NCBI GenBank assembly: GCA_964466945.1
Contig: CAYXPA010000006.1
Span: forward strand, 189 to 64,188
From: an uncultured Verrucomicrobiota bacterium
GTDB taxonomy: Bacteria > Verrucomicrobiota > Verrucomicrobiia > Limisphaerales > J093
DNA length: 64,000 bases
Direction of reading: 5' to 3'
Shown here: positions 1-64,000 of the stretch, in pieces
Numbering within the stretch: the first letter of the stretch is position 1
How the letters are laid out: each line of letters begins with the position of its first letter
Program-made: the position numbers and the translations under genes
The notes under the pieces: model-generated
The model's database searches: none
Told to the model about the DNA's origin: nothing
Seen by the model: the letters and a program-made list of their open reading frames with translations, nothing else

Positions 1-92
1 GAAGGAGCGTTTCCCCTGCGCTGCGCTTGCCCTCTCAGGTTCAGCGGAGCTGCCGGGCGGGAAAAACGCCCGCACCGGCACCCGGCGGACGG

Positions 93-332
93 TCACTGCT
101 TGGGCTTGAGCAGCGGGTGCTTGTAGTGGCGCTTGACGCTCTTGCAGGAATCCAGCGACTGGCGGGCGTCGTCGTTTTCCCAGACCTCATCGAAGACCGG
201 CCGGGTGGGGCGCCGGGGCAGGCGCCGCTCCTTGAGGATGGTGCCGTCGTCCTTGCACAAGATTTCGATGTACCGCGGCTCCTCCAGCGGCCGGAAGCGG
301 TTCGACAAAATGACCAGGACCTTGCGCTGCAT
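93..332 (-). CDS. hypothetical small protein (79 aa)
   Basis: ATG at 332 inside ORF 93..494. The protein runs MQRKVLVILSNRF...KHPLLKPKQ. G/C third-position bias is strong, as in the real genes here. No family recognised. Confidence 0.5.
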   Translation of the reverse strand: MQRKVLVILSNRFRPLEEPRYIEILCKDDGTILKERRLPRRPTRPVFDEVWENDDARQSLDSCKSVKRHYKHPLLKPKQ

Positions 333-473
333 GGTGTGCTCGTGTGCCCGCGCGCTGCGAGGCTGCGGGCGGCGTGGAAATACACCGCGCCGCCCTAGCC
401 GACAAGCCGGATTGACCCGCCGCAACCCGCGGAACTTTCCCAGCCCCGGTCGTCGGTGCCCGGCAACTAACCA

Positions 474-515
474 CAGGCATCCGGCGTCTGGCATCTGGCA
501 TCCGGTATCCGAACC
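474..515 (+). repeat. 7-bp tandem repeat tract (about 6 units, CCGGYAT-like)
   Basis: Read directly: CAGGCAT CCGGCGT CTGGCAT CTGGCAT CCGGTAT CCGAACC. Confidence 0.8.
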
Positions 516-610
516 CGCCCCACAGCGTCGGCAAGCCGGCCTGCCTGCGCCAAGCGAAGCACGGCAGGCAGGCGCACTCTAGCGAGGTAGGGCGCCGCTG
601 CGCCGGCGCC

Positions 611-743
611 GTAGCGCAGGTTTCCAACCTGCCGTACCGCCTACTTCCAGTCGGCAGACCGCCGGAATACCGCAGCGCCACGGAACACGCCCGCTTCTGC
701 GGGTGGGAAACCCGCGATCCGGCAGACCACAGGTCCGCGCTAC
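611..743 (+). repeat. 133-bp REPIN-like unit, copy 1
   Basis: Inverted termini GTAGCGCAG...CTGCGCTAC with internal hairpins. It differs from copy 2 at 10 of 133 positions by manual alignment. Confidence 0.9.
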
Positions 744-782
744 GCTGCCGGGCGGGCCGCCTGCCGCTCCCGACTCCCGCCG

Positions 783-859
783 CCGGTATCCGATATCCGC
801 CATCCGGCATCCGGCCTATGGCATCCGGTATCCGGTATCCGGTATCCGGCCTCCGTCAT
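783..859 (+). repeat. 7-bp tandem repeat tract (11 units)
   Basis: CCGGTAT CCGATAT CCGCCAT CCGGCAT CCGGCCT ATGGCAT CCGGTAT CCGGTAT CCGGTAT CCGGCCT CCGTCAT, in exact 7-bp phase. Confidence 0.9.
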
Positions 860-1036
860 CCCCCCTTCTCACTCCTCCCTCCTCGCTTCTCACTCCTGAC
901 TGGGCAGGGCTCCGCTGCGCCGGCGCCCTACCCCGGCCGCGCCGCAGCGTGGCCGTACTGTGCGCCCAGCCTATGGGGTGCGGTACCTTGCCGCCGCGAG
1001 GAGGGAAGCCCGCGACCCAGGGCGGCGCGCCGTCGG

Positions 1037-2086
1037 TCAGGAGGCCGCCGGTTCGGCCGGCTTGGAGGCGGCCTTGAGCGCGGCCAGTTCTTTTTCGAGC
1101 TCGGCCAGGCGCCGGGCCATCTCCGGCAGGCGGTCCAAGAGCGCGTAGAGTCGTTTGGCCTGCGCGGCGGGACGGGCGGGGGACCCCAGCCAGACCTGGC
1201 CGGACGGCACGTGGTTGGTCACGCCGGACTGGGCGCCGATGACCGCGCGGTCGCCCACGTGGATGTGGCCCACCAGCCCGGCTTGGCCGGCCACGGTCAC
1301 ATAGTTGCCCAGGCGCGTGCTGCCGGCGATGCCGGCCTGCGAGATCAGCAGACAGTGCTGGCCGATGACCACGTTGTGGGCGATCTGCACCAGGTTGTCC
1401 ACCTTCGTGCCCCGGCCGATCACCGTGGCGCCGAGCGCGCCGCGGTCCACCGTGACGTTCGCCCCCAGTTCGACATCGTCCTCGATGACCACGTGCCCGA
1501 CCTGCGGCACTTTGCGGTGTTCGCCCCCGTCGAGCACGTAGCCAAAGCCGTCCGAGCCCACCACCACGCCGGCGTGCAGGCGCACCCGGCAGCCCACCTG
1601 CGTGCCCGCGTACAGCGTCACGCCGGGAAACAGCCGCGTGTCCGCGCCCACCTGACAGGCCGCGCCCACGTAATCGCCGGCCATGAGCACCACGCGCGGG
1701 CCGATCTGCGCGCGCTCCGCCACCACGCACAACGGGCCGATGTGCGCGGTGGGGTCCACGCGGGCGCCGGCCGCCACCACGGCGGTGGGGTGGATGCCCG
1801 GCGGAAATTCCGGTTCCGGGTAAAACCACGGCAGGATGCGGGCGAAGGCCACGCGCGCGTTGGGCACGCAGATGAGGGTTTTGCGCGAGGTCACTTCCCC
1901 GGCCACCAAGATGGCGGCCGCGGCGCTGGCCTCGGCGCGGGCCAGGTGTTTCGGGGTTTCGGCCCAGGTCAGGTCGCCCGGACCGGCGGCGTCGGCGGGG
2001 GCGAAGCCGGTGAGGGTGACGGTCGGGTCGCCCAGGACACGCCCCTCGAGGCGTTGGGCCAGTTCGGCGGCGGTGAAGGCGGGCAT
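1037..2086 (-). CDS. lpxD: UDP-3-O-acylglucosamine N-acyltransferase (LpxD)
   Basis: 349-aa ORF with left-handed beta-helix hexapeptide repeats and an LpxD-type N-terminal domain. ATG at 2086. Confidence 0.85.
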
Positions 2087-2108
2087 GGGAGCGGGCGCGG
2101 CGGCGGAG

Positions 2109-2471
2109 TTAAAGGCCGCGTTCGGAGACGATGCGGTTGGCCTCGTCCAGGACGATCACGCGCGGTTCCCAGCCGCGGGCGTCCACCTCCTCGACCAGGG
2201 CGAAGCTCATGATGGTGAGCACGTCGCCCGGCTGGCCGCGGTGGGCCACGGCGCCGTTGAGGATGATGTCGCCGCGGCCGCGCGGGCCGGGGATGGCGTA
2301 GGTCTCGAAGCGGGCGCCGTTGTTCATGTTGCCGCAGAGGATGCGCTCGTAAGGGCGCAGCCCGGCACGCTCGAGCAGGGCTTCGTCAATGGTCAGGCTG
2401 CCCTCGTAGTGGACGTTGGCGGCCGTGACGCGCGCGCGATGGATTTTCGACTTGAGCAGTTGGATCAGCAT
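2109..2471 (-). CDS. panD: aspartate 1-decarboxylase (PanD)
   Basis: [29 protein letters not shown] contains the self-processing YEGS site. Internal ATG at 2471 of ORF 2109..2513. Confidence 0.9.
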
Positions 2472-2568
2472 AACCGGCGGGCGGGTAGGCTCGCCGTGTG
2501 CCCAAATTCGCAAGCGGACGCGGCCAAGTCAACCATGCGCCGGGTCGCCCGCGGAGGAAGCCGGCCGG

Positions 2569-3414
2569 TCAGGCGGCGGGCGGCCGGAGGGGCGCCGCCT
2601 GGGCGGGCAGTTCGTTGAGGCTGCCGCGCCGGTAGCCCAGCAGGTCCAGCGTCACATGGGCGTAGCCCAGCTCTTGGAGCGCGGCGGCCACGCGCTGGGG
2701 CACGCCGTCGGCGAGGAATTTGCCCAATTCGCCGCGGCCCACCTCGATGCGGGCGAGGTGACCGGCCTGGAGTTCGTGATGCCGCACGCGCACGTCGTAG
2801 AAGCCCAGGTCGCGCAGGAGGTTTTCGGCGGCTTCGATCATGCGCAGCTTTTCCGGGCGGACGGCTTCGCCGTACGGGATGCGCGAGCTCAGGCAGGCCA
2901 TTTGCGGCTTGTCGGCGGTGGGCAGGCCGAGCCGGGCGGAGAGGGCGCGAATGTCCGCCTTGGTCAGGCCGGCTTCGCGGAGCGGGGCGCGGACCTGGAA
3001 TTCGGCGGCGGCCTGCGCGCCGGGACGGTGGTCGCCCGCGTCGCTGGCGTTTTCGCCGTAGGCGATGACGGCAAAGCCCTCGGCGCGGGCCAGCGGGACC
3101 AGTTCGCTGAACAGCTCGTGCTTGCAGAAATAACAGCGGTTTTGCGGGTTGGCGAGGTAGTCCGGGTTGAGGAACTCGCGGGTGCGGATGACCCGCACCG
3201 GGAAACCGAATTGCCGCGCCAGCTCGAGCGCCCCGGCCAGTTCGCGCCGCGGCAGGCTGAGCGAATCGGCGATGACCGCCAGCGCGCGCGCGCCCAGGGT
3301 TTGGTGCGCCACGTAAGCCAGGAAGACCGAGTCCACGCCGCCCGAGTAGGCCACCAGGCAGGAACCGTAGCCGCGCAGCAGCGCGCGCAATTTCTCCAAC
3401 TTGGCTTCGACCAC
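2569..3414 (-). CDS. LarE-like PP-loop ATP pyrophosphatase / sulfur transferase family protein
   Basis: SGGVDS PP-loop and ACLSSRIPYGE Cys motif within ORF 2569..3798. Only the C-terminal ~281 aa look coding. I propose a GTG start at 3414 (VVEAKLEKL), which is uncertain. Confidence 0.65.
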   Translation of the reverse strand: MVEAKLEKLRALLRGYGSCLVAYSGGVDSVFLAYVAHQTLGARALAVIADSLSLPRRELAGALELARQFGFPVRVIRTREFLNPDYLANPQNRCYFCKHELFSELVPLARAEGFAVIAYGENASDAGDHRPGAQAAAEFQVRAPLREAGLTKADIRALSARLGLPTADKPQMACLSSRIPYGEAVRPEKLRMIEAAENLLRDLGFYDVRVRHHELQAGHLARIEVGRGELGKFLADGVPQRVAAALQELGYAHVTLDLLGYRRGSLNELPAQAAPLRPPAA

Positions 3415-3464
3415 GGCGGCAAAGTGCCACGGGCGGGCGGGCTTGTCGAGCCGGGCCGCCGGGT

Positions 3465-4925
3465 TCAGGCGGGCGGCGCGCTCGCGGCCGGTTCGCCTGC
3501 CTCGGGCAATTCGGGCAGCGGCTCGCCGGTCAGGCGCACGACGCGGTTGGCGTAGCGGTGGAGGTGGCCTGTGGCCGTGTGGTAGGCCTGTTGGGCTTTC
3601 TCGAGGCTCTTGCCCACCTCCTCGAACTTGCGCTGGAAATGCGTGAAGCTCTGTTGAGCGGCGTTGAGTTGCTCGAGGGTTTTTTGCACGCCGCGGGCGA
3701 ACTCGAACTGGCTGATGCTCATGGCCACGGCCTTGAGTGTGATGGCCAGGGTGTTGGGCGAGACCGGAAAGACCTTCAGCTTGTGCAGCGCCTCGCACAA
3801 CTCGCCGTTGCGGATCACCTCGAAGTACAGCGTCTCGCTGGGCAGGAACATCAGCGCCAGGTCCGTGGTACGGTGCTCGGGGTGGATGTATTTGGCGGCG
3901 ATCTCGCGCGCCTGCTCCTTGATGGTCCGGGCCAGTTGCTCGCGGGCGGCCTGGAGCGCCGCGGGGTCGCTGGTCTCGAAGAGCGGCAGCACCTGTTCGC
4001 GGTTGAACTTGCTGTCAATGGGCAGCCGGTAGTTCGGGAACCGGACCACCGCGTCCACCTTTTCCGGCGAGCCTGGCACGATCGCCACCTGTTCCTCGTA
4101 GGCGCCGGCCGGCAGGAAATCCGCCAGCAGCCGGCCCAGCTCGGCCTCGCCGAACTTGCCGCGCAGGTGCGGCAGCTTGAGCAGGGCGTTGAGCTCGTTG
4201 ATGGACTGGCCCACCTGCCCGACGCTGCGTAACTGCTCCTCGGCCGCCCGCAGGTGTTCCTGCACCTTCTGGAAGTGCGCGAAGCCTTCCTGGAGGTTCT
4301 TCTCGAGCTTGGCCTGCACCTGCTCGCTGATGGCTCCCAGCCGGGCGTCCACGCTGGCCCGGATGGCCTCCAGGTTTTGCGCGGTGCGCTGCTCCAGCGC
4401 CGCGAAACGCTGCTCGAGCGCCCGGGTGGACTCGCCCAGCGCCTGGGCCAGCTCGCCCCGGGCCTGGCGCGCCGCCTGGGCCTGCGTCTCGCTGAGCTGA
4501 TCGAACTTGGCGGCCAGCTTGTCGCCCACCTGGCCCAGACGCGCGTCGGTGCCGGCGCGCAACGCCTCGAATTTCTGCTCGAGCGCGGCCACCGCGGCGT
4601 CCAGCCGCCGCGCCTGCTCGCCGCGCCCCTCGCTCAACTGCCGCTCGACCCCGTCGCGCAGGGCCAGCGTCCCGGCCTGGAGCCGCTCGGCCAGGTCGGT
4701 GCGCAGGTCGCCCTTGACCTGTTCGAGGCGCGCGGCCATGTCGGTTTGGGCCCGCGTAAACGTGTCCGCGAGGTGGTTTTCCAGATCGCCGAGTCGCTGG
4801 TGCAATTCCTCCGGGATGGCCGCGCCCGGGCGGACGCGCCGCCAAACCAGCGCGGCCAGGCCGGCCAGCCCCAGGACCACCGTTGCGAGCAGGATGCCAA
4901 ATTGCCAGTCGTGCATGGCGGGCAT
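3465..4925 (-). CDS. rmuC: DNA recombination protein RmuC
   Basis: N-terminal TM helix, long coiled coil and RmuC C-terminal nuclease-like domain. ATG (MPAMHDWQFG) at 4925 inside ORF 3465..5936. Confidence 0.85.
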   Translation of the reverse strand: MPAMHDWQFGILLATVVLGLAGLAALVWRRVRPGAAIPEELHQRLGDLENHLADTFTRAQTDMAARLEQVKGDLRTDLAERLQAGTLALRDGVERQLSEGRGEQARRLDAAVAALEQKFEALRAGTDARLGQVGDKLAAKFDQLSETQAQAARQARGELAQALGESTRALEQRFAALEQRTAQNLEAIRASVDARLGAISEQVQAKLEKNLQEGFAHFQKVQEHLRAAEEQLRSVGQVGQSINELNALLKLPHLRGKFGEAELGRLLADFLPAGAYEEQVAIVPGSPEKVDAVVRFPNYRLPIDSKFNREQVLPLFETSDPAALQAAREQLARTIKEQAREIAAKYIHPEHRTTDLALMFLPSETLYFEVIRNGELCEALHKLKVFPVSPNTLAITLKAVAMSISQFEFARGVQKTLEQLNAAQQSFTHFQRKFEEVGKSLEKAQQAYHTATGHLHRYANRVVRLTGEPLPELPEAGEPAASAPPA

Positions 4926-5168
4926 CGTGGGCGCCGGTCCGGCCCGGCCAAGGAAAATTTCCCGCGGTTGCCGGGGTGCCGGGTCCGCGGCCGCGAGGCG
5001 CCGGCCGTGGGCGAGGAAGCCGTGCCGCAAGCGACGCGCTTCACCTTCGGCATTGCACCGGCACCGGGACGGTCTAAAATCCGCCGGTTGAACGAACCCG
5101 GCACGCCGCCGGTGAAGGGAACGCGCCGGGTACGGCGCGGAGTCCCGGGGCGGTCGCGGGAATGTAGT

Positions 5169-5900
5169 ATGTCGAGTCACGCCGCTGCGCCGCAGTACGA
5201 GCTGAAGTCGGACATTGCGCAGTTTTGCCTGCCGGTGTCCACGCGCGATCGGTACGCCAAGTACGCCTACGCCAACTCGTTGTTTTTGGCCGTGCTGATC
5301 ATCGGCGTGGTGGGCATCGCCAAGACGCCGGTGATTTCCGAAAAACCCCTGCCCGAAGTGGCGGAGTTCATGCCGGTGGAACTCCCGCCGCCGCCGGACA
5401 CCCCGCCGCCCGACCAACCCGAGCAAATCGAGGAAGCCCAGCCGGAGGTGCAGCCCGAGGCCTTCACGCCCATCGTCGTGGCGCCGGCCAACGCGAACGT
5501 GGCCTTCTCCGTGCCCGTGGAGGGTCCGGTGTTGGTGGCGCCTTCGGTGGCGATGGCCTCGGCCCCGCCTGCGGTGTTGCGCCGGCCCCCGCCGCCCTCG
5601 ACCGCGCCGCCGCCCACCGTGGCGGTCATGCGCCTGAACCGCGGCAAGGGCGGGCCGCCGGGGGTGTTTCCCAATCCCCCCTTCATCCCCAACCTGCTCA
5701 AGTCCGGCGAGTCCGCCTCGCTGGAAATCTATCTGGAGGTGGACGCCGACGGCACCAAGACGGTGGTGGAAATCCGCCGCTCCTCTGGCATTCGGGAGCT
5801 GGATCAACGGGTCCTGCAACACGTCCGCACCCGCTGGCGGTTCGAGCCCATAGGCGAGCCACGGAAGTACACCTGGGAGTATGAAATGCGGGCCAATTGA
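5169..5900 (+). CDS. tonB: TonB family energy transducer
   Basis: TM anchor, Pro-rich spacer (PVELPPPPDTPPPDQPEQ) and TonB C-terminal domain. ATG at 5169, in frame in ORF 4254..5900. Confidence 0.8.
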   Translation: MSSHAAAPQYELKSDIAQFCLPVSTRDRYAKYAYANSLFLAVLIIGVVGIAKTPVISEKPLPEVAEFMPVELPPPPDTPPPDQPEQIEEAQPEVQPEAFTPIVVAPANANVAFSVPVEGPVLVAPSVAMASAPPAVLRRPPPPSTAPPPTVAVMRLNRGKGGPPGVFPNPPFIPNLLKSGESASLEIYLEVDADGTKTVVEIRRSSGIRELDQRVLQHVRTRWRFEPIGEPRKYTWEYEMRAN

Positions 5901-6016
5901 AACCCATTCGGCGATGGACAGCCGGCCCGGACGCAACCTAAACTATCGCCTTTGCGCCGCAGGCAGTGATTCGGCAGCCTGACCCGAGCCGGCCGCGGCG
6001 AGAACCCGGAGCAAGT

Positions 6017-6697
6017 ATGTTTGCAAACGTCGTCATCGAAATGTTCAAGGCCGGCGGGCCCATCATGTGGCCCATCTTGTTGACCGCCATCGTGGCGGTC
6101 TGCGTCATCGGCGAACGGACCATCTGGTGGATCATCCAGAGCGCGCGCCGGGACCCGGAGACGCTGGAAAAGGTCCTGGCCTGCATGGAGCGCGGTGACT
6201 TCGGCGAGGCCTCCCGCCTGGCCGCGGACTCGAAGGACCCGGTCATCCGCATGATCTGGCATGGCCTCAACCATGTGCATTACTCGCTCCAGGGCGCCCT
6301 TCAGGTGGCCGCGGGAGTCGAGTTGCGCCGGGCCGGCCGGTTTCTGACCGTGATGGACACCTTGGTGACCCTGGCGCCGTTGCTCGGGCTGCTGGGCACG
6401 GTGACCGGCTTGATGGGGACGTTTACGGCCATCGGCGACACCGAACTGGCCGTGCAAAAGGTCACCGGCGGCATCGGTGAAGCGCTCATCGCCACGATGT
6501 GCGGTCTGGCCATCGCCATCGTTTCCCTCATCCCGTACAACTACTACTCGAGCAAGACGGTTAAGCTCCAGTTCGAGCTGGAGACCGCGGCCACGAACGT
6601 CGAGGTCATGGTGCAGGCCGCCAAGCAGCGCAACGGGCAGGGCGCCCCCACCGTAGATCCGGCGGGCAAACCCGCGCCGGCCCTTGCCCACGCTTGA
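6017..6697 (+). CDS. exbB: MotA/TolQ/ExbB proton channel protein
   Basis: ExbB-type 3-TM protein (LAPLLGLLGTVTGLM motif). ATG at 6017. Lies between tonB and exbD. Confidence 0.85.
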   Translation: MFANVVIEMFKAGGPIMWPILLTAIVAVCVIGERTIWWIIQSARRDPETLEKVLACMERGDFGEASRLAADSKDPVIRMIWHGLNHVHYSLQGALQVAAGVELRRAGRFLTVMDTLVTLAPLLGLLGTVTGLMGTFTAIGDTELAVQKVTGGIGEALIATMCGLAIAIVSLIPYNYYSSKTVKLQFELETAATNVEVMVQAAKQRNGQGAPTVDPAGKPAPALAHA

Positions 6698-6743
6698 GCC
6701 CCGGAAGTGGGACCCAGCGCCCGAAACCCGCTCTCGCGAAGTC

Positions 6744-7166
6744 ATGAAAATCGGCACCCCGCTGCCTCACAAAAAGGCGCGCATCGAGATCATCCCGCTG
6801 ATTGACATCATGTTCTTCCTGCTGGCCTCCTTCATGATGGCGAGCCTGAGCATGATCCGCCTGCAGTCCATCAAGGTGGACCTGCCCACCGCCACCCAGG
6901 CCAAGCGCGACCTCAAGCCGGACATCCTGAACCTGGCCGTGGACAAACTCGGCGACGTGTACATCGAGAAGGAGCGCAAGACCCTGGCCGAGGCCTTCAG
7001 CTACATCTCGAACAAGTTCCAGGCCAACACCAACCTGCCCGTGTACATCAGCGGCGACAAGGACGCCTCACACGGGGCGGTGATTGCCGTCTTGGACATG
7101 GTGCGTCGGGCCGGGGTGCAGAAGGTCGCTTTCGCCATTTCCCCGCAGAGCGAAAGCAAGCCGTAA
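6744..7166 (+). CDS. exbD: ExbD/TolR biopolymer transport protein
   Basis: IIPLIDIMFFLLASFMM TM segment plus ExbD periplasmic domain. ATG at 6744. Confidence 0.85.
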   Translation: MKIGTPLPHKKARIEIIPLIDIMFFLLASFMMASLSMIRLQSIKVDLPTATQAKRDLKPDILNLAVDKLGDVYIEKERKTLAEAFSYISNKFQANTNLPVYISGDKDASHGAVIAVLDMVRRAGVQKVAFAISPQSESKP

Positions 7167-7327
7167 AGCGGCGCGCCAACGTTCCCGCACGGGCGGGTCG
7201 TAAAGGGAAGCCTCGGCCTCTCAAGATCACCCGAGGGAGAAACCTGATTTCGGGCGCTCGCCGTGGAGCCTGCGAGCGATTCGAGCGCGGGGTCTGACTC
7301 CTTCGGCGGTCACATCCGCCGTGTCCA

Positions 7328-7906
7328 CTACTTGCGGGTGCCGCCGCTGCGTTGCTGCTGCTGCTGCTGCTCGGCGGCCGCCTGGATGGCTTCGTTGGCC
7401 TTTTTGACCTCCTCGACCAGCTTGTTGTACTCGCTGACGGCCTTGTTGTACTGCTCGGCCAGTTTCTTGTAAGCCTCGACCTGCTCGTCGCGCTGGGCCA
7501 CGAGATTCTTGATCGTCTCGTTCTGGCGCGTGATCGCCTCGTTCTGTTTGTTGATGTTCTCGTTGGCCTGTTCGAGCGCCACCTTGTACTGCTCGACCTG
7601 GAGGTTTTTGGCATCGCGTTCCTCGATGGTTTTCTCGAGTTCGCGGGACAACTCGCGGATGCGCACCTCGTTGGTCTTGACCGTGTCCTCCAATTTGGCG
7701 CGGATGCCCTGGACGCGCTCCAGTTCCTGCTGCGTGTTGCGCAACGCCACCTGAAGGTCCTGGATCAGCACCTTGTTGGTGTGAATGTCGTTGGTGAGCT
7801 TGATCTTGTCCCGGGTGAGCTGGCTTTCGCGCTGCCATTGCACGAAGACCAGCACACACAGTGCTGTGGAGATCAAAACCGACAGGTTCAGTATGAGCTT
7901 GTTCAT
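7328..7906 (-). CDS. membrane-anchored coiled-coil protein, unknown function
   Basis: N-terminal TM (LILNLSVLISTALCVLVFV), then ~150 aa of K/E/Q/N-rich heptad-like sequence ending in a Q6 tract. G/C third-position bias supports coding. Confidence 0.7.
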   Translation of the reverse strand: MNKLILNLSVLISTALCVLVFVQWQRESQLTRDKIKLTNDIHTNKVLIQDLQVALRNTQQELERVQGIRAKLEDTVKTNEVRIRELSRELEKTIEERDAKNLQVEQYKVALEQANENINKQNEAITRQNETIKNLVAQRDEQVEAYKKLAEQYNKAVSEYNKLVEEVKKANEAIQAAAEQQQQQQRSGGTRK

Positions 7907-7996
7907 CGGCTGTCCCGGAAGCAGGTGGCTGACCCGGTACCGCGCGCGGAGTGGCGGGCCTGCCTTTCGCCTCGCCCACCGTGGCAGGCGAAAAAA

Positions 7997-8074
7997 TGGT
8001 CGGGGCGGTGAGATTCGAACTCACGACCTCTTGTACCCGAAACAAGCGCGCTAGCCAGGCTACGCTACGCCCCG
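7997..8074 (-). tRNA. tRNA-Pro (anticodon CGG)
   Basis: Reverse complement is CGGGGCG...CTTGT-TTCGGGT-ACAAG...GTGAG-TTCGAAT-CTCAC-CGCCCCG-A-CCA. Full cloverleaf with encoded CCA. Confidence 0.9.
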
Positions 8075-8255
8075 ACCTTTGGCGGGTTAAAATTGCCGCG
8101 GCCGGCCCCGGATTGCAACGCCGAAGTTGGCCTCCCGCGCTGATGGGACCGCCCACCGGGCGCATGTACAAGCCGCCGCGTCGAGGCGGGATTCGGAATT
8201 GCCAGGGGGCGGCGGTTGTGCTGAGCTCAATCCGTCCGCCAAACGGGCATTGCCC

Positions 8256-9203
8256 ATGAAAAGCCTCAAACCTGTTGGTCCCATGAATTCCGTGACCCCC
8301 GCGCCCCTGTCCCGCCGCGAATTCCTCGGTCAAACCGCCGTCCTCGCCGGCACGGCCCTGCTCGCGCCCCTGAGCGCGCGCGCCGCGGACACCCCCGGCA
8401 AACGCTCCCACGCCGACCAGGTCCCGCTGGGCAACACCGGGCTGCGGTGCAGTCGGCTGGGCATCGGCACCGGCAGCCACAGCGGCAACGTCCAAAAAGC
8501 CCTGGGCAAGGACGCCTTTGTGCGCCTGATCCATTACGCCTTCGACCACGGCATTACCTACATTGACTGCGCCCAGAGCTACGCGACCTTCGAGTGGATC
8601 GGCGACGCCATCAAAGGACTGCCCCGCGAGAAACTCTTCCTCCAGTCCAAGATTGGCGGGCAACCCGAGAAAATCCTCGAGGTCATTGACCGGCACCGCC
8701 GGGTCTTCGACACCGATTACGTGGACAGCCTGCTGGTTCACTGCATGGTCAAGGACCGCTGGACCGACGATTGGAAACGCATCCTGGACGGTTTCGACGA
8801 GGCCCAGCAGCGCCGCTGGATTCGCGTCAAGGGCGTTTCCTGTCACAGCCTGCCCGCCCTGCGCACCGCGGCCGACTCGCCCTGGCCGCAAATCCACCTG
8901 GTCCGTCTCAACCCCCAGGGCGCCCACCTGGACACCCCGGCCGAGACCTGGAACGCCCGCAGCGACGCCTCCCACCTCCCGCCCGTGGTCGAGCAACTCC
9001 GCCGCCTGCGCGCGCAGCACCGCGGCATCCTGGGCATGAAGCTGGTGGGCGATGGCGACTTCACCCGTCCGGAAGACCGCGAGGCGGCCATGCAATACGT
9101 CATGAAATCCGGTCTGGTGGACGCGGTGGTCATCGGCTTCAAAAGCCCTGCCGAGATTGACGAATCCATCGAGCGCATGAACCGCGCCCTGGCCGGGGCT
9201 TGA
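8256..9203 (+). CDS. aldo/keto reductase with twin-arginine signal peptide
   Basis: LSRREFLGQTAVLAGTALLAPLSARA Tat-type signal followed by an AKR fold (GITYIDCAQSY). ATG at 8256; alternative ATG at 8283. Confidence 0.75.
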   Translation: MKSLKPVGPMNSVTPAPLSRREFLGQTAVLAGTALLAPLSARAADTPGKRSHADQVPLGNTGLRCSRLGIGTGSHSGNVQKALGKDAFVRLIHYAFDHGITYIDCAQSYATFEWIGDAIKGLPREKLFLQSKIGGQPEKILEVIDRHRRVFDTDYVDSLLVHCMVKDRWTDDWKRILDGFDEAQQRRWIRVKGVSCHSLPALRTAADSPWPQIHLVRLNPQGAHLDTPAETWNARSDASHLPPVVEQLRRLRAQHRGILGMKLVGDGDFTRPEDREAAMQYVMKSGLVDAVVIGFKSPAEIDESIERMNRALAGA

Positions 9204-9437
9204 ATCACCGGCTCCCCTGCGCCCGTCGCGGGACGCACCGTCCCCGCAGCCGGACTTGCCAAGGCCGTGCTCGTGGCGCTTTATTGGGGCGATGCACCGC
9301 ACGACACGGCGGCGGGACTCCGAACCAAGGACTGCGAGCGGCGGGCAGCGACGCTCCTCCGCCGCGCCGGTTGACCATCCGCCAACCGTATCTCCCGTTG
9401 CCATCTCGCGCGGGAGCGCTTCAACTTTCCGCGTTTT

Positions 9438-9923
9438 ATGAACCCCAAACTACTCATCATCACCGACCTTGGCTCCCTCAAGGCCTACCAACTGGGCACC
9501 ACGCCCCGCGGCACCCCCCGGCTCGAACCGCTCGAAGAAATCGCCCTGACCGAGGCGCATCAACGCCTGGTGGACCGCGTGAGTGACCTGGCCGGACGCC
9601 GCGCCGCGCCGGCCCGCAACAACAACATGGCGGCCCCGGTGGGGGACGACCACAACCTCAAACTTGAAACCCGCCGCCGGCTTACCCGTGAAATCGCCGG
9701 CCACATCCTCCGCCTGGCCCGTCAGCATCCCGAGGCCAGCCTGTGGCTGGCGGCGCACAAAGCCATCAACCACCAGGTCTGCGACGCCCTGCCCAACGGC
9801 GTGCGCGAGCGCGTGGAGTTGAACCTTGCCCGCGACCTGGTCAAGGCCGACACCCGCGAGTTGCTCGCCGTCTTCGGGCCGTTGCTCAACCCCGTGCGCC
9901 CCGAAGCGCGGCCTCGGCGCTAA
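9438..9923 (+). CDS. host-attachment-protein (Hap) family protein
   Basis: The 161-aa protein matches my memory of the Hap/PF10116 pattern: LLIITDLGSLKAY at the N-terminus, central DLAGRR, and C-terminal LWLAAHKAI...ARDLVK. Confidence 0.6.
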   Translation: MNPKLLIITDLGSLKAYQLGTTPRGTPRLEPLEEIALTEAHQRLVDRVSDLAGRRAAPARNNNMAAPVGDDHNLKLETRRRLTREIAGHILRLARQHPEASLWLAAHKAINHQVCDALPNGVRERVELNLARDLVKADTRELLAVFGPLLNPVRPEARPRR

Positions 9924-9944
9924 ACCGCTTTCCCCACCCCGCCC

Positions 9945-11057
9945 ATGCGCTGGTCCCTCAAGATCGCCCGCGTCGCCGGCATCGAAGTCCGGTTGCACCT
10001 CACCTTCCTGCTGTTCCTGGCTTGGATCGGCTTCAGCTACTACCAACTGGGCGGGGCGCCCGCCGCCACGCAGGGCGTGCTGTTCATCCTGGCCTTGTTC
10101 GGGTGCGTGCTGCTGCACGAGTTCGGCCACGCGCTGGCCGCGCGCGCCTTTGGGATTCACACGCCGGACATCACCCTGCTGCCCATCGGCGGGGTGGCCC
10201 GGCTCCAGCGCATGCCGGACAAGCCTTGGCAGGAACTGGTCGTGGCCGTGGCCGGCCCGCTCGTCAACGTCCTGATCGCCGCCGTCATGATCCTTGCCCT
10301 GAACCAGCGCCCGGCCTGGGACCCGCTCGAGCGCCTGAACCATCCGGGCACGGGGATGCTCTCCAAACTGGTGGCGGTCAACATCATGCTGGTGCTCTTC
10401 AACCTGATCCCGGCGTTTCCCATGGACGGCGGGCGCGTCCTGCGCTCGCTCCTGGCCATGTTCCTGCCCTACAGCCGCGCTACGCACATCGCCGCCACCA
10501 TCGGCCAGGCGCTGGCCTTTGTCTTCGGCTTCATCGGCCTGTTCTCCAACCCGATGCTCATTTTCATCGCCTTCTTCATCTTCCTGGGCGCGCAGGCCGA
10601 GGCCTCCGTGGCCCACCTCAAGGACATCAGCCTGGGCGTGCCCGTGGCCGAGGCCATGATGACGCATCTGGTGCGCCTGCCCCCGCAGGCCACGTTGGAT
10701 GACGCGGTCGAGGCCCTCTTGCGCACCGCCCAACACGAGTTCCCGGTCGTGGACGAGACCGACCGCATTCTGGGCGTGCTGACGCGCGACGACATGATCG
10801 CCGCGTTCAAAAAACACGGGCCGCGGGCGCCGGTGGTCGAATTCATGCGCCGGGACCTGCCGGTGGTCTCGGCCTACGACCCCTTCGAGGAGGCCTTTCG
10901 CGAAATGCAGGAATGCGGTTGCCCGGCCCTGCCGGTGGTGGACCGCACCGGGCGTTTCGTGGGCCTGATCACCCCGGAAAACGTCGGCGAAATGATGCTC
11001 GTGCGTTCGCTCCGTCCGCCCGCGGGCCGCCCGGCCTGGCGCCCGGTCGGGGCGTGA
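9945..11057 (+). CDS. site-2 protease (peptidase M50) with tandem CBS domains
   Basis: HEFGHAL zinc motif, NLIPAFPMDGGRV motif, multiple TM helices and a C-terminal CBS pair. Confidence 0.85.
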   Translation: MRWSLKIARVAGIEVRLHLTFLLFLAWIGFSYYQLGGAPAATQGVLFILALFGCVLLHEFGHALAARAFGIHTPDITLLPIGGVARLQRMPDKPWQELVVAVAGPLVNVLIAAVMILALNQRPAWDPLERLNHPGTGMLSKLVAVNIMLVLFNLIPAFPMDGGRVLRSLLAMFLPYSRATHIAATIGQALAFVFGFIGLFSNPMLIFIAFFIFLGAQAEASVAHLKDISLGVPVAEAMMTHLVRLPPQATLDDAVEALLRTAQHEFPVVDETDRILGVLTRDDMIAAFKKHGPRAPVVEFMRRDLPVVSAYDPFEEAFREMQECGCPALPVVDRTGRFVGLITPENVGEMMLVRSLRPPAGRPAWRPVGA

Positions 11058-11407
11058 AATGCTGTCCGCTTGACCCCGTGAAACTCCCCCGAGTCACTGT
11101 GGACACCGCGGCTGAATTGTACGAGCCCAACCCGGCCGCCCTCTACACCCTCGAAGAAGTGGTCCGCCTCACGCACCTGCCCCGCCGGCAAATCGTGCGC
11201 TACTGCCAGTGCGGCCTGGTGGCCCCGGTCGCCGCGCCCGAGGCCGGCGGCTGGACCTTCAACGACGAGGGCCTCCGCCGCTTGCGCCGGCTCGACGCGC
11301 TGCGCCAAAGCTACGACGTCAACCTGCCGGCCTTGCGGCTCATCATGGAACTCATGGACGAAGTCGAGCGGCTGCGCCAGGAACTGCGCTTCTTGCGCGC
11401 GTTCTAG
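11054..11407 (+). CDS. MerR-type HTH protein, HspR/CbpM-like
   Basis: YTLEEVVRLTHLPRRQIVRYCQCGLV HTH followed by a C-terminal coiled coil. The proposed GTG start at 11054 overlaps the M50 stop (GTGA). The start is uncertain; other in-frame GTGs lie at 11078 and 11099. Confidence 0.6.
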   Translation: MKCCPLDPVKLPRVTVDTAAELYEPNPAALYTLEEVVRLTHLPRRQIVRYCQCGLVAPVAAPEAGGWTFNDEGLRRLRRLDALRQSYDVNLPALRLIMELMDEVERLRQELRFLRAF

Positions 11408-11437
11408 CCCCGCCACCGTGCTCGCGCCGCCACTGCC

Positions 11438-12451
11438 ATGCCCGTCGAGTTCAAAGACTACTACGCCATCCTGGGCGTCCCGCGCGACGCCTCGGAGGAG
11501 GACATCAAGAAAGCCTTCCGCAAACTCGCCCGCCAGTACCACCCGGACGTGGCCCGCGACAAAAAGGCCGCCGAGGAGAAGTTCAAGGAGATCAACGAGG
11601 CCTACGAGGTCCTGAGCGACCCGGCCAAACGCAAAAAGTACGACACCCTCGGCGCCCAATGGCACGCCGGCGCGGGCTTCGAGCCGCCCCCCGGCTGGGA
11701 GTCGGCCCGCGGCGCGCGCTGGGCCAGCCCGGACGGTACACAGGCCTTCGAGTTCCACTTCGGCGGCACCGGCTTCAGCGACTTCTTCGAGCAGTTCTTT
11801 GGCCGGGGCGGACTCGATGACCTCCTGCGCCAGGCCCGGGCGGGCCGGGGCGCGGGGGCGCCGCCGGAAGACTTCGAGGAAACCGCCGCCGCAGGCCGGC
11901 GCGGGCAGGACATCGAGGGCGACCTCCTGGTCACACTCGAAGAGGCCTTCCACGGGGCGGTGCGCAGCATCTCCTTGCAGAAAACCGACCCCCGCACCGG
12001 CCGCACCGAGACGCACACGTTCAAAGTGCGCATCCCCGCCGGCGTGCAGGACGGCCAAACCATCCGCGTGCCCGGCAAGGGTGGGGAGGGCTATGGCGGC
12101 GGACCACCCGGCGACCTTTACCTGCGCGTGCGCCTGGCCGCTCACCCGTGGTTCCGCGCCCGCGGCAGCGACCTTTACTACGACCTGGACCTCGCCCCAT
12201 GGGAGGCGGTTTTGGGGGCCACGGTCGAAATCCCCACCCTCGACGGCAAGGTCACCGTGCGCATCCCGCCCGGCACCTCCAGCGGCCGGCAACTCCGTGT
12301 GCGGGGTCGCGGCCTGCCGCGTGGCGCCGGTGAGCGGGGCGACCTGTACGTGGTGGTAAACCTCGAGGTGCCGGACCACCTCAGCGCCGAGGAACGGCAC
12401 CTTTGGGAACAACTGCGCCGCGTCTCCCGCTTCAATCCGCGACAGACCTGA
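11438..12451 (+). CDS. cbpA: DnaJ-class co-chaperone without zinc finger (CbpA-like)
   Basis: J domain (DYYAILGV...HPD) plus DnaJ C-terminal domains, with no CxxCxGxG repeats. Confidence 0.85.
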
Positions 12452-12480
12452 ACCCCGCGCGCTCCCCGCCGAGTTACCCC

Positions 12481-13194
12481 ATGCTCCCCCTGCGCGACGA
12501 CATTCCCAGCCGGCATTTCCCGGTGGTCACGCTCACCCTCATTGCGGTGAACGGGCTGGTGTTTTTCTGGGAACTGAGCCTGGGGCCGCGGCTGGCGGAG
12601 GTGCTGTTGCACCTGGGCATCTTGCCGGTGCGGTACACTGTGGGCGAGGTGGCGGCGCTCTTTAGCTGGCCCGAACAGGCCCTGCCGTTTTTCACCTCGA
12701 TGTTCCTGCACGGCGGCTGGACGCATCTGTTGGGCAACATGTGGACGCTCTGGGTCTTTGGCGACAACGTCGAGGACCGCCTGGGGCGGCGGCGCTTCCT
12801 GGTCTTCTACCTGGTGGGCGGGGTGGCGGCGGCCTGGCTCCACATCGTCACCAATCCGACCTCCGCCGTGCCCACCATCGGCGCCAGCGGCGCCATCGCC
12901 GCGGTCATGGGCGGCTACTTCCGACTCTATCCCCACGCCCGCGTCGCCATGCTCATCCCGCCGTTTTTCCTGGGCCCGTACTTTGTGGTCCCGGCGGTGG
13001 TCTTTCTGGGCTGGTGGTTCATCCTCCAGTTCTTCAACGGCACGCTCAGTCTGCTGGCCCGGCCGGACGCGGCGGGCGGCATCGCCTGGTGGGCGCACAT
13101 TGGCGGGTTCGTGTTCGGGGCCCTGCTCTGCAGCGTGGTCAAGGTCCGCCACTTCTACCGCCGCCACCACGAGGAGGAAGAAGGCCTCTGGTGA
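12481..13194 (+). CDS. rhomboid family intramembrane serine protease
   Basis: GASGAI catalytic Ser motif, WAHIGG His motif and six predicted TM segments. ATG at 12481. Confidence 0.85.
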   Translation: MLPLRDDIPSRHFPVVTLTLIAVNGLVFFWELSLGPRLAEVLLHLGILPVRYTVGEVAALFSWPEQALPFFTSMFLHGGWTHLLGNMWTLWVFGDNVEDRLGRRRFLVFYLVGGVAAAWLHIVTNPTSAVPTIGASGAIAAVMGGYFRLYPHARVAMLIPPFFLGPYFVVPAVVFLGWWFILQFFNGTLSLLARPDAAGGIAWWAHIGGFVFGALLCSVVKVRHFYRRHHEEEEGLW

Positions 13195-13311
13195 CCCGCC
13201 GGGACCCGCCGCCCGGCGGCCTCTTCGCGGCTTCGCGCGCCGGCCCCGCGCACGCTCGCCGCCTGTGGCATTGCGCCCCGGTCCGTTCGCGGTTAAACCC
13301 TGCCCCGTCAC

Positions 13312-14439
13312 ATGGACCGACCGCCCCAACCGCTGGACCTGGAACGCCTCAAAGTCCGGCCACTGGCCGAGCGCCGGAGCCTGTCCGCGCTCGAGGAAAT
13401 CCTCGTCGAACCGGCCCACGACCCGCCGCCCCTGCCCGAACCGTTGCTCGCTCAGGTGGCCGCGTGCGCCGGACACATCCGCGCCGCCCGCCAGCGCGGC
13501 GCCGGCGTGATGCTCATCTACGGGGCGCACCTGATCAAAAACGGCGGCCAACTGCTGCTGGTGCGTTTCCTGGACCACGGCTGGGTCACGCACCTGGCCA
13601 CCAACGGCGCCGGCACCATTCACGACTGGGAATTCTCCTGGCTGGGCCGCTCGACCGAGAGCGTGCGGGACAACGTCGCCACCGGCACCTTCGGCACTTG
13701 GGACGAAACCGGCCGCCACATCCACACCGCGCTCCTGTTGGGCGGCGTGCGCGGCGAGGGCTACGGCCGTGCGCTGGGCCGTTACATCTACCAGGACGGC
13801 GGCGTGGTGCCCGACCCCGCCGAACTCGAGGCGGCCATCCGCCAGAATCCCGCCGACCCTCTCACCGGCGCGCGCGCCGACCTGTTGGCCGCCATCCGGC
13901 GCCACGGCCTGACGCCCGGCCCGCTCCTGGTCAATCACCGCTGGCGCAACGTTTCGCCCCTGGCCAACGCCTTCCGCCACGACGTGCCCTTCACCGTGCA
14001 CCCGGGCATCGGCTACGACATCATCACCAACCACCCGCTGTTCAACGGCGCGGTCCTGGGCCGCGCCGCGGGGCTGGACTTCCGCCAGTTCGCCGGCTCG
14101 GTGGACACGTTGGACGGCGGCGTGGTGCTCAACATCGGCTCGGCCATCATGGGCCCGCAGGTCTTCGAAAAGGCCCTCAGTTGCGTCCACAACCTCCGCC
14201 GCCAGGCCGGCCGGCCCCTCGTGCGCGGCCACCACCTCTACGTGGTGGACATCCAGGACGGCGGCGGCTGGGACTGGACCCGCGGCGAACCGCCCCGCGA
14301 CAACCCGGCTTACTACCTGCGCTTCTGCAAGAGCTTCGCCCGCATGGGCGGCACCCTCCACTACGTCCAGTGCGACAACGTGGCCTTCCTGCATCACCTC
14401 TTCCACGCCCTCGCCCGGCTCCAGCCCGCCCCCGCATGA
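13312..14439 (+). CDS. deoxyhypusine-synthase-like (DHS-like NAD-binding fold) protein, function unknown
   Basis: The pattern VMLIYGAHLIKNGG...HLATNGAGTIHDWE...VLNIGSAIMGPQ resembles DHS-family motifs. The call is from memory and was not HMM-verified. Confidence 0.45.
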   Translation: MDRPPQPLDLERLKVRPLAERRSLSALEEILVEPAHDPPPLPEPLLAQVAACAGHIRAARQRGAGVMLIYGAHLIKNGGQLLLVRFLDHGWVTHLATNGAGTIHDWEFSWLGRSTESVRDNVATGTFGTWDETGRHIHTALLLGGVRGEGYGRALGRYIYQDGGVVPDPAELEAAIRQNPADPLTGARADLLAAIRRHGLTPGPLLVNHRWRNVSPLANAFRHDVPFTVHPGIGYDIITNHPLFNGAVLGRAAGLDFRQFAGSVDTLDGGVVLNIGSAIMGPQVFEKALSCVHNLRRQAGRPLVRGHHLYVVDIQDGGGWDWTRGEPPRDNPAYYLRFCKSFARMGGTLHYVQCDNVAFLHHLFHALARLQPAPA

Positions 14440-15464
14440 ACCGCGCCCGCTTCGAAACCCTCACCGCCCGTTACCCCGCCCTGCGCCTCGCCGTGGTGGG
14501 CGATTTCTGCCTGGACCGCTACCTCGAAATAGACCCCGCGCGCGCCGAGACCTCGCTCGAGACCGGCTTGCCCGTGTACAACGTCGTCAACGTCCGCAGC
14601 CAGCCCGGCGCAGCCGGCACCATCCTCAACAACCTGGCCGCCCTGGGCGCGGCCACGCTCTACCCGGTGGGCTTCTGCGGCGAAGACGGCGAAGGCTACG
14701 AACTTCAGCGCGCCCTGCGCGCCCGCCCCGGCGTGCGGCTGGACCACTTCCTGGCCACGCCCCGGCGCCGCACCTTCACCTACTGCAAACCGCTGGTACT
14801 CGAACCCGGTCGCCCACCCCGCGAACTCAACCGCCTGGACTCCAAAAACTGGTCCCCCACGCCGCCCGAGGTCGAAGACCGCCTCCGCGACTCCGTGCGC
14901 GCCCTGGCCCCCGGCGTGGACGCCCTCATCGTCCTGGACCAGGTGGACCTGCCCGACACCGGCGTCGTTACCCGGCGCGTGCTTGAGACCCTCGACGAAA
15001 TCTCCCGCGCCCACCCGGACAAGTCGATCATTGCCGACAGCCGCCGCGGCCTGCGCGACTTCCCGCCCCTGACCTTCAAAATGAACGGCCGCGAGCTGGG
15101 CGCCCTCACCGGCGCCGGACCCCTGCGCGAAATCGAGCCGGTGCGCCGCCACGCCCGCGAACTGGCCGCGCGCAACGGCAAACCCGTCTTCGTCACCCTG
15201 GCCGAACAGGGCATCGTGGGCGCCGCGCCGGACGGCCGGGTCGAGCACGTCCCCGCCCTCCCCGTGCGGGGGGAAATTGACATCGTGGGCGCCGGGGACG
15301 CCGTGACGGCCAACCTCGCCTGCGCCCTGACCGCCGGCGCCTCGCTGCGCGAAGCCATGGAACTGGCCATGGCCGCCGCCTCCCACGTCATCCATCAGCT
15401 CGGCACCACGGGCACCGCCTCGGTGGCCGACCTCCGCGCCCTCGCCGTCGGCCCGGCCTCGTAG
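14436..15464 (+). CDS. PfkB-family carbohydrate kinase (RfaE domain I / ribokinase-like)
   Basis: DIVGAGDAVTANLACAL anion-hole motif. ATG at 14436 overlaps the upstream stop (ATGA). In frame in ORF 12741..15464. Confidence 0.8.
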   Translation: MNRARFETLTARYPALRLAVVGDFCLDRYLEIDPARAETSLETGLPVYNVVNVRSQPGAAGTILNNLAALGAATLYPVGFCGEDGEGYELQRALRARPGVRLDHFLATPRRRTFTYCKPLVLEPGRPPRELNRLDSKNWSPTPPEVEDRLRDSVRALAPGVDALIVLDQVDLPDTGVVTRRVLETLDEISRAHPDKSIIADSRRGLRDFPPLTFKMNGRELGALTGAGPLREIEPVRRHARELAARNGKPVFVTLAEQGIVGAAPDGRVEHVPALPVRGEIDIVGAGDAVTANLACALTAGASLREAMELAMAAASHVIHQLGTTGTASVADLRALAVGPAS

Positions 15465-15593
15465 CGCAGGTTTCCAACCTGCTGTATCGCCGACTTCCAG
15501 TCGGCAGACCGCCGGAATACAGCAGCGCCGCGGAACACGCCCGCATCTGCGGGTTGGAAACCCGCGATCCGGCAGACCGGAGGTCTGCGCTAC
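15461..15593 (+). repeat. 133-bp REPIN-like unit, copy 2
   Basis: GTAGCGCAGGTTTCCAACCTGC...GCAGACCGGAGGTCTGCGCTAC. Its GTAG head contains the TAG stop of the upstream CDS. Confidence 0.9.
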
Positions 15594-15618
15594 GTTGCCG
15601 ACGCGCGCCCCCGTAGCG

Positions 15619-15674
15619 CCGGCCTCCGGCCTCCGGCCTCCGGTATCCTGTATCCGGCATCCGGCATCCGGCAT
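15619..15674 (+). repeat. 7-bp tandem repeat tract (8 units)
   Basis: CCGGCCT x3, CCGGTAT, CCTGTAT, CCGGCAT x3. Confidence 0.9.
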
Positions 15675-15878
15675 CCCCCTTCTCACTCCTCGCTTCTCAC
15701 TTCTGATTCGGTAGGGCTCCGCTGCGCCGGCGCCGCTCGCCCGGCCGCGCCGCAGCGCGGCCCTACCGACAGCGCCGGCCAGCCGGCCTGCCTGCGCCAT
15801 GCGAAGCGCGGCAGGCAGGCGCACTCCATACGCTCCGCGACTGTGCGGGCGCTCGACTCGCGCGCCAGCGTTTGGAGT

Positions 15879-15904
15879 GCGGCAGCTTGCTGCCGCTTTC
15901 TTGC
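15879..15904 (+). terminator. terminator-like hairpin module of the repeat (GCGGCAG-CTTG-CTGCCGC + TTTCTTGC)
   Basis: 7-bp GC stem, tetraloop and T-rich tail. This is the only intrinsic-terminator-like structure downstream of the 9438-15464 gene string. Confidence 0.35.
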
Positions 15905-15989
15905 ACAAGGTGGTTGACCAAGTTGACAGTGCTGCCCGGAACCAACGGAGTTATTTCGGCTGAAGGTTACACCGCAAAGCAGGGGCCGG

Positions 15990-17084
15990 TTATGCGGGAG
16001 AGGGGGTGGCGGCGCGCTTGGCGAGGATGGCGTCCACGATTTTTTGGGCGAGGTCGGGTTTTTCGACGAGGAGTTTTTGGGCGGCGTCGCGTCCCTGGCC
16101 GATGAGTTCGCCGCCGAATTGGAGCCAGGCGCCTTTTTTCTCGAGGACGCCGTGTTCGAGGGCGACGTCCAGGATGTTGCCTTCGCGGTTGATGCCGTGG
16201 TTGAAGAGGATGTCGAATTCGGCTTCGGCGAAGGGGGGGGCGACCTTGTTTTTGACGACCTTGGTTTTGACGTGGTTGCCGATGACGTTGCCGGCGGGGT
16301 CTTTGATGGCGTCTTTGCGGCGGATGTCGATGCGGACGCTGGCGTAGAATTTGAGGGCTTTGCCGCCGGGGGTGGTTTCGGGGTTGCCGAAGAGGACGCC
16401 GACTTTTTCGCGGATTTGGTTGGTGAAGATGCAGGCGGTTTTGGCCTTGGCGAGGATGGCGGTGAGTTTGCGGAGGGCCTGGCTCATGAGGCGGGCCTGC
16501 ATGCCCATGGTGGCCATACCCATTTCGCCTTCGAGTTCGGCCTTGGGGACGAGGGCGGCGACGGAGTCAATGACGATGACGTCCAGCGCGTTGGAGCGGG
16601 CGAGGGTTTCGCAGATGGTGAGGGCTTCTTCGCCGCTGTCGGGCTGGGAGACCAGGAGGTCGTCGAGGTTGACGCCGAGTTTTTTGGCGTAGGCGGGGTC
16701 GAGGGCGTGCTCGGCGTCAATGAAAGCGGCCAGGCCACCGGCTTTTTGGGCGTTGGCGATGACGTGGAGCATGAGGGTGGTTTTGCCGGAGGACTCGGGG
16801 CCGAAGATTTCGACGATGCGGCCACGGGGAATGCCGCCGACGCCCAGGGCGAGGTCCAGGCCGAGGGCGCCGGTGGGGATGACTTCGATTTTGACGCGGG
16901 CGCGTTCGTCGCCCAGGCGCATGATGCTGCCTTCGCCGTAGGTTTTGGTGATGGTGGAGATGGCGGCGTCGAGGTCGCGCTGGCGGGCGGCGTCGCGGCG
17001 GGCCTTTTCGGGCTCGGGGGCAGGGGCCGGGGCGGCGGGTTGGGGTTTATCGGGGGCGGTTTTTTCGGGCGTCTTGGGCGGCAT
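15990..17084 (-). CDS. recA: recombinase RecA
   Basis: GPESSGKTT Walker A and full RecA core. Carries a ~30-aa Pro/Ala/Lys-rich N-terminal extension. Confidence 0.95.
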
Positions 17085-17107
17085 AGGGTTTTGCTGTGTT
17101 GGAGGGG

Positions 17108-17136
17108 TAGTTAAGCGGGCGCGGGAGGCAAGTCAA
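17108..17136 (-). promoter_or_regulatory. candidate sigma70-type promoter of recA
   Basis: Minus strand reads TTGACT-17 nt-TAACTA, about 25 nt upstream of the recA ATG. Sequence pattern only. Confidence 0.3.
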
Positions 17137-17271
17137 TGCCGGGGTATGCGCTGGGCAGGCGCGCAGGTGCGCCAGTTGATCGCAGACGGGGTTTCTTGTC
17201 GGCTTGCAGAAAAGCCGCGGTACGTTCCACAGTGGTTCCGACGCGGTTGGGTCCCGAGCCGCCCGTCACCG

Positions 17272-17359
17272 GCCGGTGTGGCGAAATGGCAGACGCAAGG
17301 GACTTAAAATCCCTTGGCCAGTATTGGCCGTGTGGGTTCGAGTCCCACCACCGGCACCA
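17272..17359 (+). tRNA. tRNA-Leu (anticodon UAA)
   Basis: GCCGGTG acceptor stem, anticodon loop CTTAAAA, long variable arm, GTGGG-TTCGAGT-CCCAC T arm and CACCGGC-A-CCA. Confidence 0.9.
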
Positions 17360-17455
17360 GCTTCGACGCGCGCGCCGTACCCGCGGGCGGTGCCGGGCAA
17401 GTTTGACCCCGAGAAACGTGCCACGGCCCGAGCGTGCGGTGCCGCTGAAAGCCTG

Positions 17456-17483
17456 TTGACGCGACCGCTGTCTTTGGTACCTT
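17456..17483 (+). promoter_or_regulatory. candidate promoter of rplM-rpsI
   Basis: TTGACG-16 nt-TACCTT, with GGAG 7 nt upstream of the ATG at 17507. Sequence pattern only. Confidence 0.3.
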
Positions 17484-17506
17484 CGCCGCTCTTTGTTCGG
17501 AGCTTG

Positions 17507-17941
17507 ATGAAGACGTACTTGCCCAAAGTGGATTGGAACGCCCGGCAGTGGCGGGTGGTGGACGCCGACGGCGTGGTGTTGGGCCGCTTGGCGGCCACGG
17601 TGGCCAACCTGCTTCGCGGTAAAGACAAACCGGTCTTTACCCCGCACCTGGACACCGGCGATTTCGTGATCGTGATCAACGCCGAGAAGGTCCGCCTGAC
17701 CGGCAAAAAGGAAACCCAGAAGCGTTACATGACCTACTCCGGTTGGAAGGGCGGCGAAAAATTCCGCACCGTGGCCGAGGTGCGCGCCCGGCACCCCGAG
17801 CGGCTGATCCTGCACGCCGTCAAGGGCATGATCCCGAAAAACCGTTTGGGCGCCCGGATGCTCACCAAATTGAAGGTCTTCCGCGGTCCGCAGCATCCCC
17901 ATCAGGCTCAAAAACCGATTCCCACTCCCATCCCCGCCTAG
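17507..17941 (+). CDS. rplM: 50S ribosomal protein L13
   Basis: [20 protein letters not shown]... is a canonical uL13. ATG at 17507, in frame in ORF 17204..17941. Confidence 0.95.
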
Positions 17942-17946
17942 TTCCC

Positions 17947-18342
17947 ATGACCCAGGTTGCTGAACTTCTCGGCACGGGCCGACGCAAGGAAGCCGTGGCG
18001 CGCGTGCGCCTGGCCCCCGGCCGCGGCAAAATCACCATCAACGGCCGGCCGATCGAAAGCTACTTTGTCCTCGAATCCCAGCGCGTCTGGGCCACTCATC
18101 CCTTGGCGGTCACGGAGACCGCCGACAAATACGATGTGCGCGTCAACGTCACCGGCGGCGGCCTCAGCGGCCAGGCCGGCGCGGTGCGCTTGGGCATCGC
18201 CCGCGCGCTGCTCAGTTCCGACCCCAACCTGCGACCGCGGCTCCGAGCCGAAGGCTTGCTCACGCGCGACTCACGGGTGAAGGAGCGCAAGAAGTACGGC
18301 CAGCCGGGCGCGCGCAAGCGTTTCCAATTCAGCAAACGCTAA
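17947..18342 (+). CDS. rpsI: 30S ribosomal protein S9
   Basis: [14 protein letters not shown]...RKRFQFSKR is a canonical uS9. Confidence 0.95.
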
Positions 18343-18366
18343 GCGGGCAAGGTTTGCCACTTCACT

Positions 18367-18398
18367 GCCCCGCCGAAGCACCGGCGGGGCTTTTTTTT
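18367..18398 (+). terminator. rho-independent terminator after rpsI
   Basis: Perfect 9-bp stem GCCCCGCCG/CGGCGGGGC with a 6-nt loop, followed by T8. Confidence 0.9.
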
Positions 18399-18487
18399 AT
18401 CGCGACTCGACCGTGGAGTTGCTTGACACCTCAAGATTTTGTGGGCAACGTCCGCGCCAGCCACATTTAGCGGTAGGCCGACCCGAT

Positions 18488-18973
18488 ATGCGCTGTCCCA
18501 AGTGCGGTTGCCGAGAAGACAAGGTCATTGACTCCCGGGCCTCCCGGGAAGGGGCAACCATCCGGCGTCGCCGTGAGTGCCTGGCTTGCGGCCATCGCTT
18601 CACCACCTACGAGCAGGTGGAAAACCGCCCGCTGGCGGTCATCAAGCGCGACGGCCGCCGCGAGCCGTTCTCGAAGGACAAGTTGCGCAGCGGGATCAGC
18701 CGCGCCTGCGACAAGCGCCCCGTCAGCCCCGCCCAGATCGAGGAGCTGGTCGAGCGGGTCAGCGGCGAGTTGCACAGCGAATTCGACGGCGAAGTCCCGG
18801 CCACGGTCATCGGAGAACGCGTCATGAACGAACTGCGCGGCCTGGACCCGGTGGCGTACGTGCGCTTTGCCAGCGTGTATCGCCGGTTCGAGGAAGCCAC
18901 GGATTTCCTGCAAGCGGTCAAGCACTTGGAGGTGCCCCATGATACGGCTACGTACCGACTGCCTGGTTTTTGA
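18488..18973 (+). CDS. nrdR: transcriptional repressor NrdR
   Basis: MRCPKCG...CLACGHRFTTYE zinc ribbon plus ATP-cone. Confidence 0.9.
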   Translation: MRCPKCGCREDKVIDSRASREGATIRRRRECLACGHRFTTYEQVENRPLAVIKRDGRREPFSKDKLRSGISRACDKRPVSPAQIEELVERVSGELHSEFDGEVPATVIGERVMNELRGLDPVAYVRFASVYRRFEEATDFLQAVKHLEVPHDTATYRLPGF

Positions 18974-19493
18974 AACGGCCGAAGGCGGGGTGCCCTGCCC
19001 GGTGGAGTACGTGATCCACGAGCTCTTGGGCGAAGCCGCCACCTGGGTGGACCCCGAGATTCTCCGGCAGGCCGCCGCCGGCGTGCTGCGCTATTTCCGG
19101 GACGACCTCGAGCGCGACACCGTGACCGTGGATGAGTTTTCCCGCGTCCTGGCCGGGGTATTGCGGAACTTCGGCGTGCAGGTGGTCACGGAAACGGCTC
19201 CCAAGACCGGCGGGGAAGTCTTTCCGCTTGACCTCCGGGACTTGGCGCGCGAGGTCGGCGCGAATTTCGAGCTGGCGTTTTTCACCCGCTTGCGGGGCGA
19301 ATTGACCCAACGGCTGGCCCGCGCGCCGCGCGTGTTGCGCCTGCACGGCCTGCGCCCCTGCGTCAAACACCTGGCCTCGGCGCAACGTTGGTGCCCGCGG
19401 TGCCGCCGGCTCCGTCACCAGATTCTGGATTTCCTGGACCAGTGCCTGCGGGAGGCTGCGCCGGGCAGCGGCTGCGCCCTGGTGGTGAGTTGA
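18939..19493 (+). CDS. hypothetical protein (184 aa)
   Basis: The ATG at 18939 overlaps the nrdR 3' end by 35 nt. C-terminal Cys cluster CVKHL...WCPRCRR. No family recognised. Confidence 0.5.
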   Translation: MIRLRTDCLVFETAEGGVPCPVEYVIHELLGEAATWVDPEILRQAAAGVLRYFRDDLERDTVTVDEFSRVLAGVLRNFGVQVVTETAPKTGGEVFPLDLRDLAREVGANFELAFFTRLRGELTQRLARAPRVLRLHGLRPCVKHLASAQRWCPRCRRLRHQILDFLDQCLREAAPGSGCALVVS

Positions 19494-19559
19494 GCCACGC
19501 TCCGGCCGGCTCAACCCGAAGGCTAACCGAGCCTCCGGCCTTGCAGCCCTCGCCGCGCC

Positions 19560-20768
19560 TCACAGCCGGTACTGCGGAATCTTCAGCCACTCCCCGCCCC
19601 GAAGCGCGGACTGGTGGGCTACGATGCCGGCCACGGTCATGTTCAACGCCAGCGCCACGTCCACGCGCGGCCGGCGTCGTTCCAGGATGGCGGTCACAAA
19701 CTCGTTCATCAAATACCCGTGCGAGCCGCCGTGTCCGCCGGCCTCGACCCCCGGCGGCAGCGGCGGGCGTCGTGTGTCGGGCAGGTTCTTCTCCAACCCC
19801 TCGTACCGGCCGTGGAAGGTCCCGCGCTGCCCGCGCACGCGGCCGCGCTCGCCCTCGTCGCCGGGGGTGTCCCAGCTCACGGCCATGCGGGACATGCCGC
19901 CCTCGCTGGTGCGGAAAAGCGCGATCTCGGTGCCGAATGGATTTCGGTAGCGGTTGTTGGCGGGTTGGAGATGCGCGATCCGGCTGGGCATGCCCAAGCA
20001 GGACACCTCGGTGAAACTACCGCCGGTGACGCCCAGGTGGTAGGCGTTCGAGTGCGTCGGGTACCATTGCGGCGGCAGGCCCACCCGCCAGTCCCGGAAG
20101 GATGGAATCGGCTGCTCCATGTAGTGGTAGTACTCGCCCTCCGAGTACACGATCTCGCCCAGTCCGCCGGCCCGATAGATTTCCCACATCGCGTGCAGGT
20201 CGGAGTGGTAACAGGAGGTCTCGAACATCATGTACGTGAGCCCGCTCTTCTTGACCGCTGAGAACAGCGCTTCCGCCTCCTCGAGGGAGCCGAACACCGC
20301 CGGCACCGCGCAGGCCACGTGTTTGCCGTGCTCGAGCGCCAAGATGCTGTGCCGTGCGTGGCTCGGGGCGTCGGTGGCCACAAACACCGCCTCGAGGCGG
20401 TCGTCTTTGACCAGTTCCTCGAGAGACGGATAGGTCTTCGCGCAACGGCACGCCCGGGCCAGCGCGGCGCAACGCTCCGGAATAAGGTCGCTTACCGCCA
20501 CGACCTCGACGTTTGGGTGATCCTGAAACCCGAACGTCGCACCGAACTGGCACACTCCGTAGCCCGCGATGCCCACGCGCAGGCGGCGGTCGGACACGGG
20601 CTTCCAGCCGCGCGAGGCTTCGGGGTCGGTCGGCGCCTTTTCAAACCCGGCGATCGGCACGTCCTGGGCGCGCGCCAGCATCGCGGCAGCGCTCCCGGCG
20701 CCGAGGATTTGCAGGAAGGTCCGGCGCGAGGGGCCCGCCGGCGGCGTCGGCTTGCGAGGTGTCTTCAT
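19560..20768 (-). CDS. Gfo/Idh/MocA family oxidoreductase with Tat signal
   Basis: SRRTFLQILGAGSAAAMLARA signal, Rossmann motif VGIAGYG, and a GFO_IDH_MocA C-terminal domain. ATG at 20768. Confidence 0.8.
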   Translation of the reverse strand: MKTPRKPTPPAGPSRRTFLQILGAGSAAAMLARAQDVPIAGFEKAPTDPEASRGWKPVSDRRLRVGIAGYGVCQFGATFGFQDHPNVEVVAVSDLIPERCAALARACRCAKTYPSLEELVKDDRLEAVFVATDAPSHARHSILALEHGKHVACAVPAVFGSLEEAEALFSAVKKSGLTYMMFETSCYHSDLHAMWEIYRAGGLGEIVYSEGEYYHYMEQPIPSFRDWRVGLPPQWYPTHSNAYHLGVTGGSFTEVSCLGMPSRIAHLQPANNRYRNPFGTEIALFRTSEGGMSRMAVSWDTPGDEGERGRVRGQRGTFHGRYEGLEKNLPDTRRPPLPPGVEAGGHGGSHGYLMNEFVTAILERRRPRVDVALALNMTVAGIVAHQSALRGGEWLKIPQYRL

Positions 20769-20896
20769 GCGCCCTGTGTTAACGCCCCGGCGGGGTGCTG
20801 TCACGCCTTCGCGCAGCCGCGCCACTCCGCGTGCGGTCGCGCCCCCGTCCGCAAATCGGGCTTCCCAGTCGCGCCCGGCCTTTCCACCATCGCGCC

Positions 20897-22318
20897 ATGC
20901 GCACACCCCGTCCCACTCCATCACATGGCCGCGCCGCGGTGTGGCGCTGCCTGGCGGCCGCGGTCCTGGCCGTTCGAGTGCTCGCCGCCGAATCGCCCAC
21001 GGCGGAGTCGCGCCTGCTGGTGGACCTGCCGCCGGCGCCGTACCCGACCGCGCTGCTCACCAACTCCCCCTTCGGCATTAACAGCGCGCTGGACCCCGCC
21101 CAGCCCGACCTCGAGACCCACTTCCAGGCCATGCAGGACTTGGGCGTAAAATGGGCCCGGCAGGATTTCACCTGGCGTCAGATCGAGCGCGCGCCCGGTC
21201 AGTACCAGTGGCAGGCTTACGATCTACTGGTGGAAAAGGCCCTCGAGCACGGCGTCCAACTGCTCGGCTGCCTGGCCTACGCGCCGAGTTTCCACGACCC
21301 CGCCACGCCCGCCGGGGCCGACGCCTACGCAAAGTTCGCCGAAGCCTCCGCGCGCCGCTACGCCGGGCGGGTGGACTACTGGCAAATTTGGAACGAGCCC
21401 AACGGCGGTTACTGGAAGGGCAGCCCCGAGGATTACGCCCGCTTGCTCAGCGCGGCCGGTCCGGCCATTCGCCTGGTCAACCGCCAGGCCAAGGTCGTGG
21501 CGCTCAACATGGCTTTCTGCGATGTGCTCTGGGCCGGTCGCGTGCTCAAGCAGGTCTCCCCCGACGCTTACGACGTCGTGGCCTTCCACCCGTACCGCCC
21601 GCCCTCCGCACCCGAGGAGCCCTTCGACTGGTGGATGCTCGACCAGTACGTGAAGTCCTGGCACGCCGGCGATCTGCCCACCAATTATTCCCAGGTCACC
21701 ATGACCTTCCTCGATCAAACCGCCGAGCTGGCCCGCCTGCTCGAGCGCCTCAACGCCCCCAAGCCGCTTTGGGTCACCGAAATCTGCTGGAACTCCCACC
21801 TCCACCCCTATGGCGTGAGCGAACTGCGCCAGGCCGACCTGCTGGTCCGCTTCCACGTCCTGGCCCTGGCCTCGTGCCGGATCGAAAAGGTCTTCTGGTG
21901 GGCGCTGCGCGACCAGGGCGTGCGCCAGTATGACCAGGCGGACATGGTGGGGTTGATGCGGTTTGACCGCTCGCCCAAGTACAGCTTCGCCGCTTACGCC
22001 TGGATGACCCGCCTGCTCGAAGGCAAACGCTGGGTCCGCAACGACGCCTTCGGCCCGCGCGTGTTTGTGGTGGTCTTCAACGACCCGGACAAAAAGCAGG
22101 ACACGCTGGTCGCCTGGGCCACGCAGCCCGTGGCCTACCTGCGGGTGAACACCCCCGAGAGCGGGCTCAACTTTTACGACGTCTTCGGCACCCGCCGCTT
22201 CGTCGAGCACGACCCCGTGCGCACCGGCAGCTTCTCCGTGCCCATCGGCGAGAGCCCGATCTACATCGTCGGCGCGGAGGGGCTGCGCGCGACGGTCCGC
22301 GAGTTGCCCGGTTGGTAG
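20897..22318 (+). CDS. secreted clan GH-A glycoside hydrolase (family not resolved)
   Basis: Signal peptide, WQIWNEPN acid/base motif and LWVTEICW nucleophile motif. ATG at 20897. Confidence 0.7.
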   Translation: MRTPRPTPSHGRAAVWRCLAAAVLAVRVLAAESPTAESRLLVDLPPAPYPTALLTNSPFGINSALDPAQPDLETHFQAMQDLGVKWARQDFTWRQIERAPGQYQWQAYDLLVEKALEHGVQLLGCLAYAPSFHDPATPAGADAYAKFAEASARRYAGRVDYWQIWNEPNGGYWKGSPEDYARLLSAAGPAIRLVNRQAKVVALNMAFCDVLWAGRVLKQVSPDAYDVVAFHPYRPPSAPEEPFDWWMLDQYVKSWHAGDLPTNYSQVTMTFLDQTAELARLLERLNAPKPLWVTEICWNSHLHPYGVSELRQADLLVRFHVLALASCRIEKVFWWALRDQGVRQYDQADMVGLMRFDRSPKYSFAAYAWMTRLLEGKRWVRNDAFGPRVFVVVFNDPDKKQDTLVAWATQPVAYLRVNTPESGLNFYDVFGTRRFVEHDPVRTGSFSVPIGESPIYIVGAEGLRATVRELPGW

Positions 22319-22389
22319 CGCCAGGGCCGGGCGGCGTCCGCACCGGGCCGGCGCGCGCCGCGAACCACCTGCCCCGGCCCCACCGCGAC

Positions 22390-23484
22390 TCAGCGCACCC
22401 GCTCGACCACCACCTGCTTGAGGTCGCTGACGCCGATCTGGAGCAGCTCGGCATTCTGGTACAGGGCGAGGCTGGTCTTGACCGCGGGCCGGCCGGCCAG
22501 TTCGCGTTGGTGTTCAAGCTCGCTGATGGCCAGTACGTCCAGCGCCACGGGGTCGGTACTGAACCAGAGTTGGTTCAACACCGCCGAGTAGTGCAGGAGC
22601 GTGCGCTCCTCACCGTAGTACTGCGCCAGCAGGGCGTCGGTCACGTTCAACACCACCCGGTCGCTCAGCAACGGCAGCGCGCAAATTTCCGGCACCGCCA
22701 CCGCCAGCCGGCCGGCGTCGCCGGTGAAGCGGAGCGTGTTGTCCACGCTGCCCAACGCCAGCCCGGCCAGGTGCCCGGACACGCCGGTATGGTTATGGTT
22801 GAGCAACGGGACCACGCTGATGATTTTGGTCAACTCCCGGCTCACCAACCGGCTCACGTACGAGCGCCGGCTCAGGGATTGCCCCTGTTGGTCGAAGTCC
22901 ACGTCGCCATGCACCACCTGGCCGAGGATCGCGTTTTCGTAAAACTCGTTGGTGTCGTAACCCGCCTCAAGCGCGGCCGCCACGCGCACGCCCTGCCGGG
23001 CCGCCAGGTCCACAAAACCGGCCTGCCGCAAATGCGCCATGTGCTTGTCCCAGATCACCACCCGCTCCGGCGGATGGCCCGCGGTGAGCAGGCTCGAAAT
23101 CAGCGCCTCGACCACCGCCGGCCGCGTCCCGCTCAACGCGCCGGGTGCGGCGTGCACTTTGATGCCCACCACCTCCTGGGTACTCAAGAGGCTGCGCCAG
23201 GCCGCCTCGGGCGTGGGCTGGCCGGTGAGGTTGGTCAACCCGCGGTCCACCATGCGCCGCAAAACCTCGCGCTGCGGCTGGTAAGCCGTGATGGCGGTCG
23301 GGTCTTCCACCACCACTACCCGGACCCGGGCCGGGGCCGGGATGGCGAACGTCGGCGCCGGCACGGCCGGAGCCGGTGCCGAAACTTGGGAAGGCGCTTC
23401 GGGGGCGGGCTCCGCGCTCAGCGCCAGCCAACCTCCCACCAGGACCGCGGCGAACCAACCCGGGTTCCTTGACGTGCCAGACAT
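22390..23484 (-). CDS. DUF362 domain protein with signal peptide
   Basis: 364-aa ORF. The N-terminal hydrophobic signal and DUF362-like core were recognised from memory. Confidence 0.6.
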   Translation of the reverse strand: MSGTSRNPGWFAAVLVGGWLALSAEPAPEAPSQVSAPAPAVPAPTFAIPAPARVRVVVVEDPTAITAYQPQREVLRRMVDRGLTNLTGQPTPEAAWRSLLSTQEVVGIKVHAAPGALSGTRPAVVEALISSLLTAGHPPERVVIWDKHMAHLRQAGFVDLAARQGVRVAAALEAGYDTNEFYENAILGQVVHGDVDFDQQGQSLSRRSYVSRLVSRELTKIISVVPLLNHNHTGVSGHLAGLALGSVDNTLRFTGDAGRLAVAVPEICALPLLSDRVVLNVTDALLAQYYGEERTLLHYSAVLNQLWFSTDPVALDVLAISELEHQRELAGRPAVKTSLALYQNAELLQIGVSDLKQVVVERVR

Positions 23485-23505
23485 GAGGTGTTACCACCGG
23501 GCGAC

Positions 23506-25734
23506 ATGTTGGCCGCCCAAAATCGGGGGCTGTTATCGGGCTTGGCCCGGGCCTTTGGCAAGCCTGCTCGCCGCCCGGCGGCCGCGCCTCCGACGGGGGC
23601 CGGGCGGCCACGGGTAAGCGCGGCCAGGGCCGCACTTTATTGCAGTCTGCTCCTGCTCCTGGCGGGCTGCGGCGTCCAGGGGCGCGACCACTTGCTGCTG
23701 GGCCAAAGGCTGCTCCAAGAAGGCCGCCCGGCCGAGGCCATCGAGCCGCTCCAGGCCGCGATTCAAGCCCTGCAAACCAACGCCCCCGCCGCCGCCCAGG
23801 CGTGGAACTACCTCGGCCTGGCCTACCATCGGGCGGGGCAAGCCGCCGAGGCCGCCCGGGCTTACAAGGCGGCGCTGGACCGCGACTTCAACCTCTTCAC
23901 CGCCCGCTACAACCTGGGCGCGCTGTTCTTCGAGCAGGGCAATTACACCGCCTCCATCAACGAGCTGACCACCTACACCGCCCACCAGCCCAAAGACCCG
24001 GCCGGCTGGCTCTTGCTCGGCCGGGCGCAACTGCGCGCCGGCTTGCTCGACGCCGCCGACCGCAACCTGCTCCAGGCCCTGCGCCTGAACCCCGGCCTGC
24101 AGCAGCAAGCCGAAGCCCTCAACGCCCTCGGCCTGGGCCAGGTCCAACGCCGCCGGGCGCGCGAGGCCTTCCAGTATTTCGAGGCCGCCCTGAACCGCGT
24201 CACCAACTACCCGCCCGCGCTGCTCAACCAGGCCATCCTTTCCCAGCAGGTGCGCGACTACCGTTACGCCCTCCAAAAGTACGCCGCTTACCTCGACGTG
24301 GCCGGACAGGCTGCCAACGCCGAAACCATCCGCAGCCTCACCAACCGTCTGAGCGAACAAATTGCCCTGGCGCTCAAGCCCGCTCCGGCGCCGGCCGCCC
24401 CGCCGCCCGCGACCAACCTGCTCGCCAATCTCCGCACCGCGACGCCGCCCGCCGCCACTCCAGCCGCGCCGACCCCGAGCCAGGTCCGCACCACGGCGCC
24501 TCCGGCCAAACCATCCGTCACCGCGCCCCCGGTGATCGCTCAAACTTCCCCACCACCGGCCACGGTCGCCACCACCGCGCCGCCACCAGCCGTTGCCGCC
24601 GCCAAACCACCCGTCCAAACGCCGTCGGAGACAAAACCCGCGCCGCCGCCGGTCGCGGCGACCACGCCGCGCGCCGCACCACCCGTCGCCAGCGAGACCG
24701 CAAAAACTCAACAGGCCACGCCCGGTCCCGCGCCAACGCCCGCCGCCACCACCCCCAAGCCGGAAACCCCGCCTGCGCCCGTCGTGGAAACGGTCGAGCT
24801 CGCGGCCGAACCGGAAATCAAACCCGCCGTGGACGTGGCGCTCGCGCCCGCCGCCACCGCGGCCCGGCCGCCCGCCACCAACACCACTCCATCTGCTGCG
24901 CCATCACCCGCGCCAGCGGCCAGTCCCGCCCCGGCTTCGCCTGCTGCCACGCCGGCTCCGTCCGCTGCGACCGCTGGAAGCGCGGCAAAAGAATCCGAAC
25001 CACCCCGCAAACGCTCTCTCATCGCCCGGCTCAACCCGCTCAATCTCATCCGCGGCGAAGGCGACCCGGATAAAATCCGCGAACGCGAGGCCAAAAAAGC
25101 TGCCGAGCAGGCCCGCAAAGCGGAAAAAGAGGCGGCCAAAAAACGGACCACCCCCGTCGAACGCAAGACCGCGGCCGCCGCGCCAGCCCCGGAGCCCGAG
25201 CCGCCGCGCCCCGTTTTCCCCCGGTACAAGTACGCAACGCCGGCACCGCCCGCGCCCGGCAACCGCGCGGAAGCCGAACGCTTGGTGGCCGAAGGCGTGA
25301 CCGCGCATCGCGCCGGGCGACTGGGCGAAGCGTTGGCCGCTTACCAGCGCGCCGCACGCGCCGACCCGGCGCATTTCCCGGCCCACTTCAACCTGGCCGT
25401 GGCCGCGTTCGAGCAACGCGACTGGCCGCGCGCCCTGGCCGCTTACGAGACCGCGCTGGCCCTGGACCCTGCCCATGCCGATGCCCGCTACGGCTTCGCC
25501 CTCTCCCTCGAACGCGCCGGTTACCCCCTCGACGCCGCGGCCGAGTTGGAAAAAATCCTTGCCCGCGACCCGCGCCACGTCGAAGCGCACCTGGCCCTGG
25601 CCAACCTCTGCGCCACGACGCTGGCCGACCGCGACCGCGCGCGGGAGCACTACCTCAAAGTGCTCCAACTCCAGCCCAACCACCCCCAGGCCGGGCTGAT
25701 CAAACGCTGGCTGGGCCCGGCCTGGCGGCCATGA
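23506..25734 (+). CDS. TPR-repeat lipoprotein with long Pro/Ala/Thr-rich linker
   Basis: Lipobox LLLLAGC, with N- and C-terminal TPR blocks flanking ~300 aa of low-complexity PA-rich sequence. ATG at 23506; the ORF-track start at 23488 is GTG. Confidence 0.75.
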   Translation: MLAAQNRGLLSGLARAFGKPARRPAAAPPTGAGRPRVSAARAALYCSLLLLLAGCGVQGRDHLLLGQRLLQEGRPAEAIEPLQAAIQALQTNAPAAAQAWNYLGLAYHRAGQAAEAARAYKAALDRDFNLFTARYNLGALFFEQGNYTASINELTTYTAHQPKDPAGWLLLGRAQLRAGLLDAADRNLLQALRLNPGLQQQAEALNALGLGQVQRRRAREAFQYFEAALNRVTNYPPALLNQAILSQQVRDYRYALQKYAAYLDVAGQAANAETIRSLTNRLSEQIALALKPAPAPAAPPPATNLLANLRTATPPAATPAAPTPSQVRTTAPPAKPSVTAPPVIAQTSPPPATVATTAPPPAVAAAKPPVQTPSETKPAPPPVAATTPRAAPPVASETAKTQQATPGPAPTPAATTPKPETPPAPVVETVELAAEPEIKPAVDVALAPAATAARPPATNTTPSAAPSPAPAASPAPASPAATPAPSAATAGSAAKESEPPRKRSLIARLNPLNLIRGEGDPDKIREREAKKAAEQARKAEKEAAKKRTTPVERKTAAAAPAPEPEPPRPVFPRYKYATPAPPAPGNRAEAERLVAEGVTAHRAGRLGEALAAYQRAARADPAHFPAHFNLAVAAFEQRDWPRALAAYETALALDPAHADARYGFALSLERAGYPLDAAAELEKILARDPRHVEAHLALANLCATTLADRDRAREHYLKVLQLQPNHPQAGLIKRWLGPAWRP

Positions 25735-25943
25735 AAGCGAGGAGTGAGAAGTGAGTCCGGAAGCCGGACGCCGCAGCCGACACGGAGCGTGTGGAGTGCG
25801 CCTGCCCGCTGCGCTTCGCTGGGCGCGGCAGGCCGGCTGGCCGGCGCTGTCGGCAGGGCCGCGCTGCGGCGCGGCCGGGGGGGACGGCACCGGCGCAGCG
25901 GCGCCCTGCCCAGTCAGGAGTGAGAAGCGGGGAGTGAGGAGTG

Positions 25944-25999
25944 GGATGCCGGATGCCGGATACCGGATGCCAGATACCAGAGGCCGGATGTCGGATGCG
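25944..25999 (-). repeat. 7-bp tandem repeat tract (8 units, GGATRCC orientation)
   Basis: GGATGCC GGATGCC GGATACC GGATGCC AGATACC AGAGGCC GGATGTC GGATGCG. Confidence 0.9.
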
Positions 26000-26027
26000 G
26001 GCATTACGGGGGCGGCGTGTCGCCTGC

Positions 26028-26160
26028 GTAGCGCAGACCTCCGGTCTGCCGTATCGCGGGTTTCCAACCCGCAGATGCGGGCGTGTTCCGTAGCGCTGCG
26101 GTATTCCGGCGGTCTGCCAACTGGAAGTCGGCGGTACGGCAGGTTGGAAACCTGCGCTAC
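26028..26160 (-). repeat. 133-bp REPIN-like unit, copy 3
   Basis: Reverse complement aligns full length to copies 1 and 2. Confidence 0.9.
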
Positions 26161-26455
26161 GAGGCCGGGCCGACGGCGAGGGCGCCGTCGGCGGCACGCG
26201 CGGACGCGTGCGCTCCCCCAAATCAAGGTCGCCGGCAAGTTGCCGCCTGCCTGCCGGCAGGCAGGCCGACCACGGCCTGGTGGGCCGTTCCAGCCGGGAC
26301 AAAGAGCGGCAGCAAGCTGCCGCACTCCATGCGCTGGCGCGCGAGTCGAGCGTCCGGCCCGTTGCAGAGCGTATGGAGTGCGCCTGCCCGCAGCGCTTCG
26401 CTCGGCGCAGCGGCGCCCTGCCCAGTCAGGAGTGAGAAGCGGGAAGTGAGAAGTG

Positions 26456-26532
26456 GGATGCCGGATGCCGGATACCGGATGCCAGATACCGGATACCAGA
26501 TGCCAGAGGCCGGATGTCGGATGCCGGATGCG
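26456..26532 (-). repeat. 7-bp tandem repeat tract (11 units)
   Basis: Same tract as 25944-25999 but three units longer. Confidence 0.9.
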
Positions 26533-26566
26533 GGAGTCGGGAGCGGCAGGCGGCTCGCCCGGCCGC

Positions 26567-26699
26567 GTAGCGCAGACCTCTGGTCTGTCGTATCGCGGGT
26601 TTCCAACCCGCCGGTGCGGGCGTATTCCGCGGCGCTGCGGTATTCCGGCGGTCTGCCGACTGGCAGTCGGCGGTACGGCAGGTTGGAAACCTACGCTAC
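26567..26699 (-). repeat. 133-bp REPIN-like unit, copy 4
   Basis: Reverse complement aligns full length to the other copies. Loop variants are TCT, GGC and CCGG. Confidence 0.9.
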
Positions 26700-26999
26700 C
26701 GGGCCGACGGCGCGGCGCCGTCGGCGGCACGCGCGGGGCGCGTGCGCTCCCCGGAACAAGTCGCCGGCAAGTTGCTGCCGGCTCGCCGGCAGGCAGGCCG
26801 ACCACGGCCTGGCCGTTCCACCCAGAGGGAAAGCAGTGGCAGACGGCCGCTGGTGGACACCGTCGGGCGGCGAGCGTTGATTGGGCCGAAATGGGCTTGG
26901 TTGGCCGGGCGCCGCACGGCGGGTGCGGGCTGTGTATGGGGTCCTCCGCAGGGCGGGGTGAAAAATCGGGGACGAACCAAAATTTTTCGCAAATAGCAG

Positions 27000-27027
27000 T
27001 TGCAACGAAAACGGCGATTGGTAAGCT
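27000..27027 (+). promoter_or_regulatory. candidate promoter of the str/S10/spc/alpha supercluster
   Basis: TTGCAA-16 nt-TAAGCT, preceded by an A/T-rich stretch (AAAATTTTTCGCAAATAG), ~70 nt upstream of rpsL. Pattern only. Confidence 0.3.
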
Positions 27028-27097
27028 CTTCGCCTCTTTTCGCCCCCCGGCGGCGGCGGGCCTGAAAGCAAGCCGCCCGGGTGGCCTGATTTACGCG

Positions 27098-27514
<417 letters not shown>

Positions 27515-27527
27515 AGGATTTTCGCGT

Positions 27528-28001
27528 ATGTCTCGTCGCCGTCGCGCGGTCAAACGTCCGGTCAGTCCCGACCCCAAGTTCAACTCGACCTTGGTGTCGC
27601 GGCTGGTGAACATTGTGATGCGCCGGGGCAAGCGCAGCACCGCCCAGCGCATCGTGTACGGGGCCTTTGACGAAATCGCCGCCAAGAATCCCACGACCAA
27701 CCCGCTGGACATCCTCCAGCGGGCGGTGGACAACGCCAAGCCGCGCCTGGAGGTCAAGCCGCGCCGCGTGGGCGGCGCCACGTACCAGGTACCGCTCGAG
27801 GTGCCGGCCGACCGGCAGGTCTCGCTGGCCATGCGCTGGCTGGTGAGCTTCGCGGACGCCCGGAAGGGCACGCCAATGGTCAAGGCCCTGGCGGCCGAGA
27901 TTATGGACGCCTATCAGGGCCAGGGCAGCGCGATCCGCAAACGGGACGACGTCCACAAGATGGCCCAAGCCAACAAAGCCTTTGCACACTTCCGCTGGTA
28001 A
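27528..28001 (+). CDS. rpsG: 30S ribosomal protein S7
   Basis: Canonical uS7, at the expected str-operon position. Confidence 0.95.
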
Positions 28002-28071
28002 CTGTACCGGGAACTGGCGCCCCGAGAGCCGCAATTCATCGGGGCGTTTTTGTTCCCCTGAACATGACACC

Positions 28072-30249
28072 ATGACCGCCGTGGCCACCCAGACCGCCGT
28101 CAATTCGCCGCACCGCAAGTACACCTTGCAGTGTACGCGGAACATTGGCATCGCGGCGCACATTGACGCCGGGAAAACCACGACCACCGAGCGCATCCTT
28201 TTCTACACCGGCCTCATTCACCGGATGGGGGACGTGGACGACGGCAACACCGTCACCGACTGGATGGAGCAGGAGCGCGAGCGGGGCATCACCATCACCT
28301 CCGCGGCCACCACTTGCTACTGGACCCCGAAGGCCGAGCCGGGCTGCGCCAAGCTCTTCGAGGGCGTGCCGCACCGGATCAACATCATTGACACCCCGGG
28401 CCACGTGGACTTCACCGCCGAGGTCGAGCGTTCTATGCGCGTGCTGGACGGCGCCGTGGCGGTGTTCTGCGGCGTGGCGGGCGTGCAGCCGCAGTCCGAA
28501 ACGGTCTGGCGCCAGGCCACCAAGTACCGCGTACCGCGCGTGGCCTTCGTCAACAAGATGGACCGCACCGGCGCCAACTTCGAGAACGCCGTGGCCGAGA
28601 TGCGCCAGAAGCTGGGCGCCTACGCCTACCCGGTGCAAATTCCCATCGGCCGTGAAGACCAGTTCCGGGGCGTCATTGACGTGGTGAACCTCCGGGCCGT
28701 CCTCTACGACCTCACCGACGACACCGGCATGCGGTACGAGGTCACTGACATCCCGCCCGAACTGGCGGAGGCGGCCCAAAAAGCGCGCGCCGAGCTGGTG
28801 GACGCCGTGGCCAACAAGGACGACGAAGTCGCCGCGCTGGTCATTGAAGACCAGCCCGTGGACGCGCTCACCCTCAAGCGCGCCATCCGCCGCCTGACCT
28901 GCCAGATCGAGCTGGTCCCGGTGCTCTGCGGCTCCGCCTTCAAGAAGCGGGGCGTCCAGCCCCTCATTGACGCGGTGGTGGACTACCTGCCCTCGCCCCT
29001 GGACATCCCGCCGCCCACCGGCGTCAACGCCGACAATCCGGAGGAAATCGTCGAGGTGCCGGTTAGCGACGACGCGAAGTTCTGCGCCTTGGCTTTCAAA
29101 CTCTGGTCCGACCCGTTCGTGGGCAAGCTGGTGTTCTTCCGCGTGTACAGCGGTCAGCTCAAGAAGGGTGAAATCATCTACAACCCCCGCACCCGTAAAC
29201 GCGAGCGCGTCAACCGCGTGATGATGATCCAGGCCGACAAGCGCCTGGACGTGGACGCGGTGTACGCGGGCGACATCGCCGCGCTGGTGGGCCTCAAAAA
29301 CATCACCACCGGCGACACCCTCTGCGCCGAGGATTATCCCATCCTCCTGGAGCCGCCGACCTTCCCCGAACCGGTCATCTCGATGGCCATCGAGCCCAAG
29401 ACCAAGGCCGACCGCGACAAGTTGGGTGAAAGCCTGGCCCGCCTGGCCGAGGAAGACCCCACCTTCCGCTGCTTCACCAACGAGGAGACCGGCCAGTTGA
29501 TCATCGCCGGCATGGGCGAACTGCATCTGGAGATCATCCGCGACCGCCTGCTGCGCGAGTTCAAGGTCGAGGCCAGTGCCGGCGCGCCGCAGATTGCCTA
29601 CCGCGAAACGGTCACCCGCCCGGCCGAGGGGGTGGGCAAATTCATCCGCCAATCCGGCGGCCGCGGCCAGTACGGCCACGCGGTCATCACGCTGGCGCCC
29701 AACGAGCGCGGCAAGGGCATCGAGATCGAGAACAAGATCGTGGGCGGCGTCATCCCCAAGGAGTACATCCCGGCGGTCATCGCCGGCCTCCAGGAAGCCA
29801 TCGCGGGCGGGGTGCTTGCCGGCTACCCGATGGTGGATTTGAAGATCGCAATCGTGGACGGCACCTACCACGAGGTGGACTCCAGCGAACTGGCCTTCAA
29901 AATGGCCGGCATCTTTGCGCTCAAGGATGCCGCCAAGAAGGCCAACCCCATCCTCCTGGAACCGATCATGAAGGTCGAGTGCACCACTCCGGAGGAATAC
30001 CAGGGCGACATCCTCGGCGACCTCAACCGCCGCCGGGGCAAGATCATCAGCATCGAAGCCAAGAACAACGCCACCAGCATCCACGCGCACGTCCCCCTGG
30101 CGGAAATGTTCGGCTACGCCACCGCCATCCGCTCCCTCTCCAAGGGGCGGGCGGCCTACTCGATGGAACCGCACTCCTTCGAGCCCGTGCCGGCCAACGT
30201 GGCCGCCACGATCTTGGACGCGGCCAAACCCAAGGCGGCCCGCACTTAA
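28072..30249 (+). CDS. fusA: elongation factor G
   Basis: [18 protein letters not shown]1 motif and full EF-G domains. ATG at 28072. Confidence 0.95.
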
Positions 30250-30271
30250 ACCTCGACAACCCGTTCTTTGT

Positions 30272-30580
30272 ATGGCAGGACAACGCATTCGCATTCGCCT
30301 CAAGGCGTACGACCACCGGGTGATTGACCAGTCGGTGCGTGAAATCGTGGACACGGTCAAACGCACCGGGGCCATGGTGGCGGGGCCCATCCCGCTGCCC
30401 ACGCGGATCGAGCGGGTCACCGTGCATCGCTCGCCGCACGTGGACAAAAAGTCCATGGAAACCTTCGAGCAGCGCACGCACAAGCGCCTGCTCGACATCC
30501 TGGAGCCCACGGCCAAAACGGTGGACGAGCTCAAAAAGCTCAACCTGCCGGCGGGCGTGGACATCACCATCAAGATTTAG
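30272..30580 (+). CDS. rpsJ: 30S ribosomal protein S10
   Basis: [16 protein letters not shown] is a canonical uS10. It starts 22 nt after the fusA stop. Confidence 0.95.
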
Positions 30581-30589
30581 GCAACGGCT

Positions 30590-31378
30590 ATGATCGGCTT
30601 GATCGGCAAAAAGCTCGGCCACACCCGCGTGTACGACGCGGACGGCAACGTGGTGCCCGTCACCGTCGTGCAGGCCGGCCCCAATCGCGTCCTCCAGGTC
30701 AAAACCCGCGAGGGCAAGGACGGCTACAACGCCGTGCAACTGGGTTTCGGTGCGCAGAAGGACTCGCGTCTGACCAAGCCCCTGCTGGGCCATCTGGTCC
30801 GGTGCGGTCTCGAGGTCAAACGGCCCGACCCCAAAACCCCGGTCAAGCTCGAGGGAGTCGCCCGCATCCGCGAATTCCGCGACTTCTCTCTCCCGGTCAA
30901 GCCCGGCGACCTGATTGGTCCGGAAATCTTCGTGCCGGGGGATTACGTGGACGCCATCGGCATCACCAAAGGCCGCGGCTTCGAGGGCGTGGTCAAGCGG
31001 CACCACTTCCGCGGCGGCGACAGCACCCACGGCTCGAAGGGCTGGCATCGCCGGCCCGGGGCCATTGGCCAGCGCCTGTTCCCGGGCACGGTCCGCCGGG
31101 GCATGCGCATGCCCGGGCACATGGGCCAGGTCCGGCGCACGGTCCAAAACCTCGAAGTGGTGCAGGTGCTGCCCGAGGATCACTTGCTCCTGATCCGAGG
31201 CGCCATCCCCGGAGCGGAAGGCGATTACGTCATTATCCGCGAATCCAAGAAAATTCCCAAGGCGCGGGCCGAGCAGATGCGCAAGCACAAAGCCGAGTTG
31301 AAGGCCAAACTCGAGGCGGACAAGGCCGCCGCCGCCCAGAAGGCCGCTGCCGCCAAGGCCGCGCCCAAGAAAAAGTAA
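30590..31378 (+). CDS. rplC: 50S ribosomal protein L3
   Basis: Canonical uL3 core plus a Lys/Ala-rich C-terminal extension. Confidence 0.95.
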   Translation: MIGLIGKKLGHTRVYDADGNVVPVTVVQAGPNRVLQVKTREGKDGYNAVQLGFGAQKDSRLTKPLLGHLVRCGLEVKRPDPKTPVKLEGVARIREFRDFSLPVKPGDLIGPEIFVPGDYVDAIGITKGRGFEGVVKRHHFRGGDSTHGSKGWHRRPGAIGQRLFPGTVRRGMRMPGHMGQVRRTVQNLEVVQVLPEDHLLLIRGAIPGAEGDYVIIRESKKIPKARAEQMRKHKAELKAKLEADKAAAAQKAAAAKAAPKKK

Positions 31379-31393
31379 ACGACCGCCCGCCCC

Positions 31394-32020
31394 ATGAAAC
31401 TGCCCCTCAAAGACCAGCACGGCCAGGTGGCCGGGGAAATCGAACTGGGCATCCCGCTCCTCGAAGAAGGCCGGGGCACACAGGCCGTTCACGAGGTGGT
31501 CGTGGCCCATCTGGCCGCCCGCCGTCGCGGCACCGCGTGCACCAAGACCAAAGGCGAGGTGGCCGGCACCGGCAAAAAACCTTGGCGCCAGAAGGGCACC
31601 GGCCGGGCCCGGGCCGGCTCCTTCCAGTCGCCGCTCTGGCGCGGCGGCGGGGTGGTCTTCGGGCCCAAGCCGCGGGATTACTCGAAGAAGGTCAACCACA
31701 AGGTCAAGCGGCTTGCCCTCCACGCGGCCCTCAGCGCCCGGCTGCGCGCAGGCGACGTGTTGGTGGTTAACGACCTGACCCTGCCCGCGCCCAAGACCCG
31801 CGAATTCGTCAAGGTCCTTCGCGAGCTGGACCTGACGGACAAAACCGTCCTTGTTTGCGCCGACCCGGACCCCGTCCTCGATCGGGCCTCGCGCAACGTG
31901 CCCGACGTGGACCTGACCACCGGCGAGCAACTGCACACCTACCAGGTGCTGCGTTACGACAAGCTGGTGTTCACCCGGCCGGCCCTGGCGAAGGTCGAAC
32001 AACGCCTCAAGCAGTCATGA
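31394..32020 (+). CDS. rplD: 50S ribosomal protein L4
   Basis: Canonical uL4. Confidence 0.95.
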
Positions 32021-32298
32021 ACCCCTTTGACATCATCAAGACCGCCCGCCTCACCGAGAAGGGCACCATTCAGTCCGAGAAGCACAACCAGTACACCCTG
32101 GTGGCGGACCGGCGGGCCACCAAGCCCCAGATCAAGCGCGCCGTGGAGGAGCTCTTCAAGGTGAAGGTCGTCGCCGTCAACACCATGCACGTGCATGGCA
32201 AGAAGCGCCGCCAGCGCACCCATCAGGCCGGCCGCTCGCCGGACTGGAAGAAGGCCGTTGTCACCCTCAAAGAGGGCGACAAAATCGTCCTCACCTGA
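32017..32298 (+). CDS. rplW: 50S ribosomal protein L23
   Basis: [15 protein letters not shown]... The ATG overlaps the rplD stop (ATGA). Confidence 0.95.
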
Positions 32299-32309
32299 AC
32301 AGGATCGTT

Positions 32310-33164
32310 ATGCCCGTCAAGACTTACCGCCCGCTGACGCCCTCGACCCGGTACATCACCCGGTCGGACTACAGCGACATCACCAAGACCCGGCCCGAGA
32401 AAAAGCTGGTCGTCACCCGCAAGAAGACCGGCGGCCGCAACTGCTACGGGCGCGTCACCGCCCGCGGCATCGGCGGCGGCCACAAGCAGAAAATCCGGCT
32501 GGTGGATTTCAAGCGCAACCGCCATGGCGACGAGGCCAAGGTCATTGCCATCGAGTACGACCCCTGCCGCAGCGCCCGGCTGGCGCTGGTCGAATACCCG
32601 GACGGCGAGAAGCGTTACATCCTCGCGCCGCTCGGACTGCAGGTCGGCGCCAAGATCATGAGCGGTCCCAACGCCCCCGCCGAGGTGGGCAATGCTTTGC
32701 CTCTGAAATCCATTCCCGTGGGCTTGCAGATTCACAACATCGAGATGATCCCCGGCCGGGGCGGCCAGTTGGTGCGCAGCGCCGGCGGCGCCGCCACGCT
32801 CATGTCCCGTGACGCGGGCTACGCGCTCATCCGCCTGCCCTCGGGCGAAATCCGCAAGATTCACGAGAACTGCTACGCCACGATTGGCCAAGTGGGCAAC
32901 CTGGACTGGGAAAACATCGTCCTGGGCAAGGCCGGGCGCTCGCGGCACCTGGGCATCCGCCCCATCACCCGCGGCGTGGCCCGCAACCCGGTGGACCACC
33001 CCAACGGCGGCGGCGCGGGCAAGTCCAAGTCCGGCGGCGGCTGGCAGCAATTGACCTCGCCCTGGGGCCTCCTGGCCAAGGGCTACAAGACCCGCGACAA
33101 GAAGAAACTCTCCAACCGGTTCATCGTCGTGCGTCGCGACGGCCGGCCCATGAAACGCAAGTAA
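32310..33164 (+). CDS. rplB: 50S ribosomal protein L2
   Basis: Canonical uL2. Confidence 0.95.
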
Positions 33165-33167
33165 GCT

Positions 33168-33449
33168 ATGGGACGTTCCCTCAAGAAGGGTCCCTTCGTG
33201 GACCACCACCTCCTGGCCAAAGTGCTCAAGGCCCGGGAAACCCGGTCCAAGGCGCCCATCAAGACCTGGTCGCGCCGCTCGGTCATTACCCCGGACTTCG
33301 TGGGGTTGACCTTCAACGTGCACAACGGGAAAATGTTCCTCCCCGTGTTCGTGACCGAGAACATGGTGGGCCACCGGCTGGGCGAGTTTGCGCCCACGCG
33401 CACCTTCAAGAAACACGGGGCGCACACCGCCAAGGCCGAAGCCAAGTAA
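33168..33449 (+). CDS. rpsS: 30S ribosomal protein S19
   Basis: Canonical uS19. Confidence 0.95.
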
Positions 33450-33455
33450 CCGCCT

Positions 33456-33788
33456 ATGGAAGTCCGTGCCATCACGCGAAACGTGCCGATGTCCGCGCAA
33501 AAAGTGCGGGAGGTCGTGCGGCAAATCCAGGGGCTGCCCGCCGAGCACGCCCTGGCGGTGCTCGCAATGGTGCCGCGCAAATCCGCCCGGCTGGTCCACA
33601 AGACCCTGCGCTCGGCCATTGCCAACGCCGAGAACAACTGCAATCTCAAAGCGGAAAACCTCCGGGTAAAGGAAGCCGTGGCCGGCACGGCCACCACCCT
33701 CAAGCGTTTTACCCCCAAGGCGCGCGGTTCCGCCGGCCCTATTCGCAAACGCCGCGCCCACATCCGCATCGTCCTCTCCGACCAGTAA
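33456..33788 (+). CDS. rplV: 50S ribosomal protein L22
   Basis: Canonical uL22. Confidence 0.95.
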
Positions 33789-33792
33789 GCCT

Positions 33793-34569
33793 ATGGGTCA
33801 AAAGACAAATCCGATCGGCCTGCGCACCGCCGTCAACAAGGACTGGCTGTCCAAGTGGTTTGCCCCCAAACGCGAGTTCGGCAAACTGCTGGCCGAAGAC
33901 CAGGAAATCCGCCGGCGCCTGAAGAAAAAGCTCGAGTCGGCCGCCGTCCCGCGCATCCAGATCGAGCGCGCCGCCAACCGCTGTCGCATCACCATCTTCA
34001 CCGCCCGTCCGGGGGTCGTCATCGGCCGCAAGGGCGCCGAGATTGACAAGATCAAGGAGGAACTAAGCCGCTTGACCGGCAAGGAAATCTACGTGGACAT
34101 CCAGGAGGTCAAGACGCCCGAGATCGAGGCCCAACTGGTCGCCGAGAACGTGGCCCTGCAACTGGAGCGCCGCATCAGCTTCCGCCGGGCCATGAAAAAA
34201 GCCGTCCAAACCGCCATGGACTTCGGTGCCGAGGGCATCAAAATCCGCTGCGCCGGCCGCTTGGGCGGCGCGGAACTGGCGCGCGTCGAAACCTACCACG
34301 AGGGCCGCGTGCCGCTGCACACCCTGCGCGCCAATATTGACTACGGCTTCGCCGAAGCCCGCACCCTCTACGGCACCCTCGGGGTCAAGTGCTGGATTTG
34401 CAAGGGCGAGGGCAAACCGGACAAGACCGCCCGCAAGCCCGGCGCGGCCACGCCCGCCGCCACGCCCGCCCCGACCGCGCCACCGCCCGTGACCCCGGTC
34501 GCGGCGACGGCCCCGGCGGTTCCGGTAACTCCGGCCCCGGCCGCGCCCGCTCTGAACCCTCAACCCTGA
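33793..34569 (+). CDS. rpsC: 30S ribosomal protein S3
   Basis: Canonical uS3 with a Pro/Ala/Thr-rich C-terminal tail. Confidence 0.95.
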
Positions 34570-34587
34570 CCAGGAGGACACGACGCC

Positions 34588-35007
34588 ATGGCCCTGATGC
34601 CCGCCCGGGTTAAGTACCGCAAACAACAACGCGGCAGTCGCGCCGGCATGGCCAGCCGCGGCAACACCATCGCCTTTGGCGATTACGCCCTGCAGGCCCT
34701 GGGCCGCTGCTGGCTGGACAGTCGCCAGATCGAGGCCGCGCGCATCGCCATCAGCCGCCACCTCAAGCGCCGCGGCAAGCTCTGGATTCGCGTCTTCCCC
34801 GACAAGCCGTTCACCAAAAAACCCCTCGAGGTCCGCATGGGCACCGGCAAGGGCGGGGTCGAGGGCTGGGTGGCGGTCATCCGACCGACCAACGTGCTGT
34901 TCGAGATTGCCGGCGTGCCCGTCGAACTGGCGCGCGAGTCCCTCCGCCTGGCGGCGACCAAACTGCCCATTCAAACCAAGTTCATCACCCGCCAGCACGG
35001 AGCGTGA
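34588..35007 (+). CDS. rplP: 50S ribosomal protein L16
   Basis: Canonical uL16, with an AGGAGG Shine-Dalgarno upstream. Confidence 0.95.
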
Positions 35008-35020
35008 GGCACTCTGAGCC

Positions 35021-35272
35021 ATGAAAACTTCCGAGTTTAAAAAGAGCCTCAAGGACAAGACCCTGGTGGAGCTGCTGGCCCTGAGCCGGGACCTGCGCCA
35101 GGAGCTGTTCAACCTGCGCCTGCAAAAGGCCTCCAGTCAGTTGGAAAAACCGGCCCGCCTGCGCACCCTGCGCAAGGACATCGCCCGGGTCGAAACCGCC
35201 AGCACCGCCCTGCGACGCCAGACCCAAAACGCGGCCCGCACCCCGGCGGCCACCGCCCCGGCCACCGCCTGA
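35021..35272 (+). CDS. rpmC: 50S ribosomal protein L29
   Basis: Canonical uL29 core plus an Ala/Thr-rich tail. Confidence 0.9.
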   Translation: MKTSEFKKSLKDKTLVELLALSRDLRQELFNLRLQKASSQLEKPARLRTLRKDIARVETASTALRRQTQNAARTPAATAPATA

Positions 35273-35283
35273 CCTTGCTGCCT

Positions 35284-35589
35284 ATGCCCGAGACGACTCC
35301 CCGACCGAACCGACGCAAGGAACGCATCGGCGAAGTGCTGCCGAGCAAAATGACCAAGACCATCGTGGTCCGGGTCGAGCGGCGTTTCCGCCATCCGCGT
35401 TACCGCAAGGTGGTCACCCGCTACAAAAAGTTTTACGCCCATGACGAACGCAACGAGGCGCGTCCCGGCGACCGGGTGCTCATTCAGGAAACCCGCCCGC
35501 TCTCGCACCTCAAGCGCTGGCGGTTGGTGCAAATCCTGAATCGGGCCGCCACCCTCCAGACGCCGGAACCCGCCCCGAGCCAGGCCTGA
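35284..35589 (+). CDS. rpsQ: 30S ribosomal protein S17
   Basis: Canonical uS17 core. I prefer the ATG at 35284; the ORF-track start at 35275 is TTG. Confidence 0.9.
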
Positions 35590-35593
35590 TCCT

Positions 35594-35959
35594 ATGCTGC
35601 AAGTCCGCTCCATTCTCGACGTGGCCGACAACACCGGCGCCAAGCGCGCGGCGGCCATCGGTGTGCTGGGCCGCAACCAGCGCTACGCCCGCGTGGGCGA
35701 CGTGATCAAGGCCCACATCAAGGAAGCCTCCCCCGACGGCAGCGTGAAAAAAGGCGAGGTCGTCAACGCCGTGGTGGTCCGCACCCGCCAGCCCATTCAC
35801 CGCTCGGACGGCTCGTACCTGCGCTTTGACAGCAACGCCATCGTGATCATTGACAAGGACCTCAACCCGCGCGGCACGCGCATCTTCGGGCCGGTGGCGC
35901 GCGAGCTGCGGGACAAGAAGTTCATGAAGATCATCTCGCTGGCGCCGGAGGTCATCTGA
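35594..35959 (+). CDS. rplN: 50S ribosomal protein L14
   Basis: Canonical uL14. Confidence 0.95.
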
Positions 35960-35961
35960 CC

Positions 35962-36258
35962 ATGCACAAGCCCCTCCAGAAAAAGTTCCACGTCAAAAAG
36001 GGCGACGAGGTCGTCGTCATCAGCGGCGCCGAAAAGGGCAAGCGGGGCCGCATCATCGCCGTCCTGCGTAAAAAGCAGCGGGTCATCGTCGAGGGCGTCA
36101 AAATGATCAAGCGCCACCAGCGCAAGAGCCCGCAGTACCCACAGGGCGGTATCATCGAGCGCGAGGGTTCCATCCACATTTCCAACGTCATGCTGGCGTC
36201 GCGGTACGACGCCCGCGCGGCCAAGCGGGCCGCCCGGGCCGCCGCGCCGGCCGCCTGA
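35962..36258 (+). CDS. rplX: 50S ribosomal protein L24
   Basis: Canonical uL24 (KOW motif). Confidence 0.95.
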
Positions 36259-36265
36259 GTCCGTC

Positions 36266-36811
36266 ATGAACAAACCCCGTTTGCAGCTCCATTACGAATC
36301 GGTGGTCCGCCCGGCCCTGATGGAAAAGCATCAGTACCGCAACCCCCATCAGGTGCCCCGCCTGGAAAAAATCGTGGTCCACATGGGCGTGAGCGCCTCG
36401 CTCGAAAAGACCGCCGTCGAGGACGCCGCGCGCGACCTGGCGGCCATCACCGGGCGCAAGCCCGTGGTGGACCGCGCGCGCAAGAGCGTGGCCAACTTCA
36501 AACTGCGCCGCGGCCAGCCCATCGGCTGCCACGTCACCCTGCGCCGGGAGGTCATGTACGAGTTTCTGGACCGGCTCGTGGCCACGGCCCTGCCGCGCAT
36601 CCGCGACTTCCGCGGCCTCTCGCCGCGGCGGTTTGACGGCCGGGGCAACTACTCTCTGGGCCTCGAAGACCAGACCATCTTCCCCGAGATTGACCTGGAC
36701 AAGATCAAGCGCCACCAGGGCATGGACGTGACCATTGTCACCACCGCGTCCACCGATGCCGAGGCGCGCGATTTGCTCAAACTGATGGGATTCCCGTTTG
36801 CCGAGAAATAG
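36266..36811 (+). CDS. rplE: 50S ribosomal protein L5
   Basis: Canonical uL5. Confidence 0.95.
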
Positions 36812-36813
36812 CC

Positions 36814-37083
36814 ATGTCCAAAGCCTCCTGGATTCAACGCGCCCAGCGCAAACGCGCCACCGTGGCCAAGTACGCCGCCAAGCGGGCGGAACTCAAGGCC
36901 CGCAAAGACTACGCCGGCCTCGCCAAGCTCCCGCGCGACGCCAGTCCCGTGCGGCTGGTCAACCGCTGCAAGATCACCGGCCGGCGCCGCGCCTACCTGC
37001 GCAAGTACGGCGTCTCGCGCCTGACCTTCCGGGAATTGGCCCTCGCCGGCAAAATTCCGGGCGTCATCAAAGCCAGTTGGTAG
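36814..37083 (+). CDS. rpsN: 30S ribosomal protein S14 (long form, no Cys cluster)
   Basis: 89 aa ending in KASW, with no CxxC pairs. Confidence 0.9.
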
Positions 37084-37087
37084 CCCT

Positions 37088-37474
37088 ATGACCGATCCCA
37101 TCGCCGATTTCCTCACCCGCATCCGCAACGCCAGCAAGGCGCTCCTGCCCGCGGTGGAAGTCCCCTACTCCCGCCTCAAGGAGGGCATCGCCCGCATCCT
37201 GGTCCGCGAAGGCTACGCCGCCGGGTGCGACGTCGTAGGCGACAAGCTCAAGACCCTCAAACTGCGGCTCAAGTACAAGGGCCGCAAAGGCGTCATCTCC
37301 GGCATTCGGCGGTTCAGCCGCCCCGGCCTTCGCCAATACGCGGGCGTCGAGGGGTTGCCGCGCGTGCTGGGCGGCCTGGGCGTGGCCATTGTCACCACGC
37401 CCCAGGGGGTGATGACCGACGCCGAGGCCCGCCGCAAAAACGTGGGCGGCGAAGTGATCTGTTTCATCTGGTAA
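37088..37474 (+). CDS. rpsH: 30S ribosomal protein S8
   Basis: Canonical uS8. Confidence 0.95.
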   Translation: MTDPIADFLTRIRNASKALLPAVEVPYSRLKEGIARILVREGYAAGCDVVGDKLKTLKLRLKYKGRKGVISGIRRFSRPGLRQYAGVEGLPRVLGGLGVAIVTTPQGVMTDAEARRKNVGGEVICFIW

Positions 37475-37486
37475 ATCCGCACCACC

Positions 37487-38023
37487 ATGTCGCGCATAGG
37501 CCGTCAACCCATCCCGATTCCCCCGCAGGTCAAGGTCCACATCCAAGGGACGCAGGTTTCCATTGAAGGTCCCAAGGGCCGGCTCCAACTGGCCCTGCCC
37601 GGCCGCACCCGGGCCAGCGTGGAAAACGGCCAGATCGTCGTGAGCCGCGACGGCGACGACGCCGACGCCCGCGCCCGCCACGGCCTGAGCCGCGCCCTTT
37701 TGAACAACATGGTCAAGGGTGTGACCCAGGGCTACGTCAAGAAACTCGAAATCCAGGGCGTCGGCTTCAAGGCGGCCGTGCAAGGCCAGACGGTCACCAT
37801 GAACCTGGGCTTTTCCCATCCGATCACCTACCCGCTTCCCCCCCAGGTCAAGGTGACGGTGGAAGAAAACACCAAGCTCACCGTCGAGGGGCCGGACAAG
37901 CAGGTGGTCGGGCAGGTGGCCGCGGACCTGCGCGCCTTCTACCCGCCCGAACCCTACAAGGGCAAGGGCGTGCGTTACGCGGGCGAGCGCATCATCCGCA
38001 AGGAAGGCAAGACCGTGCAGTAA
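37487..38023 (+). CDS. rplF: 50S ribosomal protein L6
   Basis: Canonical uL6. Confidence 0.95.
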   Translation: MSRIGRQPIPIPPQVKVHIQGTQVSIEGPKGRLQLALPGRTRASVENGQIVVSRDGDDADARARHGLSRALLNNMVKGVTQGYVKKLEIQGVGFKAAVQGQTVTMNLGFSHPITYPLPPQVKVTVEENTKLTVEGPDKQVVGQVAADLRAFYPPEPYKGKGVRYAGERIIRKEGKTVQ

Positions 38024-38060
38024 GCCGGGCGCGCCCGACCGGGTTTCCACACTTTGCGAC

Positions 38061-38426
38061 ATGAAGATTGAGAAGAAACAACGCCTGGCCCAACGCCGCC
38101 GCTGGCGCATTCGCAAGAAGATCGTCGGCACGGCCCAACGCCCGCGCATGAGCGTGCGTTTCACCGGGCAGCACATCTACGTGCAGTTTGTGGATGACGA
38201 GGCCGGACGCACGCTGGCCAGCACCTCGACCCGGAGCAAAACCCTGTCCGAGCGGGGCCGCTTGAAGGCCAATATCCCCGGCGCCGTGCGCCTGGGAGCC
38301 GTCGCGGCCGAACTGGCCCGGGCGGCCGGCATCACCGAGGTCGTCTTCGACCGCAGCGGCGCTCGTTACCACGGCAAGGTCAAGGCCCTGGCGGATGCCG
38401 CCCGGGCCGGCGGACTCAAGTTCTAA
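38061..38426 (+). CDS. rplR: 50S ribosomal protein L18
   Basis: Canonical uL18. Confidence 0.95.
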
Positions 38427-38449
38427 CCAATCAACCAGGAGCATTCATC

Positions 38450-39130
38450 GTGGCGGAAGACATCCCGAACATCCCCGAAGAAATCGCCGAGAGCGCCCCG
38501 GCTGCCCCGCGCGGCGGCGGGCGCGGCGCCGGCCGTCCGGGCGGGCGCGGCGGCGGACGGCGTCCCCGCGCTGCGGGCGAAGGCGCGGCCGCCGGAATGG
38601 ACGGCCAGCCCGGCGACGAACTGGTCGAAAAGGTCCTCTACATCAACCGCTCCTCGAAGGTCGTCAAGGGCGGTCGGCGTTTCAGCTTCAGCGCGCTGAT
38701 GGTTGCCGGCGACCGCAAGGGCCGCGTAGGCCTGGGCCTGGGCAAGGCGGGCGAAGTGGCCGACGCCATCCGCAAGGGCGGTGAGGACGCCCGGCGCAAC
38801 CTCCAGCCCGTGGCGCTGCGCGATTCGACCATCCCCCACGAGGTGCTCGCCGAGTACAGCGGCGCGCGCGTCCTCATTCGGCCGGCCTCGCCCGGCACGG
38901 GCTTGATCGCTGGCAAAACCGTGCGCGCGGTCCTCGAGGCCGCCGGCGTCAAGGACGTGTTGAGCAAATGTCTGGGCTCGCGCAACGCGGCCAACGTGGC
39001 CAAGGCCACGCTCAACGCCCTGTTGCAACTGCGCCGACGCGAGACGATTTACCAGTTGCGCGGTCTGCCGGTTCCTGCGGCGCCGCCCGCGCCGGCACCC
39101 GAACCGACCCCGACCCCGGCCTCCGCCTGA
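38450..39130 (+). CDS. rpsE: 30S ribosomal protein S5
   Basis: GTG start with AGGAG 8 nt upstream. uS5 core plus an N-terminal RGG-rich and a C-terminal PA-rich extension. Confidence 0.9.
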
Positions 39131-39144
39131 TTTTTTTCGAGCCT

Positions 39145-39627
39145 ATGCGTCTGCACACTCTCAAACCGGTCCCTGGCGCCAAGAAGCGGCCCAAGCGGTT
39201 GGGCCATGGTCGCGCCAGCGGCCACGGCAAAACCAGCGGTCGCGGCGGCAAGGGCCAGACCGCCCGCACGGGCAGCTCGATTCGCCCCGGGTTCGAGGGC
39301 GGCCAGATGCCGCTGATCCGGCGCATCCCCAAGCGCGGCTTCAACAACGCCCGGTTCGCCACCCGGTACATCCCCGTGAATGTCGGGGCCCTCAACCGCT
39401 TCGAGGACGGCACGCGGGTGGACGAGGCCCTGCTGCGGCAGGCCGGTTTGGCCAACGGCCGGGCCGACGGCATCAAAATCCTGGGCGACGGCGAACTCAC
39501 CCGGAAACTGACCGTGTGTGCCCATGCCTTCAGTGCGTCCGCCCGGGCCAAAATCGAGCAAGCGGGCGGGGTGGTGGAGGTGGTGGTCAAGGCGTCGCCC
39601 GCGGCCCCCGCGGGGCAAGCTGCGTAA
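39145..39627 (+). CDS. rplO: 50S ribosomal protein L15
   Basis: MRLHTLKPVPGAKKRPKRLGHG... is a canonical uL15. ATG at 39145. It follows rpsE directly, with no rpmD. Confidence 0.95.
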   Translation: MRLHTLKPVPGAKKRPKRLGHGRASGHGKTSGRGGKGQTARTGSSIRPGFEGGQMPLIRRIPKRGFNNARFATRYIPVNVGALNRFEDGTRVDEALLRQAGLANGRADGIKILGDGELTRKLTVCAHAFSASARAKIEQAGGVVEVVVKASPAAPAGQAA

Positions 39628-39651
39628 AGCCGGTCCGCGGCCCCGGCCCTT

Positions 39652-41049
39652 ATGTTCAAGAGCATCCTCGATACCTTCGCCAACTGCTTCAAAATCCCGG
39701 AGCTCAAGTCCCGGATTTTCTTCACGGTTTTGCTGTTGGCGGTTTGCCGGCTCATTGCGTTGATTCCCATCCCGGGGCTGGACGGCGCCGCGCTGGCCCA
39801 GTACTTCGAGCAAAACGCGCAGCAGACCGGCGGTTTGCTGGGGATGTACAGCCTGTTTACGGGCGGGGCGATGGAGCGCTGCGCCATCGGCTCGCTGGGC
39901 ATCATGCCCTACATCAGCGCCACGATCATCATCCAGTTGATGAGCGCGGTGATTCCCCAGTTGAGCAAGCTCGTCCGGGAAGAAGGCGGCCGGGTTAAGA
40001 TCATCCAGTACGGTCGGTACCTGACCGTGCTCTTGTGCCTGGGCCAGGGCTTCGTGATGTCCCTGGGTTGGGAGAACCCGCAGAAGGTTTTCGGCGAAAG
40101 CTTCGTGGGCAACCTGGTGCTCGTGGACAACGTGTGGTGGTATCGCATCCAGACCACGCTGATCCTGACCACCGGGACGGTGCTGTTGATGTGGCTGGGC
40201 GAGCAGATCAGCGAGCGCGGCATCGGCAACGGGGCCTCGCTGGTGATCACCATCGGCATCGTGTCCCGCGTGCCGCAGGCCATCACGGCCCTGTGGTTGA
40301 TGTTCTTCCCGCCGCGCGGGGTGCAATCGAACTACAACCTCTTCCACGCCATTGCGCTGGTGTTGCTGCTGGTGGCGGTGGTGGCCGCGGTGATCGCCGT
40401 CGTCCAGGCCCAGCGCAAGGTGCCGGTGCAGTACGCGCAGCGGGCTGTGGGACGCAAGGTGTACGCCGGCGGCACCTCGTTCCTGCCGCTGCGGGTGAAC
40501 TACTCCGGGGTCATGCCCATCATCTTCGCCCAGGCCATCCTGATGTTCCCCGAGAAAATTTTCTACACGCTCGCCCAAGTGACCGAAAAGAGCATGGCCG
40601 GCTTCTCGAAGGTCTGCCAGGCCGTCGCCGTGGCCTTGCAACACGGCAGCCCGCTGTACATTTCCCTCGAGGCCCTGATGATCCTGTTCTTCGCCTACTT
40701 CTGGGTGGCCACCCAGTTCAACGAGGTGCAGATCGCCGACGACCTCAAGAAGTACGGCGGCTACATCCCCGGCGTGCGGCCCGGCCAGGCCACCAGCGAC
40801 TTCCTGCACCGGGCGATGAGCCGGATCACGCTGGCGGGGGCGATTTTCCTGGTGGTCATTGCCATCATTCCCACCTTGCTGTTCAAATGGGCGGGGGTGC
40901 CCTTCGAGGTGGGCCAGTTTTTTGGCGGCACCAGCATGTTGATCACAGTGGGGGTCATGTTGGACACCACCCGGCAGATGGAGTCCCACCTGTTGATGCG
41001 GCACTACGATGGGTTCCTGAAGAAAGGCCGCATCAAGGGGCGCTTTTAG
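39652..41049 (+). CDS. secY: preprotein translocase subunit SecY
   Basis: 465-aa, 10-TM SecY. Confidence 0.95.
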   Translation: MFKSILDTFANCFKIPELKSRIFFTVLLLAVCRLIALIPIPGLDGAALAQYFEQNAQQTGGLLGMYSLFTGGAMERCAIGSLGIMPYISATIIIQLMSAVIPQLSKLVREEGGRVKIIQYGRYLTVLLCLGQGFVMSLGWENPQKVFGESFVGNLVLVDNVWWYRIQTTLILTTGTVLLMWLGEQISERGIGNGASLVITIGIVSRVPQAITALWLMFFPPRGVQSNYNLFHAIALVLLLVAVVAAVIAVVQAQRKVPVQYAQRAVGRKVYAGGTSFLPLRVNYSGVMPIIFAQAILMFPEKIFYTLAQVTEKSMAGFSKVCQAVAVALQHGSPLYISLEALMILFFAYFWVATQFNEVQIADDLKKYGGYIPGVRPGQATSDFLHRAMSRITLAGAIFLVVIAIIPTLLFKWAGVPFEVGQFFGGTSMLITVGVMLDTTRQMESHLLMRHYDGFLKKGRIKGRF

Positions 41050-41144
41050 AGGCGGCGCCGGCGATGCACCCGGACGGTTCTACGGGCGGATAACGGCGGC
41101 GCCACAGTTCTTTCACACGCGGGAGACTCGTGCAAAAGTAAGGC

Positions 41145-41918
41145 ATGATCCCGATCAAAAACGAGCGGGAACAGGCGGCCATGCGCGCGGCGGGCGCGGT
41201 CGCGGCGGCCGTCCTGGCCGAGGTGGCGGCGTTCATCCGGCCCGGGGTGACCACGGCCGAGGTGGACCGGTTTGCCGCCGAGTGCATCCGCCGGCACGGG
41301 GCGCGCAGCGCGTTCCTGGGATACAAAAAGTACCCCTGCCATGTGTGCATCTCGGTCAACGAAGAGGTCGTCCACGGCCTGGCCGGGCCGCGCCGCTTGG
41401 AGTTCGGCGACATCGTCAGCCTGGACGTGGGCGTGGTGTACCACGGGTTCATCGGCGACAACGCCCGGACGGTGCCGGTGGGCGGGTGCAGTCCCCTGGC
41501 GCAAAAATTGATTGATGTCACCGAGCAGGCCCTGTATATCGGCATCGGGCAGGCCCGCGCCGGCAACCGGGTGGTGGACATCTCCCGCAGCATCCAGGAG
41601 TTCGTGGAACGCCACGGCTTCAGCGTGGTGCGCGAGTTTGTGGGTCACGGCGTCGGACGCACGATGCACGAGGAGCCGCAGGTGCCCAATTACGTGGACG
41701 GCAAGAAATCGCCGCGGCTCCAGCCGGGCATGACCCTGGCCATCGAGCCGATGGTCAATGCCGGCCGCCCGCAGGTCCGGGTGCTGCGCGACGGCTGGAC
41801 CGTGGTCAGCGAAGACGGGATGCCGTCCGCGCACTTCGAGCACACGGTGCTGGTGACTGCGGGCGACCCGGAGATTTTGACATGTTACCGGCCGATGCCT
41901 GCCGTGTTGGCGCGGTGA
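41145..41918 (+). CDS. map: type I methionine aminopeptidase
   Basis: Canonical MAP metal-ligand pattern (D..D..H..E..E). Confidence 0.95.
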   Translation: MIPIKNEREQAAMRAAGAVAAAVLAEVAAFIRPGVTTAEVDRFAAECIRRHGARSAFLGYKKYPCHVCISVNEEVVHGLAGPRRLEFGDIVSLDVGVVYHGFIGDNARTVPVGGCSPLAQKLIDVTEQALYIGIGQARAGNRVVDISRSIQEFVERHGFSVVREFVGHGVGRTMHEEPQVPNYVDGKKSPRLQPGMTLAIEPMVNAGRPQVRVLRDGWTVVSEDGMPSAHFEHTVLVTAGDPEILTCYRPMPAVLAR

Positions 41919-42121
41919 TTGTGAAGACCCTCGCGCCTGGCGTGTGGCAGGTCGAGCTGCCCAACGGCCACCGGCTTGTGGCGCGGGTGCGCCGGCGCGA
42001 GCTGGCCCGCGCGGCGGCAGCGGGGCTGGGGCCGGGCTCCCCGGTGGAAGTGTGGGTGACGCCCGGCGACATGTCGCAGGGCCTGGTAATTTTTGAAGCG
42101 CAGAACCAGTTGAAAGCGTGA
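41882..42121 (+). CDS. infA: divergent translation initiation factor IF-1-like S1-fold protein
   Basis: Sits in the canonical infA slot between map and rpmJ. The N-terminal 30 aa align without gaps to E. coli IF1 (TL.P....VEL.NGH). The rest is highly divergent. Overlaps map by 37 nt. Confidence 0.65.
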
Positions 42122-42125
42122 GACC

Positions 42126-42239
42126 ATGAAAGTTCGAGCGTCCGTCAAGCGACTCTGCGAGCACTGCAAAGTGGTGCGTCGCAAGGGCGTGATCCGTGTC
42201 ATTTGCACCAACCCGCGCCACAAGCAGCGGCAGGGCTAG
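42126..42239 (+). CDS. rpmJ: 50S ribosomal protein L36 (Zn-ribbon form)
   Basis: Hand-translated as [37 protein letters not shown]. Too short for the ORF track. Confidence 0.9.
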
Positions 42240-42264
42240 GCTTTTCTCAACTTGCAATCCTCCT

Positions 42265-42660
42265 ATGGCTCGCATCCTCGGCGTTGACATCCCCGGCAAC
42301 AAGCGCATTGACATTGCGCTGCGCTACATCTACGGCATCGGCCCGTCCAACTCGAAGGTCATCTTGGAACGCGCCCAAATTGACCCGTCCATCCGGGCCA
42401 AGGACCTGACCGAGCAGCAACTCTCCCAAATCGTGCATGCCATCCAGGAGGGGCAGTACGTGATCGAAGGAGATTTGCGCCGGGAAATCGGCCTCAACCT
42501 CAAGCGCCTGCAGGCCATCAAATGCTATCGCGGCATCCGCCACCTCCGTGGCCTGCCCGTGCGCGGTCAACGCACCCAGACCAACGCCCGCACCCGCAAG
42601 GGCCCGCGCAAGACCGTGGGCGTGCAGCGCAATCCCAACGCCAAGGCGGGCATCCACTAA
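42265..42660 (+). CDS. rpsM: 30S ribosomal protein S13
   Basis: [14 protein letters not shown]... is a canonical uS13. Confidence 0.95.
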
Positions 42661-42679
42661 TCCCGGATTAATCTGAGCT

Positions 42680-43330
42680 ATGGCTGAAGCCAAACCCAAT
42701 CCTGCTCCCGAATCGGGCAAATCTTCCCCGCCAGTCGCCCCGGCCGCCAAGCCGGCCAAACCGGCCAAGCCCGCCGGAGGCGACGCCGGTGAAAAGACCG
42801 CCGCCAAAGGTGCGGCGAAACCGGCGGAAAAAGCTTCCGACAAAGGCGCGGATAAAGCGGTCAAGGCCGCCGCCACCGCCGCCGCTCCGGCAGCGCCTGA
42901 AGCTCCCGCTGCCCCCACGGCGGCCGAATTGCTGGCCGACGACCTGGCCGGCAAGAAGATCATCAAGGCCAAGGGCGCCAAGAACATCACCAGCGGCATC
43001 GCTCACATCCTGGCCACGTTCAACAACACCATCGTTTCGATCACCGACATGCAGGGCAATGTCCTCGGCTGGGCCACCGCCGGGCGTGCCGGCTTCAAGG
43101 GCTCGCGCAAGAGCACGGCCTTTGCGGCCCAGCAAGTGGCCCAACTGGCCGCCCGCCAGGCCATGGCTCACGGGATGCGCGAGGTGGAAGTGCACGTCAA
43201 AGGCCCCGGCTCGGGCCGCGAGTCGGCCATTCGCGCCCTGCAGGCCATTGGCCTGGACATCACCGTGATCAAGGACGTGACCCCGATCCCGCACAACGGA
43301 TGCCGGCCGCGCAAGAAGCGCCGCGTTTAA
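42680..43330 (+). CDS. rpsK: 30S ribosomal protein S11 with ~90-aa Ala/Lys/Pro-rich N-terminal extension
   Basis: The uS11 core starts near [18 protein letters not shown]. The protein is 216 aa, against about 130 aa for a typical uS11. Confidence 0.9.
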
Positions 43331-43362
43331 CCTGTCCGGCAAGGCAATCTCTCCCGCACCCT

Positions 43363-43971
43363 ATGGCTCGTTACACTGGTCCTCGCGTTCGCGTCAGCCG
43401 CCGTTTCGGCGTGCCCATTTTTGGTCCCACGAAGTACCTCGAGCGCCGCAACTACGGTCCCGGCGTCCATGGCCCCAAGAGCCGCCGCAAGGTGTCCGAC
43501 TACGGACTGGGCCTGATGGAAAAGCAGAAACTCCGTTACTACTACGGGCTGATGGAACGGCAGTTCCGGCGCGTGTACGAGCGGGCGCTGCGCACCCGCG
43601 GGGTGACCGGTGAGATCATGCTGCAGATTTTGGAAACGCGGCTGGACAACGTGGTGTACCACCTGGGCTTTGCCCCCACGCGGCCGGCGGCCCGGCAGGT
43701 GGTCACCCACGGTCACATCCAGGTCAACGGACGCAAGGTCACCGTGCCCTCGTTTGCCCTGAAGGTGAACGACGTGATCGAGGTGCGGCCGCACAACGTC
43801 TCGCGCCAGATGGCCAGCCGCGCGCTCGAGGCCGCCGGCAGCCGCACCGTGCCCGACTGGTTGTCCCTGAACAAGGACGCCTTCAAGGGTACGGTCATGC
43901 GCCTGCCCGGCCGCGAGGAAATCCAACCCATCGCCAATGAACAGGCGGTGGTCGAATTCTATTCCCGCTAG
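43363..43971 (+). CDS. rpsD: 30S ribosomal protein S4
   Basis: MARYTGPRVRVSRRFG... is a canonical uS4. Confidence 0.95.
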   Translation: MARYTGPRVRVSRRFGVPIFGPTKYLERRNYGPGVHGPKSRRKVSDYGLGLMEKQKLRYYYGLMERQFRRVYERALRTRGVTGEIMLQILETRLDNVVYHLGFAPTRPAARQVVTHGHIQVNGRKVTVPSFALKVNDVIEVRPHNVSRQMASRALEAAGSRTVPDWLSLNKDAFKGTVMRLPGREEIQPIANEQAVVEFYSR

Positions 43972-44071
43972 TCTTGCGGGCCCCGGGTGGGGCCCCGGCA
44001 ATTACACGGGCCGGCTCCCCGGCGGGAATAGGAGCGGAGCCGGTCAGATTAAAATTGCTGCCTGAACCACT

Positions 44072-45085
44072 ATGCCAGTACGACTCGGTCGGTTTGAAAT
44101 GCCCAAGCGGTTGGTGCGCGACGACGCCACCGCCACAGCCACCTATGCCCGGTTCGTGGCCGAGCCCTTCGAAACGGGCTACGGCTACACCATCGGCAAC
44201 TCCCTGCGTCGCGTTTTGCTCTCCTCGCTCGAGGGGGCGGCCATCACCTCCGTCAAAATTGACGGGGCCATGCACGAATTCACCACCATTGACGGCGTGG
44301 TCGAGGACGTCACGGAAATCGTGCTCAACCTCAAAAAAATCAAGTTCCGGGCCCACACCCGCGACCCGCAAATCCTCCTCCTTTCCGTCAACAAAGAAGG
44401 GCCGGTCACCGCGGCGGACATCCAGCTCAACCAGAATCTCGAGTTGGTGAACCCCGACCAGTTGATCTGCACCCTCGACCGGAAAAAGAAGTTCGACATG
44501 GAGCTCGAGGTCAAGGTGGGCCGCGGCTACTGTCCGGGCGACGAAAACAAAAAGCCCGACCAGCCCATCGGCGTCATTGCCATTGACTCGCTCTTCTCAC
44601 CGGTGGTCCGTGTCCGCTATCAGGTCGAAGCCGCTCGCGTGGGCCAAAAAACCGACTACGACCGCCTCATCCTCGAAATCTGGACCGACGGCCGGATCAC
44701 GCCGGAAGACGCGCTGACGCAATCCGCCGCCATTCTCCAGAAACACCTGGACGTATTCGTGGGCTACGACAAGAACGCCGTCCAGTTCGAGGAGGTGGAG
44801 AACAAACAGGACGAGGAGCGCGCCCGCCTGCGCAAGCTCTACAACATGAGCGTCAACGAAATCGAGCTCAGCGTCCGCGCGGCCAACTGCCTCAACAACG
44901 CCAACATCACCACCGTCGGCCAGTTGGCCATGAAGACCGAGAGCGAAATGCTCAAGTACCGCAACTTCGGCAAGAAATCCCTCAACGAGATCAAGGAGAA
45001 GCTGGCCGCCCTGGGCCTGACCCTGGGCATGAAGATTGACCCCAGTCTCCTGGACCTGCCGAAAGAAACGCCCAAAAAGGCCTGA
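44072..45085 (+). CDS. rpoA: DNA-directed RNA polymerase subunit alpha
   Basis: Canonical NTD and CTD (NCLNNANITTVGQL). Confidence 0.95.
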   Translation: MPVRLGRFEMPKRLVRDDATATATYARFVAEPFETGYGYTIGNSLRRVLLSSLEGAAITSVKIDGAMHEFTTIDGVVEDVTEIVLNLKKIKFRAHTRDPQILLLSVNKEGPVTAADIQLNQNLELVNPDQLICTLDRKKKFDMELEVKVGRGYCPGDENKKPDQPIGVIAIDSLFSPVVRVRYQVEAARVGQKTDYDRLILEIWTDGRITPEDALTQSAAILQKHLDVFVGYDKNAVQFEEVENKQDEERARLRKLYNMSVNEIELSVRAANCLNNANITTVGQLAMKTESEMLKYRNFGKKSLNEIKEKLAALGLTLGMKIDPSLLDLPKETPKKA

Positions 45086-45102
45086 GCGCCGCCGCCCCGC
45101 CT

Positions 45103-45555
45103 ATGCGACACCTCAAGCGCACCGCCAAGCTCGGCCGCACCAGCGAGCACCGCAACCGGATGCTCGCCAGCCTGGTGTGCAGCCTCATCAAACACCGCCG
45201 CATCACCACCACCCTGGCCAAGGCCAAGGCGGCCCGCCCCGTGGCCGAGAAAATCGTCACCTTAGCCAAGCGCGGCACCCTGCACGCCCGTCGGCTCGCC
45301 CTGGCCCGCCTCTACCAGGACAAGGAAGCCTTGCGCATCCTCTTTCGCGACATCGCCCCGGCCCACAAGGACCGGCCCGGCGGCTACACCCGCATTATCA
45401 AACTCATGCACCACCGCCGCGGCGACGCGGCCCCGCAGGCCATTCTCGAGTTTGTGGAGGCCCCGACCCCCGCCCCGGCGGAGGGCACCCCGAGCGCCGC
45501 GGAAACCGCCGCACCGGCGTCCCCGGAAAAACCCGCGGAAAAGCCCGCGTCCTGA
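45103..45555 (+). CDS. rplQ: 50S ribosomal protein L17
   Basis: Canonical bL17 plus a PA-rich tail. Confidence 0.95.
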   Translation: MRHLKRTAKLGRTSEHRNRMLASLVCSLIKHRRITTTLAKAKAARPVAEKIVTLAKRGTLHARRLALARLYQDKEALRILFRDIAPAHKDRPGGYTRIIKLMHHRRGDAAPQAILEFVEAPTPAPAEGTPSAAETAAPASPEKPAEKPAS

Positions 45556-45580
45556 AGACGCGCCCATTTCTTAGTACGCG

Positions 45581-45616
45581 ACCGGCCCGCTGACTTGGCG
45601 GGCCGGTTTGCTTTTG
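45581..45616 (+). terminator. rho-independent terminator ending the ribosomal supercluster
   Basis: 10-bp stem ACCGGCCCGC/GCGGGCCGGT with a 7-nt loop, followed by TTGCTTTTG. Confidence 0.8.
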
Positions 45617-45657
45617 GGGCTCGAGGCAGGTCGCGCCCGCGCCTCAAGCGGGGGCGG

Positions 45658-46095
45658 TCAGGACCCGGACGCAGGCTCCTGCCACCAGGCCGGCGTGCTT
45701 CGGAGCAATTCCAGCAGCCGGGCGTCGGCCGGGGGAAAATCGTAGCGGTCCAACTCATCCGCCGTGACCCAGGCCAACGCCTGGCAGCCCAAGGGCCGGG
45801 GCTTTCCGACCGCCAGGCGGCAGCGGAAGAAGTGCAGGCGCACGCGCCGCTCGGGGTAGGCATGTTCCAAGGTCAGGAGGGGCTCAATCAGCGTCACCCG
45901 CACGGCCAGCTCCTCCCACAGCTCCCGGTGCAAACAAGCGGCCGGGGTTTCGCCCGGCTCGCACTTGCCGCCCGGGAATTCCCACAACCCGCCCAGATGA
46001 TCGCCGCGCCGGCGCTGGCAGAGCAGCACCCGACCGCGATGAAAGATGACCCCGGCGGCCACCTCCACCGGCGGGACTGGGTTGAGGGCCGACAT
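45658..46095 (-). CDS. NUDIX hydrolase (MutT-like)
   Basis: Nudix box GGKCEPGETPAACLHRELWEELAV. ATG at 46095. Confidence 0.8.
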   Translation of the reverse strand: MSALNPVPPVEVAAGVIFHRGRVLLCQRRRGDHLGGLWEFPGGKCEPGETPAACLHRELWEELAVRVTLIEPLLTLEHAYPERRVRLHFFRCRLAVGKPRPLGCQALAWVTADELDRYDFPPADARLLELLRSTPAWWQEPASGS

Positions 46096-46099
46096 GGCC

Positions 46100-47398
46100 T
46101 CAGCGCCCCACGCTCTTGTACACCCAGCCCAGACGCTCCATTTCGCGCGGGTCAAACAGATTGCGGCCGTCGAACAGGATCGGGTGGGTCATGGTGCGGC
46201 GCGCGCGATCGAGGTCCAGCTCCTTGAATTCCGGCCACTCGGTGGCAATGACCAGGGCGTCGCAGCCCTCGGCCACTGCGTCGCGCTCGGGCACGTACTC
46301 GACCTGCGGCCCGGGCGGCAACACGGCCTTGGCCTTCTCCATCGCGCGGGGGTCGTACACGCGCAGCCGGGCGCCTTCGCGCAGGAGCCGCTGACAAACC
46401 TCGATGGCGGGGGACATCCGCACGTCGTCGGTGTTTTGCTTGAAGGCCAGCCCCAGCACGCCGATGCGCTTGTCCTTGAGCACCCAGAGCGTGTCGGTGA
46501 TTTTGCGCAGGAACCGGTCCATCTGCTGGGTGTTGATCAACTGCACCTGCTTCAGCAGCCCGAAGTCGTAGCCCAGTTGCTCGGCGATCTTGATGAAAGC
46601 GCTCAGGTCCTTGGGAAAGCAACTGCCGCCGAAGCCGATGCCCGCGTCCAGAAAGCGGCGGCCGATGCGCTTGTCCAGCCCGATGCCGTTGGCCACTTCC
46701 TGCACGTCCGCGCCCGAGGCCTCGCAGATGACCGAGATGGCGTTGATGTACGAGATTTTCAGCGCCAGGAACGAGTTGGCCGCGTGCTTGATCAGCTCGG
46801 CCGAGTTGATGTCCGTGACCAGGATGGGCGCATCAATCGGCGCGTAAATCTCCCGCATCGCCGGCACCGGCCGCGGGCTGGCGGCGCCAATCACGATCCG
46901 GTCCGGGTGCATGAAGTCCTCGACCGCGAAGCCCTCGCGTAAAAATTCCGGGTTGCTCACCACGTCGAACTCGACCCGGGCCCGGTTGTAGCGCCGGATG
47001 GTCTCGGCCACCTTCTCGCCGGTCTTCACCGGCACCGTGCTCTTGTCCACCACGATCTTGTACGAGGTGAGGCATGCCGCGATTTCCCGGGCCACGCCCT
47101 CGATGTAGCTCAGGTCCACGCTCCCGTCCGGCAACGGCGGCGTGGGCACGGCGATGAAGACCACGTCCGACTGCGCGACCCCCTCCGCCACGCTGTCGGT
47201 GAACCGCAACCGCCCCGCGGCCACGTTGCGCGGCACCAGCTCCTCGAGCCCCGGCTCGTAAATCGGGATGCCGCCGCCCTGGAGCAGGCGCACCTTTTCC
47301 ACGTTGTTGTCCACGCAGATGACCCGGTGGCCGATCTCCGCAAAGCAGGTCCCGGTCACCAAACCCACGTAGCCGGTTCCAATGATGGCGATGTTCAT
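46100..47398 (-). CDS. ugd: UDP-glucose 6-dehydrogenase
   Basis: MNIAIIGTGYVGLVTG Rossmann motif and full UDPGDH domains. Confidence 0.9.
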   Translation of the reverse strand: MNIAIIGTGYVGLVTGTCFAEIGHRVICVDNNVEKVRLLQGGGIPIYEPGLEELVPRNVAAGRLRFTDSVAEGVAQSDVVFIAVPTPPLPDGSVDLSYIEGVAREIAACLTSYKIVVDKSTVPVKTGEKVAETIRRYNRARVEFDVVSNPEFLREGFAVEDFMHPDRIVIGAASPRPVPAMREIYAPIDAPILVTDINSAELIKHAANSFLALKISYINAISVICEASGADVQEVANGIGLDKRIGRRFLDAGIGFGGSCFPKDLSAFIKIAEQLGYDFGLLKQVQLINTQQMDRFLRKITDTLWVLKDKRIGVLGLAFKQNTDDVRMSPAIEVCQRLLREGARLRVYDPRAMEKAKAVLPPGPQVEYVPERDAVAEGCDALVIATEWPEFKELDLDRARRTMTHPILFDGRNLFDPREMERLGWVYKSVGR

Positions 47399-47470
47399 GC
47401 GAGCCGAGAAAAAGTCATTCCGCTGCCCGGGGCCAGTCCGCGCTGCTCGGAGTCGGCACCAACCGCGCCG

Positions 47471-48268
47471 CTAGGGCGTGGGGGCGGGAGCGCCCGGCGG
47501 GGCGGCGGCGTTGGTGGAGGGGCCGGGCGTGGCGGCGGGTGCAGAGGCCGCCGACGGCGCACCCGCGCCGACTGGAGTGATGACGGGCGGGTTGGCCGGC
47601 GCCGCCGCGGGGGCCAACTCCGGGTGCTGTCGCAGCAGCGTGTCCCGTTTGACCGAGGCCTCCATCGCGGCGCGCCCCGCGGTGCGGTCTGCCTGCAGGC
47701 TGTCATAGATTTTCAGCGCCTCGGCGAATTGTCCGCGCGCCTCGTGCAACGCCGCCAGGGCCAGCCGCGCGCGGCCCGAGACGGGGTCGTCCGGGTACTT
47801 GGCAATCACCTGCTGGTAAGCGGCCATGGCGGCCTCCACCTTGTCCTCGGCATCCAGGCACGTGGCCGCACCCAGCGCCGCCATCGGCGCCAGCAACCCG
47901 GTGTCGTCCCGGGCCACGACCTCCTCGAAACGGGCCCGCGCCTCCGCGTACTTGCCGGCCTGGTACAACTCCCCGGCGGCCAGCAGCAAGGCCCGCACGG
48001 CTGCTTGGGAGGAGCCGTATCGGGCGGCCAGTTGCACAAACGCGTCGTGCCCGGGGCCGGACTTTTCCTCCGCCCGGCCGGCCGGGGTCAGCGCCAGCAG
48101 CGCGTGATTGGCCTGCAATTCATTCTGCCCGCGAAACCAGAAAAAGACGTAGCCGCCCACGATCAGGAGCAACACCCCCACCGCGCCCAGGACCAACTGC
48201 CGGCGGTGCAACTCCGCCCAGGCCCAGGCTTCGTAAATCCACGTGGATTCCTGCTTTTCCGGCTGCAT
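47471..48268 (-). CDS. YfgM-like membrane-anchored TPR protein with PA-rich C-terminal tail
   Basis: N-terminal TM followed by a TPR-like domain. ATG (MQPEKQ) at 48268. Confidence 0.65.
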   Translation of the reverse strand: MQPEKQESTWIYEAWAWAELHRRQLVLGAVGVLLLIVGGYVFFWFRGQNELQANHALLALTPAGRAEEKSGPGHDAFVQLAARYGSSQAAVRALLLAAGELYQAGKYAEARARFEEVVARDDTGLLAPMAALGAATCLDAEDKVEAAMAAYQQVIAKYPDDPVSGRARLALAALHEARGQFAEALKIYDSLQADRTAGRAAMEASVKRDTLLRQHPELAPAAAPANPPVITPVGAGAPSAASAPAATPGPSTNAAAPPGAPAPTP

Positions 48269-48473
48269 AGAAAGCGCGGATTCTTTGAGACGGGGTTGGA
48301 AACGCAAGAAGGAAATCCCGCGCTTAAGTGTGCTCGGCGCATTTCGAGCCATCGGCGTGGGCCGGGAGAAGGTCCCGGTTTGGGAAGCGCACGCGTCCCT
48401 GCGTGCTGCCGTGCTCAACTGTGGCGCATTGGTGCGCGTGTTGCCGTCGGCGCCACCGCTGTTGGCCTTGCCT

Positions 48474-48589
48474 CGTAGCGCAGGTTTCCAACCTGCTGTA
48501 TCGCCGACTTCCAGTCGGCCACGGCAGGGGGTGAGCGGAGCTCCGGCGGGTTGAAAACCCGCGGTACAGCAGACCAGAGGTCTGCGCTA
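48474..48589 (+). repeat. 116-bp variant of the REPIN-like unit, copy 5
   Basis: Same GTAGCGCAGGTTTCCAACCTGC and GCAGACCAGAGGTCTGCGCTAC ends, but the centre is replaced or shortened. Confidence 0.85.
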
Positions 48590-48621
48590 CTCCGTCGAGC
48601 GATTCGCCAGCCGCTCCCGAC

Positions 48622-48656
48622 TTCTGCATCCGGCATCCAGCATCCGGCATCCGACC
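48622..48656 (+). repeat. 7-bp tandem repeat tract (5 units)
   Basis: TCTGCAT CCGGCAT CCAGCAT CCGGCAT CCGACCT. Confidence 0.8.
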
Positions 48657-48778
48657 TCGCTCCACAGCGCCGGCGAGCCGGCGCACTCCAGACGCTTCGC
48701 GAGGTAGGTCGCCGCTGCGCCGGCGCCGCCCATCCGGCCGGGACGCAGCCCGGCCCTACCGCGCGCCGGCGCATGGAG

Positions 48779-48801
48779 TGCGGCAGCTTGCTGCCGCTTT
48801 T
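48779..48801 (+). terminator. terminator-like hairpin module of the repeat (GCGGCAG-CTTG-CTGCCGC + T5)
   Basis: Same module as 15879-15904. Here it sits upstream of rlmI, so a terminator function is doubtful. Confidence 0.25.
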
Positions 48802-49035
48802 TGCCCGGGTGGAACGGCCAACTGGGCCGTGGTCGGCCTGCCTACCGTCAGGCAGGCGGTAACCTGCCGCCGAACCGCCCCGCGCGGTGCACGCGTCCCG
48901 CGCAAAGGAGACGCCCGAGCGCACCATGATTCCCGGGACCATTCCCCGTTTCCAGACTCCCCAAGGACTCGTCGGCCTCGGCGCGGCAATTGGTTCGACG
49001 CCCGCCCGCCGCCGCGCCATGCTGGTTGGGTGCCG

Positions 49036-50346
49036 ATGACGCGCCGTTCGTTTCCGCCTCGCGAAGCCGGTCCCTCCGCGCCGGGCCCCGAAGCGTCGGG
49101 GCCTCCGCGCGCCGAAGAAGCGGCTGCTGGCACGGCCCCGCCCGCGCCCTCCGCGATTCGGGAAACCGCCGACCCCGCCACGTGGGCGCGACCCTGGGTG
49201 CAGCTCAAGTACCTGAGTTTCTCGCCGCAAATTTACCCCGCCATGATCCGGGCGGCTTCGCCCGAGGCCGCCCCGGGCAGTCTGGTGACCGTGTACGACA
49301 AGGAAGGGCGGCGGTTTGGCGCCGGGCTCTATCACCCCCGCGCCCGGGTGCCGCTGCGCATGTTTCACCATGGCGAAGCCCCGTTCGGCGAAGCGGATTT
49401 TCTGGCCCTCCTGGACCGCGCCGTGGCGCTGCGCCTGGACGTGCTGCGGTTGCCCGAGGTGACCGACGCCTTCCGCGTGGTGCACTCGGACGGAGACGGT
49501 TTGAGCGGTCTGATCGTGGACCGGTATGCGGATGTTCTGAGCGTGGAGGTCCACAGCCTGGGTGTCTGGCAGCGGCTCCCGCAATGGTTGCCGCGCCTGC
49601 ACGCCCGGTTGGGTACACGGCACGCGGTGGTCGAGGTCAGCGAGTTCGCCACGCGGGTGGAAGGCATCCCGGCGCTCGCCCCGGAGCGTCCCGCGGTGGC
49701 GCGGGTCAAAATCCGCGAGCACGGCGTCCGCTTCGAGGTGGACTTCGCCCGCGGGCACAAGACCGGCTTTTTCTGCGATCAGCGGGACAACCGCTTGCGC
49801 CTGGCGCGCTGGATCAACCCGACCCACCGCGTGCTGGACCTGTGTTGCTACACGGGCGGTTTCGCCCTGGCCGCCGCCGTGCTGGGGCGGGCCACGGACG
49901 TGACCGGGGTGGACCTGGACGAAGCGGCCATCGCCCAGGCCCGCCGCAACGCAAATCTGAATGGGGTGCGCGTGAGCTGGGTGCACTGCGACGCCTTCAG
50001 TTATGCGCGCCAGATGCAGCGCAACGGGCGGCGCTGGGACGTGGTCGTGGCCGACCCGCCCAAGTTTGTGGCCACGCGCGAGGAGTTCCGCGACGGCCAG
50101 CGCCGGTACGAGGACCTCAACGGCCTGGCGTTGAGCCTGCTGGAGCCCGGCGGCCTGTTGGTGACCTGCTCGTGCTCGGGGCTGGTTGCGGCGGAGGACT
50201 TCGAGCAGTTCGTCTGCCGCGCCGCGCACCGCCAGGGTCGGCGCTTGCAAATCCTGGACCGCACCGGCGCGGGGCCGGACCACCCGGTGATGTCCAACTG
50301 CCCGGAGGGCCGGTACCTCAAGGTCCTTTGGGCGCGGGTGCTCTGA
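49036..50346 (+). CDS. rlmI: class I SAM-dependent rRNA (cytosine-C5) methyltransferase, RlmI-like
   Basis: PUA-like N-terminal domain, VLDLCCYTGGF SAM motif and DPPKF motif. ATG at 49036; the start is uncertain. Confidence 0.75.
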   Translation: MTRRSFPPREAGPSAPGPEASGPPRAEEAAAGTAPPAPSAIRETADPATWARPWVQLKYLSFSPQIYPAMIRAASPEAAPGSLVTVYDKEGRRFGAGLYHPRARVPLRMFHHGEAPFGEADFLALLDRAVALRLDVLRLPEVTDAFRVVHSDGDGLSGLIVDRYADVLSVEVHSLGVWQRLPQWLPRLHARLGTRHAVVEVSEFATRVEGIPALAPERPAVARVKIREHGVRFEVDFARGHKTGFFCDQRDNRLRLARWINPTHRVLDLCCYTGGFALAAAVLGRATDVTGVDLDEAAIAQARRNANLNGVRVSWVHCDAFSYARQMQRNGRRWDVVVADPPKFVATREEFRDGQRRYEDLNGLALSLLEPGGLLVTCSCSGLVAAEDFEQFVCRAAHRQGRRLQILDRTGAGPDHPVMSNCPEGRYLKVLWARVL

Positions 50347-50393
50347 GGTGGAACGATTCGGTTGGTTCCGTGGCGCGACCAACCGGGCCGCAG

Positions 50394-51188
50394 TCAGCGG
50401 GAATCCGCGCCGACTCCGGGTTGTTCCGCTGCCGCGGCCTCCTTCCCAATCCCGAGTCGGGCGTCCAAGTGGGATTTGAGGATGGCCGACCAGAGGCGGT
50501 AGCCGAGCGCGTTGAGGTGCAGGCGGTCGTCGCGGAACAGGTCCGCCGCGGGGCGGCCTTCGGGCGTGAGGAAGGCGTGGGCGGTGGGGATGAAGTGGAC
50601 GCCGGGCCGGCGCGCGCATTCCCGGGCCAGGGCGCGGTTAACCTCCTGAATCTTGGGCCAGGCCGCCCAGCGGGCCGGGGTGGGCGTGATTTCGAGGCAG
50701 AAGATCGGCGCCTCCGGCTGCGCCGCGCGGGCGACCTCGACGAGGTGGCCAAACCAGGCCGCCACCTGCTCGGGGCGGGCGTCGTCCGGAGCGCCGGTCA
50801 CGTCGTTGGCCGCGAACAGGACCAGCGCCCGGAAGCGGTGCGGGCGGATCAGGCGCCGGGCATGGACGGCCACGTCGGCGAAGCGCGCGCCGCCGAAGCC
50901 GCGCGGGATCGGATGGTACGGCGCCAGGTCGGCGACGATCGAGTCCCAGAGGCGAATCGAGGAACTGCCCACCAGCAGGATGCTGTCGGGCGGGTGGCTT
51001 TCGGCGCGGTCGCGGGCCTCGAGGGCGGCGAGGTCCGGTTCCCAGCGGCGGGCGGCGGCGATTTGCTCGGGTCCAGGCTCCGCCGCGAGCAGCAAGCCGG
51101 TCAGCGCGAGCCAAGCCTTTGCGGGGAGCCGGCCAAGGAATGCGGTTTGCACGGGATGGTGGGCGTGGGGCCTGCGGCGGGGGCTCAA
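50394..51188 (-). CDS. SGNH/GDSL family hydrolase (secreted)
   Basis: Block I LLVGSSS and block V DRLHLN. The start is either TTG at 51188, overlapping the kinase stop, or GTG at 51152. Confidence 0.7.
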   Translation of the reverse strand: MSPRRRPHAHHPVQTAFLGRLPAKAWLALTGLLLAAEPGPEQIAAARRWEPDLAALEARDRAESHPPDSILLVGSSSIRLWDSIVADLAPYHPIPRGFGGARFADVAVHARRLIRPHRFRALVLFAANDVTGAPDDARPEQVAAWFGHLVEVARAAQPEAPIFCLEITPTPARWAAWPKIQEVNRALARECARRPGVHFIPTAHAFLTPEGRPAADLFRDDRLHLNALGYRLWSAILKSHLDARLGIGKEAAAAEQPGVGADSR

Positions 51189-54100
51189 CTTTCCAAGACT
51201 TCGCGCACGGCGCGCAGGAGCTGGTCGGAGGTGAAGGGTTTGCTCATGAACCGCTCACCGGGTTGCAGGCCGGGGACGCGGCCGGCCATTTCGGCGCTGT
51301 AGCCGCTGAGGTAGAGCACCTTGAGGCCGGGGCGCTCCTGGCGCAGGCGCCGGCCCAGTTGCTGGCCACTGAGGCCGCCGGGCATGACCAGGTCCGTGAG
51401 CAACAGGGCAATCCTGGGTTGATGGGCCTGCCAGCGTTCAAGGGCCTCGAGCCCGTTGGCAGCTTCGAGCACGGTGTAGCCCCGCCCCTCGAGCACGGTG
51501 CGCATCAATGTCCGCACCGACGCTTCGTCTTCGACCACCAGCACCGTTTCGGCCCCCCGGGTGTTGGGCGTGGTCGCTTGACCGGCCACGAGCGGTGTGG
51601 CGGTGGCACCCTTGGGCCGGGCCGTCAGGTACACCCGGAAGGTCGCCCCCTGGCCGGGCGCGCTCTCCACGGTGATCCAGCCGCGATGTTGCTGGACGAT
51701 GCCGAAGACCGTGGCCAGGCCCAGGCCCGTACCTTTGCCCGGTTCCTTGGTGGTGAAAAACGGCTCGAAGATGTGGGGGAGGACCTCGGGCGCGATGCCC
51801 GCGCCGGTGTCGCGCACGGCGAGGCAGACGTACGACGCGGGCGTGGCGCCGGGTTGGTTTCGGGCGGCGGCTTCGTCCAGCACCAGTTCGGAGGTTTCGA
51901 TGGTGAGAGTGCCCCCTTCGGGCATGGCGTCGCGAGCATTGATGGCCAGGTTCATCAGCACCTGGTCGAGCATCCCGGGGTCGGCGTGGAGCCGGAGGGG
52001 GTGCGGGTGAAGTTTCCACTCCAAGTGAATGTCCTCGCCGAGCGTGCGCTGGAGCATCTTGCCCAGGCTGGTGGTCTGCTCGTTGAGGTCCACGTCCCGG
52101 GGCTGGAGGACCTGGCGGCGGCTGAACAGGAGCAACTGGCGAGCGAGGTTGGCGGCGCGCTCGGCCGCGGCGCGTATCTGGTGGATGCCCTCGCGGGCGC
52201 GCTCCGGCAGGCCGGTCATTTGGGCGGTGACCTCGGCCTGCATCATGATCACGGCCAGGATGTTGTTGAAGTCGTGCGCCACGCCGCCGGCCAGCCGGCC
52301 GATGGCTTCCATCTTTTGGACCTGCCGGAACTGTTCCTCGAGGCGGAGCTGGTCGGTGATGTCGCGGGCGTTGACCACGATGCGGGTTTGTGTGCCGGCG
52401 CCGGAGAGGAAGCGGCCGTAGGCCTCGAGGGTGCGCCACTGGCCGGCGCTGTTGCGGACGCGGCATTCCACGCGGGTGGGTTCGTGGTTGGCCGCGCGGT
52501 CGGCGGACAGTTCGAGAAGGCAGCGAATAGAAGCGGTCACTTCCGCGGCATCATCCGGGTGAAGGTAGTCGAACAAGTTGGCGCCGATGAGGCTTTCCGC
52601 GTGATAACCCAGCAGGCGCAGGCTGGTGGGGCTTTGGTAAAGGATCACCCCCTGGGGGTTGATCACGGTGATGAGGTCGGAGGCATTTTCGATGAGCGAG
52701 CGGAAGTGGGCCTCGCGCTGTTCGAGCACTTGGGCGGCTTCGTGACGGGCGGTGTCGTCGAGCACCAGGCCCTCGAGGGCCACGACCCGGCCCTGCTCAT
52801 CATACACGCCCCGGCCCTGTTCCCAGACCCAGCACTCCTCGCCGTTGGCGCGGACCAGGCGGTAGTTGAGCACGAAGGGCTCGTGGCGGGCCAGGGCCTC
52901 TTGCACCTGCTCCCAGACCTGGCTGCGGTCCTTGGGGTGGATGAGGTCGGCATAGGCCTCGCGCCGGTTGCCCACCAGGTCTTCCGGCGGGTGGCCCGTG
53001 AGGGCCAGCGCGCCGGCGCTGACGAATTCAATGGTCCAGTGCTCGTCATTGCGGCAGCGGTAGGCCATGCCGGGCAGGTTGCTCAGGAAGGTGGACAACT
53101 GCCGCTCGCGCTCGCGCAGCTCCGCCTCCGCCCGCTTGCGCTCGGTGATGTCCCGCACCACGGCCAGGACGCGCCCGGCCCCGCCAATGGCCGTGCCGCG
53201 CAGCGAGACCTCGACCCAGAAGCGTTCGCCGTTGGCCTTGCGGGCCTGCCACTCGAAGACCTGCGGGCCTTCGCGCGCAGCCAACCGAATACGCTCGAGG
53301 GCCGCTTCCGGGGTGTGCGGCGGTTCATTGGCAGAGAGGTCGGCCAGGTGAACAGCCAGGGCCTCGGCCTTCGAGGCAAAGCCGTAGAGGCGCACCATCG
53401 CTTCGTTTACGTCCAGAATTTGCCCGCTGGCGGCGTCGAGCAGGAAAATGGCCTCGCTGACCGCGTTGAAAATCTCGCGGTAGTTTTGTTCGCTGCGCGC
53501 GAGCGAGGCCTCGGCGGCCTTGCGCTCCGAGATGTCGTGCAGGGCGGACAGGGCAATGTGCCCGCGCGCGTCGGTCACCAAAACGGTGGACAGCTCGACC
53601 CAGAACGGTTGGCCGTCGGTGCGCTGGAACCGGATTTCCGGGCGGTACGCCTGGCCGTGGCGCTCGAGTTCGACCCGGATGCCGCGGGCGTCCTTGGGCT
53701 GGGCGTAAAAGCGCAGGGTCGGCTGGCCCACGGCCTCGGTCGGGGTGATGCCGAACAGGTGGGCGGCCCTGGGGTTGACAAATTCGATGGTGTAGCCGGG
53801 CAGGCGCGTGACCACCACCGCCACCGGCAGGGCGTCCACCAGTTGCCGGAACCGGGCCTCGCTCTGCGTCAGGGTCCGGGTGGCCAGTTCCCGGCGCAGG
53901 CGGTTGACCATCACCCAGCCCAGCAAGGAGGTGGCCAGCGGATAAATCAGCATCGCTGGCGGCGCAAGGTCGCTCAAAACTCGCTTCGCCACCGGCCACG
54001 GGAGGGTCAGCGTCAGGACCGCAAACATCGCCGCGTGCGCCAGGAAGCCGAAGACCAGGAGCTGACCCCAGGACAGGTCGGCCAAGGGCTGGCGCCGGAG

Positions 54101-54469
54101 ATGCCGCCAGAGCAGGCCCAGCCCGCCGGTGGTGAGAATGGCCGCCACTCCGGGCCAGGCCGCCACGCCTCCCAGCATGAGCCGATAGATGGAGGTCATG
54201 ACCATCGCCACCGTGGTGGGAATCCAGCCCAGAAAGAGGCCGGACATGCTCAAAAGCACGGAACGGGTGTCGAACACCACTCCGGGCTCGAGGACGTAGG
54301 CGCTGGCAATCAGGCCCACGCCAAAAAAACCGACCACCAAGCCGGCAATCACCTGGGCCGGCCATTTCCACTCCAGGCGCCGCTGGCTGGTCACCAGGTC
54401 GAAGAACAACACCAGCGCCATCAGCAGCGCGGTGTTTTGCAGCAGGGCGGTCAGGGCGGGGGGAGGCAT
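51185..54469 (-). CDS. hybrid sensor histidine kinase (5TMR-LYT-like membrane domain, multiple PAS, HisKA, HATPase_c, receiver)
   Basis: 1094 aa. N-terminal multi-TM LytS/YhcK-type region, repeated PAS/PAC, HDFNNIL H-box, GLGLATV G2 box and a C-terminal REC domain (VLVVEDE...DLVMPG). Confidence 0.9.
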   Translation of the reverse strand: MPPPALTALLQNTALLMALVLFFDLVTSQRRLEWKWPAQVIAGLVVGFFGVGLIASAYVLEPGVVFDTRSVLLSMSGLFLGWIPTTVAMVMTSIYRLMLGGVAAWPGVAAILTTGGLGLLWRHLRRQPLADLSWGQLLVFGFLAHAAMFAVLTLTLPWPVAKRVLSDLAPPAMLIYPLATSLLGWVMVNRLRRELATRTLTQSEARFRQLVDALPVAVVVTRLPGYTIEFVNPRAAHLFGITPTEAVGQPTLRFYAQPKDARGIRVELERHGQAYRPEIRFQRTDGQPFWVELSTVLVTDARGHIALSALHDISERKAAEASLARSEQNYREIFNAVSEAIFLLDAASGQILDVNEAMVRLYGFASKAEALAVHLADLSANEPPHTPEAALERIRLAAREGPQVFEWQARKANGERFWVEVSLRGTAIGGAGRVLAVVRDITERKRAEAELRERERQLSTFLSNLPGMAYRCRNDEHWTIEFVSAGALALTGHPPEDLVGNRREAYADLIHPKDRSQVWEQVQEALARHEPFVLNYRLVRANGEECWVWEQGRGVYDEQGRVVALEGLVLDDTARHEAAQVLEQREAHFRSLIENASDLITVINPQGVILYQSPTSLRLLGYHAESLIGANLFDYLHPDDAAEVTASIRCLLELSADRAANHEPTRVECRVRNSAGQWRTLEAYGRFLSGAGTQTRIVVNARDITDQLRLEEQFRQVQKMEAIGRLAGGVAHDFNNILAVIMMQAEVTAQMTGLPERAREGIHQIRAAAERAANLARQLLLFSRRQVLQPRDVDLNEQTTSLGKMLQRTLGEDIHLEWKLHPHPLRLHADPGMLDQVLMNLAINARDAMPEGGTLTIETSELVLDEAAARNQPGATPASYVCLAVRDTGAGIAPEVLPHIFEPFFTTKEPGKGTGLGLATVFGIVQQHRGWITVESAPGQGATFRVYLTARPKGATATPLVAGQATTPNTRGAETVLVVEDEASVRTLMRTVLEGRGYTVLEAANGLEALERWQAHQPRIALLLTDLVMPGGLSGQQLGRRLRQERPGLKVLYLSGYSAEMAGRVPGLQPGERFMSKPFTSDQLLRAVREVLES

Positions 54470-54733
54470 ATCGCGGCGCGCTTAAGGAATTGACAGGCCG
54501 CAGGCGGCAGGCGCCCTGGTGCAACCTCAGCCTGATTGGAGGCTCCGACGTCCATGCAGCAATACCCTGCAATTTAGCCCGGTTGAACGAAAGCGTCAAG
54601 CCACAAACCGGGCGGCGGCCGAAGGGAAAAACTCCGGGCTCCGAGCCGGGCCCGGGTCGGCAGGGCTTGGTTGGGTGGGAATTCACCGCGGGCGGTGGCC
54701 CAGAGCCGTGGTCAGCGGGCCGCCCGCGCGGCT

Positions 54734-57838
<3,105 letters not shown>

Positions 57839-57858
57839 GCGATAGAAAACGCTATTCC

Positions 57859-57887
57859 AGCGTACGGGAACGGACCGGAGCCGTCAA
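57859..57887 (-). promoter_or_regulatory. candidate secA promoter
   Basis: Minus strand reads TTGACG-17 nt-TACGCT, about 20 nt upstream of the ATG. Pattern only. Confidence 0.25.
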
Positions 57888-57997
57888 AGCAATTGGACCG
57901 CGCCGAAGGCAAAGGCGCCTCGACACCTTGAGGGCGAAGGCCCACGCCCTTGGGCGAACGGTGGGCCGTGGCGGCAGGTATTCTGGCTGCCTAGGTC

Positions 57998-59338
57998 TCA
58001 ACCACCCAGACCCAACTCCGTCCACACCCGGCGCAGGCACTCCACCAGGTACCGGTCCACCCGTTCGGTAAACCTGGGGCCGACCCGAACTTGCACGAAG
58101 CGGTCGAGTACCCAGGCCGTCTGCGGGCAGGTGTCCGCCCCGTAACGCAGGGCTCGGCCCTCGGGCGATTGGAACGACGGCCAGGCCGGGTGCCGCGTGC
58201 GTTTGGCGATCACGGCCTCCTCCGCCGGCAGAAACACCGAGCCGATCAGCGTCGAGGCCGGCACGTTCAGCCGCCGCAACGCCGCGATGCACCGGTCGCG
58301 CGCGGCCCGGTCGCGCACCTCGAAGAAGGCCGCCGTGCCGATGTCCCCCGCCGGGTCGGGCTGGTGGCGCAGCCGGACCCCGGGCAATTCTCGGAGGCCC
58401 GCGTACAGCGCGCCGGCGTGGCGGCGGAGATCGGCCACCATGCGGTCAAGCTTGGGCAACTGCGCGCCCAGCACCGCGCCGGTCAGTTCGCTCATGCGGA
58501 AGTTTTCGCCGGCGAAGATGTTTTCGCGCGCGCCGCCGGTCCGTTGTTCAAACAACGGCCGGTACAGGCCCATGTCGTGGAAGCGCACGGCGCGCTCGTA
58601 CAGCCGGGGGTCGTTCGTCACCACCGCCCCGCCCTCGCCGGAGGTCATCGTCTTGTTGATCTGGAAGCTGTAGATGCCCACGTCGCCCAGCGACCCCAGC
58701 TTGCGCCCCCGGTAACTGCCGCCCACGCACTGCGCGCAGTCCTCGACCACCGCGATGCCCCGCGCGCGCGCCGTGGCCAGGATCGCGTCCATGTCGCACG
58801 GTCCGCCCAGCAGATGCACGGCAATCACGGCCCGGGTGCGCGGGGTGATCTTCCGCGCGAAATCGGCGGGGTCCAGCGTCAGCGAGCGGTCCAGTTCGGC
58901 AAAGACCGGCAACGCGCCGGCTTGGACCACGCAGGTGTAATCCGACCACCACGTGTACGCCGGCACGATCACCTCGTCGCCGGGGCCGATGCCCAGCGCG
59001 GCCATCGCGCAATCCAACGCCGCCGTGCCGGAAGTCACCCCCAACGCAAACTTCACGCCCATGTACCGGGCAAACGCCTCCTCGAACGCCTGCACCTTCA
59101 CCGGCCGGCCGGGACCCCAGAAACGAAACGGCGAGGCCGCCTCCCACACCTCGAGGAGCGCGCGCCGTTCGGCCTCGTCAAAGTAGGCCGGTCCTACGTA
59201 GCCCGGGTCGGTGTTCAAGTCCGCTTCCGCCCCCTGGCCGGGCCGGGCCGAGGCCCAGGCGGCCGCGGCCAGTGTGCCGGTGAGAAAGGCGCGGCGGTTT
59301 ACGGATGCGGGCGCACCCGGGCGGGCCGGGGTTGACAT
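57998..59338 (-). CDS. DegT/DnrJ/EryC1/StrS family PLP aminotransferase with Tat signal
   Basis: SVNRRAFLTGTLAAAAWASA twin-arginine signal and SFQINKTMTSGEGG PLP-lysine motif. ATG at 59338; alternative ATG at 59404. Confidence 0.8.
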   Translation of the reverse strand: MSTPARPGAPASVNRRAFLTGTLAAAAWASARPGQGAEADLNTDPGYVGPAYFDEAERRALLEVWEAASPFRFWGPGRPVKVQAFEEAFARYMGVKFALGVTSGTAALDCAMAALGIGPGDEVIVPAYTWWSDYTCVVQAGALPVFAELDRSLTLDPADFARKITPRTRAVIAVHLLGGPCDMDAILATARARGIAVVEDCAQCVGGSYRGRKLGSLGDVGIYSFQINKTMTSGEGGAVVTNDPRLYERAVRFHDMGLYRPLFEQRTGGARENIFAGENFRMSELTGAVLGAQLPKLDRMVADLRRHAGALYAGLRELPGVRLRHQPDPAGDIGTAAFFEVRDRAARDRCIAALRRLNVPASTLIGSVFLPAEEAVIAKRTRHPAWPSFQSPEGRALRYGADTCPQTAWVLDRFVQVRVGPRFTERVDRYLVECLRRVWTELGLGG

Positions 59339-59794
59339 GGGCTTTTCAGTTTTACGCCCCCGGTTCGGGGCCTCGCGCGTCGGAAGTGGTTTCGCGGCTT
59401 TCATGGCAGGGGAACACTCGGGAACGGCGCCACGCTCGCGCAGCCCCGGGCCGGGCGCAAGTCCCCATACGCGTCCAGGGCCAACGGCGGCGCCTCTCTG
59501 TGACTTGAGATGCTTGGGCCGGGTGGTTGACCGCACCCTGCGGGCCTTCTGCCAGCGGCTGCAGGCGGCGGCCACGCCGGCCAAAGTCGCCCCGACAGCG
59601 ATGTGCCCCAAAACCGGTGTCGTGCTGATGCGCCTCGGGCTAAAACTCTGGTCAGCCTCGGAAATCCAAGGACCGTTGCTGCCGCAGCGGTGGTTCAAGT
59701 CCGGTCCATTGCCAGGAGGGAGTTGCGACCCGGTCGGTCCCGGGCCGAACCGGCCATTGACCCGGCGTCGCCGGCGCGTAAGTTCAAGCGGACC

Positions 59795-60637
59795 ATGAAA
59801 ACCAGCCGAGCCATTTTCCTCTTGGGCGGTTTTTCCAGCGGATTGGCCGCCGCATTGTTGGTGCTTGTCGCCGTGCTGGGTTGGGAAACGCTTTCCTTGC
59901 GCGACCGCCTGGCCGAGGCGCAGCAGCGGCACCAGACCGCAGCCGCCGAACTGGCCCGCCTCCAGGCCCACCTGGACCAGACCGAATCCCGCCTGACCGA
60001 ACACCGCACACAACTCGAGACCCTCCGCGCCGAAGTGGACGCCCGCCGCGACGCGCAAACCACCAACGCGCCGGCGCCCTCCGCCACGCGCGTGCGGGTC
60101 TTTGCCAACGGCCGCTATCTCGGCACGGGTTGGATGCAGTCGGGCGATGCCCGAGCACCGGAAGCCACGGTTCATTTGGAGGGACCGGCCGCAGCCGCTG
60201 CAGGCGAATCTGCACCGCGGGCGACGGCGGCCGTGACCGCCTTCAGCGTGGCCCAGCATTACCCGGGTTGGCCCTGGCTTTGGACCGTGGGCTGGCTGGT
60301 GGGGGAGCCTACCAACAACACGCCGGCTCCCGGGAGCAACCCGGTGACTGGAAACGCCCCGTCCAATCCGCCGGCCAATCCTGATCCCCCGTCGGGGAAT
60401 GTGTTTGTGGCCCGGGCCGCCCGAACGGCCGGAACGTTGGCTTGGCCCGGCGGGGTGTGGCGCACTGTACCGGGCTCGGGCCAACCCCGGATCGAACTGC
60501 CGCAGCCCTCCCCGCGGCGTCCCGGGCTTGCTCCCGGATCGAGTCGCGCGCTGCCGACGGCAAGCTCGGCGCAAACAGCCCCGTTGCCGGGCCGCCCGGC
60601 GGCTCCGCGCGTGGACCGGCCCGTTGTCCGACGCTGA
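59795..60637 (+). CDS. hypothetical membrane-anchored coiled-coil / Pro-rich protein
   Basis: ATG at 59795. TM (AIFLLGGFSSGLAAALLVLVAVL), a ~70-aa coiled coil, then a Pro-rich C-terminus. No family recognised. Confidence 0.5.
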   Translation: MKTSRAIFLLGGFSSGLAAALLVLVAVLGWETLSLRDRLAEAQQRHQTAAAELARLQAHLDQTESRLTEHRTQLETLRAEVDARRDAQTTNAPAPSATRVRVFANGRYLGTGWMQSGDARAPEATVHLEGPAAAAAGESAPRATAAVTAFSVAQHYPGWPWLWTVGWLVGEPTNNTPAPGSNPVTGNAPSNPPANPDPPSGNVFVARAARTAGTLAWPGGVWRTVPGSGQPRIELPQPSPRRPGLAPGSSRALPTASSAQTAPLPGRPAAPRVDRPVVRR

Positions 60638-60678
60638 AACGCTTGGACAGTTCAGCCAGGCCGGCCTAGCCTGCGGTC

Positions 60679-61125
60679 ATGCGCATCCTGTTCCTGAACG
60701 GGCCGAACCTGAACTGGCTCGGGCGCCGCGAGCCGGAAATTTATGGCCGGACCAGCCTGGCGGACATTGAGGCGGCGGTGCGTCAACGCGCGGCCCAGCG
60801 GGGGGTCGAAGTTGAGTTCCGGCAAACCAACTCGGAAGGGCAGTTGGTGGACTGGATTCAACAGGCGGCCGGCCAGTTCGACGCGGTGGTGCTCAACGCC
60901 GGGGCGTACACCCACACCAGCATCGCCTTGCGTGACGCCATTGCGGCCACGGGCATCCCCACGGTGGAAATCCACCTTTCTAACGTTCACGCCCGCGAGG
61001 AATTCCGCCGGCACTCGATGATTGCGCCGGTGTGCCGGGGCGTGATTTGCGGCTTCGGCGCCGCCAGTTACCTGCTGGGGTTGGAAGCGGTGATCGCTAA
61101 CGGCGCGGCATCGCCCAAAAATTGA
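60679..61125 (+). CDS. aroQ: type II 3-dehydroquinate dehydratase
   Basis: [23 protein letters not shown]...[12 protein letters not shown] is a canonical AroQ. Confidence 0.95.
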
Positions 61126-61225
61126 CGGCGGGGAACCCCGGCGCCGGCCGGGCCGGCTCAGCGCCTGCCGCGAGGGTCCCGGCCGGTGAGGCCGCGGCGC
61201 GTCCGCGGGGGCCCGGAAACATTCC

Positions 61226-61254
61226 TTGACGGGGCGGAACGGCTTTTTTAGGCT
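61226..61254 (+). promoter_or_regulatory. candidate accBC promoter
   Basis: TTGACG-17 nt-TAGGCT. Pattern only. Confidence 0.3.
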
Positions 61255-61280
61255 GCAGGCGCATTTCGGATCACCAACGG

Positions 61281-61309
61281 AGCAGAGGCAACGTGTGCTT
61301 CTGCTTTTT
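61281..61309 (+). promoter_or_regulatory. terminator-like hairpin in the accB 5' leader (possible attenuator)
   Basis: 10-bp stem AGCAGAGGCA/TGCTTCTGCT (one G-U pair) with a 5-nt loop, followed by TTTTGCTT. It lies between the candidate promoter and the accB GTG at 61373. Confidence 0.4.
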
Positions 61310-61372
61310 GCTTAATGAGCGCCTTTGCGAAACGGACCGAGATAAATCCGACCAGCCACCCCGGAGGCGTCT

Positions 61373-61846
61373 GTGGACCTTAAAGACATCAAGGCCATCA
61401 TTGACCTGATGCGGAAGAACTCGATCTCCGAGTTCGAGCTCGAGAAGGAAGGGTTCAAAATCCGGCTCAAACGCGGTCCCAACGGCATCACCCCCCCTGC
61501 GGGCGAAGAGGGTGGGGCTTATGCGGCCGCGCCGATGCCCGCGCCCCCGATGTTTCAACCCGTGCCTGGCGTGGCCCCCGTGCCGCCGCCGGTGGTCGCG
61601 CCGCCGGAGGCCGAGATCAAGTCCCCGATGATCGGCACCTTTTACCGGGCACCCTCGCCGGACGCGGCACCGTACGTCGAGGTGGGCACGACGGTCGAGC
61701 CGGACACGGTGGTGTGCATCATCGAGGCGATGAAGGTCATGAACGAAATCAAGGCCGAAGCCCGCGGGGTGATCACCCAGGTGCTGGTGGAAAATGGCAA
61801 GCCGGTCGAGTTCGGGCAGCCCCTGTTCAAAATCCGTCCCGCCTGA
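61373..61846 (+). CDS. accB: acetyl-CoA carboxylase biotin carboxyl carrier protein
   Basis: EAMKVMNEI biotinyl-lysine motif. GTG start. Confidence 0.9.
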   Translation: MDLKDIKAIIDLMRKNSISEFELEKEGFKIRLKRGPNGITPPAGEEGGAYAAAPMPAPPMFQPVPGVAPVPPPVVAPPEAEIKSPMIGTFYRAPSPDAAPYVEVGTTVEPDTVVCIIEAMKVMNEIKAEARGVITQVLVENGKPVEFGQPLFKIRPA

Positions 61847-61895
61847 ATTTGCCCGCCCGGGATTGGCCCCGGCCTGACACGCCCGACCCGCCGAC

Positions 61896-63257
<1,362 letters not shown>

Positions 63258-63279
63258 CCGCGGCCGCCCCGGCGGCCCT

Positions 63280-64000
63280 TTACGCCCGCAGGCCGGCGGT
63301 GTCGAACTCGAGCCGGTGCCCGGCCTCGAGCAGTTCCTTCAGGGTCAATTCCCCGCTGCGGTACGCCGCTTCCCGGCCCAGCACGGCGGTGAGGTTGGAC
63401 CGCACCGACGGCGCCACGGTCGGGTTCTCGTACCGCCCCTCGGTGATGGCTCGGTGGAACTCGAGGATGTTGGCCACCGCGCCGTCGGTGTAGAGGTTAC
63501 CCACGGACCCGCCGGGAAACGGTTCGTTGCCGCGTATCCAGACCTGCCCGAAGTAATCGGCGTAGAAATAGCCCTCCGCGCCGTAGGCCCGGCAGGTGAT
63601 CTCGTCCCGCATCTCCGGGATGGTCTGGATGCAGGTCAACGACAGGGGCACGCCGTTGGCAAAATCGTAGGTCACGGCGAAATGGTCCCAGATGCTGCCC
63701 GGCGGACGCAGGCGTTGCCCGCCCAGGCCCAGCGCCCGCACCGGGTCGGCGTCAATCACCCAGGTCGCCATGTCCAGCGCGTGAATGGCCTGCTCGACGA
63801 TGAAGTCCCCGGACAGGGCCTTCACGTGGTACCAGCGCCGCAACTGCTCCTCGCGGCTGGCCGGGGGCAGGTCGCGCCCGCCGGCGGACCACGGGTAGTG
63901 CGCCTCCACCATTACCAGCTTGCCCAGGTCGCCCTGATGAATCCGCGCCAGGGCCTCGCGGAACAGCGGGTGGGCGCGGGTCTGGAAATCCACCAGGAAC
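63280..64000 (-). CDS. Gfo/Idh/MocA family oxidoreductase, C-terminal part (5' end beyond the window)
   Basis: The ORF stays open to the window edge, and the C-terminal dimerisation domain is typical of the family. Confidence 0.7.
   Translation of the reverse strand, partial: FLVDFQTRAHPLFREALARIHQGDLGKLVMVEAHYPWSAGGRDLPPASREEQLRRWYHVKALSGDFIVEQAIHALDMATWVIDADPVRALGLGGQRLRPPGSIWDHFAVTYDFANGVPLSLTCIQTIPEMRDEITCRAYGAEGYFYADYFGQVWIRGNEPFPGGSVGNLYTDGAVANILEFHRAITEGRYENPTVAPSVRSNLTAVLGREAAYRSGELTLKELLEAGHRLEFDTAGLRA

Follow-up and report, generated by a model that had tools for sequence, protein, structure and literature searches.

The window, by which we mean the whole 64-kb stretch of Verrucomicrobiota DNA analysed here (G+C about 68%), holds five copies of a short repeated element. 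The DNA belongs to a JGI metagenome contig of 68.7 kb (3300037465 Ga0394876_0001773). The positions of the copies, and those of the genes and repeats around them, are collected in Table 1. All five copies are intergenic, judging from codon-position GC and from the Pfam-annotated neighbours, and one abuts a stop codon. Both orientations relative to the adjoining genes are found, and orientation is not tied to transcription. The four copies of 133 bp had been reported in an earlier note on this DNA with exact coordinates and strands. For the fifth, the reported length of 116 bp was right but the position, 48474-48589, was one base off. Ten differences over 133 positions had been counted between copies 1 and 2, and the same count was obtained on realignment; other pairs of copies differ at 7 to 13 positions. 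The terminal 22-mer GTAGCGCAGGTTTCCAACCTGC matches the window seven times with up to 3 mismatches, against 0.00 expected from shuffled sequence. With a degenerate pattern for a single REP unit, 17 units were scored in the window against 0.22 expected. As all 17 fall within the five copies, the window contains no singlet REP units detectable by this pattern.

Table 1. Coordinates of the element copies, neighbouring genes and associated repeats in the window.
Feature	Position	Strand	Remarks
Copy 1	611-743	+	133 nt; REP units 611-632, 634-655, 699-720 (rc) and 722-743 (rc)
133-aa ORF	93-494	-	Neighbour of copy 1
LpxD gene	1037-2086	-	Neighbour of copy 1
Copy 2	15461-15593	+	133 nt; between convergent PfkB-family and RecA genes
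Copy 2, left arm			GTAGC 15461-15465; hairpin 1 15466-15482; GTATC 15484-15488; hairpin 2 15489-15505
Copy 2, centre and right arm			Centre 15506-15548; hairpin 3 15549-15565; hairpin 4 15572-15588; GCTAC 15589-15593
PfkB-family kinase gene	14436-15464	+	TAG stop 15462-15464, supplied by the GTAG head of copy 2
Copy 3	26028-26160	-	133 nt; first unit of the 539-bp tandem duplication of the mosaic
Copy 4	26567-26699	-	133 nt; second unit of the 539-bp tandem duplication
TPR gene	23488-25734		Neighbour of copies 3 and 4
rpsL	27083-27514		Neighbour of copies 3 and 4
Copy 5	48475-48590	+	116 nt; same four hairpins, shorter and different centre
TPR gene	47471-48418	-	Neighbour of copy 5, divergent from the next
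Methyltransferase gene	48778-50346	+	Neighbour of copy 5
Mosaics holding the copies	about 476-960, 15436-15904, 25783-26823, 48434-48873
Mosaic around copy 2	15436-15904	+	25-nt left flank, element, heptamers, type-2 palindrome, 61-nt module 15766-15826
Heptamer array (CCGGCAT)n	783-861		About 40 nt downstream of copy 1
Equivalent heptamer arrays	476-511, 15619-15676, 25944-25998, 26456-26535, 48626-48653
(CCGGCAT)n then (CTCACTC)n	extents include 868-901, 25912-25998, 26431-26535		Adjoin every copy
Second GTAG palindrome, GTAGGGC...GCCCTAC	15708-15769		Intact; arms of 28 nt, 82% complementary
Half copy of second palindrome	586-610		Abuts copy 1
Conserved inverted-repeat module	15808-15893, 26309-26394, 48666-48798		27-nt arms
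Terminator-like hairpin with T run	15879-15896		Distal part of the 15808-15893 module

Each copy is made of four REP units of 22 nt, and each unit of a 5-nt head, a 7-bp stem and a 3-nt loop (TCC). Two tandem units run inward from each end, and a variable centre lies between them. On the top strand the left arm reads GTAGC-GCAGGTT-TCC-AACCTGC, one base, and then GTA(T/C)C-GCCGACT-TCC-AGTCGGC. The right arm mirrors it, with GCGGGTT-GGA-AACCCGC-GAT(A/C)C as hairpin 3 and GCAGACC-GGA-GGTCTGC-GCTAC as hairpin 4. Heads are therefore of two kinds, GTAGC in the outer units and GTA(T/C)C in the inner ones. The inverted-repeat termini GTAGCGCAG...CTGCGCTAC and the 7-bp hairpins described in the earlier note are both real. 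A single inverted pair of REPs had been proposed: the inverted arrangement was found, but the 22-mers number four, two per side. Since all four are of the same design, the element is a doublet of tandem doublets rather than a single inverted pair. The outer GTAGC units have the organisation by which REPs are recognised, a GT(A/G)G directly 5′ of a short imperfect palindrome. As in REPINs, it is the composite and not the singlet that is repeated: singlets are missing from the window, and 103 of 138 matches in related loci (see below) are full length. A BIME of the E. coli type, with strictly alternating REPs and defined linkers, was ruled out, as two forward units are followed by two reverse ones; the window does have a mosaic in which the element is combined with other repeats, a BIME-like trait.

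The centre is 25, 43 or 61 nt long, that is, 7 + n × 18, and the lengths of the element cluster at 115, 133 and 151 nt. When centres were compared with themselves, the sole peak of identity was at offset 18 (0.40, versus about 0.27 elsewhere). From these length steps and this peak, each centre is probably built from a degenerate 18-nt unit present one to three times, according to its class. No conserved structure was evident in the centre, only the 18-nt periodicity. The alternative hairpin CCCGC-N4-GCGGG, which had been pointed out previously, was located there, but the centre is not conserved in other genomes.

The 133-bp unit of the earlier note does recur as such, but in the window the repeat reaches far beyond it, into mosaics of 330-540 bp. 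The segments 15436-15837 and 26185-25783, which carry copies 2 and 3, are 89.6% identical over 404 bp, and a weaker similarity to the site at 48760-48804 runs on to 15904. Copies 1 and 4 have 332 bp in common, at 84-85% identity. In the tandem repeat formed by copies 3 and 4, the period of 539 bp covers the whole mosaic, with element, heptamers and modules, and this duplicated mosaic occupies the 1.35 kb of non-coding DNA immediately upstream of rpsL.

The (CCGGCAT)n arrays are part of the larger mosaic in the genome of the window only. They recall the STRR heptamers of cyanobacteria. Over 1.6 Mb of related loci, 35 arrays of period 7 were counted, versus 0 to 6 for each of the periods 5, 6, 8, 9 and 10. 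The sequence of the heptamer unit differs between genomes, and outside the window the enrichment of heptamer arrays near the element is weak (6 versus 2.4 expected). The mosaic also contains a second type of GTAG palindrome. Half of such a palindrome abuts copy 1, and for this reason copies 1 and 4 appear, from their sequence context, to sit mid-way in a palindrome of this second type. The last 8 or so codons of the PfkB-family gene lie in the 25-nt repeat flank that is also found beside copy 3, in non-coding DNA, so that the repeat seems to have replaced the native 3′ end of this gene. Stop codons formed by the TAG of a GTAG head were also seen at two other genes (loci L113 and L091), besides the RAYT genes of five genomes described below.

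An exact search with the 22-mer, carried out on one genome per species, returned at least 114 loci from at least 42 assemblies. The exact terminus of the element is thus present in at least 42 species-level assemblies, mostly of Verrucomicrobiota. Among the matches listed, 29 assemblies are labelled Verrucomicrobiota, Verrucomicrobiia, Limisphaerales, Pedosphaera, Limisphaera or Opitutaceae, 6 have no phylum label, and 7 are labelled as other phyla, mostly with short contigs; at least 27 loci, also among the matches listed, come from one MAG. Nine element contigs (L031, L038, L065, L023, L048, L078, L095, L099 and L105) belong to MAGs labelled Bacillota, Zixibacteria, Coprothermobacterota, Hebobacteria, Pirellulales or Planctomycetota. 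Most of these contigs are short, and they are for this reason probably mis-binned or mislabelled Verrucomicrobiota DNA. An nhmmer search of the 22-mer loci gave the 138 non-overlapping matches mentioned above. A metagenome scan with the hairpin-4 variant added 120 loci and 69 further full copies; none of these 120 loci contained a RAYT and none overlapped the window. The centre specific to the window, CAGACCGCCGGAATACNGCAGCGC, had 0 matches in a metagenome scan of its own.

Arms are conserved between genomes and the centre is genome-specific. For centres of one length class, identity is 0.76-0.82 in the same genome versus 0.37-0.38 between genomes, and the corresponding values for the arms are 0.90-0.96 and 0.79-0.81. 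Centres that are similar within genomes and divergent between them indicate, at the level of sequence, lineage-specific amplification. Each lineage would amplify its own master copy, and the arms would be held constant by the enzyme. The similarity within genomes could also come from gene conversion or segmental duplication.

No pair of empty and filled sites was found among the loci. At 7 of 50 unique sites, the flanks of the element form a stem scoring above the 95th percentile of the controls; insertion into palindromes is thus a minority feature, and was rejected as a general rule. In one MAG (CAVQND01; loci L076, L040, L111, L039, L015 and others), a 115-nt variant is nested in a repeat of about 215 bp, which has outer inverted repeats of its own, TAGCCCGGATATTTCAC ... 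GTGAAATATCCGGG.

Selection on structure was analysed on an alignment of the 45-nt left arm and the 45-nt right arm of 56 distinct copies. The 22-mer used to gather the loci fixes hairpin 1, and conservation of hairpin 1 is therefore partly by construction. Over the 56 copies, the four local hairpins are 98.7% paired. Compensatory changes were found at 12 pairs, with 123 cells altered on both sides, a result matched by 0 of 500 shuffles, and controls in which the stems were slid reached only 27-39% pairing. When the left arm is paired with the right one in the same copies, the figure is 86.4%, under the shuffled mean, and essentially no compensatory change links the two arms. Moreover, a consistent difference between hairpins 2 and 3 at stem position 3 prevents them from cross-pairing in 53-54 of the 56 copies. 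When single sequences are folded, the structure of minimum free energy uses long-range pairs, and its stability exceeds that of shuffled sequences with z-scores of −5.4 and −6.0. Both conformations, local hairpins and long-range pairing, are possible; what evolution preserves is the local hairpins. As for the long hairpin typical of REPINs, the element has the inverted 2 + 2 units that could form it, and arms complementary at 86.4%, with variation compensated within the local hairpins only.

Selection on structure had been proposed in the earlier note because differences between copies seemed to accumulate in loops. Family-wide the trend is reversed: conservation is 0.95-0.97 in loops versus 0.89-0.91 in stems, and 1.00 in the outer heads. 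The argument from an excess of loop substitutions therefore fails. Stem variation is concentrated at positions 5 and 6, where it is compensated, and selection on structure is borne out by these compensatory changes in the four hairpins. We conclude that selection acts on four local hairpins with fixed heads and loops.

Rfam searches of the whole window at the gathering score returned two tRNAs only. Over the element, a search of 15300-16000 at an E-value threshold gave only a chance match to tRNA-Sec (E = 0.71). A scan for terminators and promoters found no T run after the stem-loops of the element, which was thereby rejected as an intrinsic terminator; the only terminator-like site nearby lies outside the element, in the inverted-repeat module of the mosaic (Table 1).

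REPINs are mobilised by RAYT proteins, and a partner gene was looked for. A tblastn search with an approximate E. coli RAYT query gave two leads, L013 and L069. In the window, neither this query nor the L013 RAYT had any tblastn match, in agreement with the absence noted earlier. This is expected, since RAYT genes are usually present in single copy. The open reading frame at 4813-5550 of L013 encodes a protein of 245 aa that matches Pfam Y1_Tnp (PF01797) with 31.1 bits for a cut-off of 23. It scores 77.1 bits with NCBIfam REP_Tyr_transpos, just under the equivalog cut-off of 80, and 24.3 bits with the IS200 model. The best match in the PDB is 4ER8, the E. coli TnpA_REP (E = 7e-6), and in this alignment the HUH and tyrosine motifs are superposed, HVHVL over HMHCI and YIRNNPV over YIYINPV. 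At E ≤ 1e-10 there are 6516 homologues, many of them named RayT by JGI, and 16 homologues, of 65-100% identity, all keep residues H149, H151 and Y210. The protein thus has the Y1 HUH fold expected of a RAYT, with its HUH motif and catalytic tyrosine.

The earlier note had suggested looking for a Y1 transposase gene flanked by hairpins of the element, and this is what five related genomes contain: the RAYT gene is bracketed by the element on both sides in L013, L115/116, L117, L118 and L119. The four contexts other than L013 carry members at 88, 79, 79 and 70% identity. Upstream, a full copy ends some 25-60 nt before the ATG in L115 to L119 (24 nt in L119, 58-60 nt in L115 and L118). The upstream copy of L013 is incomplete and stops about 170 nt short of the ATG. 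Downstream, the copy begins 3 nt before the end of the RAYT gene in all five genomes, so that in 5 of 5 the TAG stop of the RAYT gene is the TAG of a GTAG head. The same arrangement, truncated, was seen in L006 and L069; in L069 only a C-terminal remnant of the RAYT lies beside a copy. Around the RAYT of L119 there are two upstream copies and six tandem downstream copies. The latter, of about 102 nt each, occupy 3238-3758 and are annotated as a 203-aa protein with no Pfam match, which is almost certainly a spurious gene call from the repeats. L115 carries two tandem RAYT genes (2501-3238 and 3588-4325) that encode the same 245-aa protein and are separated by pairs of elements.

A homologous large gene resembling multihaem cytochromes adjoins the RAYT or its remnant in three genomes (L013 5715-7937, L115 4490-5738 and L069 3593-4600). 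This conserved position suggests vertical inheritance of the RAYT within that sub-clade. RAYT homologues P0003-P0120 are mostly found on contigs of about 1-2 kb, which is consistent with assemblies breaking at the flanking repeats.

We propose, with a probability of about 0.8, that the 133-bp unit is a non-autonomous element of the REP/REPIN type belonging to Verrucomicrobiota. The RAYT genes bracketed by the element, the covariation within its hairpins, the genome-specific centres and the lack of target-site duplications all support this reading. A REPIN-like element with its RAYT located elsewhere had been put forward in the earlier note. The association was indeed found, in five other genomes; the window itself has no RAYT, and the long REPIN hairpin is without covariation.

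By analogy with E. coli TnpA_REP and with IS200/IS605 transposition, from which the mechanism below is drawn (PMC3479197, PMC8266576, PMC6006769), the RAYT would bind GTAG-tagged hairpins on single-stranded DNA, for instance at the replication fork, and would cut and rejoin DNA beside them. Whole four-hairpin units may in this way be copied or moved in trans into intergenic DNA without target duplication, sometimes perhaps inside a loop of another palindrome or right at a stop codon. Given the symmetry of the element, two units of head plus hairpin stand at the 5′ side of either strand. The outer GTAGC heads are invariant and the inner GTA(T/C)C heads variable, which leads us to speculate that only the outer units might be cut. 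The five copies of the window would be passive ones, carried further within the larger intergenic mosaic. A role at the level of the host, such as protection of mRNA 3′ ends or provision of protein binding sites, is possible.

Three other explanations were weighed against the REPIN/RAYT reading. Perfect terminal inverted repeats (GTAGCGCAG...CTGCGCTAC), a size in the range of 100-170 bp and the nesting, in one MAG, inside a 215-bp element with outer inverted repeats are all what a classical MITE would show, that is, a deletion derivative of a DDE-type IS moved via terminal inverted repeats of 9-22 bp and leaving target-site duplications. However, at 50 unique sites no direct repeats of 2-8 nt were found beyond chance, by which this origin is practically refuted. 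The sole transposase found beside copies is a Y1 HUH enzyme, which makes no such duplications, and a GTAG head followed by a hairpin with stem covariation is the organisation of a REP. Membership of an already described IS or MITE with target-site duplications, an outcome that the earlier note had considered, finds no more favour, with no duplication at these sites. We hold a MITE origin to be hardly credible. The copies of the window might otherwise be remnants of a REP family that has died out. With its RAYT inactive or lost in the lineage, they would now multiply solely as parts of larger intergenic mosaics, through segmental or tandem duplication and gene conversion. This would account for a window in which no RAYT is found and every copy is embedded in a 330-540 bp mosaic common to several sites, one of them a 539-bp tandem duplication, and it would fit the RAYT remnant of L069. 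In other genomes, however, the flanks of most copies are unique and the RAYT genes are intact, with invariant catalytic residues; the arms, moreover, stay conserved where neutral decay would erase them. This makes the relic explanation very unlikely.

The other possibility is that the element is a functional structured RNA or DNA signal selected by the host at each locus and not mobile, its link to the RAYT being secondary. It could act as a stabiliser of mRNA 3′ ends, a terminator or attenuator, or a platform for nucleoid-protein binding, and the REPs of E. coli are known to have secondary roles of this kind. In favour of such a signal are the four hairpins, kept in many species by strong purifying and compensatory selection, the intergenic location, once directly at a stop codon, and a single-strand fold far more stable than its shuffles (z of −5.4 and −6.0). 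Against it, the copies lie in both orientations relative to flanking genes, one of them between divergent genes; with no T run they are not intrinsic terminators, and they match no Rfam family. Conserved arms around a genome-specific centre are the signature of amplification from a master copy, the copies do not occupy orthologous sites, and the element is found on both sides of RAYT genes. We therefore find a host signal of this sort unlikely, and retain the REPIN/RAYT reading.

A bolder form of the REPIN/RAYT reading can be stated, which taken as a whole is tentative and rather improbable: the element would be a "double REPIN", a distinct, higher-order class of RAYT substrate. Cleavage would take place at its outer GTAGC hairpins, whereas its inner GTATC hairpins would stay uncut and serve for binding or guidance. 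The spacing of 7 + 18n nt would be set by the shape of a RAYT multimer, exposed single-stranded palindrome loops and TAG stops would be the targets of insertion, and the element would have stayed near-unchanged across an order-level Verrucomicrobiota clade through domestication for a host function.

To our knowledge, REP/REPIN-RAYT systems have been studied almost only in Proteobacteria. The present family offers a clean and deeply conserved case in Verrucomicrobiota, a phylum that has received little study, with the transposase identified. Covariation tells which structure is selected, namely four local hairpins with fixed heads and loops, and the tandem units of each arm are an architecture reported as rare elsewhere. 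Substrate recognition by RAYTs, and the length of time over which such partnerships last, could be studied with this family. In practice, the repeats interrupt metagenome assemblies and create spurious ORF calls, such as the 203-aa protein of L119, and the element can mark Verrucomicrobiota contigs mis-binned into other phyla.

Comparison with known systems places the element as follows. REPINs with their RAYT are known from Pseudomonas fluorescens SBW25 (Bertels and Rainey 2011, as reported in PMC3733652), and RAYTs were described by Nunvar et al. 2010 (PMC2817692). Those REPINs and the present element have in common GTAG-tagged hairpins in inverted arrangement, a composite unit rather than a single REP as the repeated entity, intergenic location without target-site duplication, a single Y1 HUH transposase gene bracketed by the same repeats, and a sequence population proper to each genome. 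Unlike the REPINs of SBW25, which have two hairpins, the element has four, two tandem units per arm, with inner GTATC/GTACC heads and a spacer growing by steps of 18 nt, and it belongs to the phylum Verrucomicrobiota. Compensation supports four local hairpins here and not one long hairpin, and at least 42 species-level assemblies share one and the same terminal 22-mer.

The E. coli REP/BIME system with TnpA_REP (YafM; PDB 4ER8; PMC3479197, PMC8266576) provides the closest solved relative of the partner protein, with HUH and tyrosine motifs aligned. The partner is nevertheless about 80 residues longer, at about 27% identity to the approximate E. coli query. REPs of E. coli also have a 5′ GTAG and an imperfect palindrome, and the mosaic with other motifs recalls BIMEs, whereas the hairpins here are short (7 bp) with a fixed TCC loop, and the units are two forward and two reverse, not strictly alternating. 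As for IS200/IS605 elements, a Y1 HUH transposase, subterminal hairpins acting on single-stranded DNA and insertion without target duplication would be common to both, by analogy. Those elements, however, have no terminal inverted repeats, and their transposase gene is internal. The protein found here belongs to the RAYT branch (77.1 bits with REP_Tyr_transpos versus 24.3 with IS200), and symmetric units are dispersed without the gene.

Within the phylum, the REP families GTAG-17, GTAG-18 and GTAG-19 of Opitutus terrae were reported by Di Nocera et al. 2013 (PMC3733652), a study that describes GTAG-tagged REPs, their dimers, RAYT genes with a REP overlapping their 3′ end, and REPs located within other palindromes. 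These families share with ours the phylum, the GTAG-tagged superfamily and the formation of dimers and clusters. The peptides encoded by their intragenic members (VGPALAAG, GTGVPPV and HGRHARAT) do not fit the sequence of the four-hairpin element, and the families therefore appear to be different in sequence, as judged from these peptides. The second palindrome of the window (GTAGGGC...) looks closer to the GC-rich O. terrae type than the main element does. Each arm here is a head-to-tail dimer, an arrangement that PMC3733652 calls rare or absent in most families. The four-hairpin sequence is not listed in the supplements of that article. In the literature we found no description of the four-hairpin family, and only PMC3733652 joined REPIN, RAYT and Verrucomicrobi- as search terms. 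We conclude that the kind of element, the REP/REPIN, is known, but that this sequence family is new, and unusual in its four-hairpin layout and its broad conservation.

Follow-up and report, generated by a model that had tools for sequence, protein, structure and literature searches.

What kind of element is the mosaic that starts at the end of a PfkB-family gene in the 64-kb stretch of DNA analyzed here (the window), and how might it have been put together? The first-pass annotation had proposed that a 133-nt unit is embedded in a reusable set of six other modules, i.e., heptamer repeats (i), a polypyrimidine module (ii), a GC-rich module (iii), a long hairpin (iv), a terminator-like hairpin (v), and a near-perfect palindrome (vi), in an organization resembling the BIMEs of E. 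coli. The repeated mosaic of 0.5 kb is real. When module consensus sequences were used in blast searches, all matches were confined to four loci, with E-values of 1e-8 to 1e-65, where they make up five mosaic copies (Table 1). Two of these (3a and 3b) stand in tandem, with direct repeats (D4, D5, D17, and D20) spaced 512-582 nt apart, and a sixth copy (L247, 12018-12476) lies directly beyond the left edge of the window, where it is cut by the IS at which the source contig ends. All six named modules exist. Their presence at every locus, which had also been claimed, was confirmed for the unit, the heptamers, and the GC-rich module but not for the polypyrimidine module, which is missing at locus 4, or for palindrome vi, which is missing at loci 1 and 2. 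Folding of 15461-15904 beats that of shuffled sequences on both strands (z = -6.0 and -5.4), and GTAG with a perfect hairpin occurs at 15 sites in the window versus 1.3 expected from simulated sequence (maximum 4), with 11 of the 15 held by the mosaics. Since the copies differ from each other by 5-27%, varying by module, nothing points to recent mobility.

Table 1. Coordinates of the mosaic copies in the window and of their constituent modules
Locus	Feature	Position	Strand	Detection or remark
1	Whole mosaic	476-1000	+	
1	Heptamers	476-511	+	Tandem Repeats Finder
1	C-left with D	522-579	+	
1	Left half of B	587-610	+	
1	Unit (family A)	611-743	+	
1	Spacer	744-782	+	
1	Second heptamer tract	783-861	+	
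1	Polypyrimidine	862-901	+	
1	B	902-958	+	
1	Degenerate C-right	968-1000	+	
2	Whole mosaic	15426-15904	+	
2	Right arm of GCCGACGGCG...CGCCGTCGGC hairpin module (c2)	15426-15460	+	Now last 12 PfkB-family codons
2	Unit (family A)	15461-15593	+	Covariance model R1: 132 bits, E 4e-31
2	Heptamer tract (CCGGCAT)	15619-15676	+	8.3 copies, Tandem Repeats Finder
2	Polypyrimidine module (F)	15675-15709	+	Sequence inspection, blast
2	Family B (GC-rich module)	15711-15766	+	GTAG-plus-hairpin census, blast
2	Family C left arm (ACAGCGCCGG..CCGGCGCACTCCATACGCTCCGCG)	15769-15839	+	
2	Family D hairpin (hairpin iv), 33 nt	15787-15819	+	Inserted in C left arm
2	Family C spacer (j) and right arm (AGCGTTTGGAGTGC + GCGGCAGCTTGCTGCCGC hairpin + TTT)	15840-15899	+	
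3a	Whole mosaic	25735-26303	-	Begins directly after TPR gene stop codon
3a	Polypyrimidine fragment	25735-25753	-	
3a	C-left with degenerate D	25785-25850	-	
3a	B	25853-25911	-	
3a	Polypyrimidine	25912-25945	-	
3a	Heptamers	25944-25998	-	
3a	Unit	26028-26160	-	
3a	Hairpins c	26163-26218	-	
3a	Palindrome vi (D arms)	26245-26266	-	
3a	Module a	26268-26298	-	
3b	Whole mosaic	26304-26830	-	Tandem copy of 3a
3b	C-right	26305-26330	-	
3b	j	26332-26352	-	
3b	Right part of C-left/D	26367-26410	-	Fused directly to left half of B
3b	Left half of B	26400-26423	-	
3b	Polypyrimidine	26424-26457	-	
3b	Heptamers	26456-26535	-	
3b	Spacer	26530-26566	-	
3b	Unit	26567-26699	-	
3b	Hairpins c	26699-26752	-	
3b	Palindrome variant	26760-26799	-	
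4	Whole mosaic	48434-48903	+	
4	Unit	48475-48590	+	Central part replaced
4	Heptamers	48626-48653	+	
4	Uninterrupted C-left	48667-48700	+	
4	B	48703-48761	+	
4	C-right	48768-48800	+	
4	Module a and palindrome variant	48803-48870	+	
4	GCACGCG hairpin	about 48880-48903	+	

The 133-nt unit (family A) is a GTAG...CTAC inverted doublet of four hairpins with 7-bp stems and TCC or GGA loops, which at locus 2 come in the order TCC, TCC, GGA, and GGA. Every unit contains GTAG-C-GCAGGTT-TCC-AACCTGC together with its inverted partner, and GTAG is conserved to at least 94% in 71 units. In the alignment, the 5' and 3' halves are conserved and the center is variable, at about 10-80 nt; a 6-bp linker stem joins the halves, and the unit could fold as stacked junctions. 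Its termini are GTAGCGC and GCGCTAC, without any visible duplication on either side, and the complete mosaic lacks constant ends. Five units are within the window and one is just outside. As for recurrence beyond the window, a 24-nt core of the unit is found at at least 114 loci in about 30 assemblies, nearly all from Verrucomicrobiota, and the MAG MFD03726.bin.2.4 alone has at least 24 core loci among the 80 matches listed. A unit spacer specific to the window, GGCAGACCGCCGGAATACNGCAGCGC, had 0 matches in the metagenome scan, which thus yielded no additional copies from this lineage.

Across the 71 aligned units, 97.1% of the cells are paired, versus 21-44% in slid controls, and the stems are perfect Watson-Crick helices (96-100% paired per helix). 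Thirteen pairs are changed on both sides (178 cells), whereas one-sided changes are found in just 17 cells, and G-U pairs are therefore almost absent from the unit stems. Because stem changes are compensatory and G-U pairs so scarce, the palindromy of the unit acts on DNA. Judging from the alignment, this scarcity is consistent with DNA hairpins obliged to form on both strands, and the covariance model R1 scores near-equally on both strands.

These properties tell against the idea that the modules act as RNA, be it as 3'-UTR stabilizers, terminators, or selected structured noncoding RNA, which we consider unlikely. Both strands do fold strongly, three loci have a terminator-consensus match in module v (15879-15896 at locus 2), and REPs elsewhere in bacteria have been reported to affect mRNA stability and termination (PMC3733652). 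However, orientation relative to genes is inconsistent: the terminator-like hairpin of locus 2 is downstream of the PfkB-family gene and in the same direction, but locus 1 is antisense to the lpxD operon, the terminator-like hairpin of locus 3 is on the strand opposite both flanking genes, and no same-strand upstream gene was identified at locus 4. Moreover, Rfam 15 at the gathering score returned just two tRNAs in the window, and a search of the region at gathering and permissive thresholds gave no relevant family, with noise hits at E of 0.4 or more. The repeats may still have a side effect on transcripts, but this would follow from them rather than account for how they arose.

All four loci had been described as strictly intergenic, which fails at locus 2. 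The upstream gene there encodes a 907-residue PfkB-family protein with a Pfam PfkB domain at residues 597-891, and since homology to locus 3a starts at 15426, its last 12 codons and stop are repeat-derived. Inverted repeat I2 (15426-15612 vs. 26009-26195) shows 91% identity, and the 30-nt left flank of the locus 2 unit is identical at locus 3a. The stop codons noted at two loci were confirmed: the TAG of the PfkB-family gene (15462-15464) falls inside the GTAG of the locus 2 unit, and the TGA of the TPR gene (25732-25734) is followed without a gap by the polypyrimidine module. An ORF at 47327-48478 ending in the TAG of the locus 4 unit was rejected, the real gene being TPR_21 on the opposite strand. 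One mosaic had been called as a 232-aa "hypothetical protein"; searching a protein database with this spurious ORF returned itself and one weak match only. In relatives with 90-96% RecA identity there is no synteny downstream of recA, and the closest contig ends 234 nt past recA, without a mosaic; neither an excision footprint nor a presence/absence polymorphism at an orthologous site could be demonstrated.

Several of the "accessory modules" are independent repeat families nested in one another, not linkers. The GC-rich module (family B) is a second GTAG...CTAC inverted doublet, GTAG-GGCTCCG..CGGCGCC ... GGCCGCGC-CGCA-GCGCGGCC-CTAC, and GTAG with a perfect hairpin closes both ends of B as it does of A. 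The flank of hairpin iv, a middle piece, and hairpin v form together one inverted doublet (family C), hairpin v being the right arm and the inverted partner of the left arm. The core of C is found in at least 120 metagenome stretches, and we did not find this doublet described in Rfam or the searchable literature. Hairpin iv and palindrome vi both represent a single small hairpin (family D) that inserts into other repeats: it breaks C at loci 1, 2, and 3a, and in L029 a similar hairpin splits hairpin H2 of a unit. What had been taken for a clean deletion of hairpin iv near 48680 is instead the uninterrupted left arm of C, the form found in most metagenome copies. Period-7 CCGGCAT tracts of 4-11 copies are present at six sites (Tandem Repeats Finder). 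Families C and D and the heptamer/polypyrimidine tract lack GTAG, and no transposase is linked to them.

It is conceivable, although improbable, that the whole 0.3-0.5 kb mosaic is one non-autonomous MITE-like transposon, the modules being internal segments with deletions. Block copying is suggested by the junction order unit-spacer-heptamers-polypyrimidine-B, which is common to the five copies with 81-95% identity. A single transposon is nevertheless hard to reconcile with outer boundaries that are unlike at every locus (15426/15904, 25735/26830, and 48434/48903), and repeat comparison of the window copies revealed no common termini or target duplications. Likewise, families A and C are independent elsewhere, with C present at 1 of the 114 listed loci found via A and A-like units at about 9 of 100 loci found via C. 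The positions of B and D vary from copy to copy, and the proposed conservation of module order does not hold, since the flank of hairpin iv comes before the GC-rich module at locus 1 (522-610) and locus 4 (48667-48761) but after it at loci 2 and 3a. Finally, L206 displays 3-4 copies of a heptamer-polypyrimidine-B-C block, with a period of about 230 nt, that is without the unit.

In related bacteria, three unrelated contigs (L118, L053, and L250) have the gene, or a remnant, of a REP-associated tyrosine transposase (RAYT) at a distance of 0-10 nt from the unit. The RayT gene of L118 (NCBIfam NF047646, 82 bits; Pfam PF01797) stands between two units scoring 133 and 61 bits, and its TAG stop codon sits within the GTAG of a unit; the L118 copy carries an in-frame TAG. 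In L053, which was the only lead from tblastn with an E. coli RayT query, a RAYT remnant (E 7.5e-11) adjoins a unit on its 3' side, as at L118, and in L250 a unit (78 bits) follows the RayT gene 10 nt downstream. A more distant RayT in L115-117 is flanked by another inverted hairpin pair. A unit with an adjoining RAYT gene is the arrangement named REPtron. The RAYT-adjacent units differ from the window units in their central spacer. Since there is no RAYT gene in the window or in roughly 9 kb beyond, the link to RAYT for this genome is by repeat homology only.

Taken together, these findings indicate that the region is probably a cluster of REPs and REPINs that corresponds, in Verrucomicrobiota, to the BIMEs of E. 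coli. Because the core unit adjoins RAYT in related bacteria, the mosaic adds a member to a known kind and does not establish one of its own, and the 133-nt unit, a head-to-head pair of hairpin repeats tagged with GTAG, is a REPIN. By analogy with E. coli, a RAYT (HUH Y1 enzyme) with its gene elsewhere in the genome would bind GTAG plus hairpin on single-stranded DNA and would cut and rejoin there and in neighboring sequence. The surrounding modules are other small palindromic families—the second GTAG doublet (B) and the widespread inverted doublet (C)—accompanied by the roughly 30-nt hairpin D inserting into the hairpins of other repeats and by a heptamer microsatellite with its polypyrimidine tract. 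The mosaic would have been assembled by nested insertion and recombination between repeats and then block-copied, locally in tandem and between loci. We infer that RAYT mobilizes the unit in this genome and that its cleavage in linkers drives module shuffling.

GTAG-tagged REPs and REPIN-RAYT systems were reportedly the subject of Nunvar 2010, Bertels and Rainey 2011, Ton-Hoang 2012, and Di Nocera 2013. As in these systems, a GTAG tetranucleotide is 5' of a hairpin, two inverted repeats with GTAG outermost surround a spacer of 20-100 nt, the repeats are multicopy and mostly extragenic, the RAYT gene is flanked and its 3' end overlapped by a repeat (L118, L053, and L250), and the family persists across related species. 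In contrast, the verrucomicrobial unit has two hairpins per half instead of one, four in all, its halves are joined by the 6-bp linker stem, and its loops are fixed as TCC/GGA; we did not find the exact unit sequences in the searchable literature. E. coli TnpA-REP requires GTAG plus REP, cleaves sites between C and T in inverted REPs and in linkers >400 nt away, and recombines them, an activity that its authors proposed as the source of BIME variability and amplification, BIME-2 elements being likewise amplified in tandem (PMC3333891). The stem mismatch required by TnpA-REP is missing in the perfect verrucomicrobial stems, but it characterizes the E. coli family rather than GTAG families in general, and there are descriptions both of REP clusters repeated together with their flanking DNA and of REPs lying inside other palindromes (PMC3733652).

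The BIME-like organization with a different module set, as first proposed, is supported by the GTAG doublets, RAYT adjacency, and tandem amplification. Like E. coli BIMEs, the mosaics alternate REPs with a limited set of motifs in combinations varying by locus, are amplified in tandem with variable copy number (as in locus 3 and L206), and lie between genes, often at 3' ends. Unlike them, they measure about 0.5 kb versus roughly 0.1 kb per BIME repeat, and their accessory parts are largely autonomous families (B, C, and D) plus a microsatellite rather than short linkers. Since blastn of the mosaic against 5,426 E. coli genomes gave no match, and so no homology to y, z1, or z2 REPs, our claim is that it works like a BIME, not that it belongs to the BIME family. 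The mosaics of Neisseria (dRS3/CGTC-1 REPs) are similarly big and intergenic and mix REPs with members of other repeat families, but their REPs are of the CGTC superfamily without known dedicated transposase, and both the phylum and the partner repeats are different (PMC3733652).

A quite improbable reading is that the unit with its four hairpins and the GGA-rich mosaic strand, which includes (CCGGAUG)n heptamers, GGAGUGAGAAG tracts, and two GGA-loop hairpins per unit, are host-domesticated functional elements rather than merely selfish repeats. They might be a sponge or landing pad for a CsrA-type RNA-binding protein or a cruciform-forming DNA site for chromosome organization, which, if true, would explain why the exact 24-mer and the fixed TCC/GGA loops have been kept across about 30 species. 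A tblastn search with an E. coli CsrA query gave no match within 1.5 Mb of sequence. It is most improbable that the modules derive from a decayed insertion sequence or from the end of a prophage or plasmid: a unit is truncated at L247 12476 by an rve-integrase IS and a weak match to the C terminus of an IS110-type transposase adjoins a partial unit in L206, but none of 72,556 plasmid and 50,697 phage records gave a match, the mosaics are without coding remnant, and IS elements interrupt units and do not continue them, REPs being known IS targets (PMC3733652). The first-pass annotation had considered that the modules might be fragments of a longer known element, for which plasmid, phage, and E. 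coli records all came back without a match.

The mosaics offer a natural test case of how a REP cluster is built, with nested insertion, tandem amplification, and the donation of a stop codon and C terminus to a gene. They also have consequences for annotation and assembly, as seen in the spurious 232-aa protein and in the contig end at the IS. The very widespread family C doublet, which appears undescribed in Rfam and the searchable literature, is a lead worth following. To our knowledge, work on REP, BIME, and REPIN-RAYT systems has been confined almost entirely to Proteobacteria. A GTAG element with four hairpins and a link to RAYT is common to many Verrucomicrobiota and, in this genome, is nested with three or more further repeat families, which takes the phenomenon into another phylum.

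The 15461-15904 region shares long repeats with three further loci of the window, with pairwise matches of up to 264 nt at 86% identity. Locus 3 holds two copies in tandem (3a and 3b, with repeat spacings of 512-582 nt), its 0.53-kb period consisting of a heptamer-polypyrimidine-B-C block together with a unit and its a/b/c/e flanks. An alignment of the five copies (A1) displays long invariant runs at a mean column identity of 57%, and all Blast matches to the module consensuses fall within the four loci, with none elsewhere in the 64 kb. CCGGCAT heptamer tracts were detected by Tandem Repeats Finder at six sites (4-11 copies each), and 15461-15904 folds far better than shuffled sequences on both strands (z = -6.0 and -5.4). 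Since divergence among these copies is 5-27%, depending on the module, they are not recent.

Mosaic copies in the window
Feature	Position	Strand	Evidence
Locus 1 mosaic	476-1000	+	repeat comparison, Blast
Locus 2 mosaic	15426-15904	+	repeat comparison, Blast
Locus 3a mosaic	25735-26303	-	repeat comparison, Blast
Locus 3b mosaic	26304-26830	-	repeat comparison, Blast
Locus 4 mosaic	48434-48903	+	repeat comparison, Blast

A sixth copy (12018-12476) lies on L247, a sibling contig from the same genome that runs beyond the window's left edge (L numbers denote contigs or loci from related genomes or metagenomes). Its unit is cut within the H1 loop, at AGGTTGGA|GGCACGG (L247 12356-12500, just left of window position 1), by an insertion sequence (IS) carrying an rve-type integrase gene (L247 12498-13241); the window's own contig stops ~70 nt into that IS (L248 end = 12681). 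JGI contig Ga0394876_0001773 is 100% identical to the window, and a 232-aa ORF over locus 3 (25751-26449, + strand; P0130) is called there as a gene for a "hypothetical protein"; this ORF is spurious and lacks real homologues.

The 133-nt unit, family A, reads GTAGCGC-AGGTT TCC AACCT-GCYGTAYC-GCCGACT TCC AGTCGGC-[centre]-GCGGGTT GGA AACCCGC-GATACRGC-AGACC GGA GGTCT-GCGCTAC, i.e., four 7-bp hairpins (H1-H4), an outer stem formed by GTAG...CTAC and a linker stem of 6 bp. It has conserved 5' and 3' halves around a centre that differs in length and sequence from unit to unit. Scanning one genome per species, we found its 24-nt core at no fewer than 114 loci. The 80 listed come from ~30 assemblies, nearly all Verrucomicrobiota MAGs and one a Limisphaera isolate, with at least 24 supplied by a single MAG. 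Across 71 aligned units, base pairing was retained in 97.1% of cells versus 21-44% in slid controls, with two-sided changes at thirteen pairs (178 cells) and one-sided changes in only 17 cells; this test allowed variation in H2, H3 and H4, while H1 and part of the linker, being fixed by the search pattern, are uninformative. Since G-U pairs are nearly absent from the stems and model scores are nearly equal on the two strands (e.g., 132 vs 108 bits), these findings indicate that the palindrome is under DNA-level selection rather than selection for RNA structure. That the modules form an RNA-level element is therefore unlikely, the more so as their orientation relative to genes is inconsistent and no Rfam family was found. 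Hairpin v, the terminator-like hairpin, does fit the terminator consensus at three loci, but its orientation to flanking genes is too inconsistent for termination to be its primary role, and transcript effects are possible as a side effect. Two units lie directly in tandem at L110 5872-6178, 23 nt apart, the second with a centre 18 nt longer. In MAG MFD03726.bin.2.4 (L001, L009, L014, L022 and others), every unit sits within conserved flanks of its own (left CGGAACCGGGCTACCGAGGCTGC, right ..GGCGAAACCCGTGAAATATCCGGGCTAA), so it is nested there in a different, lineage-specific repeat.

The remaining modules belong to further families. B, the GC-rich module, is a second GTAG...CTAC doublet. C is a single inverted doublet comprising the flanks of the long hairpin iv, a middle segment and hairpin v, with a left arm AAAGCGCC-GGCAAGCC-GGCGCACTCCAAACGCTTCGCG and a right arm CGCGAAGCGTTTGGAGTGCG-hairpin-CGCTTT. 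At least 120 metagenome stretches contain the core of the left arm, and a small GCGCC...GGCGC hairpin is present in 122 of 143 C copies, many of which have an inverted partner. In metagenome contigs (L127-L246), C (GGCGCACTCCAAACGCTTCGCG and the small hairpin beside it) is found very widely, often as inverted pairs, sometimes in tandem and without GTAG; it seems to be a separate, undescribed repeat family. D consists of hairpin iv and the near-perfect palindrome vi, which have common arms CCTGCCTGC/GCAGGCAGG. Insertion of the 33-nt D hairpin splits C's small hairpin at three copies (loci 1, 2 and 3a), and a D-like hairpin splits H2 of a unit in L029. The first-pass annotation had read locus 4 as a clean deletion of hairpin iv; since C is equally uninterrupted in the sixth copy and most metagenome copies, locus 4 simply has no D insertion.

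Recurrence of every module at all four loci, as first proposed, holds only for the unit, the heptamers and B. The polypyrimidine module is lacking at locus 4, and palindrome vi is missing at loci 1 and 2. Nor is the order fixed: the iv flank precedes the GC-rich module at 522-610 and 48667-48761 and follows it at loci 2 and 3a. The position of B relative to C thus differs between copies, as expected from independent insertion. The modules do recur outside the window, in other combinations: C, half unit, B (L049); unit, hairpin c2, heptamers (L004); and B after C-left, as at locus 4 (L127). A and C are largely independent there, with C in 1 of 114 loci found via A and A-like units in ~9 of 100 found via C. 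In L206, heptamers-polypyrimidine-B-C is repeated three to four times in tandem (period ~230 nt), and the only unit lies at the edge of the array. That the whole mosaic is one composite MITE is improbable, since each locus has different ends and no flanking duplications were seen at the window loci.

Strict intergenic position does not hold either. At locus 2, between a PfkB-family gene ending at 15464 and convergent recA, homology to locus 3a starts at 15426, so the last 12 codons and TAG stop of the PfkB-family gene are repeat sequence. Locus 1 is bounded by the lpxD stop codon (1037) on one side and a small 79-aa gene (332-93) on the other; both genes are minus-strand, and the mosaic here runs antisense to the lpxD operon. 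The neighbours of locus 3 are rpsL and a TPR gene whose stop codon occupies 25732-25734, and locus 4 adjoins the start of a TPR_21 gene (47471-48418, minus strand), which makes a long plus-strand ORF ending in the unit's TAG there spurious. Synteny around recA is not kept even among close relatives; the closest RecA relative (96% identity; L119 9095-9329) has a different downstream region, on a contig ending 234 nt past recA. Two tRNA genes (Rfam RF00005) lie at 8000-8074 (-; 61.5 bits) and, just upstream of recA, at 17272-17356 (+; 61.6 bits).

In relatives, units adjoin genes for REP-associated tyrosine transposases (RAYT). In L053 (Limisphaera sp.), an ORF whose end lies in a full unit's GTAG has a C-terminal match to the RAYT family NCBIfam NF047646 (E 7.5e-11, profile positions 80-146 of 146); all of the ORF's relatives in the database are RayT/PF01797 proteins. 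The RayT gene in L118 (82 bits to NF047646; Pfam Y1_Tnp) has one unit upstream (133 bits) and another overlapping its stop codon (61 bits), and in L250 a unit (78 bits) lies 10 nt after a RayT gene. This is the REPtron arrangement described in E. coli and other bacteria (PMC3333891, PMC3733652). The L118 frame (230-985) is split by an in-frame TAG (575-577) into 115-aa and 135-aa ORFs, which could reflect a pseudogene, sequencing error or read-through; its N-terminal part has no family match. A more distant RayT in L115-117 lies between a different inverted hairpin pair, GTGG-GGCAGGTC-CCC-GACCTGCC. No RAYT gene was found in the window or in ~9 kb beyond. IS110-family elements are known to target REPs; in L206 (1-340), a unit without H1 directly follows the TAG of an ORF whose C terminus weakly matches IS110-family Transposase_20 (E 8e-4, below the cut-off).

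A degraded IS or prophage end, the first-pass annotation's own alternative, is highly implausible, since searches of plasmid, phage and E. coli records gave no match and IS elements break into units rather than extend them. The BIME-like organization it proposed is borne out by GTAG hairpin doublets, DNA-level palindromy, multi-copy dispersal, nesting, tandem amplification and RAYT adjacency in relatives, and the region is probably a REP/REPIN cluster of the BIME type, the best-supported reading. E. coli TnpA-REP requires GTAG and REP, cleaves inverted REPs, as well as linkers >400 nt away, at C|T sites, and recombines them (PMC3333891). By analogy with that enzyme, a comparable RAYT may act on single-stranded DNA to mobilize the unit and might also shuffle or amplify the sequence beside it, which would generate mosaics with variable ends. 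GTAG REPs were reported earlier in the PVC superphylum, with Opitutus terrae "highly enriched," and earlier work also describes REP clusters whose flanks are reiterated, as well as nesting of REPs within other palindromes (PMC3733652). The exact module sequences were not found in the searchable literature or in Rfam. What is unusual here is the unit itself, with four hairpins, perfect stems and fixed TCC/GGA loops, and the nesting of at least four repeat families.

Follow-up and report, generated by a model that had tools for sequence, protein, structure and literature searches.

The window analysed here, a stretch of 64,000 nucleotides from an uncultured bacterium of the Verrucomicrobiota, carries the gene row secY, map, a small open reading frame (ORF), rpmJ, rpsM, rpsK, rpsD and rpoA. 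The gene secY (39652..41049) lies upstream of map, which encodes methionine aminopeptidase (41145..41918, plus strand), and rpmJ (42126..42239, plus strand) encodes the ribosomal protein L36 of 37 aa. The small ORF, taken from the ORF list, starts with ATG, ends with TGA and encodes 79 aa (41882..42121, plus strand). An earlier note had pointed to this ORF and to its 37-nt overlap with map, and both are present. By its gene position, from map to rpmJ in the spc/alpha ribosomal cluster, the ORF corresponds to the gene of the translation initiation factor IF-1, infA, and it is referred to below as the slot copy. Few bacterial proteins are as conserved as IF-1, and its gene, usually present as the only copy, is often used as a single-copy marker.

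The 3' end of map overlaps the start of the slot gene (41882..41918, plus strand), the last 12 codons of map, past the conserved PEILT motif, being inside the slot gene 5' end. A Shine-Dalgarno-like GGAG, which is a consensus match only, is located 8 nt 5' of the slot ATG (41870..41873, plus strand), within the map codons for P-E-I. The locus was compared with those of 41 genomes of the same order, the first 20 loci of which were read in detail; reading of the printed sequences by eye revealed GGAG or GGAA at the equivalent place in 17 of these 20. At the other end, the slot TGA and a 4-nt gap (42119..42125, plus strand) place the rpmJ ATG at translational-coupling distance. The distance from the slot stop to the rpmJ start was between -23 and +25 nt in all 20 loci, including seven cases of an ATGA overlap.

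Across the 20 loci the IF-1 frame is conserved in the map overlap and the map tail is variable, which supports ATG 41882 as the start; in the less diverged orthologs, the slot N-terminus encoded there resembles that of canonical IF-1. An alternative start, GTG 41915, which overlaps the map TGA, was rejected, since an upstream ATG or GTG stands at the same place in 20/20 loci and since the less diverged orthologs can be aligned with the canonical N-terminus in the residues that precede position 12. An RNA element instead of a gene was considered as well, and the region 41000-43000 gave no Rfam matches at E<=1. No promoter-like sites were found around the slot gene, and terminator-like sites occurred on the minus strand only, at chance level. 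Among the sequencing runs listed as containing the locus, 24 are of DNA and none is of RNA, which has no bearing on its expression. GC content at codon positions 1, 2 and 3 of the slot ORF (0.78, 0.49 and 0.85) is like that of the neighbour genes in the window; given this and the synonymous bias described below, the ORF is not just a frame that happens to be open in DNA rich in GC.

Homology to IF-1 and predicted fold

The slot ORF was scored far below the family cut-offs. The TIGR00008 model gave 18.0 bits (cut-off 61.15), aligning slot residues 10-71 to model positions 8-67 of 69, and the ORF thus does not qualify as an IF-1 equivalog; PF01176 (eIF-1a) gave 15.3 bits (cut-off 30.2) and covered residues 11-39 only. 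The idea that it might score as an ordinary full-length IF-1, which the earlier note had named as a possible refutation, was therefore not borne out by either model. No NCBIfam model besides TIGR00008 matched the slot ORF. A match to the ligand-binding OB domain TOBE_2 (PF08402) reached 15.6 bits against a cut-off of 21 (E 0.018) and was set aside as generic OB-fold resemblance.

The identity of the slot protein to the canonical IF-1 copies encoded elsewhere in the genome is 18% for type A and 27% for type B, with a two-residue loop insertion that is in frame. Eight residues had been listed in the earlier note as shared with E. coli IF-1 (T16, L17, V24, E25, L26, N28, G29 and H30), correctly so when compared with chain 9fco_I, to which M1 and D5 are also identical. 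The same note had described a strong departure after residue 30; the middle segment is indeed replaced and the C-terminus free of arginine, but the departure is not a loss of homology, as the slot protein remains collinear with the canonical copies to about residue 72. A profile of ten genus orthologs alone matched 11 IF-1 sequences from the PDB (E 6.9e-8 to 7.8e-5) end to end, profile positions 1-71 corresponding to IF-1 positions 1-69, and these made up 11 of the 13 PDB sequences listed at E<=10, the other two being insignificant. The slot orthologs also form a graded series reaching near-canonical forms of 97-98.6 bits. Judged from sequence comparison, the slot protein and IF-1 share common descent along the whole length of the protein.

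An AlphaFold2 model of the slot protein obtained with a wide alignment is an OB barrel (pLDDT 81.7), and a control with a genus-only alignment, in which no canonical IF-1 was present, reached a pLDDT of 78.6. The predicted strands comprise residues 7-18, 21-25, 31-35/36, 54-60 and 63-70, the predicted helix residues 38-47, longer than in IF-1, and the tail (73-79) is predicted to be disordered. Bacterial IF-1 structures occupied ranks 1-13 (wide model) and 1-12 (genus-only model) in Foldseek searches of the PDB, with TM scores of 0.61-0.74, followed by eIF1A and aIF1A. The five-stranded OB barrel with a helix between strands 3 and 4 is thus predicted to be retained.

In comparison with bacterial IF-1 (InfA; TIGR00008, PF01176; PDB 1AH9, 1HR0 and 9FCO chain I), the slot protein shares common descent, a length of about 72-79 aa, the modelled OB-fold topology and the slot between map and rpmJ, and it keeps two conserved turns, LxNGH and, close to the end, P-x-D. 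It differs in its Arg/Ala-rich helix, longer by two residues, and in its C-terminus, which is acidic or neutral instead of Arg-rich. The pI of the window protein is 9.5. The slot copies of the order are basic as well (median pI 9.7), and a clade of slot copies from other classes is near-neutral (median pI 6.6).

Eleven relatives of the slot protein in a large protein collection carried no precomputed Pfam domain, and one of them was named 'translation initiation factor IF-1' by JGI. In the nearest clusters of a protein atlas, labelled 'hypothetical' or 'IF-1 family', just 38% of the members carried PF01176, and the atlas look-alikes were mostly from Verrucomicrobiota.

Canonical infA copies and the slot across the phylum

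Away from the ribosomal cluster, the source assembly (4.21 Mb in 230 contigs, 94.8% complete) encodes two infA genes of the canonical type, found in the genome search for a second copy that the earlier note had proposed. The type A gene (G000:C125:9455-9661, minus strand) scores 101.4 bits with TIGR00008 and the type B gene (G000:C154:4318-4521, minus strand) 92.7 bits. The GC content of the window (0.686) is similar to that of the contigs with canonical infA (0.654-0.677), and types A and B recur in relatives, indicating that the canonical copies are not contamination. One suggestion of the earlier note, a lineage-specific, remodelled IF1, read here as a lineage-typical IF-1 and the only one of its genome, is not supported. 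The other suggestion, that of a decayed or neofunctionalised paralog with the essential copy elsewhere, is supported by the two canonical genes and by the slot score of 18 bits, but not in its plain pseudogene form, given the pN/pS of 0.18 reported below.

At least one IF-1 copy above the TIGR00008 cut-off was present in each of the 41 genomes of the order. Out-of-slot copies numbered two in 23 genomes, one in 17 and three in one, and the slot, A and B types, all of the same family, co-occur in most of them. Neither map nor rpmJ was found beside any of the 30 best-scoring canonical copies of the relatives (L024-L053). Conservation across the order amounts to 77-100% for type A and about 66-100% for type B.

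The slot itself is occupied in most genomes of the order. A gene preceding rpmJ and rpsM was found in 20/20 loci, with map seen in 19 and the 20th ending at a contig edge, and the frame was open with a conserved start in all of them; altogether, a slot copy stands beside rpmJ in 36 of the 41 genomes. Its product varies at the C-terminus, with lengths from 72 to 88 aa, and its within-genus identity is 49-94%, as compared with 79-98% for Map, 92-100% for L36, 89-99% for S13 and 88-99% for SecY. Between subclades of one genus it falls to 49-60%, versus 79-98% for Map. The TIGR00008 scores of slot copies form a gradient from 98.6 (G028) and 97.0 (G027) through 74.7, 70.4, 60.4 and 55.5 down to 34, and reach about 20 in the genus of the window.

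Three relatives have an empty slot while retaining rpmJ: G015 of the same family, with 146 nt between map and rpmJ, and G031 and G033 of the same order, with gaps of 51 and 40 nt, respectively. A possible remnant in the 146-nt gap of G015, a 'GVWRAE' match of 2.2 bits, was judged to be a chance match after the reading frames were inspected. In two further genomes, G022 (78% complete) and G029 (82% complete), rpsM was not found. Outright deletion means that the slot copy is dispensable in some relatives, and its role is hence not essential. With two canonical copies in the genome and the slot copy lost in three relatives, the latter is not the working essential initiation factor of this organism.

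A wider sample of 80 other Verrucomicrobiota genomes, each at least 90% complete, contained IF-1 above the cut-off in 79 cases, and a slot-aware profile detected an extra low-scoring IF-1-like copy (38-73 bits) in 26 of the 80. Twelve of these 26 extra copies were examined: nine are beside map or rpmJ, and the other three, all from genus g32, are outside the slot. Eight canonical copies of the wider phylum were fetched, six of them located outside the slot and two within it (G046 and G088). In G094 and G100 rpsM directly follows map, without an IF-1-like frame.

A quick maximum-likelihood tree (122 rows, 73 columns, LG+G4), in which many forks are unresolved, has a single clade (SH-aLRT 93) that holds 70 of the 75 out-of-slot rows and contains two subclades, one of type A with 30 rows (support 89) and one of type B with 37 (support 94). 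The slot rows lie outside this clade as a comb of long branches, their median terminal branch being 0.57 versus 0.049 for the out-of-slot rows, and the canonical slot copies of G088, G046, G027 and G028 sit on short branches next to the clade. The ancestral infA might therefore have been located in the slot, and an old duplication may have moved a copy out, which was later duplicated into A and B; the order of these duplications and divergences is not established by a tree of 73 columns. The slot copy would then have diverged step by step, probably along several lineages in parallel, with a loss now and then.

Ribosome contacts and selection

According to a review (PMC4611024), IF1 occupies the A site of the 30S subunit beside S12 and flips out A1492 and A1493; the review describes the C-terminal Arg69 of E. 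coli as essential for 30S binding and Arg64 as making electrostatic contacts. This bears out the earlier note, in which the arginines at the C-terminus were said to contribute to 30S binding. For Thermus, a preprint (bioRxiv 10.1101/2023.10.27.564398) lists contacts of IF1 with h44 (A16, P18, A20, R23, R41, R46 and R64), with S12 (A1, E3, Y60, D61 and R64) and with the 530 loop (K2, Y35, G38, K39, M42 and R66). No residue-level IF-1 contacts were found in another preprint (bioRxiv 10.64898/2026.06.26.734871). Positions are numbered here from Met1 of the E. coli chain 9fco_I, which equals the type A numbering of the genome; the Thermus numbering was taken as equivalent since nine residue names agree in number with the E. 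coli chain, and R70 corresponds to E. coli Arg69.

Seventeen positions were compared, 16 of which are published 30S contacts. The canonical residue is retained in most of the 75 out-of-slot rows and is mostly absent from the ten slot copies of the genus: R70 in 69 and none, respectively, R66 in 74 and none, Y60 in 71 and none, G38 in 70 and none, P18 in 49 and none, R41 in 71 and two, R46 in 66 and two, and R23 in 66 and six. K39, present in 70 of the 75, is R in all ten slot copies. The exceptions are D61 (75/75 and 10/10) and H30 (69/75 and 10/10). In the window protein, D61 is the only identical residue among the 16 published contacts and K39R is a conservative change, to which the family-conserved H30 may be added. 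The other replacements include A18, Q23, R35, R38, L41 and A42 (for K42) and, with an offset in numbering, G48 (for R46), G62 (Y60), Q66 (K64), L68 (R66) and E72 (R70). Among all 45 divergent slot copies, two have kept R70. Both R66 and R70 are already missing from the slot copies of G027 and G028, near-canonical as these are, suggesting that the C-terminal change was an early step. As far as aligned residues tell, nearly all residues that contact h44, the 530 loop and S12 are lost in the slot protein, the arginines of the C-terminus among them.

Selection on the slot gene was estimated by the Nei-Gojobori method (NG86) from codon 14 onward, outside the map overlap, in three independent close species pairs. 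The dN/dS values of the slot copy were 0.19, 0.15 and 0.11, as compared with 0.00-0.06 for four neighbouring genes; these figures are rough, each pair offering about 60-66 codons. In distant pairs dS is near saturation, and the values of 0.3-0.6 obtained there are unreliable, with dS near 1. Summed over the three close pairs, 50.2 synonymous and 21.8 non-synonymous differences were counted, giving a pN/pS of 0.18 (binomial p 2e-12) from codon 14 to the end. The first part of this region, residues 14-43, gave 0.07 (p 1.7e-10) and the second, residue 44 to the end, 0.29 (p 9.8e-5). In the same pairs pN/pS was 0.022 for canonical type A and 0.031 for type B.

The slot gene is clearly under purifying selection, about 6-8 times looser at non-synonymous sites than in the canonical copies, and the absence of such selection, the other possible refutation named in the earlier note, was not observed. 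The constraint is strongest in residues 14-43, around a core that is invariant in the genus (G20, W22, L26-H30, L32, V33, R35, R38 and R39; LPNGH..LV.R..RR). Across the ten species of the genus 19 columns are invariant, 16 of them outside the map overlap.

Possible role of the slot protein

The slot gene is probably a positional descendant of infA that no longer serves as the working initiation factor and encodes an accessory OB-fold protein that binds RNA and is translated in coupling with map and rpmJ. The duplication of infA out of the cluster would have released the slot copy from its A-site role, and a weaker constraint of a new kind may then have come to act on it, its product being a small, basic protein of the OB fold (pI about 9.5) that would be produced along with Map and L36 through translational coupling. 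On the basis of fold and charge, it would most likely bind RNA, either ribosomal or messenger, through an arginine-rich surface of strand 3 and the helix (R31, R35, R37-39 and R43). It would not be placed in the 30S A site as IF-1 is, and its role would be accessory and dispensable. An RNA-binding role common across the phylum is not assured, since the slot clade of other classes is near-neutral.

Fast evolution, length variation at the C-terminus and the pN/pS of 0.29 in the C-terminal half would also suit a protein that does little by itself. The main rival explanation is accordingly a translated coupling spacer: the ORF would be kept so that ribosomes run from map to rpmJ, its peptide would have little or no function, and the residual constraint would only avoid a harmful or aggregating product. 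The start inside map and the close spacing of the slot stop and the rpmJ ATG, the latter kept in 20/20 loci with ATGA in seven, speak for such a spacer, as do the fast evolution of the sequence, its variable C-terminus and the retention of rpmJ in the three relatives in which the slot is empty. The low pN/pS of residues 14-43 is, however, hard to reconcile with it, as are the 19 invariant columns, 16 of them beyond the overlap, maintained while synonymous sites turn over. Coupling alone, moreover, needs no conserved OB fold of 70-80 aa, and the IF-1 fold appears to be retained in the models. A mere spacer is thus considered unlikely.

A role as a lineage-typical working IF-1 in the A site of the 30S subunit, possibly one that stands in for the canonical copies under particular conditions, could be suggested by the canonical gene position, the modelled IF-1 fold, the retention of H30 and D61, a basic patch at the place of the GKMRK loop and the name given to one ortholog by JGI. 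This is highly improbable in view of two canonical copies that are far better conserved, of D61 as the one identical residue among 16 published contacts, with K39 changed to R and the equivalents of Arg69 and Arg66 lost, and of the deletion of the gene in three relatives. Finally, the ORF might be a decaying pseudogene, a relic of infA whose frame is open by chance in DNA of 68% GC: its scores are far under the cut-offs, functional copies exist elsewhere, each of the six frames of the window contains long chance ORFs and some relatives have lost the gene. This reading is largely refuted, and the chance that it is true is very slim indeed, given the excess of synonymous differences (p 2e-12), the open frame and conserved start in 20/20 loci, the retention of the slot copy in 36/41 genomes of the order and of divergent slot copies in other classes of the phylum, the in-frame indel and the coding-like GC at the three codon positions.

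It is possible, though rather doubtful, that the Verrucomicrobiota possess a so far undescribed family of IF-1-derived slot OB-fold proteins with a new role at the ribosome or on RNA, perhaps arisen by several parallel divergences once canonical infA had left the cluster. Candidate roles might be those of a co-translated assembly or quality-control factor of the small subunit, a regulator of the cluster mRNA, or a condition-dependent competitor or tuner of canonical IF-1.

The closest analogy known to us may be infA of plastids, which reportedly, in an account by Millen et al. from 2001, was repeatedly pseudogenised or lost after a working copy had moved to the nucleus. The two cases are alike in that the gene left in the ancestral ribosomal-protein cluster decays after a functional one has become available elsewhere, and differ in that the plastid cluster copy is a true pseudogene, whereas the slot copy keeps its frame open and is subject to purifying selection. 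No description of a divergent IF-1 paralog in the slot was found in a full-text literature search. A gene 'infA2' (CTL0575) of Chlamydia trachomatis is named in expression tables (PMC5811630). This bacterium, from a related superphylum, is similar in having more than one infA-like gene per genome; the accessible part of that source names the gene only, and no analysis of a divergent copy in the slot was found in it.

A copy in the canonical position that is not the working factor implies that annotation by position would mislead. The locus offers a natural experiment on an IF-1 fold freed from the A site: within one order the scores run from about 98 to about 18 bits, with selection still acting at the far end. 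If the slot protein does have a new role on RNA or the ribosome, it would be an accessory translation factor specific to a large and poorly studied phylum. If it has no new role, the locus would still be a clear example of a core translation gene in slow subfunctional decay, which matters for marker-gene phylogenomics.

Map tail and ribosomal protein cluster of the window

The gene for methionine aminopeptidase, map (41145-41918), ends in a short stretch whose sequence varies between relatives. Past the conserved PEILT motif, the Map tail comprises 8-12 variable residues (window positions 41882-41918, and the loci of the relatives), and this tail corresponds to the IF-1-like gene (41882-42121, plus strand), whose 5' end is read there in another frame. 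In G015, a member of the same family from which the IF-1-like gene of this slot is gone, Map stops 3 residues past PEILT. At its other end, map comes straight after secY, with a gap of 95 nt (41049-41145). The common gene order is secY-adk-map; the window differs from it, as no adk lies between secY and map.

Further along the cluster, the rpsK ORF (42680-43330, plus strand), counted from its first ATG, encodes an S11 protein of 216 aa, in which the conserved core is preceded by an Ala/Pro/Lys-rich extension of approximately 85-90 aa. No internal ATG was found ahead of the S11 core in this ORF, and therefore the N-terminal extension may be real.

Divergent IF-1-like genes in other lineages

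A further divergent IF-1-like ORF, distinct from the slot copy and about 70 aa long, which adjoins neither map nor rpmJ, was identified in genus g32 of the same class (L107 in G118, L108 in G103 and L116 in G055), and such a copy is present in all six sampled genomes of this genus. For two of these three genomes, G103 and G118, no map or rpmJ was found within about 1.5 kb upstream of rpsM.

In G033, which belongs to the same order and whose slot is empty, two IF-1-like genes stand in tandem outside the cluster (L062, G033:C11:64187-67080; 1195-1407 and 1482-1697). The divergent ORF (46 bits) comes first, followed by a canonical copy, and both members have a one-residue insertion ahead of the NGH turn.

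Neighbours of the canonical infA copies

The genome holding the window has two canonical infA copies outside the slot. The type A copy is followed by a gene for a roughly 395-aa proline-rich protein (L001, G000:C125, 273-1460, minus strand), a homolog of which adjoins the IF-1 copy in 12 of the fetched loci. The type B copy lies outside the window, directly downstream of a gene for an RRM-type (RNP-1) RNA-binding protein with a glycine/arginine tail (L002, G000:C154, 1492-2233, minus strand). Among the fetched loci, 20 have a tblastn match to this RRM-type protein in their flanks, and 19 of these 20 hold a type B infA. The RRM gene and type B infA are a conserved pair, which may represent a stress- or cold-regulated unit.
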